DNA of 64,000 nt from Longimicrobiales bacterium. GTDB lineage: Bacteria; Gemmatimonadota; Gemmatimonadetes; Longimicrobiales; Gaopeijiaceae. Positions 1-64,000 of this stretch are shown here, piece by piece. Numbering within the stretch: the stretch's first letter is position 1; every line of letters begins with the position of its first letter. Made by a program: the position numbers and the translations under genes. The notes under the pieces were generated by a model, which had not been told where the DNA came from, did not search any database, and worked only from the letters and a program-made list of their open reading frames with translations. The DNA lies in NCBI GenBank assembly GCA_965197725.1, contig CBDANQ010000040.1, forward strand, positions 11,709 through 75,708. The letters are read 5' to 3'.

Positions 1-1597
1 CGTTGGAGTCCTGGGAGTACCAGAACACGAGCAAGTGAGCGATCAGGACCGGCAGGCCGAAATCGTTGATCAGTACCGGGCCGGCGAGGACAATGAGAAC
101 GACGTAGCTGGCGGTAACCGGAAGTCCCATCCCGAGCACCAGACTCGCCAGCAGCAACAAGACCAGGGCGAGAAAGAGATTTCCCTGGGAAAGAGACAGC
201 ATGAGAGATGAGAACTTGAGACCGAGACCGGTGAGTCCGACGATGCCCACGATGATTCCCGCCACGGCGCAAGCCAAGCTCACCGGAAGGGCATTTCGGC
301 CCGCAACGACGGAGGCATCCACAAGGCGGACGATCCCTGCGCCTATCCAGCCGGCAAGGGACCCGTGAACCGCTTCTCTCGGGTTCGAACTACTTTTGCC
401 ACCCGGCATGGTCTGGTCCCATACGGCTCGCAGAGCTGCCAGTACCGCGATGGCTACACAGGCTAGGAATCCGACCCGGGCCACCGAAAAATCCATGAGT
501 AGCGCGGCCATCAGGATCACCAAGGCCCCGAGAAAGTGCCAGCCTCTGGCCAACGTGTTCCCGAACCGCGGAAGCTCGGAGGCGGGCATGCCTTGCAGAT
601 TCCTCTTGAGCGCCACCAGATGTACGAAGACGAATACGGTTCCCACGTAGAGAATCGCGGGAACGAGTGCTGCCTTGACCACCTCGAGATACGGCAGACC
701 GGTATACTCGGCGATCAGGAAGGCTCCGGCCCCCATGATCGGGGGAAGGATTTGACCTCCGGTACTTGCCGCGGCCTCGATACCCCCGGCCTCCTCGGCG
801 CGGTAGCCGACCTTCTTCATCAGGGGAATGGTGAACGCCCCGCTGGTGACGACGTTCGCGATGGCACTCCCCGACACGGATCCCATCGCGGCCGAGGCCA
901 GAACCGCAGCCTTCGCGGGCCCTCCCCTCTGTCTTCCGGTGACCGCATACGCAAGGTCGATGAAGAACTGACCCGCACCCGTGACCTCCAGGAGCGCCCC
1001 GAACAAGATGAAGATGAAGACGAAGGAAGCGGCCACGCCCAACGGGATTCCAAAGATTCCCTCCTGGCCCAGGTAGAGCTGCCCCACGAGCCGTCCGGTA
1101 CCATAGCCCCCATGCCGAAGCACGCCTGGGAGAAAGGAGCCGGCGTATCCGTAGCCGATGAAGCAGGCGGCAATGAACGAAATAGGCCAACCCAGCGCCC
1201 TTCGGCTTGCCTCGAGTAGCGTGACCACCGCCACCACTCCAGCGACAACGTCGGTTCCGTTCCACGCCCCTGCACGGCCCACGATGGCGTCCAGGTTGAG
1301 CGTGAGATAGAGGGCCGCGAAGATGGAGCCAGCAATAAGAGCGGCGTCCAGCGCCCATGCGATTCCGCTTTGGCCTTTCGGCTTTCCTCGTCCCCCGGTC
1401 GGAAAGAGGAGAAAGGCCAAGACCTGAATGACGGAGAGATGGAACGCCCTCTCGTAGAAGAGCCCGAGCGGCCGCACTCCGGATATGTAGAGCTGGAAGA
1501 GTGAGAGGACGATCGCTAGAACGACAAAGGTCGTAGCGGAAACGGTAGGGAGACCCAGGTCCCTCCTCGGGATCGAGGCGCCACCCGTGGAACTCAC
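1..1597 (-). CDS. TRAP transporter fused permease (4TM/12TM, TAXI-associated), runs off the window edge
   Basis: Frame missing from the ORF track because it has no stop in the window. Manual translation from GTG 1597 gives GGPAKAAVLAS, GSVSGSAIANVVTSG, EAAASTGGQILPPIMGAGAF and LGMGLPVTASY, typical fused DctQM motifs. Directly downstream of a TAXI gene. Confidence 0.93.
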   Translation of the reverse strand, partial: MSSTGGASIPRRDLGLPTVSATTFVVLAIVLSLFQLYISGVRPLGLFYERAFHLSVIQVLAFLLFPTGGRGKPKGQSGIAWALDAALIAGSIFAALYLTLNLDAIVGRAGAWNGTDVVAGVVAVVTLLEASRRALGWPISFIAACFIGYGYAGSFLPGVLRHGGYGTGRLVGQLYLGQEGIFGIPLGVAASFVFIFILFGALLEVTGAGQFFIDLAYAVTGRQRGGPAKAAVLASAAMGSVSGSAIANVVTSGAFTIPLMKKVGYRAEEAGGIEAAASTGGQILPPIMGAGAFLIAEYTGLPYLEVVKAALVPAILYVGTVFVFVHLVALKRNLQGMPASELPRFGNTLARGWHFLGALVILMAALLMDFSVARVGFLACVAIAVLAALRAVWDQTMPGGKSSSNPREAVHGSLAGWIGAGIVRLVDASVVAGRNALPVSLACAVAGIIVGIVGLTGLGLKFSSLMLSLSQGNLFLALVLLLLASLVLGMGLPVTASYVVLIVLAGPVLINDFGLPVLIAHLLVFWYSQDSN

Positions 1598-1626
1598 CGT
1601 TCTTTACGGGCGGATATCGGGACGCC

Positions 1627-2622
1627 TCACGGAGAAACAATCAAACGATCAGGCACCTCGTATCCGGCTTCCTGGAAGTAGCGCACGGAACCGGGGTGAA
1701 GTGGAATGGGAGAGACTTCCAAGGTGTACTCCGCCGAAATGTGGCTAGCAGCGGGGTGCACGGCAGCTAACTCCGTCCGCACCGCGTACAGCGCCTGAGT
1801 CAGATCGTAGACGAGCTCCTCCGACATATCTGCGCGTACCACCAGCACGTTCGGTGTACTCAGCGTCTCCACCTCGGCTTCCAGTCCCGGGTACATCCCT
1901 GGAAGGAATAAATCACGAGTCACGGTAGGGTCGAGCGCTGCAGTGTTTGCCAGTTCTGCCGCTCTGATGGGGACGAGCCGCACGGGGCGTGTGGTCGCCA
2001 AGTCCACGATGGCGCTCGTGGGCGGGCCGACACTCAAGAATCCTGCGTCGATGTTTCCGTCCCGGAGTGCCGAAGCAGTCTCGTTGAAGTTGAGACGCTG
2101 AGGCCGGAAATCGTCGTAGTCGATCCCGTTCCCCTCCAGGAGGGTCCGGGCCGCCACCTCGGTCCCACTCCCCGGGGCGCCCACCGAGACCGGTCGACCC
2201 ACGAGGTCACTGACGCTCTCGACGCCCGTCCCCTCCACCGTGACCAGATGAAGCACGTTGGGATAAAGCACCGTGATAGCGAGAACCTGAGCGGGCTCCC
2301 GCCCCGAAAACGAGCCGGTCCCGTTAAACACCTCGTGCGCGTTGGTACCCATGGAGAAGGCTACGTCAACCTCGTCGCCCAGGAGTAGGCTGATGTTTTC
2401 TACCGAGCCGCCGGTGACCTCGGCCACTAAGTCGTATTCGGGCAATTCGCGGCTCCAAAGCTCAGCAATCGATCCCCCCAGCACGTAGTAGACACCTCCT
2501 GTGCCTCCCGTCGCCACGGCGAGGATGTCAGGGCGGTCCCCTGGGGCGCATCCGGGCGCAATCAGGACGGCAAGAAGGAGAACCAACGAGACGCGTGAGC
2601 CCGCTTTCCATGTGCTAGTCAT
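1627..2622 (-). CDS. TAXI-family TRAP solute-binding lipoprotein
   Basis: Lipobox-like APGC; motifs ATGGTGGVYY, TGGSVEN, VSVGAPGSGT, PIPLHPGS. Confidence 0.95.
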   Translation of the reverse strand: MTSTWKAGSRVSLVLLLAVLIAPGCAPGDRPDILAVATGGTGGVYYVLGGSIAELWSRELPEYDLVAEVTGGSVENISLLLGDEVDVAFSMGTNAHEVFNGTGSFSGREPAQVLAITVLYPNVLHLVTVEGTGVESVSDLVGRPVSVGAPGSGTEVAARTLLEGNGIDYDDFRPQRLNFNETASALRDGNIDAGFLSVGPPTSAIVDLATTRPVRLVPIRAAELANTAALDPTVTRDLFLPGMYPGLEAEVETLSTPNVLVVRADMSEELVYDLTQALYAVRTELAAVHPAASHISAEYTLEVSPIPLHPGSVRYFQEAGYEVPDRLIVSP

Positions 2623-2763
2623 CTTGATCCCCTTAATAGTAGGCTCTCGAAGAAGTACGATGGGTCTCCACTTACCTGCCCCCGCAGGGGTACCACTACG
2701 TGCTCGCGCACGGGTACCCGGATACCACGGCCTCGGATCCTACGAGCGAGGAAACAGCGGGGC

Positions 2764-2937
2764 AAGGAGCTTTCGACCGCGCTTCATCGCAGCTCTGCAG
2801 CTTATCGATCGAGGTGCGCCGAGATCTCACCTTTGGACGGTAGCGAAGTGGATGGGACATGGGGGGCGGTCACTCGTCGATAGGATTTACGGGCAACTCG
2901 GGGACCTGCGGCACCGCTCCGAGGTCGTCGAGTACAG
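2764..2937 (+). pseudogene. C-terminal remnant of a tyrosine recombinase/integrase
   Basis: Translates ...AALQLIDRGAP..WTVAKWMGHGGRSLVDRIYGQLG..RHRSEVVEY, i.e. the box II LGH...Y pattern. The HxxR box is eroded and there is no N-terminal part. Confidence 0.55.
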
Positions 2938-3261
2938 CAGTTGCTCGCTCCATCGATACCTCTCTCCCATGAGCTCGTCAGCTTCTACCAGGCCGACGTT
3001 CGCGTTCGCATGGCTGGGCCGCTCGCTCAATTCCGCTTCCAGGAGAGCGAGTGGAAGTGTCAGGCCGTCGGTGACGGGTCGAGTATCAACCTGCGGACCT
3101 GGGGCGGTGATTTGGACCAGCTGGTCATCGAGGCCGAACTCGCGATCCTCCGCCGCCATCAGCCCTTCAAGGAGGCCCAATAAATGCTAGCGATAAAGGC
3201 CGAGGTGTGGCAGGACATGTTAGAACGCGTTGAGTTGATTCGAGTCCCCGGCGAGGCTCTG

Positions 3262-4719
3262 GAAGCTGACCCAGCCGTAGTTGAAGGTCCCTGAAGAGGG
3301 AAAAGAAAAGTGGTGGCTCCGAGGGTGCCCGATCCGATAGGATCGGGTGCGCTAAAAACCCAAAAACGGAGCCACCACGATGAAGAGAACGTACGAAGTA
3401 GCGAGTGACACGGACAGGCGTGCGATGGCTGAGTTCGTGAAGCGAGAAGGCCAGTTCCTGCTGCCGATGGTCGAGCTCGTAGAGCACACGGAGCTCGCGA
3501 TCGACGAAGTCGTCCAGGTGATGGGCCGAGCGACGATCGAGGCGGTACTCGAGATGAGCGCCGAAGGTGTGGCGGGCCCGAAGCAATCGGGCAAGGCACG
3601 CGAGGAGGGGGCGACCGGTCTGGTACGGCCGCCAGGGCGGTCAGGTCTACCTGTCGGACCGAAAGGTCCGTATCCAGCGGCCTCGGCTGCGTGAGCGGAC
3701 TGGCGGCCAGGGCGGCGAGGTCGAGGTGCCAGCGTACGAGGCGATGCGCAGGCCGGGCGCCATGGCGGACCGAATGTTGGAGATCCTGATGGCAGGTGTG
3801 AGCACCCGGAAATACGGCCAGGTGATCGGCGAGATGGCCGACACGGTGGGGGTGAGCAAGTCGTCGGTGAGCCGCGAGACGATCGAAGCGTCGGAGCGCG
3901 TGCTGAAGGAGCTGATGGAGCGGCGGCTGGACGCATGGGATCTGTTGGTGATCTACCTGGACGGTATCCAACTCGGTGCGCACCACGTACTTGCGGCTGT
4001 GGGCGTGGACACGGACGGCAAGAAGCATGTGCTGGGGATGCGGCAGGGAGCGAGTGAGAACACCGAAGTGACGACGGCCCTGCTGCAGGATCTGGTCGAG
4101 CGGGGTCTGGACCCCGAGTGTCGACGCCTGTTCGTGATCGATGGCTCGAAGGCGTTACGGAAGGCGATTGTTCAGGTGTTCGGCGCGGGCCACTCGGTCC
4201 AGAGATGCCGAAATCACAAGCTCAGAAACGTGCTCGCTCACCTACCGAAGGATCAGCACCCGCAGGTGAAGGCCGTGATCCGCGCGGCCTGGAAGCTCGA
4301 CGCGAGGGACGGCGTGCAGAAACTCGAGCAGCTCGCGCGGTGGCTTGAACGAGATCAGCCGTCGGCCGCAGCGAGCCTGAGGGAGGGGCTGGGTGAGATG
4401 TTCACAATCAACCGGCTTGGGCTACCGCCTCGGCTGAGGAAGTGCCTCGGCACCACGAACCTGATCGACAGCACCCACGCAGGCGTGAGGCAGAAGACCT
4501 ATAGGGTGACGAACTGGAAGAACGGAGCGATGGCACTGAGATGGGCCGCTGCCTCCTTCGTCGAGACCGAGAAGAACTACCGACGCATCGTCGGCTTCGA
4601 CCAACTCTGGATGCTCAAAGCTCACCTCGATGACCGCGAGCCGGTTGCCGAAATGAAGATGGCAGGTTAATCACGAAAGCCTCGGAGTCACCACCTTCAA
4701 CTGAGCCGGGGACACCTTC
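3262..4719 (+). mobile_element. IS256-family element, copy 1 (isoform A)
   Basis: Imperfect 27-bp terminal IRs (GAAGCTGACCCAGCCGTAGTTGAAGGT / ACCTTCAACTGAGCCGGGGACACCTTC) and a perfect 8-bp target duplication AGGCTCTG (3254-3261, 4720-4727). Confidence 0.95.
3380..4670 (+). pseudogene. IS256 (Mutator-type DDE) transposase, +1 frameshift near 3607-3611
   Basis: ORFs 3380-3694 and 3567-4670 join into a homologue of the intact 429-aa copy at 19884-21173. One extra G in a G run. Motifs YLDG, FVIDG, QRCRNHKLRN. Confidence 0.9.
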
Positions 4720-4802
4720 AGGCTCTGGCCGAGCGGAAACACCTCGATGGCTCCGAAGTGGAAGCTCTTTTGTCACCGCCATTGTCACCGTAGCCAATTC
4801 CG

Positions 4803-6261
4803 GATGGTGTCCCGCTGACAGTTGAAGGTGGTGGCGCCGGAGAGTCTCTTGGTTAGCCTGTCTTTCTCATTTCGGCAACCGGTTCATGGTCGTCGAGGTG
4901 GGCCCTGAGCATCCAGAGCTGGTCGTAGCCGATGATCCTCCGGTAGCTCTTCTCGGTTTCCACGAACGAGGCCGCAGCCCAGCGCAAGGCCATCGCTCCG
5001 TTCTTCCAGTTAGTCACCCTGCGGGTCTTCCGTCTTACGCCCGAGTGGGTGCTGTCGATCAGGTTGGTCGAGCCCAGGCACTTCCTCAGCCGCGGTGGGA
5101 GGCCGAGCCGGTTTATGGTGAACATCTCGCTGAGGCCTTCGCGCAGGCTGGCTGCGGCCGAGGGGTGGTCGCGCTCGAGCCATCGGGCGAGCTGCTCGAG
5201 CTTCTGCTCGCCCTGCTTCGCGTCCAGCTTCATCGCCGCCCGGAACGCCGCCTTCACCTGAGGATGCTGATCCTTCGGCAGATGACCCAGCACGTTGCGG
5301 AGCTTGTGGTTGCGGCAGCGCTGGATGGGGTGACGTTGGCCGAACACCTTCTCGATCGCCTTCCTGAGCGCTTTCGAGCCATCGATCACGAACAGCCGCC
5401 GCCTGCCCGGGTCCAGGCCGCGCTCGACCAGATCCTCTAGGAGCGCGCTGGTCACCTCGGCGTTCTCACTCGCTCCTTCCCTCACGCCCAGCACGTGCTT
5501 CTTTCCGTCTGAGTCCACGCCTACCGCAGCAAGCACGTGGTGCGAGCCCATCTGGATCCCGTCCAGGTAGATCACCAGGAGGTCCCACGCATCCAGCCGG
5601 CGCTCCATCAGCTCCTTCAGCACGCGCTCCGAGGCCTCGACCGTCTCACGGCTCACCGCCGACTTGCTCACCCCGACCGGGTCGGCCATCTCACCGATCA
5701 CACGGCCGTACTTTCGCGTGCTCACCCCCGCCATCAGGACCTCGAGCATCCGATCCGCCACGGCGCCCGGTCTCCGCATCGCTGCGTACGCCGGCACCTC
5801 GACCTCGCCACCCTCCCCGGCGCGCCCCGGCGCCTGAGCCGTGGCCGCTCCACACGCACCTTCCGGTCCGACAGGTAAACCACACCACCCTGCCGGCCAT
5901 ACCACACCGTGTCGTCTTCCGCTCGTGACCGACCTGCCTGCTTCACGCCTGCCACACCCTCGGCGCTCATCTCCAGCACCGCTTCGATCGTCGCTCGTCC
6001 CATCACCTGGATGACTTCGTCGATCGCGACCTCCGTCTGCTCCACGAGCTCAAGCATCGGAAGCAGAAACTGCCCCTCCCGCTTCAGGAACTCCCTGATC
6101 GCGCGCTTGTCCGCCCGATCCCTTACCTCGTACGTTCTCTTCATCGTGGTGGCTCCGTGTTGGGGTTTTTGCCTACCCGAGCCTATCGGCCCGGGACCCC
6201 CGGAGCCACCACTTTTCTTTCTCCCCTATCAGGAACCTTCAACTACGGTTGGGACAGCTTC
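4803..6261 (-). mobile_element. IS256-family element, copy 2 (isoform B)
   Basis: Near-identical to 19834-21290. Terminal IRs present, flanked by AATTCCG on both sides (7-8 bp duplication). Confidence 0.95.
4853..6144 (-). pseudogene. IS256 transposase with a 2-bp (CG) duplication frameshift near 5820
   Basis: Comparison with copy 3: CCCCGGCGCGCCCCGG here versus CCCCGGCGCCCCGG. Confidence 0.9.
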
Positions 6262-6480
6262 AATTCCGGCCTCCCAACGCGGAGGCCCCGCAACCGCCTA
6301 AACGGTTACGGGGCTTCCCCTTGTTAGCGGCCTTCCAATATTGCACACATGTGGCCATCGAAAATTGCACACTTGGCGCTTTGACCTAGCGGGCGGGAGA
6401 GTGGGGATGTAGGCACCACCCCGAGCGATCTTCCGGCCGATCCACTCACTTGGCGCCTCCACCGAGAACGTGGAGGTGCA

Positions 6481-7509
6481 ATGATCGGAAGGGAGAAGCG
6501 CGTGCTGCTCCGTCATTACCTCGAGCAGGGGATGAACAAGGCGGTGATCGCCCGGGATCTGGGGGTCAGTCGCCGTACCGTGTACCACTGGATAGAGACC
6601 GGTCAACTGGACCGGGAGTTGGACGAAGAGCGTGTCGGGTACGGTCCGAGATGTCTGATGCCGTCGAAGCTGGATCCGTACAAGCCGTTGATCGACACGC
6701 GTCTCAAGGAGTACCCGAAGCTCACGGCTGTACGGCTCTTCAAGGAGGTCCGGGCCGCTGGCTACCCGGGCAGTTACAACCAAGTGAAGCGCTATGTACG
6801 CAAGGTCCGGCCTCGACCCCCAGAGGAGCCGGTCGTGCGCTTCGAGACGGCGCCTGGGCGTCAGGGCCAGGTGGACTTCGCCCACTTCCGGCTACCGTGG
6901 GGCAAGCGTTACGCACTAATCGTCGTGCTGGGCTACTCGAGGCTGCTGTGGGTTCAGTTCTACACCCGGCAGACCATGAAGGCCCTGATGCATGGCCTGG
7001 AGTCTTCGTTTTCCTACTTCGGCGGCGTGCCCTCAGAGCTTCTGTTCGACCAAATGAAGGCGGTCGTCATCGAGGACGGTCGATACGACGATGGTGCCCT
7101 CGTCGAGAACCCGGAGTTCATGCGCTACGCCTACCACTGGAACTTCAGGATCCGCGCGTGCCGACCCTATCGGGCTCAGACCAAGGGCAAGGTGGAGCGG
7201 CCGATCCGCTACCTCAGGGAGAGCTTCTTCTACGGGCGCACCTTCACGTCGGACGACGATCTCAACGCGCAGGCCCTTCATTGGCTTGAGACGGAAGCCA
7301 ATGTGCGCAGCCACGGAACGCTGAAGGAGCGGCCCCTCGATCGCTTCGAGCGTGAACGACTGCTCCTCGAGCCCTTGGCGACTCGCCCGTATCACCCCCT
7401 CGTCCTGCCTCCGGATCGCTCCTCACCCGGCACGACGTCCTTGCCGGCCATCCACGTCGAGCGACGTCCCCTCACGGCCTATGCCCAGATCGCGGGAGGG
7501 GACCGATGA
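6481..7509 (+). CDS. istA: IS21 transposase IstA
   Basis: N-terminal HTH; RFETAPGRQGQVDF, LLFDQMK, QTKGKVERPIRY. Confidence 0.95.
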   Translation: MIGREKRVLLRHYLEQGMNKAVIARDLGVSRRTVYHWIETGQLDRELDEERVGYGPRCLMPSKLDPYKPLIDTRLKEYPKLTAVRLFKEVRAAGYPGSYNQVKRYVRKVRPRPPEEPVVRFETAPGRQGQVDFAHFRLPWGKRYALIVVLGYSRLLWVQFYTRQTMKALMHGLESSFSYFGGVPSELLFDQMKAVVIEDGRYDDGALVENPEFMRYAYHWNFRIRACRPYRAQTKGKVERPIRYLRESFFYGRTFTSDDDLNAQALHWLETEANVRSHGTLKERPLDRFERERLLLEPLATRPYHPLVLPPDRSSPGTTSLPAIHVERRPLTAYAQIAGGDR

Positions 7510-8348
7510 AGGCTGCCGCTCGCTCTCGCCGTGACCGGATCCGAGCCCAGCTCGCCGATCTCAAGATGCCCGGTGCGCTGGAGGCCATCGACGACGTCCT
7601 CACCGGGGTCGATGGCGGAGGCGTGACGGCCTCGGAGGCCATCGAGCAACTCCTCGGTGCCCAGATCACGCTGCGCAACAACCGCCGCCTTCAGGCTGCG
7701 ATGCGCTCGAGCCGGCTACCGGGCATCAAGACCCTCGACGACTTCGACTTCAGCTTCCAGCCCTCGATCAAGCGCGAGCAGATCGACTCGCTCCACGAGC
7801 TCGGCTTCTTGGAGCGTAAGGAGAACGTGATCTTCCTCGGCCCTCCGGGCGTCGGCAAGACGCATCTCGCGATCAGCCTCGCCATTGCCGCGGCTCAGAG
7901 CGGGCGCAGAGTCTACTACGGCGCTCTGGCCGACCTCATCACCTCGCTCGAAGAAGCCAAGACCACCGGCCAGCTGGGACGCCGCCTCAAGATCCTCACC
8001 TATCCTTCGCTCCTGGTCATCGACGAGATCGGCTACCTGCCGGTCAGCCAGACCGGCGCAATGCTCTTCTTCCAACTCATCAACCGGCGCTATGAGCGCG
8101 CATCCACTGTGCTGACCTCCAATAAAGGCTTCGAGGAGTGGGGCCAGATCTTGGGCGACGAGGTCATGGCCGCTGCGCTCATCGATCGCCTGCTGCATCA
8201 CTGCCATATCGTCAACATCCGCGGCAGCAGCTACCGGATGCGCAAGCACACCGACCTCTCCAAGATCCTCCACTCGCCTCCTGCGGAGTCGAGCCCTTCA
8301 CCCCCGAAGAGAAAGAGAGCAAGAGCAAAGGAGAAAACGACGAACTAG
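7506..8348 (+). CDS. istB: IS21 helper ATPase IstB
   Basis: Walker A GPPGVGKT, Walker B LLVIDEIGY, DRLLHH; ATGA overlap with istA. Confidence 0.96.
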   Translation: MKAAARSRRDRIRAQLADLKMPGALEAIDDVLTGVDGGGVTASEAIEQLLGAQITLRNNRRLQAAMRSSRLPGIKTLDDFDFSFQPSIKREQIDSLHELGFLERKENVIFLGPPGVGKTHLAISLAIAAAQSGRRVYYGALADLITSLEEAKTTGQLGRRLKILTYPSLLVIDEIGYLPVSQTGAMLFFQLINRRYERASTVLTSNKGFEEWGQILGDEVMAAALIDRLLHHCHIVNIRGSSYRMRKHTDLSKILHSPPAESSPSPPKRKRARAKEKTTN

Positions 8349-9070
8349 AGGCTCGTCATCTCCGCCAAGTGTGCAATTTTCGATGGCCAGACCTGTGCAG
8401 CTTTCGATGGCCGTTGACACTCCGACGCATCGGTATCGGCGTCACGACAGCCTCTTAGGGCGCTCAGGACTCCCGGCCTGCGTCGTGTTCTCCGTGGACC
8501 TGAGCTATCTAACACTTATCAGGCCCCCGGAGTCAAGAGCGCGCATGTCCCCCGGCGCGTCGCGGAGCGGCGCGTAATGAAGTGAGCGTCGGTCGTCGAG
8601 TCCTCTGACTTGGTTTCCGTCAACAGGTGCGAGCACTTCCGAGCTCTGCACCAAACACTTATCGAGGTTCAACCGCCGGGTGCCCTTCGAGGCGAGCTCG
8701 AAGGAGCGGCGGAGCAGGAGCCTGCTGTGGGCTCCTACGACCTAGAAATTCATCTGTGCCCTCGTGCCGTCCGACTCCATTCAAGGTGAGCAGGCTCGGG
8801 CCGTGAGGCGCCGGACCAGTTAGCTCCGGGCTCGGGTGAGGGGCAGAGTCCTGAGTTAGACCGACTTCGATGTGTGGGGAGCGGGAGGAGGCGTCCAATC
8901 AAGCGAGGCGGCTGTCAGGCATCCGGTGCCCGCTCGAGTTAGAAATCGGGGCTCGCGACCTCCCCTCCCCGTCAGGTGCGTGTATAGAAGCGTTCGGTGT
9001 CGAATGCCTGGCCAAGGTGCGCGCTTGCCGTCGGGCCATGTGGCCGATGGTGTCGTCGTTGGGCGCCGAG

Positions 9071-9104
9071 TTCAGGGACCTTCAACTACGGCCGGGTCAG
9101 CTTC
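9071..9104 (-). repeat. Solo IS256 left-end inverted repeat
   Basis: TTCAGGGACCTTCAACTACGGCCGGGTCAGCTTC matches the reverse complement of the copy 1 left end at 33 of 34 positions. No transposase adjacent. Confidence 0.85.
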
Positions 9105-9587
9105 CGAACGACTGGACCTTGAGCTACGTGTGGGCCAGCGACGATGTCTATGCTGTCGTACTGGAGGGCGAAGGAGCGTGTGCGGGCGCTTAGGTCGTGC
9201 CGGTGGGTGACGGCTACGAGGCGACGGAGGTGACTGGATGGTGAGTAGACGGCACCCCGCTGGCCTGGAGTCCGTGTCCGGGACTTTACCTGGGGACCTG
9301 TCGCGCTAACTCTTGCCACTCTCGACGGTCCTCGATCATGGGAGCCCGACTTAGACGGCTCCGTACAATTCGGTGCACAAGCTTCGTGCCGCCGTCATCA
9401 CCGTCTGTAGGACCGCGACCGAACCACCCGACGTCCAGCGCCCGAGCCCAACGAGCCCGGCACCAAGTCGGCAGCACTCGGTCCATACCGAACCGCCTCG
9501 GCCCACAAGACCGGCCCGCATCTGATGGGTCGTGCTCCTCGCCCGGACCTACTCCTTCTCACCTCGACGGCTCCCGCAGGGCTCGAT

Positions 9588-9749
9588 CTACCTCGAGATC
9601 GGCTCCGGAATCGGGACAGAGGGTGCCTCGCTGCCACTGGAATAGAACGGAGGAAATACGTGTCCGGGGTGGTGGTGGTCGACTAGGAGGCACCCGGTAA
9701 GCATTGGGAGCGAAAGTGCGAGGACCAACCAAAAGATCATCCTTCTCAT
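9588..9749 (-). CDS. Small putative lipoprotein (53 aa)
   Basis: GAGGTGA RBS; MRRMIFWLVLALSLPMLTGC has a basic N-terminus, hydrophobic core and lipobox. Confidence 0.45.
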   Translation of the reverse strand: MRRMIFWLVLALSLPMLTGCLLVDHHHPGHVFPPFYSSGSEAPSVPIPEPISR

Positions 9750-9958
9750 ATCTATCACCTCAATGATGGTGTTTGTCGTGCCGGAAGATGTGTGAGGCGT
9801 CCCCCTGGCTCTGTACGTAGGCTGACGTAGGCGCGGATGACGTATAATACGTACTCGGGGGATTGCAGGAGCAGCCCCAACGCGAGAGTGGGCCCACGAG
9901 ACCATCGAGGGGCTATTTTGTAGACTCCTGTGACTGTGTCCCGAAATGCGGCGGAAAG

Positions 9959-10200
9959 CTCCTTCGACCCCTGAGTCTCCCGCGTCCAGTCGGCCGTCGG
10001 ATTCATTGCCCACCTCTATCCCTGCCCATCCACGCATCCCTGCGGCGCATTCCGACTGACTGAGCCCCTCCTCCCGTTCAGCCGGCCTCGCTTCGCGTGG
10101 AGCGCCCGCACCGCTTCCGCCCGGCACCCCCGAAGCCCGCCACCATTCCCCTTCCCGCCTCACCTCCTGCCACGGCACCCCTTTTAGACCTCCTATCCTT
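9959..10200 (+). mobile_element. IS91/ISCR-like element 3' end (ori end), copy A
   Basis: Near-identical to the end of 35263-36668; terminates in TTTTAGACCTCCTATCCTT. Confidence 0.85.
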
Positions 10201-10262
10201 TCCGATGGCTGATCCCCCGGTATCTCGACCACCCAGATGACCAGCGCGCGCTCGCCGACCTG

Positions 10263-10571
10263 ATGGCGTCGAAGAGCCACATACGCGGTCAGGCGCGCGT
10301 CGGCGCAGCGTTCGGCGCCACACTCGGGCGCTTCCGCGAAGTAGTGAACCCCCCCGTCCCAACGATCGTAATCAGTCGGGGCAGGCGCGACTTGGCCGAG
10401 CCGTGGACCACGACGGAGCGTGAGCACGACTGGCGATACGGCCATGAATCACTGCTGGACGGGGTCCCCGACGGGCACCTGTGGGTCGCCGAGCAGAGCG
10501 GTCACATGATCCAACTCGAGCAGCCGGAGATCGTGCGAGACGCGGTTCGGGTGATCCTGGAAGGGGGTTAG
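10263..10571 (+). pseudogene. Alpha/beta-hydrolase C-terminal fragment
   Basis: VPTIVISRG...AEQSGHMIQLEQPEIVRDAV (catalytic His region). No nucleophile elbow upstream; begins just after the ISCR end. Confidence 0.65.
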
Positions 10572-10636
10572 CTTCTGCGCTGGGGGACTGGTCCGTGTCG
10601 GGTAGGTGGATCAGGGTTCAGCCAGACAGAGATGGC

Positions 10637-11554
10637 CTAATGCTCAGGTATGGAGTGCGCCGGCTGAGTGGCAATCCCCCTGTACACCTCGAAGTCGATC
10701 GTCTCGATGGGCTCAGTCCGAAGCGACACGCCCACGCCAAGGATAAGGCAGAGCTGTATGTAGAGGCTCACCAGCGGCGGGTCGAAGACTTCGAGTCCGT
10801 ACTGGTCCACGGCCTGGGTGAGCATCATAAACAGGCTGATCAGGATGCTGGAGAGCACGAGCACCTTCACGAGGGCCGCGATCTGCTTCAGCTGGTCGGC
10901 GTTCGCCTTGTACGGATCCAGCTTGCGGCCGGATATGAAGCGGAAGACGATGCCGGCGTAGGCCAGGTTCATGCCAGTGATAAGAGTCAGGCTGACGTAG
11001 ACCTCCAACTCCCACGAGCCGACGGGCCTGCCAGACAAGTAGAACACGAGCCAGGCCAAGTAGAGCAGGACGGCCGCGGCCACGTAGCCGGGAGCGATGA
11101 AGTCGAACAAGCGGCGGGGCCGAAGCTCGGCAGTACGCCTGGTGCTCCTGAAGGCCTGCCGCATCAGCCGGTAGTGCGCGTACTCCTTAATGGACAGGTA
11201 GACGAACGGGGCTAGCTGCAGCGCGAAGTACATCACCACGAAGACCTCGTCGCCGCCGAGCGGATCCGGCCGATAGCCGGTGAAGGCCATCGCCGCGAGA
11301 ATCGCGAGGCCGATCGCGGCGATTGCCCGGTTCACGACCCTATAGAGGTGGAGCTTTCTGCGCGCCTCGCCGGACTGACCGGCGGACGAGACGGGGTACA
11401 GCTTCGGGTACTGCTCCGGGGGAAAGTTGTCCAACACGTAGGCGCAGCGGCGGGCAAGCTTCCCCGGATAGTAGAGAGACAGGAGGCCGATCTGGATCAG
11501 GAATGTGAGGTAGAACACGGCCAGGATGGCTGGGGTGGATACGGCGTCGGGCAT
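10637..11554 (-). CDS. Multi-pass membrane protein, hypothetical, in operon with GntR
   Basis: About 7 hydrophobic segments; starts 2 bp after the GntR stop with an AGGAG RBS. Confidence 0.8.
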   Translation of the reverse strand: MPDAVSTPAILAVFYLTFLIQIGLLSLYYPGKLARRCAYVLDNFPPEQYPKLYPVSSAGQSGEARRKLHLYRVVNRAIAAIGLAILAAMAFTGYRPDPLGGDEVFVVMYFALQLAPFVYLSIKEYAHYRLMRQAFRSTRRTAELRPRRLFDFIAPGYVAAAVLLYLAWLVFYLSGRPVGSWELEVYVSLTLITGMNLAYAGIVFRFISGRKLDPYKANADQLKQIAALVKVLVLSSILISLFMMLTQAVDQYGLEVFDPPLVSLYIQLCLILGVGVSLRTEPIETIDFEVYRGIATQPAHSIPEH

Positions 11555-11555
11555 C

Positions 11556-11945
11556 TTACGCTCCTTTGTTCAGTCGGTTCTGCATGACGTTTGAGAACGC
11601 GATTCGGATTTCGCTGTCCGTCGCTCCTTCGGCACGGCAGGCGGCTACGGTCTCGCTGACTCTCGAGTGGACCCACGCGGTCAAGTCCCGAGTGCTGTTC
11701 TTGACGGCATCCGGGTGCACGAACGTGCCCCTGTAGCCCTTCGTCTGGATGACGCTGTCACGCTCGAGCAGGCGGTACACCTTGGCGACGGTCTTGTTGT
11801 TGAGATCCAGGTCGTTGGCCAGCTGCCGGATCGAGGGGAGAGGGTCTCCCGGCTTCAACTGGGCCCTCTGCACGGCTCCTTTTATCTGCTCCATGAGCTG
11901 GGCGAACAGAGGCTGGGCTCCTTCTATGTCAACGGTGATCTGCAT
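11556..11945 (-). CDS. GntR-family regulator, YtrA subfamily
   Basis: PLFAQLMEQIK..LKPGDPLPSIRQLANDLDLNNKTVAKVYRLLE..GTFV with a short C-terminal domain. Start taken at MQITV (AGGAG RBS). Confidence 0.92.
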   Translation of the reverse strand: MQITVDIEGAQPLFAQLMEQIKGAVQRAQLKPGDPLPSIRQLANDLDLNNKTVAKVYRLLERDSVIQTKGYRGTFVHPDAVKNSTRDLTAWVHSRVSETVAACRAEGATDSEIRIAFSNVMQNRLNKGA

Positions 11946-11986
11946 GATTCTCCTGGGCTCTTGCTCGCCGTTGCAGGTGATCCATA

Positions 11987-12020
11987 TGTACCATTCATAT
12001 ATATGGTACAACTGGTACAC
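11987..12020. promoter_or_regulatory. Putative YtrA/GntR operator palindrome
   Basis: TGTACCAT-N8-ATGGTACA plus an extra TGGTACAC half site in an AT-rich patch about 40 bp upstream of the regulator. Confidence 0.75.
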
Positions 12021-12197
12021 GAAAGAAGCAAGAGGAAAATCCCCATGAGTTCGCCGCCATCATGTTCAGCGGCGTCCCCTGCTCCCTCGTCAGGTGATGC
12101 TGGTGCACCCGCTCCTGTCGGAGCTCATGCCATGGGTGCTGGACGGTCTGACGGCAGTGACGTAAACGTTCCCCCGCACTCGAGGGCCGGTTGAATC

Positions 12198-12479
12198 GTG
12201 GGAATCTTTCAGATTGCAATGCTCGTGGCGACGTTTCTGTGCTCCCTGGTGGCAGGCTTCCTGTTTGCGTTTGCGGTCATGGTAATGCCGGGCATAGGAA
12301 CCCCGAATGACCGGGAGTTCATCCGCGCTTTTCAGGTGATCGACGGCGTCATCCAGAACAATCAGCCGCTTTTTCTCCTGGTATGGGGCGGTTCGGCCTT
12401 GGCTTTGGTGGCGGCGGTTGCGCTTCGCGTCGGTGCCCTCGACTTCGACCAGTCCGTGCCCGACTCCTTCGACCCCTGA
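12198..12479 (+). pseudogene. DUF1772/anthrone-oxygenase-like membrane protein, truncated and fused to the IS91 transposase tail
   Basis: LVAGFLFAFAVMVMPG...FIRAFQVIDGVIQNNQPLF, switching at 12421 to LRVGALDFDQSVPDSFDP from the IS. Confidence 0.75.
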
Positions 12480-12705
12480 GTCTCCCGCGTCCAGTCGGCC
12501 GTCGGATTCATTGCCCACCTCTATCCCTGCCCATCCACGCATCCCTGCGGCGCGTTCCGACTGACTGAGCCCCTCCTCCCGTTCAGCCGGCCTCGCTTCG
12601 CGTGGAGCGCCCGCACCGCTTCCGCCCGGCACCCCCGAAGCCCGCCACCATTCCCCTTCCCGCCTCACCTCCTGCCACGGCACCCCTTTTAGACCTCCTA
12701 TCCTT
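12421..12705 (+). mobile_element. IS91/ISCR-like element 3' end, copy B
   Basis: Near-identical to copies A, C and D, with the same terminus. Confidence 0.87.
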
Positions 12706-12710
12706 TCCTT

Positions 12711-12821
12711 ACCTACGAGGAGATCGCCGACATCACCGGCTGCAACCTCGGCACCGTGAAGAGCCGGCTGAACCGCGCTCGTAACAACTTCGCGCAAATC
12801 ATCGCGCCGATGCTCGACTAA
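12711..12821 (+). pseudogene. ECF sigma factor (RpoE-type) region 4 fragment
   Basis: TYEEIADITGCNLGTVKSRLNRARNNFAQIIAPMLD*; 5' part replaced by the ISCR end. Confidence 0.85.
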
Positions 12822-12882
12822 TGGATACGGTCCACTGACGTAGAAGACTCGCGAAGAGCGAGGGGGGATGGGTTTGGGGGGA

Positions 12883-12910
12883 GGCCCCGCCGGGGTGACT
12901 CGGCGGGGCC
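12883..12910. terminator. GC-rich hairpin between convergent genes
   Basis: GGCCCCGCCG-N8-CGGCGGGGCC; no strong U tract. Confidence 0.6.
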
Positions 12911-12949
12911 GTCGTGTGTGGACCGACGTCTCGCTCAGTGCCGATCCTG

Positions 12950-14590
12950 TTACTGGAACTCATAGATGTAGATCGAGTGCCCGATCCTTTCGATCGGCTC
13001 GAACTCGGTCAACCAGTCGATTCCGGGGACGCCATGGACCATGAGCTTTCTGAACCCGACGAGGTGGTGCACGCTGATCGCGTAAACACCGGGGCGTGGT
13101 CTCGCCATGTCGGCTGCGTCGAACGCGACGGCGCGCACCCCGTAGGCCCGGCCGTCCGCCGTGCCGAAGTACCGCACGCGCAACTCCTCATCCGGCGGAC
13201 GGGTGCTCTGCCACTCGGCGAGCGCGGGTAGATCCTGGCCCCAGTCGATGTTGCTGTCGTCGAGCAGGTATGGCGCCTGGTCCGGCCCACCCGACACTAC
13301 GTTGAAAAACGACAGATGGTGGGGGTAGATCCAGACACCGGCCCCGACCGCCCACGCGAGTAACGCCGCCACGATCGCCCGCGTTCCACGCGATTCCGCC
13401 GCGCGCACAGCGTATCCAGCGAAGAGCAGCAGGAAGGGGAAGGCGGGCAGAATGCGCCTAAGCCCGATATTCACCTGATCCAGGAAAGAGGCTCCGACCA
13501 TCACCGCCGCGGGGACCAGGAGGAAGAGCACGTTCTCCAGGTCGACCCGCTCGTGGATCGCCGATCCGGAATCCGCCTCGGCCGCACGTCCGACCTGATT
13601 CCGCACTCTGCCGACCCAGCCGACCGTGGCAAGTAACAGCAGTACCAAGACGGCGGTCGGCACCTTGAGCAGGTACGCGACGATGTTGTAGTACCAGAAT
13701 GGTGTTTGCGACGGGACACCGAGCAGATAGTTGTAACGGTCCGGGCTGAGGTCGGAGTAAATGCGCGCGACACCTTCTCGGTAGAGCGACAGATCGAGAT
13801 CGAAGCCGTACGCGATCGCGATGACGAGCCACGACATGAACGAGATCGGAATCGCCGCCCGTGCGACCCACGTCACGCTCCTCGTCTCAGGTCGAGTGAA
13901 CCACGCTGTGCCCACCAGGAGGACATAGGTCGGGCCTAGCACCAGAGCGGTGAACTTTGCGGTGAGCGCGAGTCCGGTGACTGCCCCGCACGCCAACCAG
14001 CGTTTCAGGTCTCCGGTTTGGGTCGCCCACCAGAAGGCCGCCACCGCAGTGAACATGAACAGCGTGCACCCCAGGTCTGCGGTCGCGACCCGTGAGTGTG
14101 CGATCAAGTTGGGGCTGAAGGTCGCGAGCAGCGCGACCGCGAGCGCGGCCGGTGACCCCAGCAGTCGGTGCCCCCAGGCATAGATCAGGCCGACGAGCAG
14201 GGCTCCGAACAACAGGACCGGGAGGCGAGCGTGCCTTGCAACCCGCTCGTGGTCGACTCCGCCCCGAAACAACAGCTCGAGGCCGAGCACTACTTTCGGG
14301 TTTGCAGTCGCTCGCCATGTAGCCTCGACCGGCTCCGTCGGTTCCGAGCGGTAAAGGCCCCACCCGGACAGCACTTGCATGAGAGGAGGCGATCCCAGGT
14401 AGACATCGTAATCGCCCCAGGCCAGGATCGCGTACCCACCGCCGATCGAATGTGGCTCATCCCACGTGAGAGCCTTCTGCAAGCTGGAGAAGTAGCCCTG
14501 GGCGAAGAACACCAGCATCAACAGGGCTACTGCCGCGGGGGCGTAGCGCTGGAAAGCGGCGGGTTCGGCTCGGTCGAGAGACTCGATCAT
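12950..14590 (-). CDS. GT-C fold glycosyltransferase (family 39/ArnT-PMT-like)
   Basis: LTWDEP motif after TM1, many TMs, SPNLIAHSRVATAD, GLALTAKFTAL, DSNIDWGQDL. Confidence 0.85.
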   Translation of the reverse strand: MIESLDRAEPAAFQRYAPAAVALLMLVFFAQGYFSSLQKALTWDEPHSIGGGYAILAWGDYDVYLGSPPLMQVLSGWGLYRSEPTEPVEATWRATANPKVVLGLELLFRGGVDHERVARHARLPVLLFGALLVGLIYAWGHRLLGSPAALAVALLATFSPNLIAHSRVATADLGCTLFMFTAVAAFWWATQTGDLKRWLACGAVTGLALTAKFTALVLGPTYVLLVGTAWFTRPETRSVTWVARAAIPISFMSWLVIAIAYGFDLDLSLYREGVARIYSDLSPDRYNYLLGVPSQTPFWYYNIVAYLLKVPTAVLVLLLLATVGWVGRVRNQVGRAAEADSGSAIHERVDLENVLFLLVPAAVMVGASFLDQVNIGLRRILPAFPFLLLFAGYAVRAAESRGTRAIVAALLAWAVGAGVWIYPHHLSFFNVVSGGPDQAPYLLDDSNIDWGQDLPALAEWQSTRPPDEELRVRYFGTADGRAYGVRAVAFDAADMARPRPGVYAISVHHLVGFRKLMVHGVPGIDWLTEFEPIERIGHSIYIYEFQ

Positions 14591-14988
14591 CGGGGCGGAC
14601 GATGAGCCCCGCCCGACCGATCGGCAAGGATACTGTTGCGGATCCGCGTCCGCCGCCGGGAGTCGAATCCCAGCATTACGCCGAGCAGCGCCATTACTCG
14701 ACGGTTCCTCCGACTTGAACTCAGCATTACGGAGCTGGCTCGGGAGCTCGATCTAGACGCAGCCTGATCCCGTCTTTCAGCGCCGTACCGGGGCCGGGTC
14801 CTCATTCTATCGGCTACCGTCCCACCCGGTCGGAGCGCTGCACCGCGGGCCCCCTATTTGGCCCGAGCGGGGCAGCGCGCGCTCTGCCTGGTCCAGCGGG
14901 GATCGCCTTGTGCAAGCGAGACGGCGCGTTCGACCATGGTGATGGCCGGTGATCGCCTCGAGCCTCCGCCATGGCGATTCCGACCTCG

Positions 14989-15061
14989 CCGGAGCGCCGC
15001 CTGACGCCCAGCTCGGAGCCGTCAGCTTCTTTCATCGCTTCGGCTCGTCCCTCAACGTCCA
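14989..15061 (+). repeat. 73-bp internal fragment of the IS91/ISCR transposase
   Basis: Matches about 35276-35348 (GAPPDAQLGAVSFFHRFGSSLNV). Confidence 0.85.
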
Positions 15062-15154
15062 GGGCGGAGCCCGCGCCCGGGGCGCGGCTATCCAGCGTCG
15101 GCAAGATGCGGTATGAGCTTCGAGGAGTCCAGAAAAACCGTGTTGGGAATCGGG

Positions 15155-17520
15155 CTAGCGTGGTAGTCCCATGTGGTCGATCACGGCGTGGAACCGCGGG
15201 TCGTCGCGGAGGAAATCGAAGGTCGGCTCGACGCTGAGGTAGGGACAATTCGTGTCCCTTGCCTCGAAACACGCGAGCGCCAGGTAGTTGAGCGCCTCGT
15301 CCTTCATGGCAGCCCGGGTATACAGGGTGGCGATACGCCACGGCGCCAGATATTCCACCTGAGACCGTTCGACGTACAGCTCGGCTACGGCCCGGAGTGC
15401 CCCTTCGTAGCCGAGCTCTTCGTACCCTCGATCGAGGGCCACCAGCGCCGTGGGGTCGCCGTCTGCCGTGTACGAGCCTTCGTCAGTGAAAGATGCTCGC
15501 CAGCTGGCAAGAGCCTCTTCGTGGCGTCCCATGAGATGGTACGTCGTGCGAAGCGTGGACAGGAGGAAAGGAACGCCCCGGTCGAGCTCCAACGCCTTCA
15601 GGAGCAACGTCTCGGCAGCTTCGTATTCGCCTCGGATGTTGAGGGTCTGGCCGACGAGCCCCTGAACCAGGGTATTGGGTGCCTCGTCCTCGGCGGCGCG
15701 GGCGGCGTGCGCAGCGGTCTCGTCAGCCCTGCCCTGATACAGAAGAAACAGTGCGTAGTAAGCACGCGTAGTGGCGTCGAACTGGTTCTGATCCAGAGCA
15801 GCATCAAACGCGGCTTCCACCTCCTCCCATGCCCATTCCCCCCACGTTTTTCGAAGGGCGACCGCCGCTTGAACCTGTGAGAGCGTGGGATCCAGTTCCT
15901 CGGCCCGCTGGAGGGCCGGTTCCGCCCTTCTATTCGCCTCTTCGGTGGAGACAAGCCCCTGCTGGGCTCGGAGACCCCACACTTGCCCCAGACCGAGCCA
16001 CGCCTCCGCGGACATCGAATCCCGCTGTAGCGCCACGTCGTACCAGGCGAGCGCCGTCGCGAATCCCTCCTCCGTAAGTGACTCCCAGGCGTAGCTCGCC
16101 TGTGCGAGCGCGTCCTGTACAGCTGGATCGACTTCAGGGGCACCGGAGAGCTGCGCCTCGACCTCTGCGCTGAGCTCGACCCCGATCTCTGCGGCGATGG
16201 CACGCACCATGTCGCCGTACATGGAGAGGATATAGCGTGCTTCTCCTGAGTAGGGTGCGGCCCATACCAGGTCTTCCGATTCACCCTCCGTGAGACTCAG
16301 GCCCATATCCACCCTGCCCCCAACGCGAGCCGCCGAAACTTGAACGATTCCATCCACCCCCAGTGAGTCCGCGATCTCCCCGAGCAGAGCTTCGCTTCCC
16401 ACGAACCGAGCTACCGAGGTCGGGCTCTTCACCCGCACACCAGCCCTCGCGAGCTGAGAGGTGAGCTCCCGGTAAACGTCCTGGACGAAGTAGGCCTGAT
16501 CCGGGTCGTCCATGTCGCTCGGATCGGGGAGGACGGCGACGCTCTGGATCGCCGGCGCCCCCAGGATCGACGAAGCCCACCGCGCCACCCCACCGACGGC
16601 GGCAATTGCAACTACCGACACGGCCACCCTCAACGCCCGGGAGCGCCGGCGCCGGCGCGCATCCTGAATTACGGCCTCCTCGGTTGTCGCGAACTCGAGC
16701 GCCCGCACGAACTCCTCACACGACGAGAACCGATCGGACGGGGAGAGCGCGAGCGCTTTTCACGATCACCTCCGTTACCGTCGCCGGCACGTCCGGGCGC
16801 GAGGACGACAACTCGGGGATCGCGCCCATCAACTTCTTCGCGAGGATCGCCTGCGGCGTGGAGGCCGCGAACGGGGACTCGCCCGACAGCATTTCGTGGA
16901 ACGTGCAGCCTAGCGCGTAGATATCGGCCCGACCGTCGATCGCGACCTCGCCGGATGCCTGCTCCGGACTCATGTAGGCGAACGTCCCAACCGAGATGCC
17001 CGTGTGAGTGAGCTGCACCTGGGCTTCGCTGGCAGCCTTCGCGATGCCTAGGTCGCACAGAAGCGCGTGGCCGGCTTGGAAGAGAATGTTTTCCGGCTTG
17101 ACGTCCCGGTGCACGAGCCCCCGGTCGTGCGCGTAGGCAAGGGCGCTGCCGATTTCGCGGACGATCCGTCCGGCGTCTTCGAGCAAGAGCGTGGCATCCC
17201 GATCGAGCCTGTCGCGGAGCGACTCCCCCTCGACGAAGGGCATGACGAAGTAGAGGAGCCCGTCAGCCTCACCCGAATCATGCAGCCCGAGGATGTTGGG
17301 GTGGTTCAGCTGCGCCGCGACCTCGATCTCGCGCAGAAAGCGCTCAGCACCCATTGCCGCGGCGAGCTCGGGCCGAAGTACCTTGATCGCCACGGGCCGA
17401 CCAGTGTTTCTCGTCGTGCGCCAGGCAAACGACCGCCATCCCGCCCTCACCGAGCTCCCGCTCGATGACGTAGCGGCCCTCGAGGGCGGCGTTGAGACGT
17501 TCTACGGGGTTCCCGTCCAA
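15155..17520 (-). pseudogene. Ser/Thr kinase-TM-TolB-like/TPR protein with two +1 frameshifts (about 17404 and 16758)
   Basis: Manual joining gives LGEGGMA, VAIK, HRDVKPEN, DLG, YMSPEQ, then a TM, SVAVLP and TPR-like helices. TTG start with GGGAGG RBS. Confidence 0.85.
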
Positions 17521-17524
17521 GGGG

Positions 17525-19126
17525 CTAGCGCCTCCCTTCGAGCCGAGGCGCCGTCGGCGCTGGCCTTCGGTGATTCGTCGCCTGCTCGAATGCGTAGCCG
17601 AACCCGAGCAGCATCTCCTCGGTGAACGGCCTGCCCAGGAACTCGAGCCCCACCGGCAGGTCGTCGGTCGTGAAGCCGGCCGGAACAGTGAGCGCCGGGA
17701 ACCCGATCGCGGGGCTGAGGCCTCTGTTGTCGCCCCAACCGTAGCCGTCCGACGGATTCGGGTTCGTCTCCGCGTCTGATGCGATCAGCGTCGGCTGGTG
17801 GTCGAACGTCGCGTGCACGATCGCGTCGAGCGACTCGTCCGCCATGACGTTGAGAACGCTCCGTCGAAGCGCCTCCCGCTTCTGGATCACGACTAGGTAG
17901 CCTGGGTCATCCGTGGTCTTGCCGACGGCGCCCATCATGCCGCGCGCCCGCCACGGGATCACGACCCCTGAGAGGAGGATCTCGCTCAGCGTGCTCACCG
18001 GAGAATTGGGGTGCTCGGCCAGATAGTCATCGGTCGCCTGCTCGGTCTCGAAGTTGTTCCCGATTCCCCGCACGAGCTCGAGATCGGGAATGACCAGTGG
18101 GTCGACGATCTCGGCGCCCAGTGCCGCCAGCTCCTCAATCGCGCGATCGATGACGGCGCGCACCTTCCGGTAGTCGTCGGAGGACGGCTCGGCCCCGGCG
18201 TCCATCGGCTCACGCAGAACCCCGATGTGGGTGCCGCGGAGCCGATTGGCGTCGAGACCCGACGTGTACGTGTCCGGGATGTGTCCCACCGAATAGGCGG
18301 TGATCGGGTCATTGGGGTCGTAGCCGGCGATCGCATCGAGCAGGATCGCTGCATCCCTGACGGTCCGGGTCATGGGGCCCATCGTGTCCTGCGTCGGGTT
18401 CGCGGGCATCATGCCGTGGCGGCTGACGAGCTGGAGCGTCGGCCTGAGGCCGACCAGGTTCGCCACCGCCGCGGGCCCCCGGACCGACCCCCCGGTATCT
18501 TCGCCGATTCCGACCATTCCGAAGTTCGCTGCGATGCCGGAGCCGGTGCCGCCCGAGGAACCACTCGGGTTCCGGGTGGGGTCGTACGCGTTTCGGATCA
18601 CACCGTACGCCGACCCGACGTAACGAGACGCGAACTCGCCCATCGTGGTCTTCGCGAGGATGATGGCGCCCGCGTCCTTCATCCGCGTTGTGATCGTCGC
18701 GTCACGGCTGGGGACGAAGCCTTCGAAGAGCGCCGACCCGTACATCGTCGGCATGTCGATCGTCTCGACCTGATCCTTCAGGAGGACCGGGACGCAGTGC
18801 AGTGGGCCGGTCATGCCTCCCGATCGCATCTCCACGTCCATCGCATCCGCCTCTTCGAGCGCATGCTCGTTGAGGTGTTGGATGGTGTTCAGGTTGGGGC
18901 CTGTCTGGTCGTACGCCGCGATCCGGTCCATGTAGCCCTGCACGAGAGCGCGACACGTCAGGTTGCCGCTCTGCATGGCGGCGTGCGTATCGGCGATCAT
19001 CGCCTCGACGATGTCGAAGCCCTGCGCCCCCACCGGCGCCGCGGAGAGCGCCGGAAGAAGGGCCGCGAGCGCCATCGCCCGGAGTCGACGGGCTAACCCT
19101 CGCGGGAGCCCCGCACGCGTCAGCAC
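17525..19126 (-). CDS. Amidase signature family protein, secreted
   Basis: PVLLKD, PSGSSGG, GEDTGGSVRGPA; signal-peptide-like N-terminus (true start may be further downstream). Confidence 0.93.
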   Translation of the reverse strand: MLTRAGLPRGLARRLRAMALAALLPALSAAPVGAQGFDIVEAMIADTHAAMQSGNLTCRALVQGYMDRIAAYDQTGPNLNTIQHLNEHALEEADAMDVEMRSGGMTGPLHCVPVLLKDQVETIDMPTMYGSALFEGFVPSRDATITTRMKDAGAIILAKTTMGEFASRYVGSAYGVIRNAYDPTRNPSGSSGGTGSGIAANFGMVGIGEDTGGSVRGPAAVANLVGLRPTLQLVSRHGMMPANPTQDTMGPMTRTVRDAAILLDAIAGYDPNDPITAYSVGHIPDTYTSGLDANRLRGTHIGVLREPMDAGAEPSSDDYRKVRAVIDRAIEELAALGAEIVDPLVIPDLELVRGIGNNFETEQATDDYLAEHPNSPVSTLSEILLSGVVIPWRARGMMGAVGKTTDDPGYLVVIQKREALRRSVLNVMADESLDAIVHATFDHQPTLIASDAETNPNPSDGYGWGDNRGLSPAIGFPALTVPAGFTTDDLPVGLEFLGRPFTEEMLLGFGYAFEQATNHRRPAPTAPRLEGRR

Positions 19127-19414
19127 CTCACCTCATCAGAGCGATCAATCGGGTCATTTCTCGCCACTCTCCGGGCCAAGATGATGGCTATAGTCCGTGG
19201 CCTCATAGGCATCACGCAAGTGAGCCTTGTGTGTTCAGGCGGGTGATGGAGTCGCTCAAGCGCTCAAGATGCGGCGCAGGTCAGCGGAGCGCGAGATCCT
19301 ACAGCAAAACCAGCGGCAGCCCCAGCGCGAACAGCCCGCTCACGATGATGACGCTCACGAAGCCCATTGAGCGAAAGCTTGGCGTTGTTCGCTTCACACC
19401 ACCGTCACAGACAT

Positions 19415-19833
19415 CTAGCTAAGACCTAGATCCTTTCGCCGAGCCTCATTCTGCTCTGCGAAAGCCTTGTCCCATTCGGTGCCCGAGAGCGATTCCAGGA
19501 ACCGATTCCACTCCTTGATGAGAATTGATCGAAGCTCGGGCACAGCATCGGCGAGGTTGTTCGTGAAACTCGCGTCGCCGCGCTCCTTGGCCAGATGTGC
19601 CAACTGCTTGTCTATCGGGTCTTTCGTAGCGACGAGGAGAGGCGGCTTGCGCGACTTGAGGTTGCGCCACTTCGGGTTGTAGTGCCCGGCCTGAACCGAA
19701 CTCGCTGCAAAGCGCCCTCTCTCGCGCCACTTCTCCCAAAGAAACTCCCGGAGCACTCGAACATATGAACGAGAGCGGCTTCGAGAGCGAAGCGATTCGC
19801 CGCTGTGTAGAGACACTGATAGGTAGCTGTCAA
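19415..19833 (-). pseudogene. 3' part of an IS256-interrupted hypothetical gene with HEPN/AbiU2-like motifs
   Basis: NRFALEAALVH/VRVLREFL (2-bp AT slip near 19764) and IDKQLAHLAKER. The 5' part lies beyond 21291. Confidence 0.45.
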
Positions 19834-21290
19834 GATGGTGTCCCGCTGACAGTTGAAGGTGGTGGCGCCGGAGAGTCTCTTGGTTAGCCTGTCTTTCTCA
19901 TTTCGGCAACCGGTTCATGGTCGTCGAGGTGGGCCCTGAGCATCCAGAGCTGGTCGTAGCCGATGATCCTCCGGTAGCTCTTCTCGGTTTCCACGAACGA
20001 GGCCGCAGCCCAGCGCAAGGCCATCGCTCCGTTCTTCCAGTTAGTCACCCTGCGGGTCTTCCGTCTTACGCCCGAGTGGGTGCTGTCGATCAGGTTGGTC
20101 GAGCCCAGGCACTTCCTCAGCCGCGGTGGGAGGCCGAGCCGGTTTATGGTGAACATCTCGCTGAGGCCTTCGCGCAGGCTGGCTGCGGCCGAGGGGTGGT
20201 CGCGCTCGAGCCATCGGGCGAGCTGCTCGAGCTTCTGCTCGCCCTGCTTCGCGTCCAGCTTCATCGCCGCCCGGAACGCCGCCTTCACCTGAGGATGCTG
20301 ATCCTTCGGCAGATGACCCAGCACGTTGCGGAGCTTGTGGTTGCGGCAGCGCTGGATGGGGTGACGTTGGCCGAACACCTTCTCGATCGCCTTCCTGAGC
20401 GCTTTCGAGCCATCGATCACGAACAGCCGCCGCCTGCCCGGGTCCAGGCCGCGCTCGACCAGATCCTCTAGGAGCGCGCTGGTCACCTCGGCGTTCTCAC
20501 TCGCTCCTTCCCTCACGCCCAGCACGTGCTTCTTTCCGTCTGAGTCCACGCCTACCGCAGCAAGCACGTGGTGCGAGCCCATCTGGATCCCGTCCAGGTA
20601 GATCACCAGGAGGTCCCACGCATCCAGCCGGCGCTCCATCAGCTCCTTCAGCACGCGCTCCGAGGCCTCGACCGTCTCACGGCTCACCGCCGACTTGCTC
20701 ACCCCGACCGTGTCGGCCATCTCACCGATCACACGGCCGTACTTTCGCGTGCTCACCCCCGCCATCAGGACCTCGAGCATCCGATCCGCCACGGCGCCCG
20801 GTCTCCGCATCGCTGCGTACGCCGGCACCTCGACCTCGCCACCCTCCCCGGCGCCCCGGCGCCTGAGCCGTGGCCGCTCCACACGCACCTTCCGGTCCGA
20901 CAGGTAAACCACACCACCCTGCCGGCCATACCACACCGTGTCGTCTTCCGCTCGTGACCGACCTGCCTGCTTCACGCCTGCCACACCCTCGGCGCTCATC
21001 TCCAGCACCGCTTCGATCGTCGCTCGTCCCATCACCTGGATGACTTCGTCGATCGCGACCTCCGTCTGCTCCACGAGCTCAAGCATCGGAAGCAGAAACT
21101 GCCCCTCCCGCTTCAGGAACTCCCTGATCGCGCGCTTGTCCGCCCGATCCCTTACCTCGTACGTTCTCTTCATCGTGGTGGCTCCGTGTTGGGGTTTTTG
21201 CCTACCCGAGCCTATCGGCCCGGGACCCCCGGAGCCACCACTTTTCTTTCTCCCCTATCAGGGACCTTCAACTACGGTTGGGACAGCTTC
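19834..21290 (-). mobile_element. IS256-family element, copy 3 (isoform B, intact)
   Basis: Terminal IRs; flanks GCTGTCAA / GCTGTCAC (7 of 8 duplication). Confidence 0.96.
19884..21173 (-). CDS. IS256-family transposase (429 aa)
   Basis: Uninterrupted ORF with GVSTRK, YLDG, FVIDG, QRCRNHKLRN, STNLIDS. Confidence 0.96.
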   Translation of the reverse strand: MKRTYEVRDRADKRAIREFLKREGQFLLPMLELVEQTEVAIDEVIQVMGRATIEAVLEMSAEGVAGVKQAGRSRAEDDTVWYGRQGGVVYLSDRKVRVERPRLRRRGAGEGGEVEVPAYAAMRRPGAVADRMLEVLMAGVSTRKYGRVIGEMADTVGVSKSAVSRETVEASERVLKELMERRLDAWDLLVIYLDGIQMGSHHVLAAVGVDSDGKKHVLGVREGASENAEVTSALLEDLVERGLDPGRRRLFVIDGSKALRKAIEKVFGQRHPIQRCRNHKLRNVLGHLPKDQHPQVKAAFRAAMKLDAKQGEQKLEQLARWLERDHPSAAASLREGLSEMFTINRLGLPPRLRKCLGSTNLIDSTHSGVRRKTRRVTNWKNGAMALRWAAASFVETEKSYRRIIGYDQLWMLRAHLDDHEPVAEMRKTG

Positions 21291-21830
21291 GCTGTCACCA
21301 GCATTTTGATATAGTTCAGTGAAGCCCGCACGCGGAGGATACGGCCTCGCTTGCCACGCGTCCGCCTCCCTACCAGAAGTCTCTAGCAATAAACCCACGT
21401 CTACGCCCACGTCGGTGAGCACACGGCTGGCAAACGTGTGTCGAGCTGTCAGAAATCCCGCACCGAGGTTCATAGGGTCCATCTCGTGCGGGACACTCCA
21501 GGCGCCGGTCTCCCACGTTCACCCAAATGCTGCCTCCAGCACATCCCGTGAATCGACATCGAACTCTGCCTCGAGGAAGAGGAGTCGGTCGCGCCATCCG
21601 ATCTCATCTTCGGCAAGGCCGAAGAGGCTGAGCTGGATAGTCTGGCTCAGGAGGAGCTCGAGACCCTGCGTGACGAAGTGAAAGCGCTGAAGCAGGAGGT
21701 CAAGAAGGCATCAGAGTTGGACAAACCGAAGATCGCCGAGGAGATCGACGCGCTACGCACTGAGATCGAGATCCTCGAAGCCGAGTTCGAAGCGCGGGAG
21801 GATGACGCGGAAATGGAAGAGGGCGACTAG

Positions 21831-23325
21831 CAGACCGTGGATAAAGTCCGGTCATCGCTGTTGTGTTAAATCAGGAGGACACGAGGGTTTTTGCAGCGAG
21901 GACGGCGATGGCGGTAGGTAAGCGGCCCGAGGCTCGGCAGGGCGAGATGTTCGTGGTGGCGAGCGAGATTCGGGCCTTGGACAACCCGTTCTACCGGGCC
22001 TTGAACGAGCTTCTGGCGAAAAGCGGGTTTGACGAGTTCGCGGAAGAGGCATGCCGTGAGTTCTACGCGGACAATCGGGGTCGGCCGGGGATTGCTCCCG
22101 GGGTGTATTTCCGAATGATGATGGTGGGCTACCTGGAAGGGATCGGCTCGGAGCGGGGCATTGCCTGGCGGTGTGGGGACTCGTTGTCGTTGCGTGAGTT
22201 TCTGGGATACGGGTGGGCGAAGAACCCGCCGGAGCATTCGACCCTGTCGAAGACGCGCAAGCGCCTGAGCGTGGAAGCGCACGCGGCGGTGTTCGGGCGG
22301 GTGCTGGAGCTGCTGAAGGGGTCGGGGTTGCTGAGCGGCAAGACGCTGGGCGTCGACTCGACGACGCTGGAGGCGAATGCGGCGATGCGCACGATCGTGC
22401 GGCGCGACGACGGGTTGGGCTACGATGAATGGCTGCAGCAGGTGGCCCGGGCGTCGGGGATCGAGACGCCGACGCGCAAGGATCTGACGACGCTGGACCG
22501 GAAGCGTCCGAAGAAGGGCTCGAACAAGGACTGGGTGCATCCGCACGACCCGGAGGCGCGGATCACGAAGATGAAGGACGGCAGGACGCGCCTGGCGCAC
22601 AAGTTGGAGCAGGCGGTCGACATGGAGACCGGTGCGCTTGTGGCGGTGACGGTGCAGACGATGGACGGGGGAGATGTGGCGTCGCTGCCCAACACGCTGG
22701 ACGAGGCAGAGCGGCAGCTGGAAGTAGTGCAGGTAGAGCCCGAGGAAGTGGTGGCCGACAAAGGCTACCACTCGAACAAGACCATGACGGGCGTGAAGGA
22801 GCGGGAGCTGCGCAGCTATGTGAGCGAGCCCAACCGCGGGCGCCGGAAATGGAAGAACAACCGGGACGCGCAGAAGCCGACCTACGACAACCGCCGCCGG
22901 ATCCGCGGCAACCGGGGGATGCGGCTGCTGCGCCAGCGCGGCGAGAAGGTGGAGCGGGGGTTTGCGCACTTGCTTGTGACCGGAGGGCTGCGTCGCGTCC
23001 ACATACGGGGCCAGGAGGAGATTCGAAAACGGATGTTGATCCACGCGGCGGCCTTCAACCTCGGCCTTCTCATGCGCAAGCGGTTCGGGGTTGGAACCCC
23101 CCGTGCGTTACAGGGCCTCGCTACCGTACAAGCTGCGCTCGCAACTCAGGTTACAACCCGCGTCTCGCGCTTTTTCCGCCGTATTCGGCGCTATTTCGCC
23201 TTCCTTGGGCCGAATATCGCCTCGTCAGACCCCAAAACCCGCTTCTTGCACAACAACACAGCCCCCGCGTGTCTGCCTTATCTCCCACCCATCATCCGCT
23301 GGGAACCTATTTCTTCCACGGACTG
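21831..23325 (+). mobile_element. IS1182/IS5-like element
   Basis: IRs CAGACCGTGGATAAA / TTCTTCCACGGACTG; CTAG duplicated at 21827-21830 and 23326-23329. Confidence 0.9.
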
Positions 23326-23329
23326 CTAG
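21863..23329 (+). CDS. IS1182/IS5-type DDE transposase
   Basis: GRPGIAP (DUF772-like), GVDSTTLEANA, VADKGY, RGEKVERGFAH. Likely start at ATG near 21908. Confidence 0.92.
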   Translation: MLNQEDTRVFAARTAMAVGKRPEARQGEMFVVASEIRALDNPFYRALNELLAKSGFDEFAEEACREFYADNRGRPGIAPGVYFRMMMVGYLEGIGSERGIAWRCGDSLSLREFLGYGWAKNPPEHSTLSKTRKRLSVEAHAAVFGRVLELLKGSGLLSGKTLGVDSTTLEANAAMRTIVRRDDGLGYDEWLQQVARASGIETPTRKDLTTLDRKRPKKGSNKDWVHPHDPEARITKMKDGRTRLAHKLEQAVDMETGALVAVTVQTMDGGDVASLPNTLDEAERQLEVVQVEPEEVVADKGYHSNKTMTGVKERELRSYVSEPNRGRRKWKNNRDAQKPTYDNRRRIRGNRGMRLLRQRGEKVERGFAHLLVTGGLRRVHIRGQEEIRKRMLIHAAAFNLGLLMRKRFGVGTPRALQGLATVQAALATQVTTRVSRFFRRIRRYFAFLGPNIASSDPKTRFLHNNTAPACLPYLPPIIRWEPISSTDC

Positions 23330-23346
23330 GTCCCGCGGGGGGCCGC

Positions 23347-24594
23347 TCATCTCCCCAGCAAGATCCACGTACTCACGGTGAGCCATATCACGCCGATTAA
23401 GCTGAGTAGAATCCACTCCAACACGTTGGTCTGCTGCTTGCCCCTCTCCCCGTGGAACCACGCCATGACCGTCGCCACGGCGACGGAACTGCCGACGAAT
23501 GCCAGCGTTAGACTGAATATCATGTCGCCGTACTGGCCTAAGCGATTGCTCTCGACGAGCATCCACACCAGTTGCGTCAGGCCGGCCCCGGCAGCCACAG
23601 CGAATATCACGATCTGCGGCACGCGCCGCTTGATCAGCTGCTGCAGATCCGCCGCCTCTTCCACGCTCCCGCTCGTGGCGATGGCAGGCTGAGCGGCAGG
23701 TGCCGAATCGGCCGCGAGCGCCCGGGCCACAGCCGCCGCGCTCGGCCGGTGCTTCGGCTCACGATTCAGACAGAGACGAAGTAGATCCGCGAGGTCCGCG
23801 TCGACCTCCGGGCGCATCTGCTTCAGGTCCTTCGGATCTTGGTTGAGGTGCGCCGTGATCCACTGCGTATTCGTGCGTGCGTCGTAAGGGCCCCCGCCCG
23901 TGAGTAGCTCGTACCCGAGAACGCCGAACGCGTAGATGTCGGCCAGCTCGGTGAGGTCCTGATCCAGCAGTTGCTCGGGGCTCAGGTATCGGGGATCTCC
24001 GAGCACCTGACCGGTCTTGGTCAGCCGCGTCGCTTCCTCGCCGCTGGTCACCAGCAGTGCGGCGATTCCGAAGTCGGCGAGCAGCGCCTTTTCACCCTCC
24101 TCATCCCAAAGCACGTTGGCCGGGCGGACATCGCGGTGGACGATGCCTGCCGCGTGCGCAGCCGCCAGGGCAGACGCGATGTCGTGAAGGACCTCCTTCG
24201 CAACCGCCGGAGAGAGGCGGCCTTCGGCCTTGAGCCGCTCCTCCATAGTGCGGCCTTTGACGAAGCGCATCACCAGATACGGCGTTTCGTCGGGTAGCCG
24301 ACCGAAGCGGTAGACCTGGACCACGCTCGGATGACCCAGCGATGCCGCGGCCTGGGCTTCACGCTCGAAGCGCTTGAGCGCCGTCTGGTCCTTCACGTGA
24401 GAGGGCGAGAGGACTTTTATCGCGACGAGCCGCCCTAGACCTTTCTCTTTGGCCAAGTACACCGTAGCCATCGAGCCCCTGCCGAGACTCTTCTTGATAT
24501 CGAAGTCGTCGCCGAGCGCCGCCTGCAAGGCGTCCGCCGAACGAACCTCGGGATCATCCGGGGCGGCCGTGGAGAGGGGTTCTTGGTCGCTCAT
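23347..24594 (-). CDS. Ser/Thr protein kinase with C-terminal TM helices
   Basis: LGRGSMA, VAIK, HRDVRPAN, DFG, YLSPEQ; C-terminal RRVPQ...WFHGERGKQ membrane module. Confidence 0.92.
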   Translation of the reverse strand: MSDQEPLSTAAPDDPEVRSADALQAALGDDFDIKKSLGRGSMATVYLAKEKGLGRLVAIKVLSPSHVKDQTALKRFEREAQAAASLGHPSVVQVYRFGRLPDETPYLVMRFVKGRTMEERLKAEGRLSPAVAKEVLHDIASALAAAHAAGIVHRDVRPANVLWDEEGEKALLADFGIAALLVTSGEEATRLTKTGQVLGDPRYLSPEQLLDQDLTELADIYAFGVLGYELLTGGGPYDARTNTQWITAHLNQDPKDLKQMRPEVDADLADLLRLCLNREPKHRPSAAAVARALAADSAPAAQPAIATSGSVEEAADLQQLIKRRVPQIVIFAVAAGAGLTQLVWMLVESNRLGQYGDMIFSLTLAFVGSSVAVATVMAWFHGERGKQQTNVLEWILLSLIGVIWLTVSTWILLGR

Positions 24595-24934
24595 GGCGAC
24601 GGCACGATAGACAGGCAAGTTGCCCACGACAAGCGTTCTCCCTCGAGCACTCGAGCTCCCCGTCGGACCCCCTTGTAGCCCCCGACCTGCTGTCTCCCTC
24701 ACGCCCAACCGACACAAATCACCGACACAAGAGAGCCCGCTGCCCCCCCTATCACCCTCTCCTTCTCACCTCTCGAGTCGCCCTATGCCCCCCAAGGGCC
24801 CCTAGAGACTCCTTTTTTATACTTATACCCCCACGCGGCAATTTTTTGGGTTGGATTTTACACTCAGTGAGTATAAACAGCGGTGGTGGGTCCGGCGCCA
24901 AGCCGACTACTCGACGCATCCTGTTCGCTGTGAA

Positions 24935-25024
24935 CGCCGCCCGCGCTCCACCGCAGACCGAGCTCGGATTCGATCAGTCTTCCGGATTCGATCCTACGGA
25001 TCCGGAGCCGATCCCAGAGTTCGA
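24935..25024 (+). pseudogene. C-terminal fragment of a second, divergent IS91-like transposase
   Basis: ARAPPQTELGFDQSSGFDPTDPEPIPEFE parallels PARGPPQSDL..DQTPTFDPAEPDP of copy D, but the DNA differs. Confidence 0.6.
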
Positions 25025-25151
25025 ACGACCCAAGCTCGTTCGTTATGACAACCTGGAGAGCTCGCTCGCGGTCTGACAATCGTCCAACCCGCCCAATCCA
25101 GCGATCCCAACGCAGAGCGGCCGACGTCCCCGTGCCGCACGCGATTGTGCC

Positions 25152-25604
25152 CTAATCTCGAGCCGACCCGCTGACCGGACTCCTGGGCACCGCTTCCTGT
25201 AGCGTGACGCGCCAACGGATCTGCTCCGACTCGATCACCAGGTACGCCACGCGTGGGTCGGCCGCTAGGTCCACGGTGTCGGCGCCGGGCTCCTGGGTGT
25301 CGACGATCGTCTGCAGCGGCCGACCGCTGATCGCACTGTAGAGCGAGACGCGGAAGTTGTTCGTGCCCGGAGCGCCCTCTTGGAGCGCTTCCCACGTGAG
25401 CCGCATGGAGCCTGTGGTCACGTCGAAGGACTCAGTCTGACGGTCGCCGCTTCCCGACCAGATGCCGAGCGCATGCCACAGGGTGCTCGCCGCGGCGACG
25501 GGCGGGGCGGGCTCGTCCTGCCGGCTTTCACAGGCTATGAGCAGCAGCAGCGCTACAAGGACGAGCGGCCGGCAGCGCAACCGCCGGCTGATCAAGAGTG
25601 ACAC
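25152..25604 (-). CDS. Hypothetical lipoprotein, last gene of the Mo-enzyme cluster
   Basis: LIAC lipobox; co-oriented just downstream of the FAD subunit. Confidence 0.65.
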   Translation of the reverse strand: MSLLISRRLRCRPLVLVALLLLIACESRQDEPAPPVAAASTLWHALGIWSGSGDRQTESFDVTTGSMRLTWEALQEGAPGTNNFRVSLYSAISGRPLQTIVDTQEPGADTVDLAADPRVAYLVIESEQIRWRVTLQEAVPRSPVSGSARD

Positions 25605-25635
25605 GCTCCGAGGGCGCCGTGCCCCGCGGTGCGGT

Positions 25636-26649
25636 CTACGCCGTGGCAGCGAGCGGCCCGCCCCTGACGGCGCGCCGTACCAGATTGCGCATCAACGGCA
25701 CCTTGTAGGCGTTGAAGCGCAGCGGCTCAGCGCCCTCGACGGCCAACTCGCCGGCCCTTGTAGCCGTCTCCTCATTCAGCGGCTGGCCGGCCAGAGCTTT
25801 CTCCACCGCCCGCAGGCGCAGCGGCCGCGCAGCCACGGCACCGACCACCACTCGGGCCTGGTCGATACGGCCGCTGCTCTCCCTGATCGCCGAAGCGACG
25901 TTCACCAAGGGGAAGTCCCACACCTCGCGGTCGCGCACCTTCTCGAAGTAGAACCGCGCACCCGCCCACGTCGCCGGGACACGGATGGCCGTGAGCAGGT
26001 CGCCGGGCCTCAAAACTGTCATGCGCGTGATGTCTACGTCCGGTCCGACGAAGTAGTCGGCCGCGTCGACGACGCGCTCGCGTCCCCCCCGCCGTATGAC
26101 CATCTGCGCATCGAGCGCGACGAGCGCGGGGGCCGTGTCCGAGGGGCTCACGGCCACGCAACGGCTCGCATGGAGGATGGCATGCTCGCGGTTCACTGCC
26201 GTCGGTGTATTGGCGTAGCAGGTGTTGCCGCCGGCTCGATAGCAGGTCCAGCCGTCGCGGTAGTAGGTGCAGCGCGTGTCCTGCGACACGTTGCCGCCGA
26301 GGGTGCCTTGATTACGAATCTGGGGCGATGCCACGAGCCCCGCGGCCTTGGCCAGCACCTCGAAGCGCTCGATGACGGCCGGATGCTCGGCCACGTCGGT
26401 GAGCGTGGTCATGGCCCCGATCTCGAGACCACCGCCGGTCTCGCGGATGCCCTGCAGCTCCTCCACCTGGCTGAGCTCGATGACCACACCGGTCCGCTTC
26501 GTGCGGTCCTTGAGCCAGTCGAACGAGTCCATGCCTCCGGCTATGATCCAAGCCTCGTCGCCGTAGGCGTCAGCGGCCTCTACCGCCTCCTCGAGGCTGG
26601 AAGGCTGGATCAGCTGGAACGGAGGGATTAAGTCGTTCACGATCGCCAT
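25636..26649 (-). CDS. Xanthine dehydrogenase-family FAD-binding subunit (PaoB/YagS-like)
   Basis: IAGGMD, ASPQIRNQGTLGGN, Cys-rich insert (RCTYYR..CYRAGGNTC), KVRDREVWDF. Confidence 0.93.
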   Translation of the reverse strand: MAIVNDLIPPFQLIQPSSLEEAVEAADAYGDEAWIIAGGMDSFDWLKDRTKRTGVVIELSQVEELQGIRETGGGLEIGAMTTLTDVAEHPAVIERFEVLAKAAGLVASPQIRNQGTLGGNVSQDTRCTYYRDGWTCYRAGGNTCYANTPTAVNREHAILHASRCVAVSPSDTAPALVALDAQMVIRRGGRERVVDAADYFVGPDVDITRMTVLRPGDLLTAIRVPATWAGARFYFEKVRDREVWDFPLVNVASAIRESSGRIDQARVVVGAVAARPLRLRAVEKALAGQPLNEETATRAGELAVEGAEPLRFNAYKVPLMRNLVRRAVRGGPLAATA

Positions 26650-26718
26650 AGCGCTTCTCCTGGACTCCGAGCTACTGAAGCATCGTCTGCTGATTCGTCA
26701 TCTGGATCTCGCCCGGCA

Positions 26719-29187
26719 TCAGATGTGGGCCGTCAACGGCTCCTGCATGGGCCGCCCGTGCTCGAGCGCCATGAGGATGTTGTCGAGCGTCACGGGTGTG
26801 CGGCGGAACGCCTCATCGCCGAGCGCCGCGGAGAGCGCGTTGAGGACCGCGCACGCCCCAGCGGCAACCGGCGGCTCGCCGATGCCACGCGCGCCGACCG
26901 GGGTCTCGGGATCCGGCAGGTTCACCGCGTCCCACTGCATATTTCGCGGTATGTCCAGTATCGTGGGTGGACGACTCTGGTACATCCGCTTCGCCAGCGG
27001 CAGGCCGTAGTGCTGGTCGTACACGCTCTTCTGCGCGAGCGTGTGCCCCATGCCGAGCACCGAGCGCCCGAGAACCTGCCCGCCGTAGGAGCGCGGGTGG
27101 ATGATGGTGCCCGAGTCGCCCACTGCCATGTAGTCGAGTATTCGATAGTCGCCGGTCTCGAGGTCCACCTCGACCTCCGCGAACCCGGCGACGAAGGAGA
27201 ATGTCCGCCCGTCCCGCCCGTAGCTGTCGCGCGCGACGCCCATGAGGCCCTGCCCGGCCAGCGCCGTCGCCGATCTGGTCGTGTACCGGTTGATGTCCTC
27301 GGGCAGCTCGTGCCCGTCGTACTTGCCGCCCAGCTCGATGGCGCGCTGGGCCACCTCCGCGAGCGTCATGCCGCGGCTGCCGTTCGAGACGCGCTCGTCG
27401 GCCACACGGTAGGACTCGGGGCTCCCGCCGAGCGTTCGGGCCGCGATCTCCTTCACCTTGGCGATGGCGTCCGAAGCCGCCGCGTGGGCCGCGCGCGACA
27501 TCGCGTGCGTCGTCTGGCTCCCGCCGGAGACGCACGTCCACGGGAGGTTCTGGGACGTGTCACCCCAGGAGATCTCCACCTTGTCCCACGGCACGCCCAT
27601 CAACTCGGCCGCCACGCGATGGACGTCGGAGTACGATTGTGTGCCCAGATTGCCGACGCCCGACTTGACGTACATACGGCCGTCGGGCTTGATCACGAAG
27701 AGCCCGTCGAATCCGGTCGAGCCGGCGACGAACGAGCTGACCGCCACGCCAGCCCCACGTACCGTGGAGCCTCGGCGCTGACCGGAGCGTGCCTTACGCG
27801 TCTCCCAGTCGAAGAGCTCGGAGCCCCGATCGAGCGCTTCCCTGAGGAACGCGCTTGTGCAGTACGCTCTCGGAGCGTCGCCAACCTGAGGGCCGAATGG
27901 GGCCTTGCCGACGGGCGCGTTGACGCGGCGGATGTCCACCTGGTCGAGACCGAGCTGGCGCGCGGCCTTGGCGATGACCGGCTCCATCATCAGGATGCCC
28001 TGGAGCCCCCCTGGCTGGCTCTGCGCCCGGCGCGGCGGCGTGTTCGTGAGCACGGTGGTCGCCCGCATCCGCATGGCCTGCGGCTGATAGAGCAACGACA
28101 CGATGCTGCCGGAGAACAAGGCGTCGCCTCCCGGCTCGTACGCGCTATTCTCTCCCACCGTGAACATGTCGAGAGCCAGGAGGCGCCCGTCGCTGGCAAA
28201 TCCGGCCCTTACGCGGCCGTGGATCGCAGGGCGAATACCGCCGATGAAATGCTCCTCCTCGCGCGAGATGCGGAGCATGACCGGCTGGCCCGCTTTCTTG
28301 GCGAGCAGGGCCGGGACCGTGCTGATGACGGCGCCGGTGGCCCGGCTGCCGTAGCCGCCGCCCGTGTACTCCGTAATGAGCACGACATCGTCGACGTCGA
28401 GCCGCATCCAGCGGGCGAGGGACGCCACCGTCTGCACGGTGCTCTGCGTGCCAGTGTGTACGTACAGCTTGCCGTTGCGCCAGTACGCGAGCGTGGAGCG
28501 CGGCTCGAGCACGTGGTGGTGGTTGTTGGCGACGGAGAACGTCTGGTCCAGCACGAGTGCCGCCTCGGCGAATCTCGCCTCGACGTCGCCGAACGACCAT
28601 TCGTCCCGAGACGTGCCGGTCGGCAATCGACCCTCTTCGTACTCGGCGAAATCGGCGCTCGCCCACTTCATCTCCTGGACCTCGAGGGGGCCTGTGGGCT
28701 CTCCCGCCGGACGGCCCCAGCAGTTGCCCTCGGAACGCGCGTTGGGCCCGTCCGGACGGAGACTCACGAGCGGGTCGACCACGAACGGCAGCGGCTCGAA
28801 GTCGATCTCGATGGCTTCGATGGCTGCGACCGCCGTCTCCTCGTCCACTGCCGCCACGGCCAACACCGGTTCCCCGGCATAGACCGGCTCGTCGCTGAGC
28901 GCGCGCTCGCCCTTGGGATTGGCAGGGATCCTCTCGCCGAGATCGGTCACGATGTCGGCTGGCGCCGGAAGCTCCGACGCCTGGAGAATGGCGCGCACGC
29001 CCGGCATGACCTCGGCGGCGCTCGTGTCGATGCTCCTGACCCGGGCGTGGGGAAGGGGGCTCAGCAAGAGCTTCGCGTAGAGCATTCCGTCAACCCGGAA
29101 ATCCTCCGAGTACTTGGCCCGGCCCGTGACCTTGGCGACCAGGTCGGGCGTGACGTAGTTCTGACCGACCAGCTTGTTCTCAGCCAC
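26719..29187 (-). CDS. Xanthine dehydrogenase-family molybdopterin-binding subunit
   Basis: KVTGRAKY, SPLPHARV, GGGYGS, SGGSQTT, GARGIGEP. GTG start overlapping the Fe-S gene. Confidence 0.94.
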   Translation of the reverse strand: MAENKLVGQNYVTPDLVAKVTGRAKYSEDFRVDGMLYAKLLLSPLPHARVRSIDTSAAEVMPGVRAILQASELPAPADIVTDLGERIPANPKGERALSDEPVYAGEPVLAVAAVDEETAVAAIEAIEIDFEPLPFVVDPLVSLRPDGPNARSEGNCWGRPAGEPTGPLEVQEMKWASADFAEYEEGRLPTGTSRDEWSFGDVEARFAEAALVLDQTFSVANNHHHVLEPRSTLAYWRNGKLYVHTGTQSTVQTVASLARWMRLDVDDVVLITEYTGGGYGSRATGAVISTVPALLAKKAGQPVMLRISREEEHFIGGIRPAIHGRVRAGFASDGRLLALDMFTVGENSAYEPGGDALFSGSIVSLLYQPQAMRMRATTVLTNTPPRRAQSQPGGLQGILMMEPVIAKAARQLGLDQVDIRRVNAPVGKAPFGPQVGDAPRAYCTSAFLREALDRGSELFDWETRKARSGQRRGSTVRGAGVAVSSFVAGSTGFDGLFVIKPDGRMYVKSGVGNLGTQSYSDVHRVAAELMGVPWDKVEISWGDTSQNLPWTCVSGGSQTTHAMSRAAHAAASDAIAKVKEIAARTLGGSPESYRVADERVSNGSRGMTLAEVAQRAIELGGKYDGHELPEDINRYTTRSATALAGQGLMGVARDSYGRDGRTFSFVAGFAEVEVDLETGDYRILDYMAVGDSGTIIHPRSYGGQVLGRSVLGMGHTLAQKSVYDQHYGLPLAKRMYQSRPPTILDIPRNMQWDAVNLPDPETPVGARGIGEPPVAAGACAVLNALSAALGDEAFRRTPVTLDNILMALEHGRPMQEPLTAHI

Positions 29188-29827
29188 GGGCCACCTCCCG
29201 CGAAAGCTCCGCGCCCCGTTCCAGGGCCGTGAGGATTTTGTCGTAGTCCTGGCACCGGCACAGGTTGCCGGACACGCCATGAGCCAGCTCTTCGCGGGTC
29301 GGGTTCGGATTCTTCTGTAGGAATCCCACCGCCGCCATGACGAAGCCGGTCATGCAGTAGGCGCATTGGAAGCCCTCCTCCTCGACCACGCCCCGCTGCA
29401 CCGGATGGAGCGTACCGTCGGGCGACTCCAGACCCTCGATCGTCCTGATCTCGCGCGACCTGACGGCGTGGGTCAGCACCGAGCACGAGTAGCGCGGCAC
29501 GTCATCGACAAGCACCGTGCAGGCACCACACTCCGCCCGGTCGCAGCCGAGCTTGGTGCCGGTGAGCCCGAGCTTGTAGCGGAGCGTCGTGGCCAGGGTC
29601 TCCTGCGGGGCTACGTCGACCCGCCGAGTCTGGCCGTTGACGGTGAGCGTCAGCAGCCGCTCAACGCCGCTCATCCGAGCGGCCCCACCCGTCAAGAGCG
29701 GGCTGTTGCGGAAGAGGTAGGCCGCGGAGGAAACCGCCACGCCTCCGGCGATTACACCCTTGATGAAGGTGCGCCGGGTGAGGTCGGTCGGCCCGCTGCG
29801 GCTGGTTTGAGCGTCGTCACTTGGCAT
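29180..29827 (-). CDS. (2Fe-2S) subunit with Tat signal (PaoA/YagT-like)
   Basis: LTRRTFIKG twin-arginine motif; GCDRAECGAC, FQCAYC, GNLCRC. Confidence 0.94.
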   Translation of the reverse strand: MPSDDAQTSRSGPTDLTRRTFIKGVIAGGVAVSSAAYLFRNSPLLTGGAARMSGVERLLTLTVNGQTRRVDVAPQETLATTLRYKLGLTGTKLGCDRAECGACTVLVDDVPRYSCSVLTHAVRSREIRTIEGLESPDGTLHPVQRGVVEEEGFQCAYCMTGFVMAAVGFLQKNPNPTREELAHGVSGNLCRCQDYDKILTALERGAELSREVARG

Positions 29828-30014
29828 ATCGCCTCTCCTCCACATCGCGAGAATGGCGAGGACGGGGTCCGCTACGATCCCATCGATCGGGTCTACAATA
29901 ACGCGCGGCCTGGCCGTACGACACCCCTCCCGCGAGTGGCCCCCCCCGGCCTGTGCATGGACGCGCATGGCGCCTTCGCGCGGTGACGCTGCGTCATTCT
30001 TTGACGCCGGATCT

Positions 30015-30419
30015 ATGGAGTACGATCCCGAGCTAGAGCTGCTGGCGGGTCATGTCATCGATCTGCGGGACGAAATCTATTTCGAGGGCGAGTCCGTCAC
30101 GGAGCTCAAGTCGTTCATGCACCGCGCGGTTGACCACTACCTGGCGGTTTGCAACGAGCGCGGTGACACGCCCGACAAGCCGTTCTCTGGGCAGCTACGG
30201 CTTCGAATGAACCCGGAGCTACATCGCTCGCTCGTGATCGCGGCGTCGACGGCCGGAAAGAGTCTCAACACTTGGATCGTCGAAGCGGGGCGATCGATGA
30301 GGGTGTGCATGTATGTAAGCCATCGTAGGTCCTCCGCGAGTTGGCAAGGTGGGCGTCGCCCCGCAGCGGTTCCGGCACTACATGTTCGCGTTCGCTATTC
30401 CAGCGAAAACCTGGTCTGA
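30015..30419 (+). pseudogene. hicB: HicB-family antitoxin, N-terminally clipped, no hicA
   Basis: FEGESVTELK..AVDHYL..PDKPFSGQLRLRMNPELH..GKSLNTWI. Similarity ends near 30290. Confidence 0.8.
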
Positions 30420-30491
30420 GTTTCGCCATTTCAGCGAAAAATACCGCGAAACTTCGGCGTTTTGGCGAAAATGGGGCCTGCTGCCGTATAG

Positions 30492-30533
30492 TTTGCAACC
30501 AGGAGGTCGGCGGTTCGATTCCGCCTAGCTCCA
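30492..30533 (+). repeat. 3' half of tRNA-Ala(UGC), att-site remnant
   Basis: TTTGCAA anticodon loop, CCAGG, T arm GGCGGTTCGATTCCGCC, TAGCTCCA. No D arm or 5' anticodon stem upstream. Confidence 0.85.
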
Positions 30534-30743
30534 CTGACGTAAGCGCTTGATACGCACGACTTACGGTAGACCCATCGCTCCCATGTGGGCGGGGGGTCTA
30601 CATGCTGGAGTACATGTTGAGCCGGGAAGCGCGGGCAAGGAACCGGGCGCCTCCGTTCCCGCGTGAGGACTCAGACAAGGGGTGGGCGCTTGAGGGTCCA
30701 GCGGGTGAGGGCGGGGTGAGGGGGAGCTGTGCCGGCCCCCCCC

Positions 30744-33062
30744 TCAGAACCGAACCAACCGCGTGAACTTGACCGCGAAGGAGCGGTTGAGCACTCCGGT
30801 GAACTCGTCCCGGCCCCCCAGGTTCCCGGCGTCCCCCAGGCCCCCCGTGTCCCGGGCGTCGGTGTACACCACGTAGAGGATCGTCCCCGGCTGGAGCTCC
30901 CACCGCCACCGGAGGTTGGTCTCCACGGCCTCCGTGCTGGAGTTGTACTGCACGAGGGCGCTGACGAAGTTGCGGGGCGTGAGGGTCAGCGTGGGCCGGG
31001 CTCCCAGGAGCGTGACCCGGAAGCTTTCGTCCTCCAGCGTCACCCAGTCCAGGGAGATGCGGGGCTCGACGCTGAACCGCGGGCCGAACTTCACCCGTCC
31101 GTTGTAGCCGAGCTGGGTGCGGCGTCCCGTGTAGAAGCTCCCGTGGCTGGCGTTGAAGATGCCGCTCACCCACCGGTGGGAGCCCGCCTCGAAGCGGGCA
31201 GACACCTCGTGGAACCGATAGCTGCCCGGGGCCACGAGTCGGCCGCCGGCCACGGCTAACGGATCCTGCAGGAACTCGAATTGCCGGGAATAGTCCACCG
31301 TCAGGTCGTCGCCGCTTTCGAACTCCACCCGGAGGCGCGCCTGCTCCTGCCGGGTCTCCAGGACGTCGGCCTCGTTCACGTAGTGGTCCAGGCCCGCCTC
31401 CAGGCTCACCCGCCGCACCAGGGGCAATGACTCGGGCCGCCGGCTGATCCGCCCTTGAACGTAGGAGCGGAGCAAGCCGCTCCGCCGGAGGAGGCCCACC
31501 CCGGGATCGAACCCTTCATCCACCTTGAGCCGCTCCAGGCGGAGCCCGTACCGGTCGGCGTCGTAACGTGCCTGGGCCAAATAGCTCTCCCCGTCGGATG
31601 CCTCCGCCGCGCCCCGGGTCCGGGCGTAGTAGCCCGTGAGCCAGAGGTCCTGGACGGGGGAGAGGTCAAAGTCCGTGCCCCAGGCCAGGTTGGAGCCGTC
31701 GCCGTCCCGGGACGGCCGCCGGTAGGTGGCCAGAGCGCCGATCCTGCCCCGCTCGAAGACGTCGGACTTGACCCGGGCCACGGTGAAGTTCGTTCCCGGG
31801 GCGCCAGTGCCCTCCCCCCCGTCCGTCTGCATGTTCAGCACCCCCGTGGACACAGGACCCGCCCGCCCCATGAGCCGGCCGCCGCCCTCGATGCGGACCG
31901 GCTCCCCCGAGGCGAAGCCGATGCGGCGGGTGTAGAAGAGGATGGGCGTGGGGTCGGGGCCGCCCCGGTTGGGCCCGCCGCGGGGGATGCCCACGAAATC
32001 GAACACGCCCTGCCCCTCAAGGAGGAAGTCCCGCTTCTCGGGAAAGAGCAGGCTGAAGCGGCTGAGGTTGACCTGCTGCTCGTCGATCTCGACCTGGGCG
32101 AAGTCCGTGTTGTAGGTGAGGTCGAGGGTCATGCTGTTGGTGATGCCGTAGCTCGCGTCCAGGCCGCCGTCGGCGTCCAGCTCCCGGGAGACGCCGGTGG
32201 GCCGGTCGGTCCGGAGGGTCGAGATGGCGTACGGCCGGAACTCCAGGTCGTGGGAGGCGCTGGGAGCCTCCAGGCCCACCAGGGTCGCGGCCGAGGCCAG
32301 CCGGAAGATCCCGCTCTGGTTGAACGAGCGGGGTACCGGCGACAGCAGGCTGAACTCGTTCTTGGACCGCACCACCCGGAACACGTTGATCCCCCACACC
32401 TGTTCCCGCCCCGGGGCGTAGCGGAGGGACTCGAAGGGGATCGCCATCTCCGCGGTCCACCCCTCCTCCACCCGCCGGCTCCGGACGTCCCAGACCGTGT
32501 TCCAGTCGTAGTTGGTGGTGGTCTCGTCCAGGATCAGGGCGTCCCGCACCCCGCCCAGGGGGTTGGTCTGGAAGAAGAAGGCGCTCCGGCGGTCGAGAAA
32601 GGTGTCGAGGGCGACGATGACGTTGTCGTTCCTCCAGATGTTCCGGTTGTCCCGGCGCATCTCGTTGGCCACGATCCGCTCCGGCCGGCGGTCCAGGGCC
32701 CGGACGGCCACGTAGACGTTCCGGTCGTCGTAGAAGACCCAGATCTGGGTGTCTTCCGTGGCCGGGGCGCCGTTGTCCGGGTTCTGCTGGATAAACCCCG
32801 ACGCCGGCTCTAGCCTCCCGTACACCGCCTCCTCCAGGGCCCCGTCCAGCTCCAGGGGCTCCTCCAGGCGCACGGCCCGGATCGTTATCTCGCCCTCGTC
32901 GTTACGGGCCGCGGTAGCGGGAGGCTCCGGGAGGGCGAGGCCGCCGGTGGCAGCGGACGGGTCGGCGGCCTTCTCCTGCGCGCCCCCAGGAGCGGCGGCC
33001 AGGACGACGGCCAGGACGAGCGGGGCTGCCAGGGGGCACCGGACCAACACACATGCGTTCAT
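30744..33062 (-). CDS. DUF5916/CBM9-like outer-membrane protein
   Basis: Signal peptide; LDGALEE, FFFQTNPLG, WTAEMAIPFESLRY, TYNTDFAQVEID, FPEKRDF, FYTRRIG; C-terminal F. Confidence 0.88.
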   Translation of the reverse strand: MNACVLVRCPLAAPLVLAVVLAAAPGGAQEKAADPSAATGGLALPEPPATAARNDEGEITIRAVRLEEPLELDGALEEAVYGRLEPASGFIQQNPDNGAPATEDTQIWVFYDDRNVYVAVRALDRRPERIVANEMRRDNRNIWRNDNVIVALDTFLDRRSAFFFQTNPLGGVRDALILDETTTNYDWNTVWDVRSRRVEEGWTAEMAIPFESLRYAPGREQVWGINVFRVVRSKNEFSLLSPVPRSFNQSGIFRLASAATLVGLEAPSASHDLEFRPYAISTLRTDRPTGVSRELDADGGLDASYGITNSMTLDLTYNTDFAQVEIDEQQVNLSRFSLLFPEKRDFLLEGQGVFDFVGIPRGGPNRGGPDPTPILFYTRRIGFASGEPVRIEGGGRLMGRAGPVSTGVLNMQTDGGEGTGAPGTNFTVARVKSDVFERGRIGALATYRRPSRDGDGSNLAWGTDFDLSPVQDLWLTGYYARTRGAAEASDGESYLAQARYDADRYGLRLERLKVDEGFDPGVGLLRRSGLLRSYVQGRISRRPESLPLVRRVSLEAGLDHYVNEADVLETRQEQARLRVEFESGDDLTVDYSRQFEFLQDPLAVAGGRLVAPGSYRFHEVSARFEAGSHRWVSGIFNASHGSFYTGRRTQLGYNGRVKFGPRFSVEPRISLDWVTLEDESFRVTLLGARPTLTLTPRNFVSALVQYNSSTEAVETNLRWRWELQPGTILYVVYTDARDTGGLGDAGNLGGRDEFTGVLNRSFAVKFTRLVRF

Positions 33063-33154
33063 GCGTAGGATGATGTATGTCGTGATCCTGGTCCGAAAGC
33101 CCGTGCCCGCCGGCTTCGGCGGATTAGCCGCCGACGTGTCCCCACTCCAGCGCC

Positions 33155-33590
33155 TCGTCTCCGCCATCCTGCTCCACCTCGACCTCCCCCACAAACCCCC
33201 GCCCCTCTCGCCCGCCCGCGGACCGCCCCAGAGCGATCTCCTCGTCGAGCTCCTCGATCAGACGCCCACCTTCGACCCCGCCGCGCCCGACCCCGTCCCG
33301 ACCAACGCTTCGCGTCGGTGCCCTCGACTTCGACCAGTCCGTGCTCGACTCCTTCGACCCCTGAGTCTCCCGCGTCCAGTCGGCCGTCGGATTCATTGCC
33401 CACCTCTATCCCTGCCCATCCACGCATCCCTGCGGCGCGTTCCGACTGACTGAGCTCCTCCTCCCGTTCAGCCGGCCTCGCTTCGCGTGCAGCGCCCGCA
33501 CCGCTTCCGCCCGGCACCCCCGAAGCCCGCCACCATTCCCCTTCCCGCCTCACCTCCTGCCACGGCACCCCTTTTAGACCTCCTATCCTT
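33155..33590 (+). mobile_element. IS91/ISCR-like element 3' end, copy C
   Basis: VSAILLHLDLPHKPPPLSPARGPP tail plus the shared 3' non-coding end. Confidence 0.88.
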
Positions 33591-33701
33591 CCGAAGAGGG
33601 TTTCGAAGCCGTCCGAGCCACACGATCTTTGGCAGATCGCGAGCCGTCGTATTCGACAGCGTGAATTCAAGTCCCGCAGCGACCTCGGAGAGTGATCGAC
33701 C

Positions 33702-34350
33702 ATGGCTGAGCCGGTGCGCCGCCACCACTGGATCGTCCGCTTCACCCACTGGTGTGCTTTCATTCTGGTCTTCGCGATGGTGGCGAGCGGTCTCCAGATC
33801 TACCGAGCTTACCCGCGGTTCGGCGAGCGAGGCGGACCGTACCTCGTGAATCCGTTTCACGACAGGGCGTTCCCGGAGTGGTCACGGCTGGGAGGGTGGC
33901 TCGCCGGAGGGCTCAACTGGCGCTTCGCGCTCATGTGGCCTCTATCTCGGCTATCTCGTGTTCTCGGCCGAGTGGAAGAAGCTCCTCTTTGGGCCGCGCG
34001 ACGTGAAGCCGGCGATCGAGATGCAGAGGTACTACCTCAGGCTCCGCAAGGAGCACCCGCCACAGGGGAAGCACAACGCACTGCAGAAGGCCGCGTACAC
34101 ATCAGTCCTGTTTCTCGGCGTGCTGTCTGTGGCGACCGGCGTGGCAATCTGGAAGCCGATCCAGTTCTCGTGGCTTACATGGATCTTCGGCGGATACCAG
34201 TTCGCCCGATACTGGCACTTCTTGACGGTGTGGATCTTCGTTGCGTTCGCGATCGTGCACGTCGTGCTCGTGTTCGCTGTGGACCCTGCATCGTTCCGCG
34301 CGATGATCACCGGATGGTATCGGGGGAGGTACACCAGCGATGAGTCGTAA
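33702..34350 (+). pseudogene. Cytochrome b (Ni-hydrogenase/FdnI-type), frameshifted near 33940
   Basis: VRFTHW, SGLQIY, GKHNALQK, ARYWHF, HV motifs across two frames. Apparent short deletion after MWP; the expected WHF reads WRF. Confidence 0.85.
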
Positions 34351-35038
34351 CGTGAATCGGCGTGCGTTCGTCGCGTCGAGTGCTGCAGCGGTGCTCAGCG
34401 CCTGCGGGTGGGATGGTGGGCCGGCGCTCCGGCCGGTGTTCGGCGGGGTCGGTCGATTCAACGACTGGTTCAGCGAACGGTTATTCTCCGCCGATCGGCT
34501 CGCACGGAAGTACGAACCTGAGCAACGCTCGACGAGCTTTCCGAACTACCACATCAGCCGCATGACCCCAACGCTCGCCGACCCGTCGGCATGGCGGCTC
34601 GAGGTCGGTGGGTTGGTGCGCACCCCTCTCTCGCTGTCGATCGAGGAGATCCAGCAGCTCGGCCGCATCAGCTACACGGTCAAGCACCATTGCGTGGAGG
34701 GATGGTCGGCCATCGCAACCTGGGCGGGCGTCCCGTTCCGGGCTGTCGCCGATCGGGCCGGGGTAATGCCCGGAGCGCGCTATGTGCGTTGCGACTCGTT
34801 TGATGCGGGCTACTACAACGGATGGGACCTGGGGTCGGCCATGCATCCTGAGACGATGCTCGCTTACGGGTTCAACGACGGAGACATCATGCCAGATCAC
34901 GGGGCGCCGCTGAGGCTCTACGCGCCGCACAAGCTCGGATACAAGCTCACCAAGTATTTGACACGAATCACGCTGACCGATGAACGTCCCGGCGGCTACT
35001 GGGAGGACCAGGGCTACCCCTGGTTCGGCGGCGTATGA
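34340..35038 (+). CDS. Molybdopterin oxidoreductase, sulfite oxidase/MsrP(YedY)-like
   Basis: NRRAFV Tat motif plus LSAC; HHCVEGWS, HGAPLRL, KLGYKLTK, GYWEDQGY. Confidence 0.92.
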   Translation: MSRNVNRRAFVASSAAAVLSACGWDGGPALRPVFGGVGRFNDWFSERLFSADRLARKYEPEQRSTSFPNYHISRMTPTLADPSAWRLEVGGLVRTPLSLSIEEIQQLGRISYTVKHHCVEGWSAIATWAGVPFRAVADRAGVMPGARYVRCDSFDAGYYNGWDLGSAMHPETMLAYGFNDGDIMPDHGAPLRLYAPHKLGYKLTKYLTRITLTDERPGGYWEDQGYPWFGGV

Positions 35039-35262
35039 GGCGCCGTTCGATCTGTTTGGGGGCGGTGATCGTCCTGACCGTGTCGGCCTGCGCCCGCGAG
35101 TTGGACATGCCGGAGCGCCTTGAGATGCCGGACACGATGGCCGTCCACCGCGCGATGGAGGATCCCGCGGCGCGGGACTTGATGCTCGATTCGATGCCCG
35201 GCGGTGAGATGGCCCGGGGTGACTCGACCGCCGAGATGGAGCTCCTGAAGAAGAAGATGTAG
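35035..35262 (+). CDS. Small methionine-rich lipoprotein
   Basis: ATGA overlap with the upstream gene; VSAC lipobox; 9 Met in 57 mature residues. Confidence 0.75.
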   Translation: MRRRSICLGAVIVLTVSACARELDMPERLEMPDTMAVHRAMEDPAARDLMLDSMPGGEMARGDSTAEMELLKKKM

Positions 35263-36668
35263 CTCCACACGAGCCCCGGAGCGCCGCCTGACGCCCAGCT
35301 CGGAGCCGTCAGCTTCTTTCATCGCTTCGGCTCGTCCCTCAACGTCCACCCCCACTACCACCTCATCGTCCTCGACGGTGTGTTCGGCGAGGCTGGCGAC
35401 GGCGAGATCGAGTTTCACGAGGCCTCCGAGCTGACGCCCGATCACATACGCCAGCTCGAACCCATCCTCCAGCGACGCGTCCTTCGCTACTTCCGCCGCC
35501 ACGGGCTCCTGGACGAGCTCGACGCCGCTGGCATGCTCACCTGGCAAGGCTCGGGCGGGTTTAGCGTCGACGCCTCCGTGCGCATCGAGGGTGAGGACCG
35601 CGCGGGCATCGAGCGCCTCGTCCGATACTGTGCCCGGCCGCCCTTCGCGCTCGAACGCCTGCACGCCCTCGACTCCACCCCTGCCCTCGCTTCAGGGGCA
35701 CCCACCGAAGGTGGGTCGGCCGCGTTCTCTACCGCTTCCCGAAACCCGACGTCCACGGCCGCACCGAGCTGCTGCTCACACCCCTCGAACTCCTCGAGGC
35801 CCTCGCGACCAACGCTTCGCGTCGGTGCCCTCGTCCCACCCCCGCGCGTCCATCGTCACCGCTACCACGGGGTTCTGGCTCCGAATGCCAGGCTGCGGCC
35901 CTACGTCGTCGCATTCGGTCGGCCCGAGCGCGTGCCCGAGGCGCCTGTGCCCGAAGGCGATGCCACCTCACCTGGCGTGCCCCCCCCCCGAGCCGACCCC
36001 CGCTTCCCGCCCCTCCCCTGCCCGGGGGCACCCACCGCAGGTGGGTCGCTGGGCCGTCCTTCTCGCGCGCATCTACGACGTGCTGCCGCTCCTGTGTCCC
36101 GCAGGGCACCGCGCGAAGCGTGGTCCGCCGAGATGAAGATCCTCGCGTTTGCCTTCGGCGAGCTCCGCTTCGCTCCGGTTCTGACCGATCCGCCCGTCGT
36201 CTCCGCCATCCTCCTCCACCTCGACCTCCCCCACAAACCCCCGCCCCTCTCGCCCGCCCGCGGACCGCCCCAGAGCGATCTCCTCGTCGAGCTCCTCGAT
36301 CAGACGCCCACCTTCGACCCCGCCGAGCCCGACCCCCACCAAAGGTGGGGTACCCGTCCCGACCAACGCCTCGCGACCACGCTCCGCGCGGTGCCCTGCC
36401 CTCGACTTCGACCAGTCCGTGCCCGACTCCTTCGACCCCTGAGTCTCCCGCGTCCAGTCGGCCGTCGGATTCATTGCCCACCTCTATCCCTGCCCATCCA
36501 CGCATCCCTGCGGCGCGTTCCGACTGACTGAGCCCCTCCTCCCATTCAGCCGGCCTCGCTTCGCGTGGAGCGCCCGCACCGCTTCCGCCCGGCACCCCCG
36601 AAGCCCGCCACCATTCCCCTTCCCGCCTCACCTCCTGCCACGGCACCCCTTTTAGACCTCCTATCCTT
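35263..36668 (+). mobile_element. IS91/ISCR-like element, 5'-truncated, copy D (transposase pseudogene plus ori end)
   Basis: HRFGSSLNVHPHYHLIVLDG (HUH), GFSVDASV, ERLVRYCARPP, RYHGVLAPNA. Disrupted by several small hairpin insertions. Confidence 0.9.
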
Positions 36669-36737
36669 TAACTGTCGCGTTCGGTTACCGTGGTGAGGTC
36701 GACGCTCGTCACGGCCTGGGCACCAGGGAGGTGAGCC

Positions 36738-38727
36738 ATGATCCCCGTCGCATTGAAACGCACCTTGGTCTTACTCGTCCTGGCAGCCCTTGCCCTTCCG
36801 GTCGCAGCACAGACTCCCCCGGCGACCTCGGAGCAACGGGCAGCTGGAGACCGAGTCGCTTCGGTCGAGTTCAGCGTCGACGAGCTCATCGTCGAGCGCG
36901 AGGCGACCACCTCGCTGGAGGTCCGTCTTCTGGACGGGGATGGCAATCCGGTCGACGAGGCGGTCGCACTTCTCGTGGCCCGGGTGAGTGTGTCGCCGCA
37001 GGTCGTGCCACTTACGGGTACCGTGTCCGCCGAGCTCACCGGGGGAGCACCCGGCGAGGGTGAACTGGCTGTGATCGTAATGAGGTCGGAGGACAGCGGG
37101 GGCGGCGCATTCAGGATGCGCGGCGCGGCGCTCGTCGGGACGCTGCCAGTGCGCGTCTTGGAATGGCCGGCTGGGTCGATCGAGATCGATGAGCCCAGGT
37201 ATGCGGCCTACGTCGGGACGTCGCTGCGACTGGCCGGACGCGTGCTCACCGACCGCGGCACGGAGCACAGCACGGCTGGAATTACGTGGCGCTCGTCCGA
37301 TCCCTCGGCCGCCTTGGTGACGGCGGGTGGCGTGCTCATCGGCCTGAACCCGGGCCGGGTCACAGTGACCGCACACACCGAGAACAACGTCGTCGCCGGC
37401 CTGGAGGTGGATGTTGTCACAAACCCCGTGACGGGGCTGTCACTCACCCCACAGATGGCGCGGGCCCGGACGGGCGATGTGGTCGAGTTCGAGATCATGC
37501 TCGCCGATGTCCAAGGGCGGGCAGTTACCGACGCCTCCGTCGACCTCTCCGTTTCGGGCCTCGACGGGACCGCCGGGCGCCTACCGGGTCATCGCAACCG
37601 TAGGCGGTGTCTCGTCGGCTTCTCTCGTCGAGGTCTCCCAACGTGACGTAGCCACCCCCGTCGAGCTGGTAGCGCACGGCGTGCGATCCGAGGTCTCCAC
37701 GAGTGACCTGTGGGTCTTCGAGGGTTTGGACGGTCGCGACTACGCCTACACAGGAACACACGCCCAAGGGGGCGGCCAGCGCATGTTCGTGTGGGACGTC
37801 ACGGACCCGGCGAGCGTCGCACTCGTCGATTCGGTTGTCGTCGACGCCCGGGTCGTGAACGACGTCAAGGTCAGTGAGGACGCAAGCTGGGCCATCATCA
37901 CGCGTGAAGGTGCTAGCACGCGCCGGAACGGGATCGTCGTCCTGGACCTCCAGGACCCGGCTCATCCCACGATCATGGCGGAGCTGACGGACGACCTGAC
38001 CGCTGGAATCCACAACGTGTGGATCATGGGTGACGTGGTGTACGCGGTGAACGACGGCACCAACGCGATGAACATCATCGACATGAGCGATCCGTCGAAT
38101 CCACGTAACGCGGGGCGCTGGGAGCTCCGGCCCGGCGAGACCGGCAAGTCACTCCACGACGTCTGGGCCGAGGACGGGTACGCCTACCTCTCGTACTGGG
38201 ACGACGGGCTCGTCATTCTCGACGTGGGTGCCGGGACACACGGTGGCACCCCCTTCGAGCCGGTGTTCGTGTCGAGCATCTCCTACCCGGAAGGCAACAC
38301 GCACGTCGCGTGGCGCGACCGGGACTACGTCTTCCTTGGCGATGAGATCGGCACGTCCGACGGCATGCGCGGATTCATCCATGTGATCGACGTGAGCGAC
38401 GTCGACAACCCGCGCCAGGTCGCCAAGTACGACCTACCGGAGGCCGGATCCCACAACGTCTGGATCGAGGACGAGACGCTGTACATCGCCTACTACCAGG
38501 GTGGCCTCCGCATCGTCGACATCAGCGGCACCCTACGTGGTGATCTGTACCGCCAAGGACGCGAGATCGGGTTCTTCCGCACCAGGGCTCAGGAAGGCCA
38601 GGGGCTCGTGCCCAACCGGCCCCAGGCGTGGGGACCCCAGGTCCACAAGGGTCACCTCTTCGTCAGCGACATCAACAGCGGCCTCTGGGTGTTGAGGCAC
38701 GAGAGGCCGAGGCCGGCGGTGTTCTAG
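36738..38727 (+). pseudogene. Secreted Ig-like (Big_2) plus LVIVD-repeat protein, frameshifted near 37575
   Basis: Signal peptide and TWRSSDPSAALV Ig motif in ORF 36738-37646; LVIVD repeats (LVILDV, IHVIDV, LRIVDI) in ORF 37477-38727. Confidence 0.8.
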
Positions 38728-39839
38728 TGGCGGTAGCTCGTCATCTACCGGTCGCGGTAGTCCTCGCGGCTGGCCTCGCTGTCACGCACGACCTCGAAGC
38801 GCAGTCGCGGGAAAGCGCGACGTATTGGGTGTACGTCGCAAACGAGTCCTCGGATCTGGTGTCCCTTGTGCGCTTCGACGGCCGCACGGCGGTCGAGGAG
38901 CGGGTGATCGAGGTGGGATATCACCCCGTCGACCTCGACGGGGCGCAGGGGCTGACCGTGTCACCCGACGGGGCCTTTTGGTACGTGTCCTTCGCCCATG
39001 GCCAGCCGTACGGCCGCGTCTGGAAGATGCGGACGGGCACCGACGAGCTCGTAGACTCGGCGACTGTGGGTCTGTTCCCGGCTACGATGGCGCTCTCGCC
39101 GGACGGCTCCACCCTGTTCGCGGCGAACTTCAATCTGCACGGAGACCCGGTTGCGAGCAGTGTCTCCACGGTCTTCACCCCTTTCATGGCGCCGACGGGG
39201 CAGATCGAAACATGCGTGAGGCCACACGGCAGTCGCGTCAGTCACGACGGGTTGAACCACTACTCGGGCTGTCTCCTCAGCGATCAGCTGGTCGAGATCT
39301 CCACGCGGACCCTCATGGTAACCCGCCGCCTTCGATTGTCTGCGGGGCGTGAGGGACCGGTGAACGTTCCCCCGGGCACCGTCGTCTCGGCCGACGGCGC
39401 GTGTCGCCCCACGTGGGTCGTCGTGTCGCCCGACGATCGCGAGCTGTACGTGACGTGTAACGGACGGGCGGAGATCCTCGCGATCGACCGAGAGACGTTC
39501 GAGATTACTCGGCGCTCGGCGACCGGACTGGGCCCTTACAGCGCGGCGGCAAGCCCCGACGGGTCCCGCCTCGTGGTGACCCTGAAGGGCGAGCAGGCCG
39601 TCGCGATCTTCGACTTGGAGACGGGCGCCGAGCGGCGCGTGGCGACGAGCCGGTCCCTCACCCATGGCGTCGTGATTTCGCCGGATGGGCGGTACGCCTT
39701 CGTCTCGAACGAGGCCGTGGGCGCCACACGTGGAACGGTCGACGTCATCGACATCGCTAGTGCCGAACCGGTTGCGATCGTGGAGGTTCAGTACCAGCTG
39801 GGCGGAATCGGCTTCTGGAAGATGGAGCCGGCACGCTAG
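38727..39839 (+). CDS. YVTN/YncE-like beta-propeller protein
   Basis: VYVANESSD, repeated (V/L/I)SPDG, AFVSNE. GTG overlaps the upstream stop. Confidence 0.87.
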   Translation: MAVARHLPVAVVLAAGLAVTHDLEAQSRESATYWVYVANESSDLVSLVRFDGRTAVEERVIEVGYHPVDLDGAQGLTVSPDGAFWYVSFAHGQPYGRVWKMRTGTDELVDSATVGLFPATMALSPDGSTLFAANFNLHGDPVASSVSTVFTPFMAPTGQIETCVRPHGSRVSHDGLNHYSGCLLSDQLVEISTRTLMVTRRLRLSAGREGPVNVPPGTVVSADGACRPTWVVVSPDDRELYVTCNGRAEILAIDRETFEITRRSATGLGPYSAAASPDGSRLVVTLKGEQAVAIFDLETGAERRVATSRSLTHGVVISPDGRYAFVSNEAVGATRGTVDVIDIASAEPVAIVEVQYQLGGIGFWKMEPAR

Positions 39840-39950
39840 ACGTCAGCCCAGCGCCCTCGTACGGATCTCCTCAGCCACTCTGTTGATGAACGCGCCGCGG
39901 TCCATGACGTCCTGTCTCTCCTGGCCCGAGCGTCCGCAGCCGACCCCATA

Positions 39951-39973
39951 GTTCTGATGGAGGCGGCGGGAGT
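39951..39973 (-). repeat. 23-bp duplicate of the ssrA 3' end
   Basis: GTTCTGATGGAGGCGGCGGGAGT is identical to 40166-40188. Confidence 0.9.
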
Positions 39974-40128
39974 GGCGGCGTCCCTTCGGGCCACCGTCGG
40001 CTCCTCGGTCCGGCAGACAGATCTTCAGTAGACTCGCCTGCTCGTCGGCTCAAACCCGCTAGCGCTCTTCGCTTCGCGAATCCCGGCGGGTTCGCCTCCC
40101 GCCGACCTGGCTAGACGGCGTAAAGAAC

Positions 40129-40170
40129 AGAACAGGCCTGAGCACCGTGTAGGGTAGTCGGGCCTGTTCT
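40129..40170 (-). terminator. Probable ssrA terminator hairpin
   Basis: AGAACAGGCCYGA inverted repeat directly after ssrA, followed by a U-rich run on the minus strand. Confidence 0.65.
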
Positions 40171-40172
40171 GA

Positions 40173-40524
40173 TGGAGGCGGCGGGAGTCGAACCCGCGTC
40201 CGCACTTGGGTCCAGCAGAGTCTCTACGTGCGTAGATCACTGGTTTGTCTCACCTCGGGCGGTCAGTGATCAACCGACCCCGCGGCCAGTCGCCTGAAAA
40301 TCTCATCCCCCGGCCCGGCGGCGAAACCGGGGGACCAGCTCGACTTATCGTCGCCTCAAGGACCGCCTCGAGCGGGCGATCAGGGAGACGGGCACGTAAG
40401 AAAGCTTACGCAGCCAGCGCCAGGTTGTCGTTGGCAGCTAAGAGTGTTCCCGAAGATTTACGAGGATCAGGACCTCGGCACGCTACTCCGCGTTCACCAA
40501 ACACGTCGAAACCGGGACGCCCCC
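40173..40524 (-). ncRNA. ssrA: tmRNA
   Basis: 5' GGGGGCG..TTCGAC; 3' T arm GCGGGTTCGACTCCCGC and CGCCTCCA with a G3:U pair; tag ORF ANDNLALAA*. Confidence 0.97.
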
Positions 40525-40622
40525 GATGATGCGGATGGTCTGTCAAACAGCCTGTGAGTGAAAACTACGCGAAATGCGGGGGTTCGGTCCACCCGCGGGC
40601 GCGGCTCCAGTGGTTGCGCGGC

Positions 40623-41621
40623 CTATACCAGAGCTTCGGCCCTATGCTCAGCGAGGTAGCCCTCGAGCAGTATCTCGACGTTCTCGAGCGTGCTCGCTTG
40701 GAAGAGCTCGGTGCGGAGTTGTCTGCCGTCCGGCAGCCCTTTGGTATACCAGCCGAGGTGTTTTCGGAAGTCGATGATCGCCCGTTCGGGGTTCCGCTCG
40801 AAGGCGATCGCGTTCTGCGCGTGTTCGAGGCAGATCTCGAAGCGCTCTTCGATATCCGGATCGCTTGGGATGGGGTCTCCGTCCAGCGCCGCGCGAGCCT
40901 GTGAGAAGAGCCAGGGATCTCCGTGTGACCCCCTGGCGATCATGATTCCGGCGCATTCGGTTTCGTCACGCATGCGTCGAGCGTCGTCGCCTGTTCGGAT
41001 ATCGCCGTTCCCGATCACCGGGATCTCGAGCGCCTCGGCGACCGCACGGATCTCATCCCAGCGCGCCTCGCCGCTGTACATGTCGGTGCGCGTCCGCGGG
41101 TGAATGCACAACGCCCGTGCGCCGGCGTCCTGACAGCGGAGGCCGATGGCGACGGGATCCCGCGTCCGCTCGTCGAAACCGCTGCGGATCTTGACCGTCG
41201 TGGGCAGTGACGTGGCGTCGTCGACGGCTCGGACCAGAGTCTCGATCAGATCGAGGTCCCTCAAGCAGCCCGAGCCACCGTTTCGCTTCACGACCTTCTT
41301 CACCGGGCACCCGAAGTTGATGTCGATGAAGTCCGGGCCGTACGTCTCGGCAACGAATGCGGCTGCGTCACGCATCATGGCGGGATCGGAGCCGAAGATT
41401 TGGATCCCGATGGGGCGCTCTTCCTCGTCGAAGCGCAGATAGTCGCGCGACCGCGGGGACCGCATGACGATGCCTGCCGCGCTCACGAACTCGCTCACCA
41501 CGACATCCGCCCCGTACCGACGGCAGAGCCGGCGAAACGGGGACTCGCTCACGCCGGCCTGGGGCGCGAGGTATAGGGGCGTGTCGGAGCCGCTCAGTAG
41601 GGCGACAACGTCGGTAGACAT
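40623..41621 (-). CDS. dusB: tRNA-dihydrouridine synthase B
   Basis: LAPQAG, IDINFGCP, TVKIRSG, IPVIGNGDI, RKHLGWY. Confidence 0.95.
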   Translation of the reverse strand: MSTDVVALLSGSDTPLYLAPQAGVSESPFRRLCRRYGADVVVSEFVSAAGIVMRSPRSRDYLRFDEEERPIGIQIFGSDPAMMRDAAAFVAETYGPDFIDINFGCPVKKVVKRNGGSGCLRDLDLIETLVRAVDDATSLPTTVKIRSGFDERTRDPVAIGLRCQDAGARALCIHPRTRTDMYSGEARWDEIRAVAEALEIPVIGNGDIRTGDDARRMRDETECAGIMIARGSHGDPWLFSQARAALDGDPIPSDPDIEERFEICLEHAQNAIAFERNPERAIIDFRKHLGWYTKGLPDGRQLRTELFQASTLENVEILLEGYLAEHRAEALV

Positions 41622-41753
41622 GATTCGAAGCTATCCCTAGCACCGGCCCAGGTGAAGCTGCTGGTCGCTCGGGGATGACGCACCCGCCAGCATGCGGTTA
41701 TTGTCTCGCTCCTCTGTAGGATGCGGCACCGCATCGAGATTCGGAGGCGATGG

Positions 41754-42206
41754 ATGCGTTTGAAGGAGCTCTTCACGTCGGATGTCGTGAAGCTCGACCT
41801 GGAATCCCAGAGCAAGGACGATTTGCTCAAGGAGCTGGTGAGCCTGCTCGCGCTCGACGAGAAGTCCGCGGCGATCTTGTTCAAGACCCTCAAGCGGCGC
41901 GAGAACCTCGGCTCGACGGGCATCGGAAAGGGCATCGCGATTCCCCACTGTCGCACCCTCGTGGTCAATCGCTTACGCCTCGCCTATGGACGAAAGCCCG
42001 GTGGCGTCGACTTCAACGCGATCGACGGCGAGCCGGTCTACAACTTCTTCCTGATCATCGCCCCGCCGCTCGAAGTCTCGAACCAGTACCTACCGGTACT
42101 CGGGAAGATCGCGCAGTTCGCCAAGGACGCTGCTGTGCCGGGCGACCTTGGAGAGCTCACCGAGCCCGAAGAGTTCCTTGCGCTTCTCGCCGAAAAGGCA
42201 TCGTAG
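41754..42206 (+). CDS. PTS IIA component (fructose/nitrogen-regulatory type)
   Basis: RENLGSTGIGKGIAIPH; GGAGG RBS before ATG 41754. Confidence 0.92.
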   Translation: MRLKELFTSDVVKLDLESQSKDDLLKELVSLLALDEKSAAILFKTLKRRENLGSTGIGKGIAIPHCRTLVVNRLRLAYGRKPGGVDFNAIDGEPVYNFFLIIAPPLEVSNQYLPVLGKIAQFAKDAAVPGDLGELTEPEEFLALLAEKAS

Positions 42207-42223
42207 GCGGCAGCCGTTCGTTC

Positions 42224-42670
42224 CTACTTCAGCACGGATATCTTTATAAAATCGCGGATGCCGTTCACCGTGAGCTGTACGAAGTAGATGCCGGAGGCGA
42301 CCTGGCGGCCCGACTGATCGGTCCCGTCCCAGAACGCTTCGTAGGTACCGGGAAGAGCGTACTCGAGCTGGATGAGCTCAACGCCTGCGCCCGAGGAGTG
42401 ACCGAGAGCGACCGGGGTGGCTACGAGCTGCTCGAGCAGGTTGAAGATGCGTAGGGACACAACGGCGGGACGCCCGTCCACGAACAATCCCTCCTCTAGA
42501 ACGAAGGGTATCGTCGTTTCCGGGTTGAACGGATTGGGATAGTTCTGCTGTAGTTCGAAGCCACCCGCCTGACCAGACGACGCGGGAGGCCCAAGCTCCT
42601 GGGCGGATACGGCCTCAGCCGCGACGAAAAAGGAGAGGAGGACGAACAAGACGCCGACAATGCGTCTCAT
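42224..42670 (-). CDS. Small secreted protein with a FlgD-Ig/secretion-tail-like domain
   Basis: Signal peptide; FELQQNYPNPFNPETTI..WDGTDQSGRQVASGIYFVQL. Confidence 0.85.
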   Translation of the reverse strand: MRRIVGVLFVLLSFFVAAEAVSAQELGPPASSGQAGGFELQQNYPNPFNPETTIPFVLEEGLFVDGRPAVVSLRIFNLLEQLVATPVALGHSSGAGVELIQLEYALPGTYEAFWDGTDQSGRQVASGIYFVQLTVNGIRDFIKISVLK

Positions 42671-42879
42671 GGATTCCTCCGCACGTTAGATGTGCTGTAG
42701 CCTAGGGTCAATCGCACTCCATGCATGGTTCACGAGCCGCGCACACACACGACTCGTATCATACCGTCTCAGGCTCCCGCGGGTCAAGCAAAACGCCCGT
42801 TTTCCGTGGAATAACCTGAGCAAACCAACTCTGTGTTACCGTGGCGGGCCGTTTTTGTTGCCTACCCGCAGAAACGGCC

Positions 42880-44775
42880 TTAGGCGAGCACGCTTCGCCC
42901 TTCGTCGCTCCTCATTGTGACACCCAGGCCGTCCAAGTGGTTGAGCAACGGAATGAGGTGCTTTCGGGTCACTGGCAGCGCGTTCCGGAAGGCAGTCGGT
43001 CCGAGACCGGCCTGCCCGCCGAGCATCTCGCGCACCGCGGCGATCCCCTTCTCGAGCTCGGTAGTGCTCACGTAGTATCCGTCGGCGACCGGGCTGACGA
43101 CCCCCTCTCCCTCGAGGAACTTCAAAAGCGACCACAGGTCGCCTCGGCCCTTGAGTGATGCCGGGAACTCGTCCACGAATGGTGGAGCGAGGCCTGCCGC
43201 CGCGAGCAACGCTCGGACTTCGTTCGCGGCCGCCTCCTGGTCTCGCGTCAGGGTCACCACATGTCCGGGCAAGCGGACGCCGCCATCGGCCGTTTCCAAC
43301 ACGCTTCGCTCGCAGAGCCTGGCGATCGTGGCATCGGCCAGGCAAGTCGCCGCCCACTCCGGTAGAGCCGTGCGCACGGCGGCGAGTGAGACGGCTGGAC
43401 GCAGCGGGTCCGTGGCCTGCGCAGCGGTGACCGCCGCCACGATACGGTCATCGGCCTGGGCGGCGATTTGTGCGGAGAAGAGGCGGCCACCCGTTCCCGG
43501 ATCACCCTGAGTTTCGAGTTCGTCCAAGATCGGGCCCAGCTCGTCGACGGCGAGGCCAGTCGATACGGGGAACTTCGCTACCTCTGCACCGTGCCACCCG
43601 GCCAAGTCCAGAAGTGCACGAACACGCGCCCGCGCGTCGCCCTCCAGCACACTCTCGAGCCCCGCTCGAACGGTGTCGTCGATGTGATTTCTCTTGGGCG
43701 GCGTCGCCTCCGCGATCAGCCCGCCCCCGATCGTAGCAACCGGGGAGTACGCCCGGAGCACGAGCCGGTCGTGTGCTCGGGCGACGACGGGCTCCTCGAG
43801 TCTCAATTGCACCCACCCTGCTCTGCCGGCCCGGATCGTCTCGGCCTCGAGCAACGCGCAGCGGGCCATGACCTCCGCCGTTCCGACGTGAACACGGACT
43901 CGCTGGTTGTGCTCGAGGCTCCAGGCCGTGTCCGCGAGCATCCTGACGCGAGCGGTGAGCATCCACGTCGGTGACCATGCCGAGTCCGACACGAGCGTCG
44001 CGCCTCGTCCCACAGCGGTGCGGTCCGCTCCTTCGCCGGTCAACGATATCGCGGTCCGGTCGCCAGCCGTCGCTTGCTCGACTTCCCGACCGTGCACCTG
44101 CACGCCACGGACCCGCGCCTCGAGGTCGTCTGGGAGGATGCGCACCCGGTCCCCCTTGCCCAAAGTGCCGCTCCAGAGCGTTCCGGTAGCTACCGTGCCG
44201 GTGCCCTGGATGGTGAAGACACGATCCAGCGGCAGTCGGACCAGGTCTCGGCCCGCGGACTTCTGTACTGCCCCCGCGGCGAGCGCCAAGGCCTCCCTGA
44301 GCTCGTCCATTCCGATCGCCGCCCGAGCGGACGTAGGCACTGACAGCGCTCCACGATACGGCGTCGGCTCGAGAAGGTCTTGAACCTCCGAGCGCACCAA
44401 TTCCAGCCACTCTTCGTCTACCAGGTCGCACTTCGTGAGTGCGACGACGAGCTGCCGCACGCCCAGAAGCTCCACGATCGCAAGGTGCTCCCTGGTTTGC
44501 GGCATGACTCCTTCATCGGATGCGACGACGAGCAGAACGAGGTCCATGCCCGCCGCTCCGGCGACCATCGCACGTACGAACGCTTCATGTCCGGGCACGT
44601 CAACGACACCCAGGCGGGCTTGCGGCAGAACCCACTCGGCGAAGCCGAGCTCGATCGTGATGCCGCGGGCCTTCTCCTCCTTCAGCCGGTCGGTATCGAC
44701 GCCGGTGAGCGCGTGCACGAGCGTGGTCTTGCCGTGGTCGACGTGTCCAGCCGTACCGAGGATGAGCCGCTTCAC
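42880..44775 (-). CDS. selB: Selenocysteine-specific elongation factor
   Basis: GTAGHVDHGKT, DRLKEEKARGITIELGF, DVPGHE; C-terminal winged helix TRKHLIPLL. Confidence 0.95.
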   Translation of the reverse strand: MKRLILGTAGHVDHGKTTLVHALTGVDTDRLKEEKARGITIELGFAEWVLPQARLGVVDVPGHEAFVRAMVAGAAGMDLVLLVVASDEGVMPQTREHLAIVELLGVRQLVVALTKCDLVDEEWLELVRSEVQDLLEPTPYRGALSVPTSARAAIGMDELREALALAAGAVQKSAGRDLVRLPLDRVFTIQGTGTVATGTLWSGTLGKGDRVRILPDDLEARVRGVQVHGREVEQATAGDRTAISLTGEGADRTAVGRGATLVSDSAWSPTWMLTARVRMLADTAWSLEHNQRVRVHVGTAEVMARCALLEAETIRAGRAGWVQLRLEEPVVARAHDRLVLRAYSPVATIGGGLIAEATPPKRNHIDDTVRAGLESVLEGDARARVRALLDLAGWHGAEVAKFPVSTGLAVDELGPILDELETQGDPGTGGRLFSAQIAAQADDRIVAAVTAAQATDPLRPAVSLAAVRTALPEWAATCLADATIARLCERSVLETADGGVRLPGHVVTLTRDQEAAANEVRALLAAAGLAPPFVDEFPASLKGRGDLWSLLKFLEGEGVVSPVADGYYVSTTELEKGIAAVREMLGGQAGLGPTAFRNALPVTRKHLIPLLNHLDGLGVTMRSDEGRSVLA

Positions 44776-45533
44776 GCACCGACCCCCTCATCCGGGGGGA
44801 GGAGTCCACCCAGGAAGCGGAGGGACTTGAGCGGTTTGGACACGACGTGATACGCCACGAAGTCGGAAAGCACGCCAAGGTGTCGGCGTGCGTACGTGAA
44901 CTCCGTGTCGAGCTCGGACGCGAGCAGGTTCGCGATCTGATCGCGCGCGATGGGTCCGATGCGCGGCCCCGTGGCATCCTCGGCGCATCGGGCGCAGCGA
45001 ACTCCACCGGACGCGAAGTCGAAACGCCCCACCTCGTCGTCCCCGAGCGGTGAGCCGCAGCGCACGCACGGATCGAGTTGGGGAGCGAACCCGAAGGCCT
45101 CCGTGATGCGCCAAACAGCAGAGAGCGCCGCTGCCGGCACCTGGGCGGGCTCGATCGATTCCAGAGTGTCGAGTCCCTCTTCGAGCGTACGGAGCAAATC
45201 GGGATTTCGCTCCTGGTCGGCGTGGGCAAGGACCAGCTCGGCAGTCGCGGAAGCCCCGGCAAAGCGCAGCACGTCGAGCCCGAGTCCATCTCTCATCCGT
45301 GTGCAGTCGAAGTCCTTCATTGTCTGCAGGTCACGGTGTGGCTTTATGTATGCCGTGAGGGTTCCGGTCGCGAACGTGGCAAGTGCGGTGGCGCCCTTTC
45401 CGCTGCGGGTACGAACCCCCCGAGCCATCACGCTCAGCAGTCCCTGGGCCTCGGTGTAGAAGCGGAGGATGCGACTGGTGTCACCGTAGTCGTGGGATCG
45501 CAGCAGCACCGCGGGGGTGCTGAGGGGGGCCAC
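44772..45533 (-). CDS. recO: DNA repair protein RecO
   Basis: LLRSHDYGDTSRIL, ARGVR, CxxC...CxxC zinc motif. Confidence 0.93.
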   Translation of the reverse strand: MAPLSTPAVLLRSHDYGDTSRILRFYTEAQGLLSVMARGVRTRSGKGATALATFATGTLTAYIKPHRDLQTMKDFDCTRMRDGLGLDVLRFAGASATAELVLAHADQERNPDLLRTLEEGLDTLESIEPAQVPAAALSAVWRITEAFGFAPQLDPCVRCGSPLGDDEVGRFDFASGGVRCARCAEDATGPRIGPIARDQIANLLASELDTEFTYARRHLGVLSDFVAYHVVSKPLKSLRFLGGLLPPDEGVGA

Positions 45534-46693
45534 TACGGCGCCCGACGAATGCGGCGAAGCAGCTCCGCGCGACGGCGCTCATACAGCGTGCGAGCGGCAG
45601 CGCTCGGATCCGCCTGGGCCTCGAAATCATCGTCGAGGCGCGCGACCTGGACGAGCAAGCCGTGCCGGTTCACGGCGGGTGAAACCGGTGTCTCGCCAGC
45701 CAAGGACAGACCGGTTCCCCGTAGCGCGAAGAGCCCCATGCCAGCGAGTAAGACCGCGAGCACGACCGCAACCGATTTCACCGGCGGCTGAGTCGGGGCA
45801 TCGATCGCGACCAGACGGATCGAAGCTAGATCGACCGATCGGCCGCTGTATCGTCGGTATGTCGAGCCCACCTCCAGCTCTACCCTCGTGAGGAAGCGCA
45901 GACCCTCGACGTCCATGAGCGGAGCGGGCTCTCGGATGAGCACCTCGAACTGGTCGATGACACCGGGAGTGGGTATCGCCGTGAACATGTCGTCGAGCAT
46001 GTACCGCACCACGAACATTCGGGAGCCGGGAGACATGGGGGCCCGGAGTACGAGGTCGCCGTCCTCGAGTTCGATGACGTCGGGGGCCACGTCACCCTCA
46101 ACAACCGCGAACTCAGCCGCGCCTGATGCGAGCGGGTACCTCCAGACGGCGCCCGTTTCCCGCGTCACCACCGTACGCGCACCGGTGTTGGTTAGCTGAA
46201 AGACATCCGTTATGAGCCAACGGTTCTCGACCGCTTCGAAGAACACCGTCCTGATCTCGATCTGCAGATCGACGCCCTGCTCTGGAGCCAGAAGCGTATC
46301 GTATGTTTGAATCGCGTACACGGAGTCGAGCTGATTCGCCGTGGTCACGATATTGCCGAAGTAGCTCACCCCCTCGCGTCGTATCGACGCGAAGAAGACG
46401 TCTCCACGATCGGGGTCGGGCACGTTCGGTAGGCGGAGCGAGAACGAACCGTCCGGCGCCACCTGGGCGGAGTCCACCTCACTTTGCGTCGTGTGGGTGA
46501 GGTGGTGCAGGACAACCGTGCCGCGTGTGAGCGCGGTATCGCCTAGGAGCGCACGACCGTTCAGGACGGGGTTGGCTTCGACCTGGGCAGAGATGGCCGC
46601 GGGAGCTGCGGAGGCTGAGAGCGCGACGAGGGAGGCGGCGAATGCGACTCGGAGCCGATTCGTGACCGAACCGTCAGGGCTTGAATCGCCCAA
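45533..46693 (-). CDS. Hypothetical exported, membrane-anchored protein
   Basis: Signal-like N-terminus, C-terminal TM and VARLDDDFE..YERRRAEL tail. In operon; start uncertain. Confidence 0.75.
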   Translation of the reverse strand: MGDSSPDGSVTNRLRVAFAASLVALSASAAPAAISAQVEANPVLNGRALLGDTALTRGTVVLHHLTHTTQSEVDSAQVAPDGSFSLRLPNVPDPDRGDVFFASIRREGVSYFGNIVTTANQLDSVYAIQTYDTLLAPEQGVDLQIEIRTVFFEAVENRWLITDVFQLTNTGARTVVTRETGAVWRYPLASGAAEFAVVEGDVAPDVIELEDGDLVLRAPMSPGSRMFVVRYMLDDMFTAIPTPGVIDQFEVLIREPAPLMDVEGLRFLTRVELEVGSTYRRYSGRSVDLASIRLVAIDAPTQPPVKSVAVVLAVLLAGMGLFALRGTGLSLAGETPVSPAVNRHGLLVQVARLDDDFEAQADPSAAARTLYERRRAELLRRIRRAP

Positions 46694-47204
46694 AGTCCTC
46701 GGGGTTGAGCCTGCGAAGGCGCTCCTCGAGGTTTTCCGCGCTCGTTTCCTGGACGATGTCGAGGGTGACCTCCCCGAACATCATCTCCCCGGCGCCCTCT
46801 TCTTCGGGGATTTCGAGTGTTGCGGCCTCGAGCAAGTCCTCGTTGGCAAAGATGCCGGCGGTGGCCCGAAGCGCGAGCGCGATGGAATCCGAAGGGCGCG
46901 CGTCCAGACTGAAGATTTCACCGTTCCGTCGGATGAGCAGTTCGGCGTAATAGGTGCGCTCCTCGACCTTTGTGATCACCACCTTCTGAAGACTGCCACC
47001 CAGGCCATGAAGAACCGAGCAAAGCAGGTCATGGGTCAGCGGTCGGGGAACCACCACCGCCTCCAGTTGCATGGCGATTGCGAGCGCCTCCGTCTCTCCG
47101 ATGTAGATGGGGAGGAACCGGTCGCCGTCCGTTTCCTTGAGGATGACCAACGCAATGTTGTCAGAGCGGAACCGCAATTCATCTACCCTGACTTCTACGA
47201 GCAC
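46674..47204 (-). CDS. Bifunctional nuclease family (DUF151)
   Basis: LPIYIGETEA, RPLTHDLL, DARPSDSIALA. Confidence 0.93.
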   Translation of the reverse strand: MLVEVRVDELRFRSDNIALVILKETDGDRFLPIYIGETEALAIAMQLEAVVVPRPLTHDLLCSVLHGLGGSLQKVVITKVEERTYYAELLIRRNGEIFSLDARPSDSIALALRATAGIFANEDLLEAATLEIPEEEGAGEMMFGEVTLDIVQETSAENLEERLRRLNPEDFGRFKP

Positions 47205-47337
47205 CTAAGATCCTCCGAAGTGAGGAAACCAGCAGGGCGCCCATGCCCGGCGGTTTCCACCAATACTCCAAAGCTCGCCTGGGGTTCTATTCGGCCGATC
47301 CGGCCGTCTGCGCAACGGCCTGCGCGAGTCGGGAGTG

Positions 47338-48516
47338 TCAGCCGCCCAGCGCCGTCCTGAGGTCGTCGGCGCGGTCCGTGATCTCCCACGGGAAGAACTG
47401 CACCTCCGGGCCGCCGGCGTCAGGTAGGCCGAGCTGGGGGTCTCGGCCGAAGTGGCCGTACGAGGCCGTCGCCGTGTAGATCGGCGACCTCAGCCCGAGT
47501 CGGTCGATGATCGCCACGGGCTTGAAATCGAAGACGTCCGAGACTGCGCGGCCCAATTCGGCCTCGGACACTTCGCCGGTACCGAACGTGTGCACGCGGA
47601 TCGAAACGGGCTCGGCGACGCCGATGGCGTACGCGAGTTGGATCTCGCAGCGCTGTGCGAGCTTCGCCGCCACCACGTTCTTGGCCGCCCACCGGGAGGC
47701 ATACGCCGCCGAGCGATCGACCTTGGTCGCGTCCTTGCCGGAGAACGCCCCACCGCCGTGTCGTCCGACCCCGCCGTACGTGTCGACGATAATCTTCCGG
47801 CCGGTGAGACCGGCGTCCCCGTGGGGCCCGCCGATCACGAAACGGCCCGTCGGATTGACGTGCATGATGCAGTCGTCGTCGAGTAGCTCTTCCGGTAGAA
47901 CCGGCTTCACGACCTTCGAGATGATCTGCTGCACGAGGTCGTCGTGGGCCACGTCCTCGTCATGCTGCGCGCTGACGACCACCGTGTGGATGCGAACGGG
48001 CGTATCGCCCTCGTACTCGACCGTGACCTGCGACTTGCCGTCGGGCCGGAGCCACGGCAGCTCCCCGTTCCGGCGCATTCGCGCCAACTGCCGGGTGATC
48101 GCATGTGCGTACTGGATCGTCGCCGGCATCAGTTGAGGCGTCTCGTCGGACGCGTAACCGAACATCATGCCCTGGTCACCCGCGCCGCCGGTATCTACGC
48201 CCATCGTGATATCTGGCGACTGCCGGTCGAGGTTGGTGAGCACCGCGCAGGTGAGGGAGTCGATGCCGAAGTTCGAGTTCGTATAACCGATTCTGTGCAG
48301 CGTGCCGCGCACCACGTCAGGCACGTGCACGTAGCAGTCGGTGGTGACTTCGCCGGCCACCATCGCGAGCCCGGTCGTCACGAGCGTTTCACACGCCACC
48401 CGCGACATCGGGTCCTGGACCAGAAGATGGTCCAGTACGGCGTCGGAGATCTGGTCGGCGATCTTGTCCGGGTGACCCTCGGTGACCGATTCCGACGTGA
48501 ACAGGGTGCGGCTCAA
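47338..48516 (-). CDS. metK: S-adenosylmethionine synthetase
   Basis: [28 protein letters not shown]. Confidence 0.98.
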
Positions 48517-48578
48517 GGTAGGCGCCTCGTTGGGGTCGCGTAGCGTGGCCCGCTAGCGGGGGTCCCAACGCTAGGCTA

Positions 48579-50357
48579 TCACTCGGGAAGCGACAAGCTC
48601 CAACGGCCCTGGAAGACCTTGAGATCGACGGAGTCCCCGATCCCCTCGACGAGACAGCGTGTCACGTCCGCGCTGGTCGGCGCCGCGAGCGCCTTGCGAG
48701 CAGCCTCGCGAGCGTCCTCCATGCGCACGGCGCGAATGACCTTCTTGATCTCCGAGAGCGACGGCCACGCCACGGAAAGCGCGGTGATATTGAGGCCGAG
48801 CAGCAGGAACGCCGCGAGCGGATTGGATGCCATCTCACCGCACACGCTGACCTCGATTCCCGCCGCGCGTCCGACCCTCGCGACCTGGTGCAGTTGTCGA
48901 ACAACCGCCGGATGGAACGGGTTGTACAGTTTCGCGAGTCGGGTATTGTTGCGGTCCACGGCGAGCGTGTACTGGATGAGATCGTTGGTGCCGATCGAGA
49001 AGAAGTCCGCGTCACGCGCGAGCTCCACGGCTTCGAGCGCAGCCGCGGGAGTCTCGATCATCACACCCAGCTTGTACCCGGCATTGAAGGGGATCCCGTC
49101 AGCCTCGAGCCGGGCCTCCTCTGCCCGAAGCAGCGCGCGCACCTGACGGATCTCGTCTACGTCGTTCACCAGAGGGAGCATCATGCGCACGTCGCCGTAC
49201 GCCGTCGCCCTCAGCAGCGCCCGAAGTTGGGTGCGGAACAGCTCTGGTTCGTCGAGGCAAACGCGGATCGCGCGCCATCCCAGGAACGGGTTCTCTTCCC
49301 GTGGCATGTGCAGGAACATCGGGAACTTGTCCCCCCCGAGATCGAACGTACGGATGTACACGGCACCCTCGGGAAACGCCTGCGCCGTCGCTTTGTACGC
49401 TTGGAATTGTTCTTCCTCCTCGGGCATCGTATTGCGTCCGATGACGAGGAACTCGGTGCGGAACAGCCCTACGCCGTCGGCTCCGTGCAGCCGCGCCTGC
49501 TCGGCTTCGACGGGTAGGTCTAGGTTGGCGCGCAGCTCGACGAACTGACCGTCCTTGGTCACCGATTCTTGCTTGGCGATGACCGCGATCTCGCCCTCCC
49601 ACGCTTCCAGCCGTCGCTGCCGCTGCCGGAAACGCTCCTGGTCGTGTTCGTCGGGGTCGAGGATGATCCGCCCGATCCGACCATCGACGATCGCGTGCTG
49701 ACCCTCGACGGCTCTCTTGGAAACATCGCCCAAGCCGACGACGGCTGGGATTTCCAAAGAGCGCGCGAGGATGACCCAGTGCGCGGTGCGGGTCCCCAGA
49801 TCAGTCGCGATGCCGAGTACCGCTGCCCTGTCGAGATGCACCGTCAGGCTCGGCGTAAGGTTCGGCGCGACGATGATCACGGACTCGTCGAGGCCTTCGA
49901 GATCGGTGGGGTCGTGATTCCCCAGGAGGCGGTGAAGCACCCGGATCATGAGATCTTCGAGGTCGTTCAACCGGTCGAGCACCATCGGATGGGAAGTGCG
50001 ACTCCACATCGCCTGCAGCTCGAGCATCCGCCACTCGAACGCCCTCTGCGCGTTCAGCCGATTCCCTCGGATGTATCGAACCGTGTCGTCCACCACCGCC
50101 GGGTCGTCGAGCATCAGGATCTGCGGATCGAAGATCCGGGCCTCAACCGACCCGAGTCGCGCCTCCGTCCTCTCCTTCATCTCGAATAGCCGAGCCTTCG
50201 CCCACTCCCGGGCCTGGTGGAATCGCTCGACTTCTTGAGGTGCATCGGCCTCTTCGAGGGTCTCGTGCGGCACGACTGGGACCCCCCAGTCGAGCACGAA
50301 GACGCGCCCGGAGCCGATCCCCTCGGACGCGGGGGAGCCGTCCAGGATGATCGACAT
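48579..50357 (-). CDS. ptsI: PTS enzyme I
   Basis: RTAHWVILARS, GLFRTEF, ENPFLGWRAIR, SIGTNDLIQY, VCGEMA. Confidence 0.97.
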   Translation of the reverse strand: MSIILDGSPASEGIGSGRVFVLDWGVPVVPHETLEEADAPQEVERFHQAREWAKARLFEMKERTEARLGSVEARIFDPQILMLDDPAVVDDTVRYIRGNRLNAQRAFEWRMLELQAMWSRTSHPMVLDRLNDLEDLMIRVLHRLLGNHDPTDLEGLDESVIIVAPNLTPSLTVHLDRAAVLGIATDLGTRTAHWVILARSLEIPAVVGLGDVSKRAVEGQHAIVDGRIGRIILDPDEHDQERFRQRQRRLEAWEGEIAVIAKQESVTKDGQFVELRANLDLPVEAEQARLHGADGVGLFRTEFLVIGRNTMPEEEEQFQAYKATAQAFPEGAVYIRTFDLGGDKFPMFLHMPREENPFLGWRAIRVCLDEPELFRTQLRALLRATAYGDVRMMLPLVNDVDEIRQVRALLRAEEARLEADGIPFNAGYKLGVMIETPAAALEAVELARDADFFSIGTNDLIQYTLAVDRNNTRLAKLYNPFHPAVVRQLHQVARVGRAAGIEVSVCGEMASNPLAAFLLLGLNITALSVAWPSLSEIKKVIRAVRMEDAREAARKALAAPTSADVTRCLVEGIGDSVDLKVFQGRWSLSLPE

Positions 50358-50638
50358 CAGTTCTCCTTGAAGCCGCGTCCGACGAGGTCGGCCAGAGCCT
50401 CGACCGCGTCTCCGGCATCGTCACCGCGGGCGGCGACTCGTAGGGTCGAGCCCTGCTCAGCCGCCAGCATGAGCACGCCCATGATGCTCTTTCCGTTCAC
50501 CTCCAGGCCGTCCTTCTCGACGGTGATGCGTGAGGCGAAGCTGCCTGCGAGCTTGACGAACTCGGCGGCGGGACGTGCGTGCATGCCAGCGCGGTTCACG
50601 ATCTCGATTGCTTGCTCGGCACGTGGGGCCTCGATCAC
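50357..50638 (-). CDS. ptsH: Phosphocarrier protein HPr
   Basis: GMHARPA and NGKSIMGV at the 3' end of ORF 50357-51049. GTG start overlaps the IID stop. Confidence 0.95.
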   Translation of the reverse strand: MIEAPRAEQAIEIVNRAGMHARPAAEFVKLAGSFASRITVEKDGLEVNGKSIMGVLMLAAEQGSTLRVAARGDDAGDAVEALADLVGRGFKEN

Positions 50639-51384
50639 CGCACCACCCCCCACGCGGCGATTGATGCGATCGCGGTAACGGTGGCAATCGCTGCCGGCCT
50701 CCAGACGCGATGCCCGACGAGGAGCCCCGCCACAAAGCAGACGATCGCCGCAACGAGCCAGAGGAGACCGGCGTCGCCCAGTCCCCCCCGGCCGGCCAGC
50801 ACCACCCCCGCGAGTACGCCGACGAGCAGCGACGCGATCGACCTGATCCGCTCGCCCAGTTGCGCCAATCGCGCTTCGCTGAGTGTGCGAGCCACGTCGC
50901 GCCCGTCGCGGAGCCCGCTGCGGAAGCCCCAGACGCGCAGCGCCAGGTGGCCCGCGTTGTAGAGGCCGAGAAAGAGCCCCACGACCACCCAGACGGGGAG
51001 CCCGATCCACCACAGCGTCAAGGCTGTCATGGAGACCGTGGGTAACCAAGCCGCCCAGACGAGGGAATCGCCGAGGCCGCCTAGTGGCCCTCGAACGGCG
51101 GTCTTGAATCGGCGCACCGTCTGTGCATCGGCGCCATCCGCCTCGAGCCTGAGCGCGGCACCTAGTGCGACGTTCGCCAGATACGGGTGCGCGTTGAAGT
51201 GATCCAGGTGACGTCGCACGGAGGCGTCCATGGCCTGTGCATCGTCATCGAATATTCGCCTCAGACCGGGCAGCATCGCAAAGGCGAACCCCGTACCGAG
51301 CATCGTGTGGTAGTTCCACGAGCCCTGGACCAGGAACGAACGCATGAAGGTCGACGTGATGGCGCGACGCGAGAGGGCGCTCAC
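50635..51384 (-). CDS. PTS mannose-family IID component
   Basis: QGSWNY, HLDHFNAHPY, GPLGGLGDSLVW. Confidence 0.93.
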   Translation of the reverse strand: MSALSRRAITSTFMRSFLVQGSWNYHTMLGTGFAFAMLPGLRRIFDDDAQAMDASVRRHLDHFNAHPYLANVALGAALRLEADGADAQTVRRFKTAVRGPLGGLGDSLVWAAWLPTVSMTALTLWWIGLPVWVVVGLFLGLYNAGHLALRVWGFRSGLRDGRDVARTLSEARLAQLGERIRSIASLLVGVLAGVVLAGRGGLGDAGLLWLVAAIVCFVAGLLVGHRVWRPAAIATVTAIASIAAWGVVR

Positions 51385-52040
51385 AGGAGCCGTACCCCCA
51401 CGATGCCCAAAGCAAGACCCGCGACGAAGAGCACGCGGCGCTCCCGGAAGCCGCCGAGGTCATGGAGCAGAATTCCCGCCGACACCGCGGCGCCCACGAG
51501 CACCAGAGCGAAGGACTCGCGTTCCCCGAGCGGCCACGGCGCGCTGACCCGTGCAACCACCACGCCCCCGATGGCGACACCGGTCCCCGTAATCAGGACC
51601 CCGCGTATGAAGTCGAGCCCGACCGCGGCGAGGTGAGCGGTCGCTATTCGTGCGGCGCCCGCGCGGGAGTCGGCGGGCTCCGGCACGATGAAGCCATTCG
51701 TTTTTCGCAGCGCAGTGATCGAGAAGCCCCCGACCTGCCCCCACAACAGACCGACCGCGATCGCGACGGGGAACGCCCCCGGTGCGCTGGACGCCGACGC
51801 GGTCGCCACGGCGACGACCGTCGCGGTCGTGCCTTCCGGGAAACGCGCGCCGCCGCTGGGAAAAGAGACGAGCAGATACAGCTCGAGCAACGTCCCGACC
51901 AAGAGGCCGAGCGCCGGATCCCCGAGCATCCAACCGGTGAGCGCGCCAGCGACGAGGGGCCGGGACAGCATGAATTGCCCGACCGACGTCGCGTCCAGCG
52001 CCAGGCCTCCGCCTAGGAGGGCGATCAGAGCAAGTTCCAT
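51381..52040 (-). CDS. PTS mannose-family IIC component
   Basis: QFMLSRPLVAG, GTLLEL; hydrophobic; position in operon. Confidence 0.9.
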   Translation of the reverse strand: MELALIALLGGGLALDATSVGQFMLSRPLVAGALTGWMLGDPALGLLVGTLLELYLLVSFPSGGARFPEGTTATVVAVATASASSAPGAFPVAIAVGLLWGQVGGFSITALRKTNGFIVPEPADSRAGAARIATAHLAAVGLDFIRGVLITGTGVAIGGVVVARVSAPWPLGERESFALVLVGAAVSAGILLHDLGGFRERRVLFVAGLALGIVGVRLL

Positions 52041-52519
52041 CAGCTTTCCAGGAGTGTTTCGAGCGGAACCCGGTGAGAGTCGGGCAGATCGCGGGCGCTT
52101 ACCTCCACACCCGCCGCGGCGAGATTCACGAGGTGGTCTACGTCCTCGGGCGTCAAGTGGAGATAGGTGAGCAGCTCACGCCTGCCGGGGCCGTGGTGGA
52201 TTCCGCCCAGATTCACTACTTCCCCTGACAGCATCGCACCCGCGCCGAGACGCCACATGGTCGTGACGTCCCGCGTGAGTAGGATGGTCCGCTGCGGGTC
52301 ATCACGCCACGCGGATAGCCGGTCGCGCGCGTCCTCCGCGGTCGCGAAGACGACTTGGGCTGTACCGGCACCGAGGCGATACAGGTCCTGCTCCCAATCA
52401 CTCCCGGCGAGGTCGTCGTCGACGACCGCATATCGGTCGGGACGTAGCTGATGGCCCCACCCGATGACCACCTGACCGTGGATCAGACGCTCGTCGACCC
52501 TGAAGAGGACGATGGCCAT
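52040..52519 (-). CDS. PTS mannose/sorbose-family IIB component
   Basis: RVDERLIHGQV, VNLGG. Confidence 0.94.
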   Translation of the reverse strand: MAIVLFRVDERLIHGQVVIGWGHQLRPDRYAVVDDDLAGSDWEQDLYRLGAGTAQVVFATAEDARDRLSAWRDDPQRTILLTRDVTTMWRLGAGAMLSGEVVNLGGIHHGPGRRELLTYLHLTPEDVDHLVNLAAAGVEVSARDLPDSHRVPLETLLES

Positions 52520-52528
52520 TCTCTACCG

Positions 52529-52924
52529 TCACTCGGTCGCTGGGATCGTTGCGATCGATGCACGGCCGCTCTCCAACAGGCGCGGTACCAGCTGTTCGAG
52601 CGGCAACCCACGATTGAACACGAAATCGAGCAGCATGGGCAGGTTGACCCCGGAAACGACGACCCTGCGCACGGAGTCCCGGCAGCACGCCAGGGCGGCC
52701 AGACCGCAGCTACCCGACCGCAGGTCGACGAAGACAACCGACCTGGAGTCCCCCACCATGCCGTCGAGCTCTCTCTTCAGCTGCTCGGGGTCCTTCCCGT
52801 CGTTCGAGAGAGGAGCGAGGCAGTCAGCGATGCTGCCGGTGATACGCCGAGCCGCGTCGACCAGCCCCTGGGCCATCGCTCCGTGTCCCACAACGACTCC
52901 GAGGGCGGCCTCCGCCTCACTCAT
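52529..52924 (-). CDS. PTS mannose-family IIA component
   Basis: VVVGHG, FVDLRSGS, GVNLPMLL. Confidence 0.92.
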   Translation of the reverse strand: MSEAEAALGVVVGHGAMAQGLVDAARRITGSIADCLAPLSNDGKDPEQLKRELDGMVGDSRSVVFVDLRSGSCGLAALACCRDSVRRVVVSGVNLPMLLDFVFNRGLPLEQLVPRLLESGRASIATIPATE

Positions 52925-53891
52925 AGTCCGGCTCCAGGGACTGCTTGAGCTTCTCGTCGAAGATTTGGGCCGAGTTCACCCCGGCGACCCGCAGCAGATG
53001 GTTCATCGCCACGACCTCCGACACTACCGTGATGTTCTTTCCGGGGTTGAGTGGCACGGTAACCTTCGGTACCGACACCCCGAGAATGTCCTCGTATTCG
53101 TCTTCGAGGCCGGTGCGGGAGTACTCCCGGTGCTTATCCCACGTGTCCAGAGAGACGATCACCTCGATCCTCTTCTGCTGACGGATCGCGCGCGCGCCGA
53201 AGAGTGCCAGGACGTCGATGATGCCGATGCCCCGGATCTCCATGTGGTGCTTCTGGATCTCGTGTCCCCGTCCGATGAGCACGTCGTTTCCCTGCTTGGA
53301 GGCGAGCACGAGGTCGTCCGCGACGAGGCGGTGCCCGCGCTCCACCAGGTCGAGCACGCATTCGCTCTTTCCCACGCCGCTGTCGCCGACGAAGAGCAGG
53401 CCGACCCCGTACACGTCGGCGAGCGAGCCGTGCAGCGTCGTGGTCGGTGCCAGCGTGAGCTCGAGAAAAGGCTTGATGCGCCGGTAGAACTCCGTGGTCG
53501 ACACGCCGCAACGGAGAACGGGGACACCCGCGGCGGCGGCTTCCTCGAGAAAGTACCGCGAGACCCGCTGACCCTTCGTGACGAAGACCGCCGGCACGTC
53601 GAAGGTGAAGAGAGCCGCGAGCCGGCTGCGAGCATCCGCCTCGGGGAGCGCCGCGAGGTAGCTCATCTCCGTTTCGCCGAACACCCACATACGTCCACGA
53701 GGCGTACGCGTGGTGTGGCCGGCGAGCGCGAGGCCCGGCGATGTGACGTCGGGATCCGATGCCCCACGATCGAGCGACGTGGCTCCGGTGAGGACCTCGA
53801 GTCCCAATGTCTGCTGCTTGGCTGCCAGGATCTCCCGGACCGGAACGCTCTTCGGGGTCAGTGCGGTCTCACTTCTCGAACACCCTTCCAA
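52917..53891 (-). CDS. hprK: HPr kinase/phosphorylase
   Basis: GDSGVGKSE, LVADD, MEIRGIGII. Confidence 0.97.
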   Translation of the reverse strand: MEGCSRSETALTPKSVPVREILAAKQQTLGLEVLTGATSLDRGASDPDVTSPGLALAGHTTRTPRGRMWVFGETEMSYLAALPEADARSRLAALFTFDVPAVFVTKGQRVSRYFLEEAAAAGVPVLRCGVSTTEFYRRIKPFLELTLAPTTTLHGSLADVYGVGLLFVGDSGVGKSECVLDLVERGHRLVADDLVLASKQGNDVLIGRGHEIQKHHMEIRGIGIIDVLALFGARAIRQQKRIEVIVSLDTWDKHREYSRTGLEDEYEDILGVSVPKVTVPLNPGKNITVVSEVVAMNHLLRVAGVNSAQIFDEKLKQSLEPDYE

Positions 53892-53906
53892 TGAGGGTGG
53901 GACGCT

Positions 53907-54242
53907 TCAAGACGGCTCAGCTTCACGTGTGCCCTCAGGGAGCGGCGGTGCCCAGTGATCGCGATGCTGCTGTCGCTCTCGCTTCAACATGCGCGCGATC
54001 CGGGCGATCGCTTTGTCGAGCGCGGACCTGAACTCACGCTCCTCGGCATGCGCCACGACAGGCTCTGCGCCGTCGACGTGGAGGACCACCTCGACCTTCC
54101 TCATGTGCTTTTTTTCTGTGTAGGTCACTTCTGCCGAGGCGACGCGGGGATCGTACCGGCTCAGCTTTTGAATCTGCGCCTCGGTACGGCTGAGCAGAGC
54201 GTCCGGGACGTTGCAGTGCCGTGTCAAGATCTGGACTCTCAC
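53907..54242 (-). CDS. hpf: Ribosome hibernation factor (HPF/RaiA)
   Basis: VQILTRH..FRSALDKAIARIARMLKR; conserved position before hprK. Confidence 0.85.
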   Translation of the reverse strand: MRVQILTRHCNVPDALLSRTEAQIQKLSRYDPRVASAEVTYTEKKHMRKVEVVLHVDGAEPVVAHAEEREFRSALDKAIARIARMLKRERQQHRDHWAPPLPEGTREAEPS

Positions 54243-54287
54243 GAGAACCTCCCGAAAGGATCGTTAGGAGACCGCCCTCCAAAAAAA

Positions 54288-55427
54288 CTAGCCGAGCGCC
54301 GATCCGGCCACCACCCGACGGAGGAACGCCTCCATCTGATCCGCGGATGCGTCCCACGAGTACTGTTCCGCGAAGCTCCGCGCCTGTCGGCCCATCGCCC
54401 GCCGCCGCTCGTCATCGTTGATCAGCGACGCGATCGAGTTGGCGAGTGCGCGCACGTCCCCGTGAGGCACCAGCAGCCCGGTCTCTCCGTCCACGACGCT
54501 TTCGCGGAGACCGGGGGCGTCGCTCGCTACGCTGGGTGTGGCACAGGCGCTCGCCTCCATGATCGAGATGCCCCACCCCTCGTTCGGCGATGTCAGCGCG
54601 TGCAGCCAAGACGTTCGGAACAGATCCAACTTCTCCTCCTCCTCCACGAAACCCAGGAAGCGCACCCTGTCCGCCAGGCCGAGGGCGCGTGCGACCCTCT
54701 CGAGTCGCGGACGATCGTTGCCGCTTCCCCCCACTCGGAGCGTCACCCCCAAGCCTTCGGAGTCGAGCAGAGCTACCGCACGCATGAGAAGGTCAACGCG
54801 CTTGTACTTCTTCAAGCGCCCGAGGTAAAGCAGAGAAGGCTTCGCCGTTTGGGCGCCGTCGGCGTGGGGGGAATAGCGCTCCAGATCGATCCCGTTCCGA
54901 ATCACTTCGATGCGGCTCGTGTCGAGCCCTCTGCGTCCGAGGTCCTCGCGAGTGCTCGCTGACACGGCGATGGTGGGTGTGGTCCGGAAGACGAGCGGGA
55001 TCGGCCGTTCGAGCAACCATGTCGCTGCCGCCACCGGGAACAAGGCCTCCTGGAATGCGGTCGCGCCGAAGAGATGGTGGACCAACGCAACCACCGGTGT
55101 GCGCGTCCAGTACCGCGTGAAGAGGGGGACCTTGTTCAGGTCCTCGACGACGACGTCGAAGGGTCTGTCCCACAGCTGACGCCGGAAGTATCGAGGTGCC
55201 GCGAGCGAGAACGTGTAGCGCGCACCGGTACGGTGGACTTCGATCCCATCAAGCTCGGCGCGGGGACCGCAGCCCTTCCAACCGGAGGCCAGGAGAGTGA
55301 TCTCATGGCCGCGTTGCGCGAGACGCCCGAACGTCTCGTGGAGGTGCGCCTCTGCTCCTCCGGCCTGCGGGTTTTGCCGGTCGAGCCAATTCACGACCAG
55401 GATGCGCATCGGCGCGGTTCGGCTCAC
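54288..55427 (-). CDS. Glycosyltransferase family 4
   Basis: GGAEAH, YLGRLKKYK, EGWGISIMEA, GETGLL. Confidence 0.93.
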   Translation of the reverse strand: MSRTAPMRILVVNWLDRQNPQAGGAEAHLHETFGRLAQRGHEITLLASGWKGCGPRAELDGIEVHRTGARYTFSLAAPRYFRRQLWDRPFDVVVEDLNKVPLFTRYWTRTPVVALVHHLFGATAFQEALFPVAAATWLLERPIPLVFRTTPTIAVSASTREDLGRRGLDTSRIEVIRNGIDLERYSPHADGAQTAKPSLLYLGRLKKYKRVDLLMRAVALLDSEGLGVTLRVGGSGNDRPRLERVARALGLADRVRFLGFVEEEEKLDLFRTSWLHALTSPNEGWGISIMEASACATPSVASDAPGLRESVVDGETGLLVPHGDVRALANSIASLINDDERRRAMGRQARSFAEQYSWDASADQMEAFLRRVVAGSALG

Positions 55428-55879
55428 GACGGATGACCTTCATGCCTCTTGAAGAGTGCGTCGAGCACGCCGTTCACGAACCGCGGCGAGTCCGGGCCGC
55501 CGTACGCTTCCGCGAGCCGAATCGCTTCCTGGATCGAGACCTTCGGGGGAACCCCCTCGATGTACAGAATCTCGACGGCTCCGATGCGAAGGATCGCGCG
55601 ATCGATCTTCGAGACCCGCTCGAGCCTCCAGTTGTCCAGCGCGCTCGCCACGGTCGCATCCACTTCATCGAGATGTTCATCGAGTAGCCCGAGCACCGAG
55701 CAGATGTACGGAAGTCTGCGAGGCGAGATTCTCCGAGTCGCGACGGTATCCACGAGCGCGTCTCGAAGGCTCCCGTCGAAACTCGCGCTTTCCCATCGGT
55801 AGTGGATCTGAAGCAACCACGCGCGCGCCCGGCTCCGATCGATGCGCTCGGCGAGCCCGAGGCGTTCGGTTTCCCTCAC
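55424..55879 (-). CDS. nusB: Transcription antitermination factor NusB
   Basis: RSRAR, NWRLER..DRAILR, FVNGVLD. GTG start at 55879. Confidence 0.95.
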   Translation of the reverse strand: MRETERLGLAERIDRSRARAWLLQIHYRWESASFDGSLRDALVDTVATRRISPRRLPYICSVLGLLDEHLDEVDATVASALDNWRLERVSKIDRAILRIGAVEILYIEGVPPKVSIQEAIRLAEAYGGPDSPRFVNGVLDALFKRHEGHPS

Positions 55880-55889
55880 CGACCGCTCA

Positions 55890-56109
55890 GAAGGGTGATC
55901 GGAAAGGGAGATGGGACCGTGCCACCGCAACCCACACACTCGTTTGTCCTTTCAGCCATGGCGTTGGGCACATGGCGACCAACGCTTCACGTCGGTGCCC
56001 GCAAGGCTACGACTCCCCGTCGTTCCTTGCCTGAACGCGCGCAAGCGCGGGGCACCCACGCCGTATGGCGTGGGTCGCGCGGCCCACTCCCCTTTTCCGA
56101 TCACCCTTC
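55890..56109. mobile_element. 220-bp MITE between ribH and nusB
   Basis: Perfect 16-bp terminal IR GAAGGGTGATCGGAAA, imperfect to about 30 bp. CA on both flanks. No coding capacity. Confidence 0.82.
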
Positions 56110-56589
56110 CAGAGCCCTGTACACAGCAACCATCTCGAGTGCGGCAAGCGCGGCCTCATACCCCTTGTTGTCCTTCCCATCTCCCGCGCGAGACAGCGCC
56201 TGTGCGTGATCGTCCGTGGTCAATACGCCGAAAAGCACGGGAATCGATGCCGAGCGGGCCACTGCGCCCAAGCCCGCCGAAGCCTCCGCACACACGTAGT
56301 CGAAGTGGGGCGTGTCACCGCGGATCACACAGCCCAGCGCCACGATCGCGTCGTGCCGATCGAGCTGGGCGATGCGGGCAGCCGTCGGCGGTAGCTCCCA
56401 CGCTCCCGGCACGTGAAAGACCTCCAGGTCGTCGCGCACGCCGCCGTGCTCCTCGAGGCAGGCGAGCGCGCCCCTCAGAAGACGGTCCGTGATGTCGGCG
56501 TTGAACCGACTCACCACGATCGCGAGCCGGAGCCCGGCTGCGTGCAATGAACCTCTCGAGTTGTCGACGAAGGAACCGTCGGTGCTCAC
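56101..56589 (-). CDS. ribH: 6,7-dimethyl-8-ribityllumazine synthase
   Basis: VSRFN, VPGAWELP, GCVIRGDTPHFDYV, NKGYEAA. Confidence 0.97.
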   Translation of the reverse strand: MSTDGSFVDNSRGSLHAAGLRLAIVVSRFNADITDRLLRGALACLEEHGGVRDDLEVFHVPGAWELPPTAARIAQLDRHDAIVALGCVIRGDTPHFDYVCAEASAGLGAVARSASIPVLFGVLTTDDHAQALSRAGDGKDNKGYEAALAALEMVAVYRALEG

Positions 56590-57785
56590 AGGAGGTGTCC
56601 GAGCTTCGCGCGCTTGGTCTCGAGGTACCGCTCGTTGTGCTCGCTCGGCTCTACCAGGAGAGCTTCGCGACCGGTGATCTCGATGTCGTAGCCGTCGAGG
56701 CCGACGATCTTGCGGGGGTTGTTCGTCAGCAGCCGGATCGAGTGCAGCCCGAGATCTAGGAGGATTTGCGCGCCGATGCCGTAGTCGCGGAGGTCGGGCC
56801 TGAAGCCGAGCTGGCGGTTGGCCTCGACCGTGTCCATGCCTTCGTCCTGCAACTCATAGGCCTTGAGCTTGTTGACGAGGCCGATGCCGCGGCCCTCCTG
56901 GCGCAGATAGACGATGGCGCCCTGCCCCTCTTCTTCGATCTGACGCATCGCGGCAGCCAACTGCTCTCCGCAATCACACCGCGCGGAGCCGAAGACGTCC
57001 CCCGTCATGCACTCGGAGTGCATGCGCACCAGCACGTTTCCCTTCCCAGTGATGTCGCCCTTCACGAGCGCGAGATGCTCGCGCTGGTCGAGGATGCTCT
57101 CATACGCGAAGACCCGGAATTCCCCGAAGCGCGTCGGCAGTGCGGCTTGGGCCATGCGTCGGACGATGCGCGTCTTCGTCAGCCGATACGCCACGAGCTG
57201 AGCGACAGTGATGAACTTGAGCTCGTGTTCTTGGGCGAAGGCCTCGAGTTCGGGACGACGCGCCATCGTGCCGTCTTCGTTGAGGATCTCGCAGATGACG
57301 CCAACAGGGGGAAGCCCCGCGAGCGTGGCGAGATCGACAGAGGCTTCGGTTTGGCCGACCCGTCGCAAGACGCCACCGGGCTTGGCTCGGAGCGGGAACA
57401 TATGTCCGGGGCGGCGGAGGTCACCGGGCACGGTGTCGGGGTTTGTCAGGACTTCGATCGTCTTGGCGCGGTCGTGCGCGCTGATCCCGGTCGTGACCCC
57501 GAAGCGCTGGTGGGCGTCGACCGCGATCGTGAACGCAGTCCCCTGGGGATCGGTGTTCCGGTCGGCCATGGGTGGAAGATCGAGCTCGTCTGCGCGCTCA
57601 GGCGTGAGGGTCACGCAGATGAGGCCGCCCGCGTGCTTGCGCATGAAGTTCACGTGGTCGGGCGTGACCATCGCCGCGGCCATTACCAAGTCGCCCTCGT
57701 TCTCTCGATCTTCGTCGTCCGCCACGATGACCATCCGCCCCAGGCGGATTTCCTCAATGGCTTCTACGACGCGGTCGAGCTTCAT
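56586..57785 (-). CDS. ribBA: Bifunctional DHBP synthase/GTP cyclohydrolase II
   Basis: DDEDRENEGD, RMHSECMTGD, RCDCG, QEGRGIGL. Confidence 0.97.
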   Translation of the reverse strand: MKLDRVVEAIEEIRLGRMVIVADDEDRENEGDLVMAAAMVTPDHVNFMRKHAGGLICVTLTPERADELDLPPMADRNTDPQGTAFTIAVDAHQRFGVTTGISAHDRAKTIEVLTNPDTVPGDLRRPGHMFPLRAKPGGVLRRVGQTEASVDLATLAGLPPVGVICEILNEDGTMARRPELEAFAQEHELKFITVAQLVAYRLTKTRIVRRMAQAALPTRFGEFRVFAYESILDQREHLALVKGDITGKGNVLVRMHSECMTGDVFGSARCDCGEQLAAAMRQIEEEGQGAIVYLRQEGRGIGLVNKLKAYELQDEGMDTVEANRQLGFRPDLRDYGIGAQILLDLGLHSIRLLTNNPRKIVGLDGYDIEITGREALLVEPSEHNERYLETKRAKLGHLL

Positions 57786-58399
57786 GATCTATTCCTCTCC
57801 GGGTCCCCGCGGCTCGCGAGGATTCTCTCGACGTATTTGCCGATCATGTCACCCTCGACGTTGACGGGTGTGCCGGACGTGAGGGTACCTAGATTCGTAT
57901 GCTGATACGTGAACGGAATCACCCCGATCCGGCAAACCCGATCCGGTAGCAGATCACTGACGGTGAGGCTTACCCCATTGAGCGTGATCGATCCGTGCAT
58001 TACGGTCACGTCGAACACCCCCGAGGGGACCTCGAAGTCCATCAGCCAGTACTCACCATCCTTCACAATATGAATCAGATGACCAATGCCATCTATATGT
58101 CCCTGAACGAGATGGCCGTCTACATGGTCTCCCAGCAGCATCGCTTGCTCGAGGTTGAGTCGCTGCCCTTCCTGGTAGGCCCCGGCGACGGTCCGTTCGA
58201 GCGTCGTACCGATGACATCGACCGTGAAGGTCGTCCGCTCGACGGCCGTGGCGGTCACGCACGCTCCGTCGACGGCGACCGAACTCCCGGCGCGGAGCTC
58301 GGAGGTGATGTCGGGCGCCTCTATCCAGAGCCTACGGGTCGAGTCCAGCTTCTCGATCCGAGCCAACGTGCCGGTACTCGTCACGATGCCTGTGAACAT
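57782..58399 (-). CDS. ribE: Riboflavin synthase
   Basis: MFTGIV, GHLVQGHIDG, GVSLTV. Confidence 0.96.
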   Translation of the reverse strand: MFTGIVTSTGTLARIEKLDSTRRLWIEAPDITSELRAGSSVAVDGACVTATAVERTTFTVDVIGTTLERTVAGAYQEGQRLNLEQAMLLGDHVDGHLVQGHIDGIGHLIHIVKDGEYWLMDFEVPSGVFDVTVMHGSITLNGVSLTVSDLLPDRVCRIGVIPFTYQHTNLGTLTSGTPVNVEGDMIGKYVERILASRGDPERNRS

Positions 58400-59553
58400 C
58401 AGCCTCCCTCCCTGTCCAGCACGATGAACGTATCGCGCCCGTGGGTCTGGGGAGCCAACGCCGGCGAGAAACCGCTCAAGTCCAGGGTCCCAGCTTCCTC
58501 AGAGAACGCGGATACACCTTGGGGGCCAAGAGTGATGGGCGCGATGATAAAGTAAAGTCGCTGCACACGGTCTTCCCGGAGAAGGCTCCCGGCCAGGCGC
58601 GCGCCGCCCTCACAAAGAATCGATTCGACGCCGATCTCCCAAGCGACGCTCAGAACCGCACCCAGATCGAGCCCGTGCGCGTCGTGCGGGACCGGGTGAA
58701 CCTGGGCGCCCGCGGATTCCAGCCGCTCGATGTCGCCCTCATCGAGGTCTTGGCGCGTGAATACGTGTACCGGTGCGTGCGCGACGTCCGCGAAAAGCGC
58801 CGCGTCTGCCGGTAGCATGCCGCGAGCGTCGAGGATAAGCCGCCGCACGGGGGTGCGGCCGGGGGGGACCATGCGCACCGTGAGGCGGGGATTGTCAGCC
58901 CGCACCGTGCCGCTCCCTACGAGCAGGCCGTCGAAACCCGTGCGGAGACGGTGTACCTCCCGCTCCGATTCCAGCCCACTGATGCGGGTGCGCTCACCCG
59001 GAGCCGAGGCGATGCGCCCGTCCAGGCTCATCGCCAACTTCAAGGCGACGTACGGAGCCTCGTGGGTCTGGGTGTGGAAGAACGCGGGATTCTCGGCGCG
59101 CCCGACCCGCTCACCCCACACCGGGCCTACCACCTCGACCCCGGCCCGGCGCAGCGCGTCAGCGCCTCCGCCGGCTCGGGCGCCCGGCTCGGCGACGCCG
59201 TAGATGACACGAGACACCCCCGCGCGCACGAGTGCATTCGCGCACGGAGGGGTCTTGCCATCGTGGTTGCACGGCTCGAGGCTCACAAAGGCGGTGGCAC
59301 CCTCAGCGCGACTGCGTGCTTCCTCGAGCGCGACGATCTCGGCGTGCGGTCCACCGAATTCACGGTGATACCCCTGCCCCACCAGACGTCCGTCACGCAC
59401 GATCACACAGCCCACGAGCGGATTGGGGTGCACACGCCCCCAGCCACGCCGCGCGAGTGTTCTTGCCCACTCGAGGTGGGCCTCGTCCTCGCGGGTGAGC
59501 CGTTCGTCGTGCATGGTCGGATCGTCCGTGGCCATCGGATCGTCCATGGCCAA
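58399..59553 (-). CDS. ribD: Riboflavin deaminase/reductase
   Basis: PNPLVG, HAE, LEPCNH..TPPC, MSLDG, CEGG. Confidence 0.96.
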   Translation of the reverse strand: MAMDDPMATDDPTMHDERLTREDEAHLEWARTLARRGWGRVHPNPLVGCVIVRDGRLVGQGYHREFGGPHAEIVALEEARSRAEGATAFVSLEPCNHDGKTPPCANALVRAGVSRVIYGVAEPGARAGGGADALRRAGVEVVGPVWGERVGRAENPAFFHTQTHEAPYVALKLAMSLDGRIASAPGERTRISGLESEREVHRLRTGFDGLLVGSGTVRADNPRLTVRMVPPGRTPVRRLILDARGMLPADAALFADVAHAPVHVFTRQDLDEGDIERLESAGAQVHPVPHDAHGLDLGAVLSVAWEIGVESILCEGGARLAGSLLREDRVQRLYFIIAPITLGPQGVSAFSEEAGTLDLSGFSPALAPQTHGRDTFIVLDREGG

Positions 59554-59560
59554 TAGAGTG

Positions 59561-60529
59561 CTAGATCGTCAGCCGCGCCGCGAGGCTCCCGAACAGGGAT
59601 CTCCGAGTCGGATCGAACTCCGCGCCGCTGTAGTCCGAGAGTGCCGAGAACCCCTTGGCCCACCCGAGCTCCGCCGACAGCTGCAACACCAGGAAGTTCA
59701 GCGACGCGCCCCCGAAGAAAAGAGGTCGGCTCGCTTTCAGCGGCGCCTCCACGGTGACGCTGCCGGTGACATCGTCCGCGACACCGACCCTTGCCTCCGT
59801 CGAATACGTGTCCCAGCCCGTGCCCAGGAGGAAGCCGACCGCGAAAAGGTCCTTCCCGACCGTCAGACGATACGAAGCGACGCTTGGGTCGACCTCTACC
59901 TCGGTGGGATCGCCGAGCGGGACGCTTGCCAGACGGACGACACCGAGCGACCTCCGCGAAGCGGAGATCGTGATGCCCGGCAGCGTGAAAGATTCCCGCA
60001 GGATGCCGAAGCGTGCGCCGAGAGAGAGTGAGCCAACCCGCCCGTCGAAGCTCTGCCCCTTCGGGAGGAAGACCATGCTCGACTGAGCGAGCAGGTCCAG
60101 CGACAGGAGCCCCCCCACGGTCGGCGTCAAGCGAAATCCGTCGAATACTCCGAGAGCCACGCTGCCGTGCAGCGTGGGTACGAAGAATCTGGCCTCCCTC
60201 GCTGGCGCGTTCTGGCGGTCCGTCAGGTCGGGCAGCCGCGCGTACAGACCGCCGGCGCGGATCGAGAGCGCGACTCGGGGCGTGCTACCGATCCGCCGGC
60301 CGAGCGTGGTCGGGCTTCCCGCGATCTCGGATCCGAGCCCAGCAAGCAGTCCGGTGTGCCCGAGCAGCGCCTGGGCCGCTATAGCCCCTTCGAGACACCG
60401 GGTTGCCGACGTGGGTGCAACCGACTGGCAACGGTCGGATAGGCTGGTCACGTCCTGCGCGGCGAGCCCCGGCGAGAAGGCGACCACCAGGGCGAGACCG
60501 CAGCAGGCGCTCCACGCAAGGTGGTGCAT
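59561..60529 (-). CDS. Hypothetical exported, probable outer-membrane protein
   Basis: Signal peptide from MHHLAW, amphipathic beta-like C-terminus; coupled to the purM stop. Confidence 0.75.
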   Translation of the reverse strand: MHHLAWSACCGLALVVAFSPGLAAQDVTSLSDRCQSVAPTSATRCLEGAIAAQALLGHTGLLAGLGSEIAGSPTTLGRRIGSTPRVALSIRAGGLYARLPDLTDRQNAPAREARFFVPTLHGSVALGVFDGFRLTPTVGGLLSLDLLAQSSMVFLPKGQSFDGRVGSLSLGARFGILRESFTLPGITISASRRSLGVVRLASVPLGDPTEVEVDPSVASYRLTVGKDLFAVGFLLGTGWDTYSTEARVGVADDVTGSVTVEAPLKASRPLFFGGASLNFLVLQLSAELGWAKGFSALSDYSGAEFDPTRRSLFGSLAARLTI

Positions 60530-61557
60530 CACTGGTATTCGACGCCGCCGCCGGGCTCGATCCGGCCGATGACCCGCGAGCCGATGCCGTGCGCAGCCGC
60601 GGCGGAGACCACTGCATGAACATCGCCCTCTGCCACGACCGCGATCATGCCGATACCCATGTTGAAGACGCGGTCCATCTCGCAACGCTCGACGTTGCCC
60701 GCGTCTTGAAGCGTCTGGAAGACCGGTGGCGCTTGCCAGCTCGCGCGGTCGATCGAGGCACCGAGCCCCCCCGGTAGGACCCGCGGCAGGTTCCCCGGGA
60801 TACCGCCCCCTGTCACATGCGCCAGCCCGCGGACCATGTTGGTCTCGAGCAGTCCCAGAAATACGGGCAGATAGCTCCGGTGCACGGTCAGCAGTTCGTC
60901 GCCGACGGAGCGCCCGGTGCCGGGGAGCTCATCTCCCACGCTGAGGCGCATCACGTCGAATACGATCCGGCGCGCGAGCGTGTAACCGTTGGTATGCAGG
61001 CCGGACGAGTCCAGGCCGACCAGCAGGTCGCCGCTCTTGATGCGCGAGCCGTCGATGATGCGGTTCCGGTCCACGATCCCGACGATGAAGCCGGCGAGGT
61101 CGTACTCGCCGGCGGCGTAGAATTCAGTCATCTGAGCCGTTTCGCCGCCCAGAAGCGCGCAGGCGTTCGCCTTGCAGGCGAGCGCGACGCCCCACACGAC
61201 CTCCTTGACGACGTGCTCGTCCATCTCTCCCGTCGCGAGATAATCGAGGAAGAAAATGGGGCGTGCTCCCTGCACCAGAATGTCGTTGACGCAGTGGTTC
61301 ACGAGACACTGGCCAACCGTGTCGTGCCGTCCCGTCGCGAACGCGAGCTTCAATTTCGTTCCGGCGCCGTCTGCGCTGGAGACGAGCACCTGCGTGTCCT
61401 CGCCTTCGGGGACCTGGTACAACCCCGCGAACGTGCCCAACTCGGAGAGAGTGAAGCGGTCCGCCGTGGAAGCGACGAGGTCCTTCAGGCCCATCTTGGC
61501 GCGTTGCGCGGCGTCGAGATCGACGCCGGTATCCCGGTAGCTCAGCGGTTCAGACAC
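60529..61557 (-). CDS. purM: AIR synthase
   Basis: YRDTGVD, GTKL, LGGETA, SSGLHTNGY, HVTGGG, FNMGIG. Confidence 0.97.
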   Translation of the reverse strand: MSEPLSYRDTGVDLDAAQRAKMGLKDLVASTADRFTLSELGTFAGLYQVPEGEDTQVLVSSADGAGTKLKLAFATGRHDTVGQCLVNHCVNDILVQGARPIFFLDYLATGEMDEHVVKEVVWGVALACKANACALLGGETAQMTEFYAAGEYDLAGFIVGIVDRNRIIDGSRIKSGDLLVGLDSSGLHTNGYTLARRIVFDVMRLSVGDELPGTGRSVGDELLTVHRSYLPVFLGLLETNMVRGLAHVTGGGIPGNLPRVLPGGLGASIDRASWQAPPVFQTLQDAGNVERCEMDRVFNMGIGMIAVVAEGDVHAVVSAAAAHGIGSRVIGRIEPGGGVEYQ

Positions 61558-62479
61558 GTTGCTCCACCTCTACATGCGCCTCGAACGTGGTCATCTCATG
61601 GAAGCTCAACACGCGTTCCTCGATGGTTTCGGGCGTCAGATCGATCAAGCGATCAACGCTGAAGCGCTCGACCGCGAACGAGCCCATTACGGATCCATAC
61701 ACCATTGCGCGCCGAAGGTCGGCCGTATCCAGCGATCCCGACCGCTTGATGTGACCCATGAAGCCACCCGCGAACGCGTCCCCCGCGCCCGTCGGATCGA
61801 AGACGTCTTCCAACGGGAATCCTGGCACGAAGAAGAGCCAGTCGTCCGCGAAGAGGATCGCGCCGTGCTCCCCCTTCTTCACCACGACGATGTCGGGCCC
61901 ACGCTCGCGGATCCAGCGTGACGCTTTCAGCAGATTCGGTTCGTCGGCGAGCTGGCGTGCCTCCTCGTCGTTGACCATGAGGATGTGGACGCGGTCGAGT
62001 AGAGAGACCACCGATTCTCGGCTCCCCTCGATCCAGTAGTTCATCGTGTCGCACGCGATCACGTCGGGAGAATGCACCTGATCGAGCACGTCGTGCTGCA
62101 ACGAGGGGTCGATATTGCCGAGGAAGACGTAGCGCGACTGACGGAACGGCTCGGGAATCTTGGGTTGAAAATCCGCGAATACGCCGAGCTCGGTGGCGAG
62201 GGTGTCGCGGCCGCTCAGATCCGAGTGATAGCGTCCGGCCCAGAAGAAGCTCTTGCCTCCGCGCTCTTCGATGCCGGAGAGGTCGGCTCCCCGGTTCTCC
62301 AGGAAGCGCAGCTCGTCGAGCGGGTAGTCGTCGCCGACGACGCCCACGACGCGAACTGGCGCGAACCACGTCGCGGCCGACGCGAAGAAGACGGCCGAGC
62401 CGCCCAGGACCCGTTCGACCTTGGCGAACGGCGTCTCGACCGAGTCGAGCGCGACGCTACCTACGCAGAGAATCGACAT
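61550..62479 (-). CDS. PfkB-family carbohydrate/nucleoside kinase
   Basis: GGSA, KKGEHG, DPTGAGDAF. Confidence 0.94.
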   Translation of the reverse strand: MSILCVGSVALDSVETPFAKVERVLGGSAVFFASAATWFAPVRVVGVVGDDYPLDELRFLENRGADLSGIEERGGKSFFWAGRYHSDLSGRDTLATELGVFADFQPKIPEPFRQSRYVFLGNIDPSLQHDVLDQVHSPDVIACDTMNYWIEGSRESVVSLLDRVHILMVNDEEARQLADEPNLLKASRWIRERGPDIVVVKKGEHGAILFADDWLFFVPGFPLEDVFDPTGAGDAFAGGFMGHIKRSGSLDTADLRRAMVYGSVMGSFAVERFSVDRLIDLTPETIEERVLSFHEMTTFEAHVEVEQRV

Positions 62480-62503
62480 GTCATCAACTCGAGAAGATTC
62501 TAC

Positions 62504-64000
62504 CTAAGGCCCTTGGTCCAGAACCGCACGGTCCATCCGCGTGGGCGCTGAAATGCCGAGCACAGCGAGGCCGTTCCTCAGCACGATCTGCACCGCGCGC
62601 GCGAGAACGAGACGAGCCTGACGTAACTCGGGGGCTTCCGCCAGCACCGCGAGCTCGGGGTTCCGGCTCGGGTTGCCGGCATGATACCACGCGTTCGTCG
62701 AGCCTGCCGTTTGCTCGAGGTACTCGCAGAGCGCGTGCGGTGTCGATTGCCCGGCAGAACGCTCGAGCGCTTCCGTGAACTCACCGAGGTTCTTGACGAG
62801 CTCGCGCTCGAGTTCATGGTCGAGCACGCTCAGATCCGTCGCGCCTGCCGCGATCGACTCGGCTTCGATTCCCGCCTTCGCGAAGATCGAGCACATGCGT
62901 GCATGAGCATACTGAACCTTGTACACCGGATTCTTGTCGGACTGGTCCAGCGCCGCGTCGACATCGAAGAGCATCTGCGCGTCCGGCTTCCGCATTTGGA
63001 AGAAGTAACGCGTGACGTCGACTCCGACCTCGTCGTACAGCTCGCGCAGAGAGAGTGCGGAGCCCGCCCGCTTCGAGAACTTCACCTCCTGTCCGTCGCG
63101 CGTGACGCGGACCATCTGGTGCAGCACGTACTCGGGGTATCCCTCGGGCATGCCGAGCGCTTGCGTACCGCCGCGCACGCGGTCCACGGTTCCGTGGTGA
63201 TCCGACCCTTGCACATTGATGACCCGGTGGAAGCCGCGCTGCCACTTGTGGAGGTGGTAGGCGACGTCCGGCAGGAAGTATGTGGGAAGCCCGTTGCTGC
63301 GAACCATGACCCGGTCCTTCTGGTCACCGAACTCCGTCGTCTTGAGCCAGGTCGCTCCCTCGCGCTCGTACACGAGCCCGGTGTCCTTCAGGGCCTGGAT
63401 GGTGGCCTCCACGCGGCCTTCGCTGTAAAGTGACGACTCGAGGTAGTACTCGTCGAAGAAGACCCCGAAGTCGTTGAGGTCGCGGTCTTGTTCCGCACGG
63501 AGGATGCGTACCGCGAGGGCTCGGATCTCGTCCAGGTCCTCCTCGCTGACGCCCTCCCGGTATTTCTCTCCGACATCGTCGGCCAAGCGCTCCGCGATCT
63601 CTGCGACGTACCCGCCGTGATACCCGCCTTCGGGGATCTCCGCCTCGCCACCGAAGTGTTCCAGATAGCGCGCGTACACGCTGAGGGCGAGCAGCTCCAT
63701 CTGCCGGCCGCCGTCGTTGTAGTAGAACTCGCGATGCACGTCCCAGCCGGTCCAGGTCAGAAGCGAGCAGATCGCGTCCCCGAGCGCCGCTTGGCGGCCG
63801 TGGCCGATGTGCAGGGGTCCGGTCGGGTTCGCGGACACGAACTCGACCATTACGCGCGCTCCACCTCCAGTCTCGCTCCGCCCCCACGACTCATCGTAGG
63901 CGAGAATGTCATGGAGCACGGACGCCACCATCCCGGACGACAGCCGGAAATTGAGGAAGCCCGGCCCAGCGATCTCGACGGCTTCAACCCCCGCGGCCTC
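62504..64000 (-). CDS. argS: Arginyl-tRNA synthetase (5' end beyond the window)
   Basis: AGPGFLNF, SANPTGPLHIGH, KFSKRAG, YKVQYAHAR. Confidence 0.97.
   Translation of the reverse strand, partial: EAAGVEAVEIAGPGFLNFRLSSGMVASVLHDILAYDESWGRSETGGGARVMVEFVSANPTGPLHIGHGRQAALGDAICSLLTWTGWDVHREFYYNDGGRQMELLALSVYARYLEHFGGEAEIPEGGYHGGYVAEIAERLADDVGEKYREGVSEEDLDEIRALAVRILRAEQDRDLNDFGVFFDEYYLESSLYSEGRVEATIQALKDTGLVYEREGATWLKTTEFGDQKDRVMVRSNGLPTYFLPDVAYHLHKWQRGFHRVINVQGSDHHGTVDRVRGGTQALGMPEGYPEYVLHQMVRVTRDGQEVKFSKRAGSALSLRELYDEVGVDVTRYFFQMRKPDAQMLFDVDAALDQSDKNPVYKVQYAHARMCSIFAKAGIEAESIAAGATDLSVLDHELERELVKNLGEFTEALERSAGQSTPHALCEYLEQTAGSTNAWYHAGNPSRNPELAVLAEAPELRQARLVLARAVQIVLRNGLAVLGISAPTRMDRAVLDQGP

Follow-up and report, generated by a model that had tools for sequence, protein, structure and literature searches.

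Described systems of short palindromic DNA

The closest described counterparts of the hairpins reported here are the REP sequences with their RAYT enzymes. Parts of PMC6006769, PMC8266576 and PMC3733652 present REPs as GTAG- or CGTC-tagged imperfect palindromes of 20-30 bases with a fixed foot, a bulge and a variable stem, occurring in clusters and in some cases as in-frame intragenic copies, all of which recalls the family below; one section of PMC8266576 calls their dissemination poorly understood. A second system is IS1272 (IS1182 family), for which the portions of PMC5678879 on inverted-repeat-replacing transposition describe a full IS, with a transposase and terminal inverted repeats, that removes a whole 22-30 bp inverted repeat. 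A third is the Ssn nuclease with its NTS/SRM sequences: in the relevant part of PMC11893778, the SRM consensus starts with a CGTC-type motif, and the gene it flanks is a small one of the GIY-YIG type. Lastly, the palindromic elements of Rickettsia are inserts tolerated in frame in core genes (PMC3733652, in part), as some of the present hairpins are.

The hairpins, termed units, are described from a window, that is the whole stretch of 64,000 nucleotides analysed (G000:C40:11709-75708, G000 being the genome of the window). Rickettsia palindromic elements are longer than the units and restricted to one genus. Replacement and self-nesting, both observed for the units, are not described for them in the part of PMC3733652 concerned. 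The units share with REPs the short imperfect palindrome, the variable stem and the multicopy state, whereas their feet are GGG(C/T)ACC and GGTC, base counts show no GTAG/GTGG tag 5' of the foot, and no cognate Y1 HUH gene flanked by units was found. They lie singly or nested in other elements and not as extragenic doublets (BIME/REPIN), they overwrite about five bases, they enter REPs, tRNA genes and themselves, and the same sequence is found in two phyla. The removal of target bases, the lack of duplication and the hairpin targets resemble IS1272 as it appears in those portions of PMC5678879; the unit, in contrast, is an element of 22-28 bases, 3-8 bases are lost, and the target stems stay. 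Moreover, the unit ends match neither the MITE ends nor those of the IS1182-like element resident in this genome. An IS1182-like replacement in this genome was ruled out, as 30 full copies show CTAG-type duplications. With the SRMs, as portrayed in the same part of PMC11893778, the units have in common a short oriented single-stranded DNA hairpin with non-palindromic feet, but the CGTC-type tag is absent and no small GIY-YIG gene flanks them in six genomes.

IS91/ISCR-like copies in the window

The element that hosts most units of the window is present as four copies:

9916..10200, plus strand: copy A, right end only, no unit
12421..12705, plus strand: copy B, cut off within its unit (12421-12438)
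33150..33590, plus strand: copy C of the IS right end, with a single intact unit at 33300-33323 (minus strand) and without units 5 and 7
35272..36668, plus strand: copy D, 5'-truncated IS91/ISCR-like element, with a right end ...ACCTCCTATCCTT common to copies A-C

The left cut points of copies A, B and C are all different, and such variable left truncation is expected of rolling-circle elements. The transposase relic of copy D matches Pfam Y2_Tnp (E 2.4e-23) and displays the HUH motif HPHYH and an RYC tyrosine motif. Against NCBIfam, the ISCR clade Ia and IS91 models score below their cut-offs for this truncated gene. The Y2_Tnp domain, the HUH motif, the shared ori-like right end and the variable left truncation place the host element in IS91/ISCR. 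Seven units lie inside the relic of copy D, whose reading frame they shift. To note, an exact 73-base copy of the 5' end of D (14989-15061) stands alone 20 kb upstream, without the right end, while IS256 copies in both orientations are clustered at 3260-9105 and 19834-21290, with an IS21 element nested among them.

Hairpin units: stems, loops and net gains

Every hairpin unit that the earlier note had listed was found, the window coordinates being re-derived:

35695..35717 (core 35696-35717), plus strand: unit 1, CACC-GAA-GGTG with an extra 5' G; net gain of 17, about 6 bases replaced
35807..35830, minus strand: unit 2, GACGC-GAA-GCGTT; net gain of 19, 5 bases replaced; a different unit type occupies the same junction in L027
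36025..36047 (core 36026-36047), plus strand: unit 3, CACC-GCA-GGTG with an extra 5' G; read through in frame
36104..36125, plus strand: unit 4, GCGC-GAA-GCGT; net gain of 17; second Cys codon of CxxC removed
36150..36180, plus strand: in-frame gain of 30 bases that belong to a second repeat family, unrelated to the units; same site filled in L036
36331..36355, minus strand: unit 5, bulged GGGTACC variant with a TTT loop; net gain of 19 relative to copy C; also in the C61 paralog
36361..36401, minus strand: unit 6 (outer), GACGC type; 5 bases replaced; broken by unit 7
36375..36396, minus strand: unit 7 (inner), GCGC-GGA-GCGT; replaces 5 bases of the 5' arm of unit 6; net gain of 17
55890..56109, no strand assigned: MITE with inverted ends between ribH and nusB, with units at 55977-56000 (minus strand) and 56050-56076 (plus strand)

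The stems differ between subtypes yet remain paired, and the loop is G-N-A in 17/28, 26/30 and 26/45 units of three sets whose search pattern does not force the loop sequence. G-N-A triloops are an especially stable motif in DNA. In the 24-mer type, the outer bases pair at 122/147 sites, which suggests a stem base with a three-base bulge; those of the CACC type pair at just 48/113. Single units fold modestly better than shuffles (z -1.0 to -1.9), with z -3.65 for 56048-56079 and z +0.70 for the nested pair, and the case for a hairpin thus rests on stems that vary while staying paired, not on energy.

The net gains had been put at 19-20 nt; in copy D they amount to 17, 19, 18, 17, 19, 19 and 17, the third value being a probable one, suggested for unit 3 by the frame-2 read-through and by homologs. 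Alignment with copy C confirmed that D has 19 additional bases at about 36335 and showed 17 more inside the 33300-type unit. Empty forms of unit 1 exist in a near-identical allele (L508) and in a contig of run X8 with a 17-base gap, and the stretch 35913-36054, unit 3 included, is matched without any difference by record 6 of run X1. As for the 30-bp double hairpin proposed at about 36150-36180, the in-frame gain is real, but the sequence is a member of a different repeat family, and shuffles fold just as well (z +0.44). This second small family (36150-36180; L036, L038, L117, L287) strikes the same IS91 codon in another genus.

Abundance in the genome and in the phylum

A strict rule returned 28 units in the genome against 0-3 for eight controls with altered feet, and a loose rule returned 37 matches against 10, 10 and 9 in three order-6 Markov genomes. 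Two bulged GGGTACC variants bring the total to 30 units. Ten of them fall within 3,890 bases of IS91 relics, in keeping with the concentration in other mobile DNA noticed at the outset, and 19 in MITEs; the remaining one lies, in our reading, in an intergenic hairpin. No unit occurs in 249,416 bases of other multicopy repeats (each of at least 400 bases). In the genus, the loose pattern and its reversed control gave 67/22 (G000), 193/40 (G001), 92/24 (G002), 62/43 (G003) and 71/42 (G004). Across the phylum, 75/401 genomes matched, most by single non-hairpin matches, with clear unit clusters in G000 (15), G001 (61), G413 (11), G315 (7), G124 (7) and G392 (4), where controls gave 0-1.

The MITE family represented at 55890-56109 (and on G000 contigs C24, C31, C32, C36, C49, C53, C56 and C61) is 49-280 bp long, with ends of two types and an interior that is a mosaic of stacked hairpin modules; the count was 12 complete copies and 26 orphan ends, and related forms occur in other genera. 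Judged by their similar ends, these MITE hosts look like non-autonomous relatives of an IS1182/IS5-like element of 1495 bp with CTAG duplications (21818-23338). The latter has 39 Pfam matches in the genome. Elsewhere in the genus, G001 has one match and three further genomes have no match, which indicates a recent burst; none of the 39 copies of this young element contains a hairpin unit. Such a relationship would let the MITEs amplify units passively but leaves the units unexplained. Outside the window, a short GGGCACC-type repeat with doubled arms beside the 3' end of a 16S rRNA gene (G000:C40:623-649) is possibly a decayed nested unit. A repeat starting GGGTACCCTGATCGCTATG, found at 5 places on G000 contigs C7, C17, C57 and C60, does not belong to this hairpin family.

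Replacement of target bases

The comparison of filled and empty sites was automated: 483 distinct units were examined, yielding 94 pairs at 44 distinct sites, some near-duplicates and three self-matches (L420, L456, L540) included. The replaced length is 5 bases at 18 sites, 6 at 16, 4 at 6, 3 at 3 and 8 at 1, and single values may be off by one because the empty state was read from other copies, whose flanks have up to 3 mismatches. In an earlier set of 77 pairs, it was 5 in 44. No flanking direct repeat of 3 bases or more, as a target duplication would leave, is present at any of the 44 sites. The element ends there are the core alone (16 sites), C-core-G (12), or one-sided and other additions (16). 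The view that gains appear beside a pre-existing CGACC has to be abandoned, since CGACC is the element's own end and units replace bases and do not add to them. Mobility and this geometry, in which units replace about five target bases without duplication, are well supported, and a hairpin of 22-28 bases probably ranks among the smallest known mobile elements.

The replaced bases overlap a hairpin loop at 20/43 sites, as compared to 87/344 shifted controls (p 0.006), while 23/43 sites are non-loop targets; a loop test based on folding, applied to the 36 sites of a smaller set, did not reach significance (p 0.22 and 0.07). Loop targets are exemplified by the last five bases of anticodon loops and by the GC-GNA of GC-GNA-GC, and because the latter is a target, units nest in units. 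The IS91 hot spots display no clear shared motif and no strong hairpin. Target structure would matter in part, with selection shaping the rest. A loop that copies the lost bases was also considered, and was rejected on the filled and empty sites.

Repeated, independent and nested events

Between copy D and the IS copies of five relatives (L006, L026, L027, L028, L051), third codon positions differ by 41-50% and second positions by 7-12%, which indicates that they diverged as working genes. L026, L027 and L028 are filled at the junctions of D or at adjacent ones, in the case of unit 2 by a different subtype, so that shared IS91 codons were struck in separate events. Two diverged paralogs of G001 (L031, L077) are filled at one same codon, and one site near the 3' end of the IS seems to have received units in both orientations (L097, L098). 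The metagenome allele L508, close to D, has unit 2, lacks unit 1 and carries an additional unit of its own. Among contigs from four studies, some are empty at 36336-36402, and others show a C-type form, a gap of 17 bases over unit 1, or one gap of 17 bases in a stretch that spans units 3 and 4 and the 30-mer. Units 5 and 7 are not bridged by the metagenome contigs compared, a set from which runs with small word shares were left out, X8 excepted.

Recent and nested insertion, as the earlier note had recognized, is evident from the differences between D and C and from unit 7 inside unit 6; nesting reaches at least three paired layers by script, and up to five right arms in L422. Its statement that insertions postdate the IS duplication is less clean. 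Units 5 and 7 of D are also present in a diverged paralog on contig C61, which departs from C and D at about 9 positions that are identical in these two; the pattern calls for short-patch conversion, a loss in C, or a double recurrence. That units may disable the IS is true as an outcome, with frameshifts here and catalytic-motif tyrosine codons lost in other copies; a defence role does not follow, because units also sit in frame in core genes. A third hairpin family, of about 40 bases, was observed in the IS91 relics L037, L480 and L145, at a shared site in the first two.

Range across phyla and target types

The exact 24-mer was found in at least 124 stretches of sequence records, which give 130 distinct flank contexts. 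Among the matches listed (80 titles), 69 are from Planctomycetota, 10 from Gemmatimonadota and 1 from an unnamed bacterium; one is an isolate (L201). Its contexts include GTAG-type and other REP-like repeats, tRNA arrays, group II introns (Rfam), IS3, IS110 and IS91. We read it as also striking the tyrosine codon of the YADD motif of a reverse transcriptase (RT; L248) and that of the IS91 RYC motif (L099, L102, L109, L145). G424, a genome of 8.5 Mb, gave 554 pattern matches versus 93 for the control, and the 400 kb of it that were scanned hold 42 hairpin rows, most of them within other repeats or earlier units. The CACC type is present in at least 121 metagenome stretches, many in one MITE family, and forms nested in-frame stacks in rpoC (L490) and in a dnaE-family gene (L464). 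By the motif rule, tRNA genes are hit 11 times in sense and 11 times in antisense, with one miscalled, and this equality points to DNA rather than RNA. An Rfam scan of 20 loci matched only host tRNAs and group II introns, with nothing for L022, L083 and L105.

Several planctomycete tRNA arrays located beside an HNH gene (L152, L162, L171, L174, L181, L183, L188, L299/L303) hold several units each, one such array being on a 94-kb contig of a viral collection. A scan of the viral collection returned mostly chance matches; of the 14 hairpin rows obtained from 120 stretches, 9 came from a single tRNA-array contig. A MITE family widespread in sediment and water metagenomes (many of L467-L579) has two fixed sites occupied by CACC-type units, and also harbors GGGTACCCATCC variants.

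Possible mechanisms of transfer

The features to be explained are the fixed feet, the exchangeable paired stems, the replacement, both orientations, the reused sites and the self-nesting. We consider it probable that the 22-28 base hairpins overwriting about five bases are non-autonomous elements moved as single-stranded DNA by an enzyme acting in trans, and we infer a two-cut single-stranded mechanism. The enzyme would recognize the fixed feet as a stem base with a 3-base bulge, would cut the target strand twice, 4-6 bases apart and often at or beside a hairpin loop, and would join the element in with 0-1 extra base per end. DNA that is transiently single-stranded and dispensable (rolling-circle IS91, REP-like repeats, tRNA arrays, introns) would gather units, whereas in needed genes only frame-keeping events would survive. 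Against this explanation, the ends vary, which is loose for a transposase, and the loop preference is partial.

Candidates for such an enzyme were sought by several routes. The four-helix-bundle PF05635 and PF13366 were each found in 0/5 genomes and DUF559 in 1/5, leaving nothing usable as an enzyme candidate. Clustering of the ORFs within 3 kb of 140 loci and of 80 metagenome loci showed that only target elements recur. A search of 400 kb of G424 for a long autonomous form, in the shape of unpaired arms, yielded matches that looked like chance or decayed units. Neither an excision product, nor a free single strand, nor an ongoing event was seen.

It is rather unlikely that the events are instead repairs, in which single-stranded DNA, structured or foreign, is cleaved by a nuclease and the gap is patched by a short hairpin copied from an RNA or DNA template (RT or polymerase template jump), about five bases being trimmed. 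The target loss and the ragged ends agree with such a process, as do the short tract common to D and the C61 paralog and the presence of TA in or beside the replaced bases at 12/37 sites versus 32/296 controls (smaller set). RT genes were found in 3/5 genomes, which are the three unit-rich ones of the genus, and not in two unit-poor ones; this comparison covers five genomes only, however, and no unit lies near any of 8 RT loci. The two orientations in tRNA genes and the stability of G-N-A triloops in DNA also argue against it.

Lower still is the probability that the units are an ordinary REP family that has lost its RAYT or Ssn-type partner, or whose partner has diverged beyond detection, with the base loss as a by-product of REP-style strand transfer. 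The size, the bulged stem, the clustering and the in-frame intragenic copies are REP-like (PMC6006769 and PMC3733652, in part). Planctomycete hosts have 6-18 Y1 matches each, and 1/30 Y1 loci has a nested unit, 1.4 kb away. On the other hand, there is no GTAG or CGTC foot, and units insert into REPs instead of forming REP doublets. No RAYT was found either: Y1_Tnp (PF01797) was present in 0/1 and 0/5 genomes of genus and family, two of them at 99% and one at 97% completeness, and a custom profile from 21 Y1 sequences gave no match. Y1 is thus missing from 6/6 genomes, although the units by which D and C differ are recent. A small GIY-YIG gene was not found in six genomes, where matches lie only in frames of 237-667 aa.

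That the IS91/ISCR transposase itself moves the hairpins, striking its own single-stranded intermediate, is very improbable. The 10 units in relics and the IS91 copies struck in many genomes would accord with it, but Y2_Tnp has no match in 2/5 unit-bearing genomes, G003 and G392 have units without such a match, G424, with its 554 pattern matches, has none either, and elsewhere most units lie outside IS91. Finally, hairpins written locally from the target's bases, as the earlier note had envisaged, or assembly artefacts are scarcely credible: the loop resembles the lost bases at a few sites (unit 1 site in L026; GC-GNA-GC targets), but local templating is unsupported because one identical 24-mer in 130 contexts replaces unrelated bases, both forms, filled and empty, turn up in contigs from independent studies and in a named isolate genome (L201), and units 5 and 7 stand at a second locus with different flanks.

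Significance

The element is a small palindromic mobile DNA, REP-like in size and shape. The family is a widespread and apparently undescribed micro-element, as first suspected: the identical 24-mer spans two phyla, and no published description was found in the open full-text literature, supplements aside, where it may be listed in repeat tables (e.g. PMC3733652, PMC11602168). It is conceivable, though somewhat short of probable, that it represents a new class of minimal mobile DNA, a bulged hairpin of about 25 bases that a new paste-over enzyme would insert into single-stranded DNA between cuts five bases apart, across phyla, parasitising mobile elements and its own loop and building mosaic MITE interiors and in-frame protein inserts layer by layer.

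How small palindromic repeats enter new sites is a long-standing open question. The dozens of filled and empty pairs provide a before-and-after view of it, with about five bases out, one hairpin in and no duplication, and this geometry defines donor and target oligonucleotides for finding the enzyme. The chemistry of an enzyme able to exchange a short piece of single-stranded DNA for a hairpin cassette would be new and might be of use in editing. The element also explains unusual peptide insertions encoded in rpoC and in dnaE-family genes, as well as broken tRNA arrays and mosaic MITEs in metagenome assemblies.
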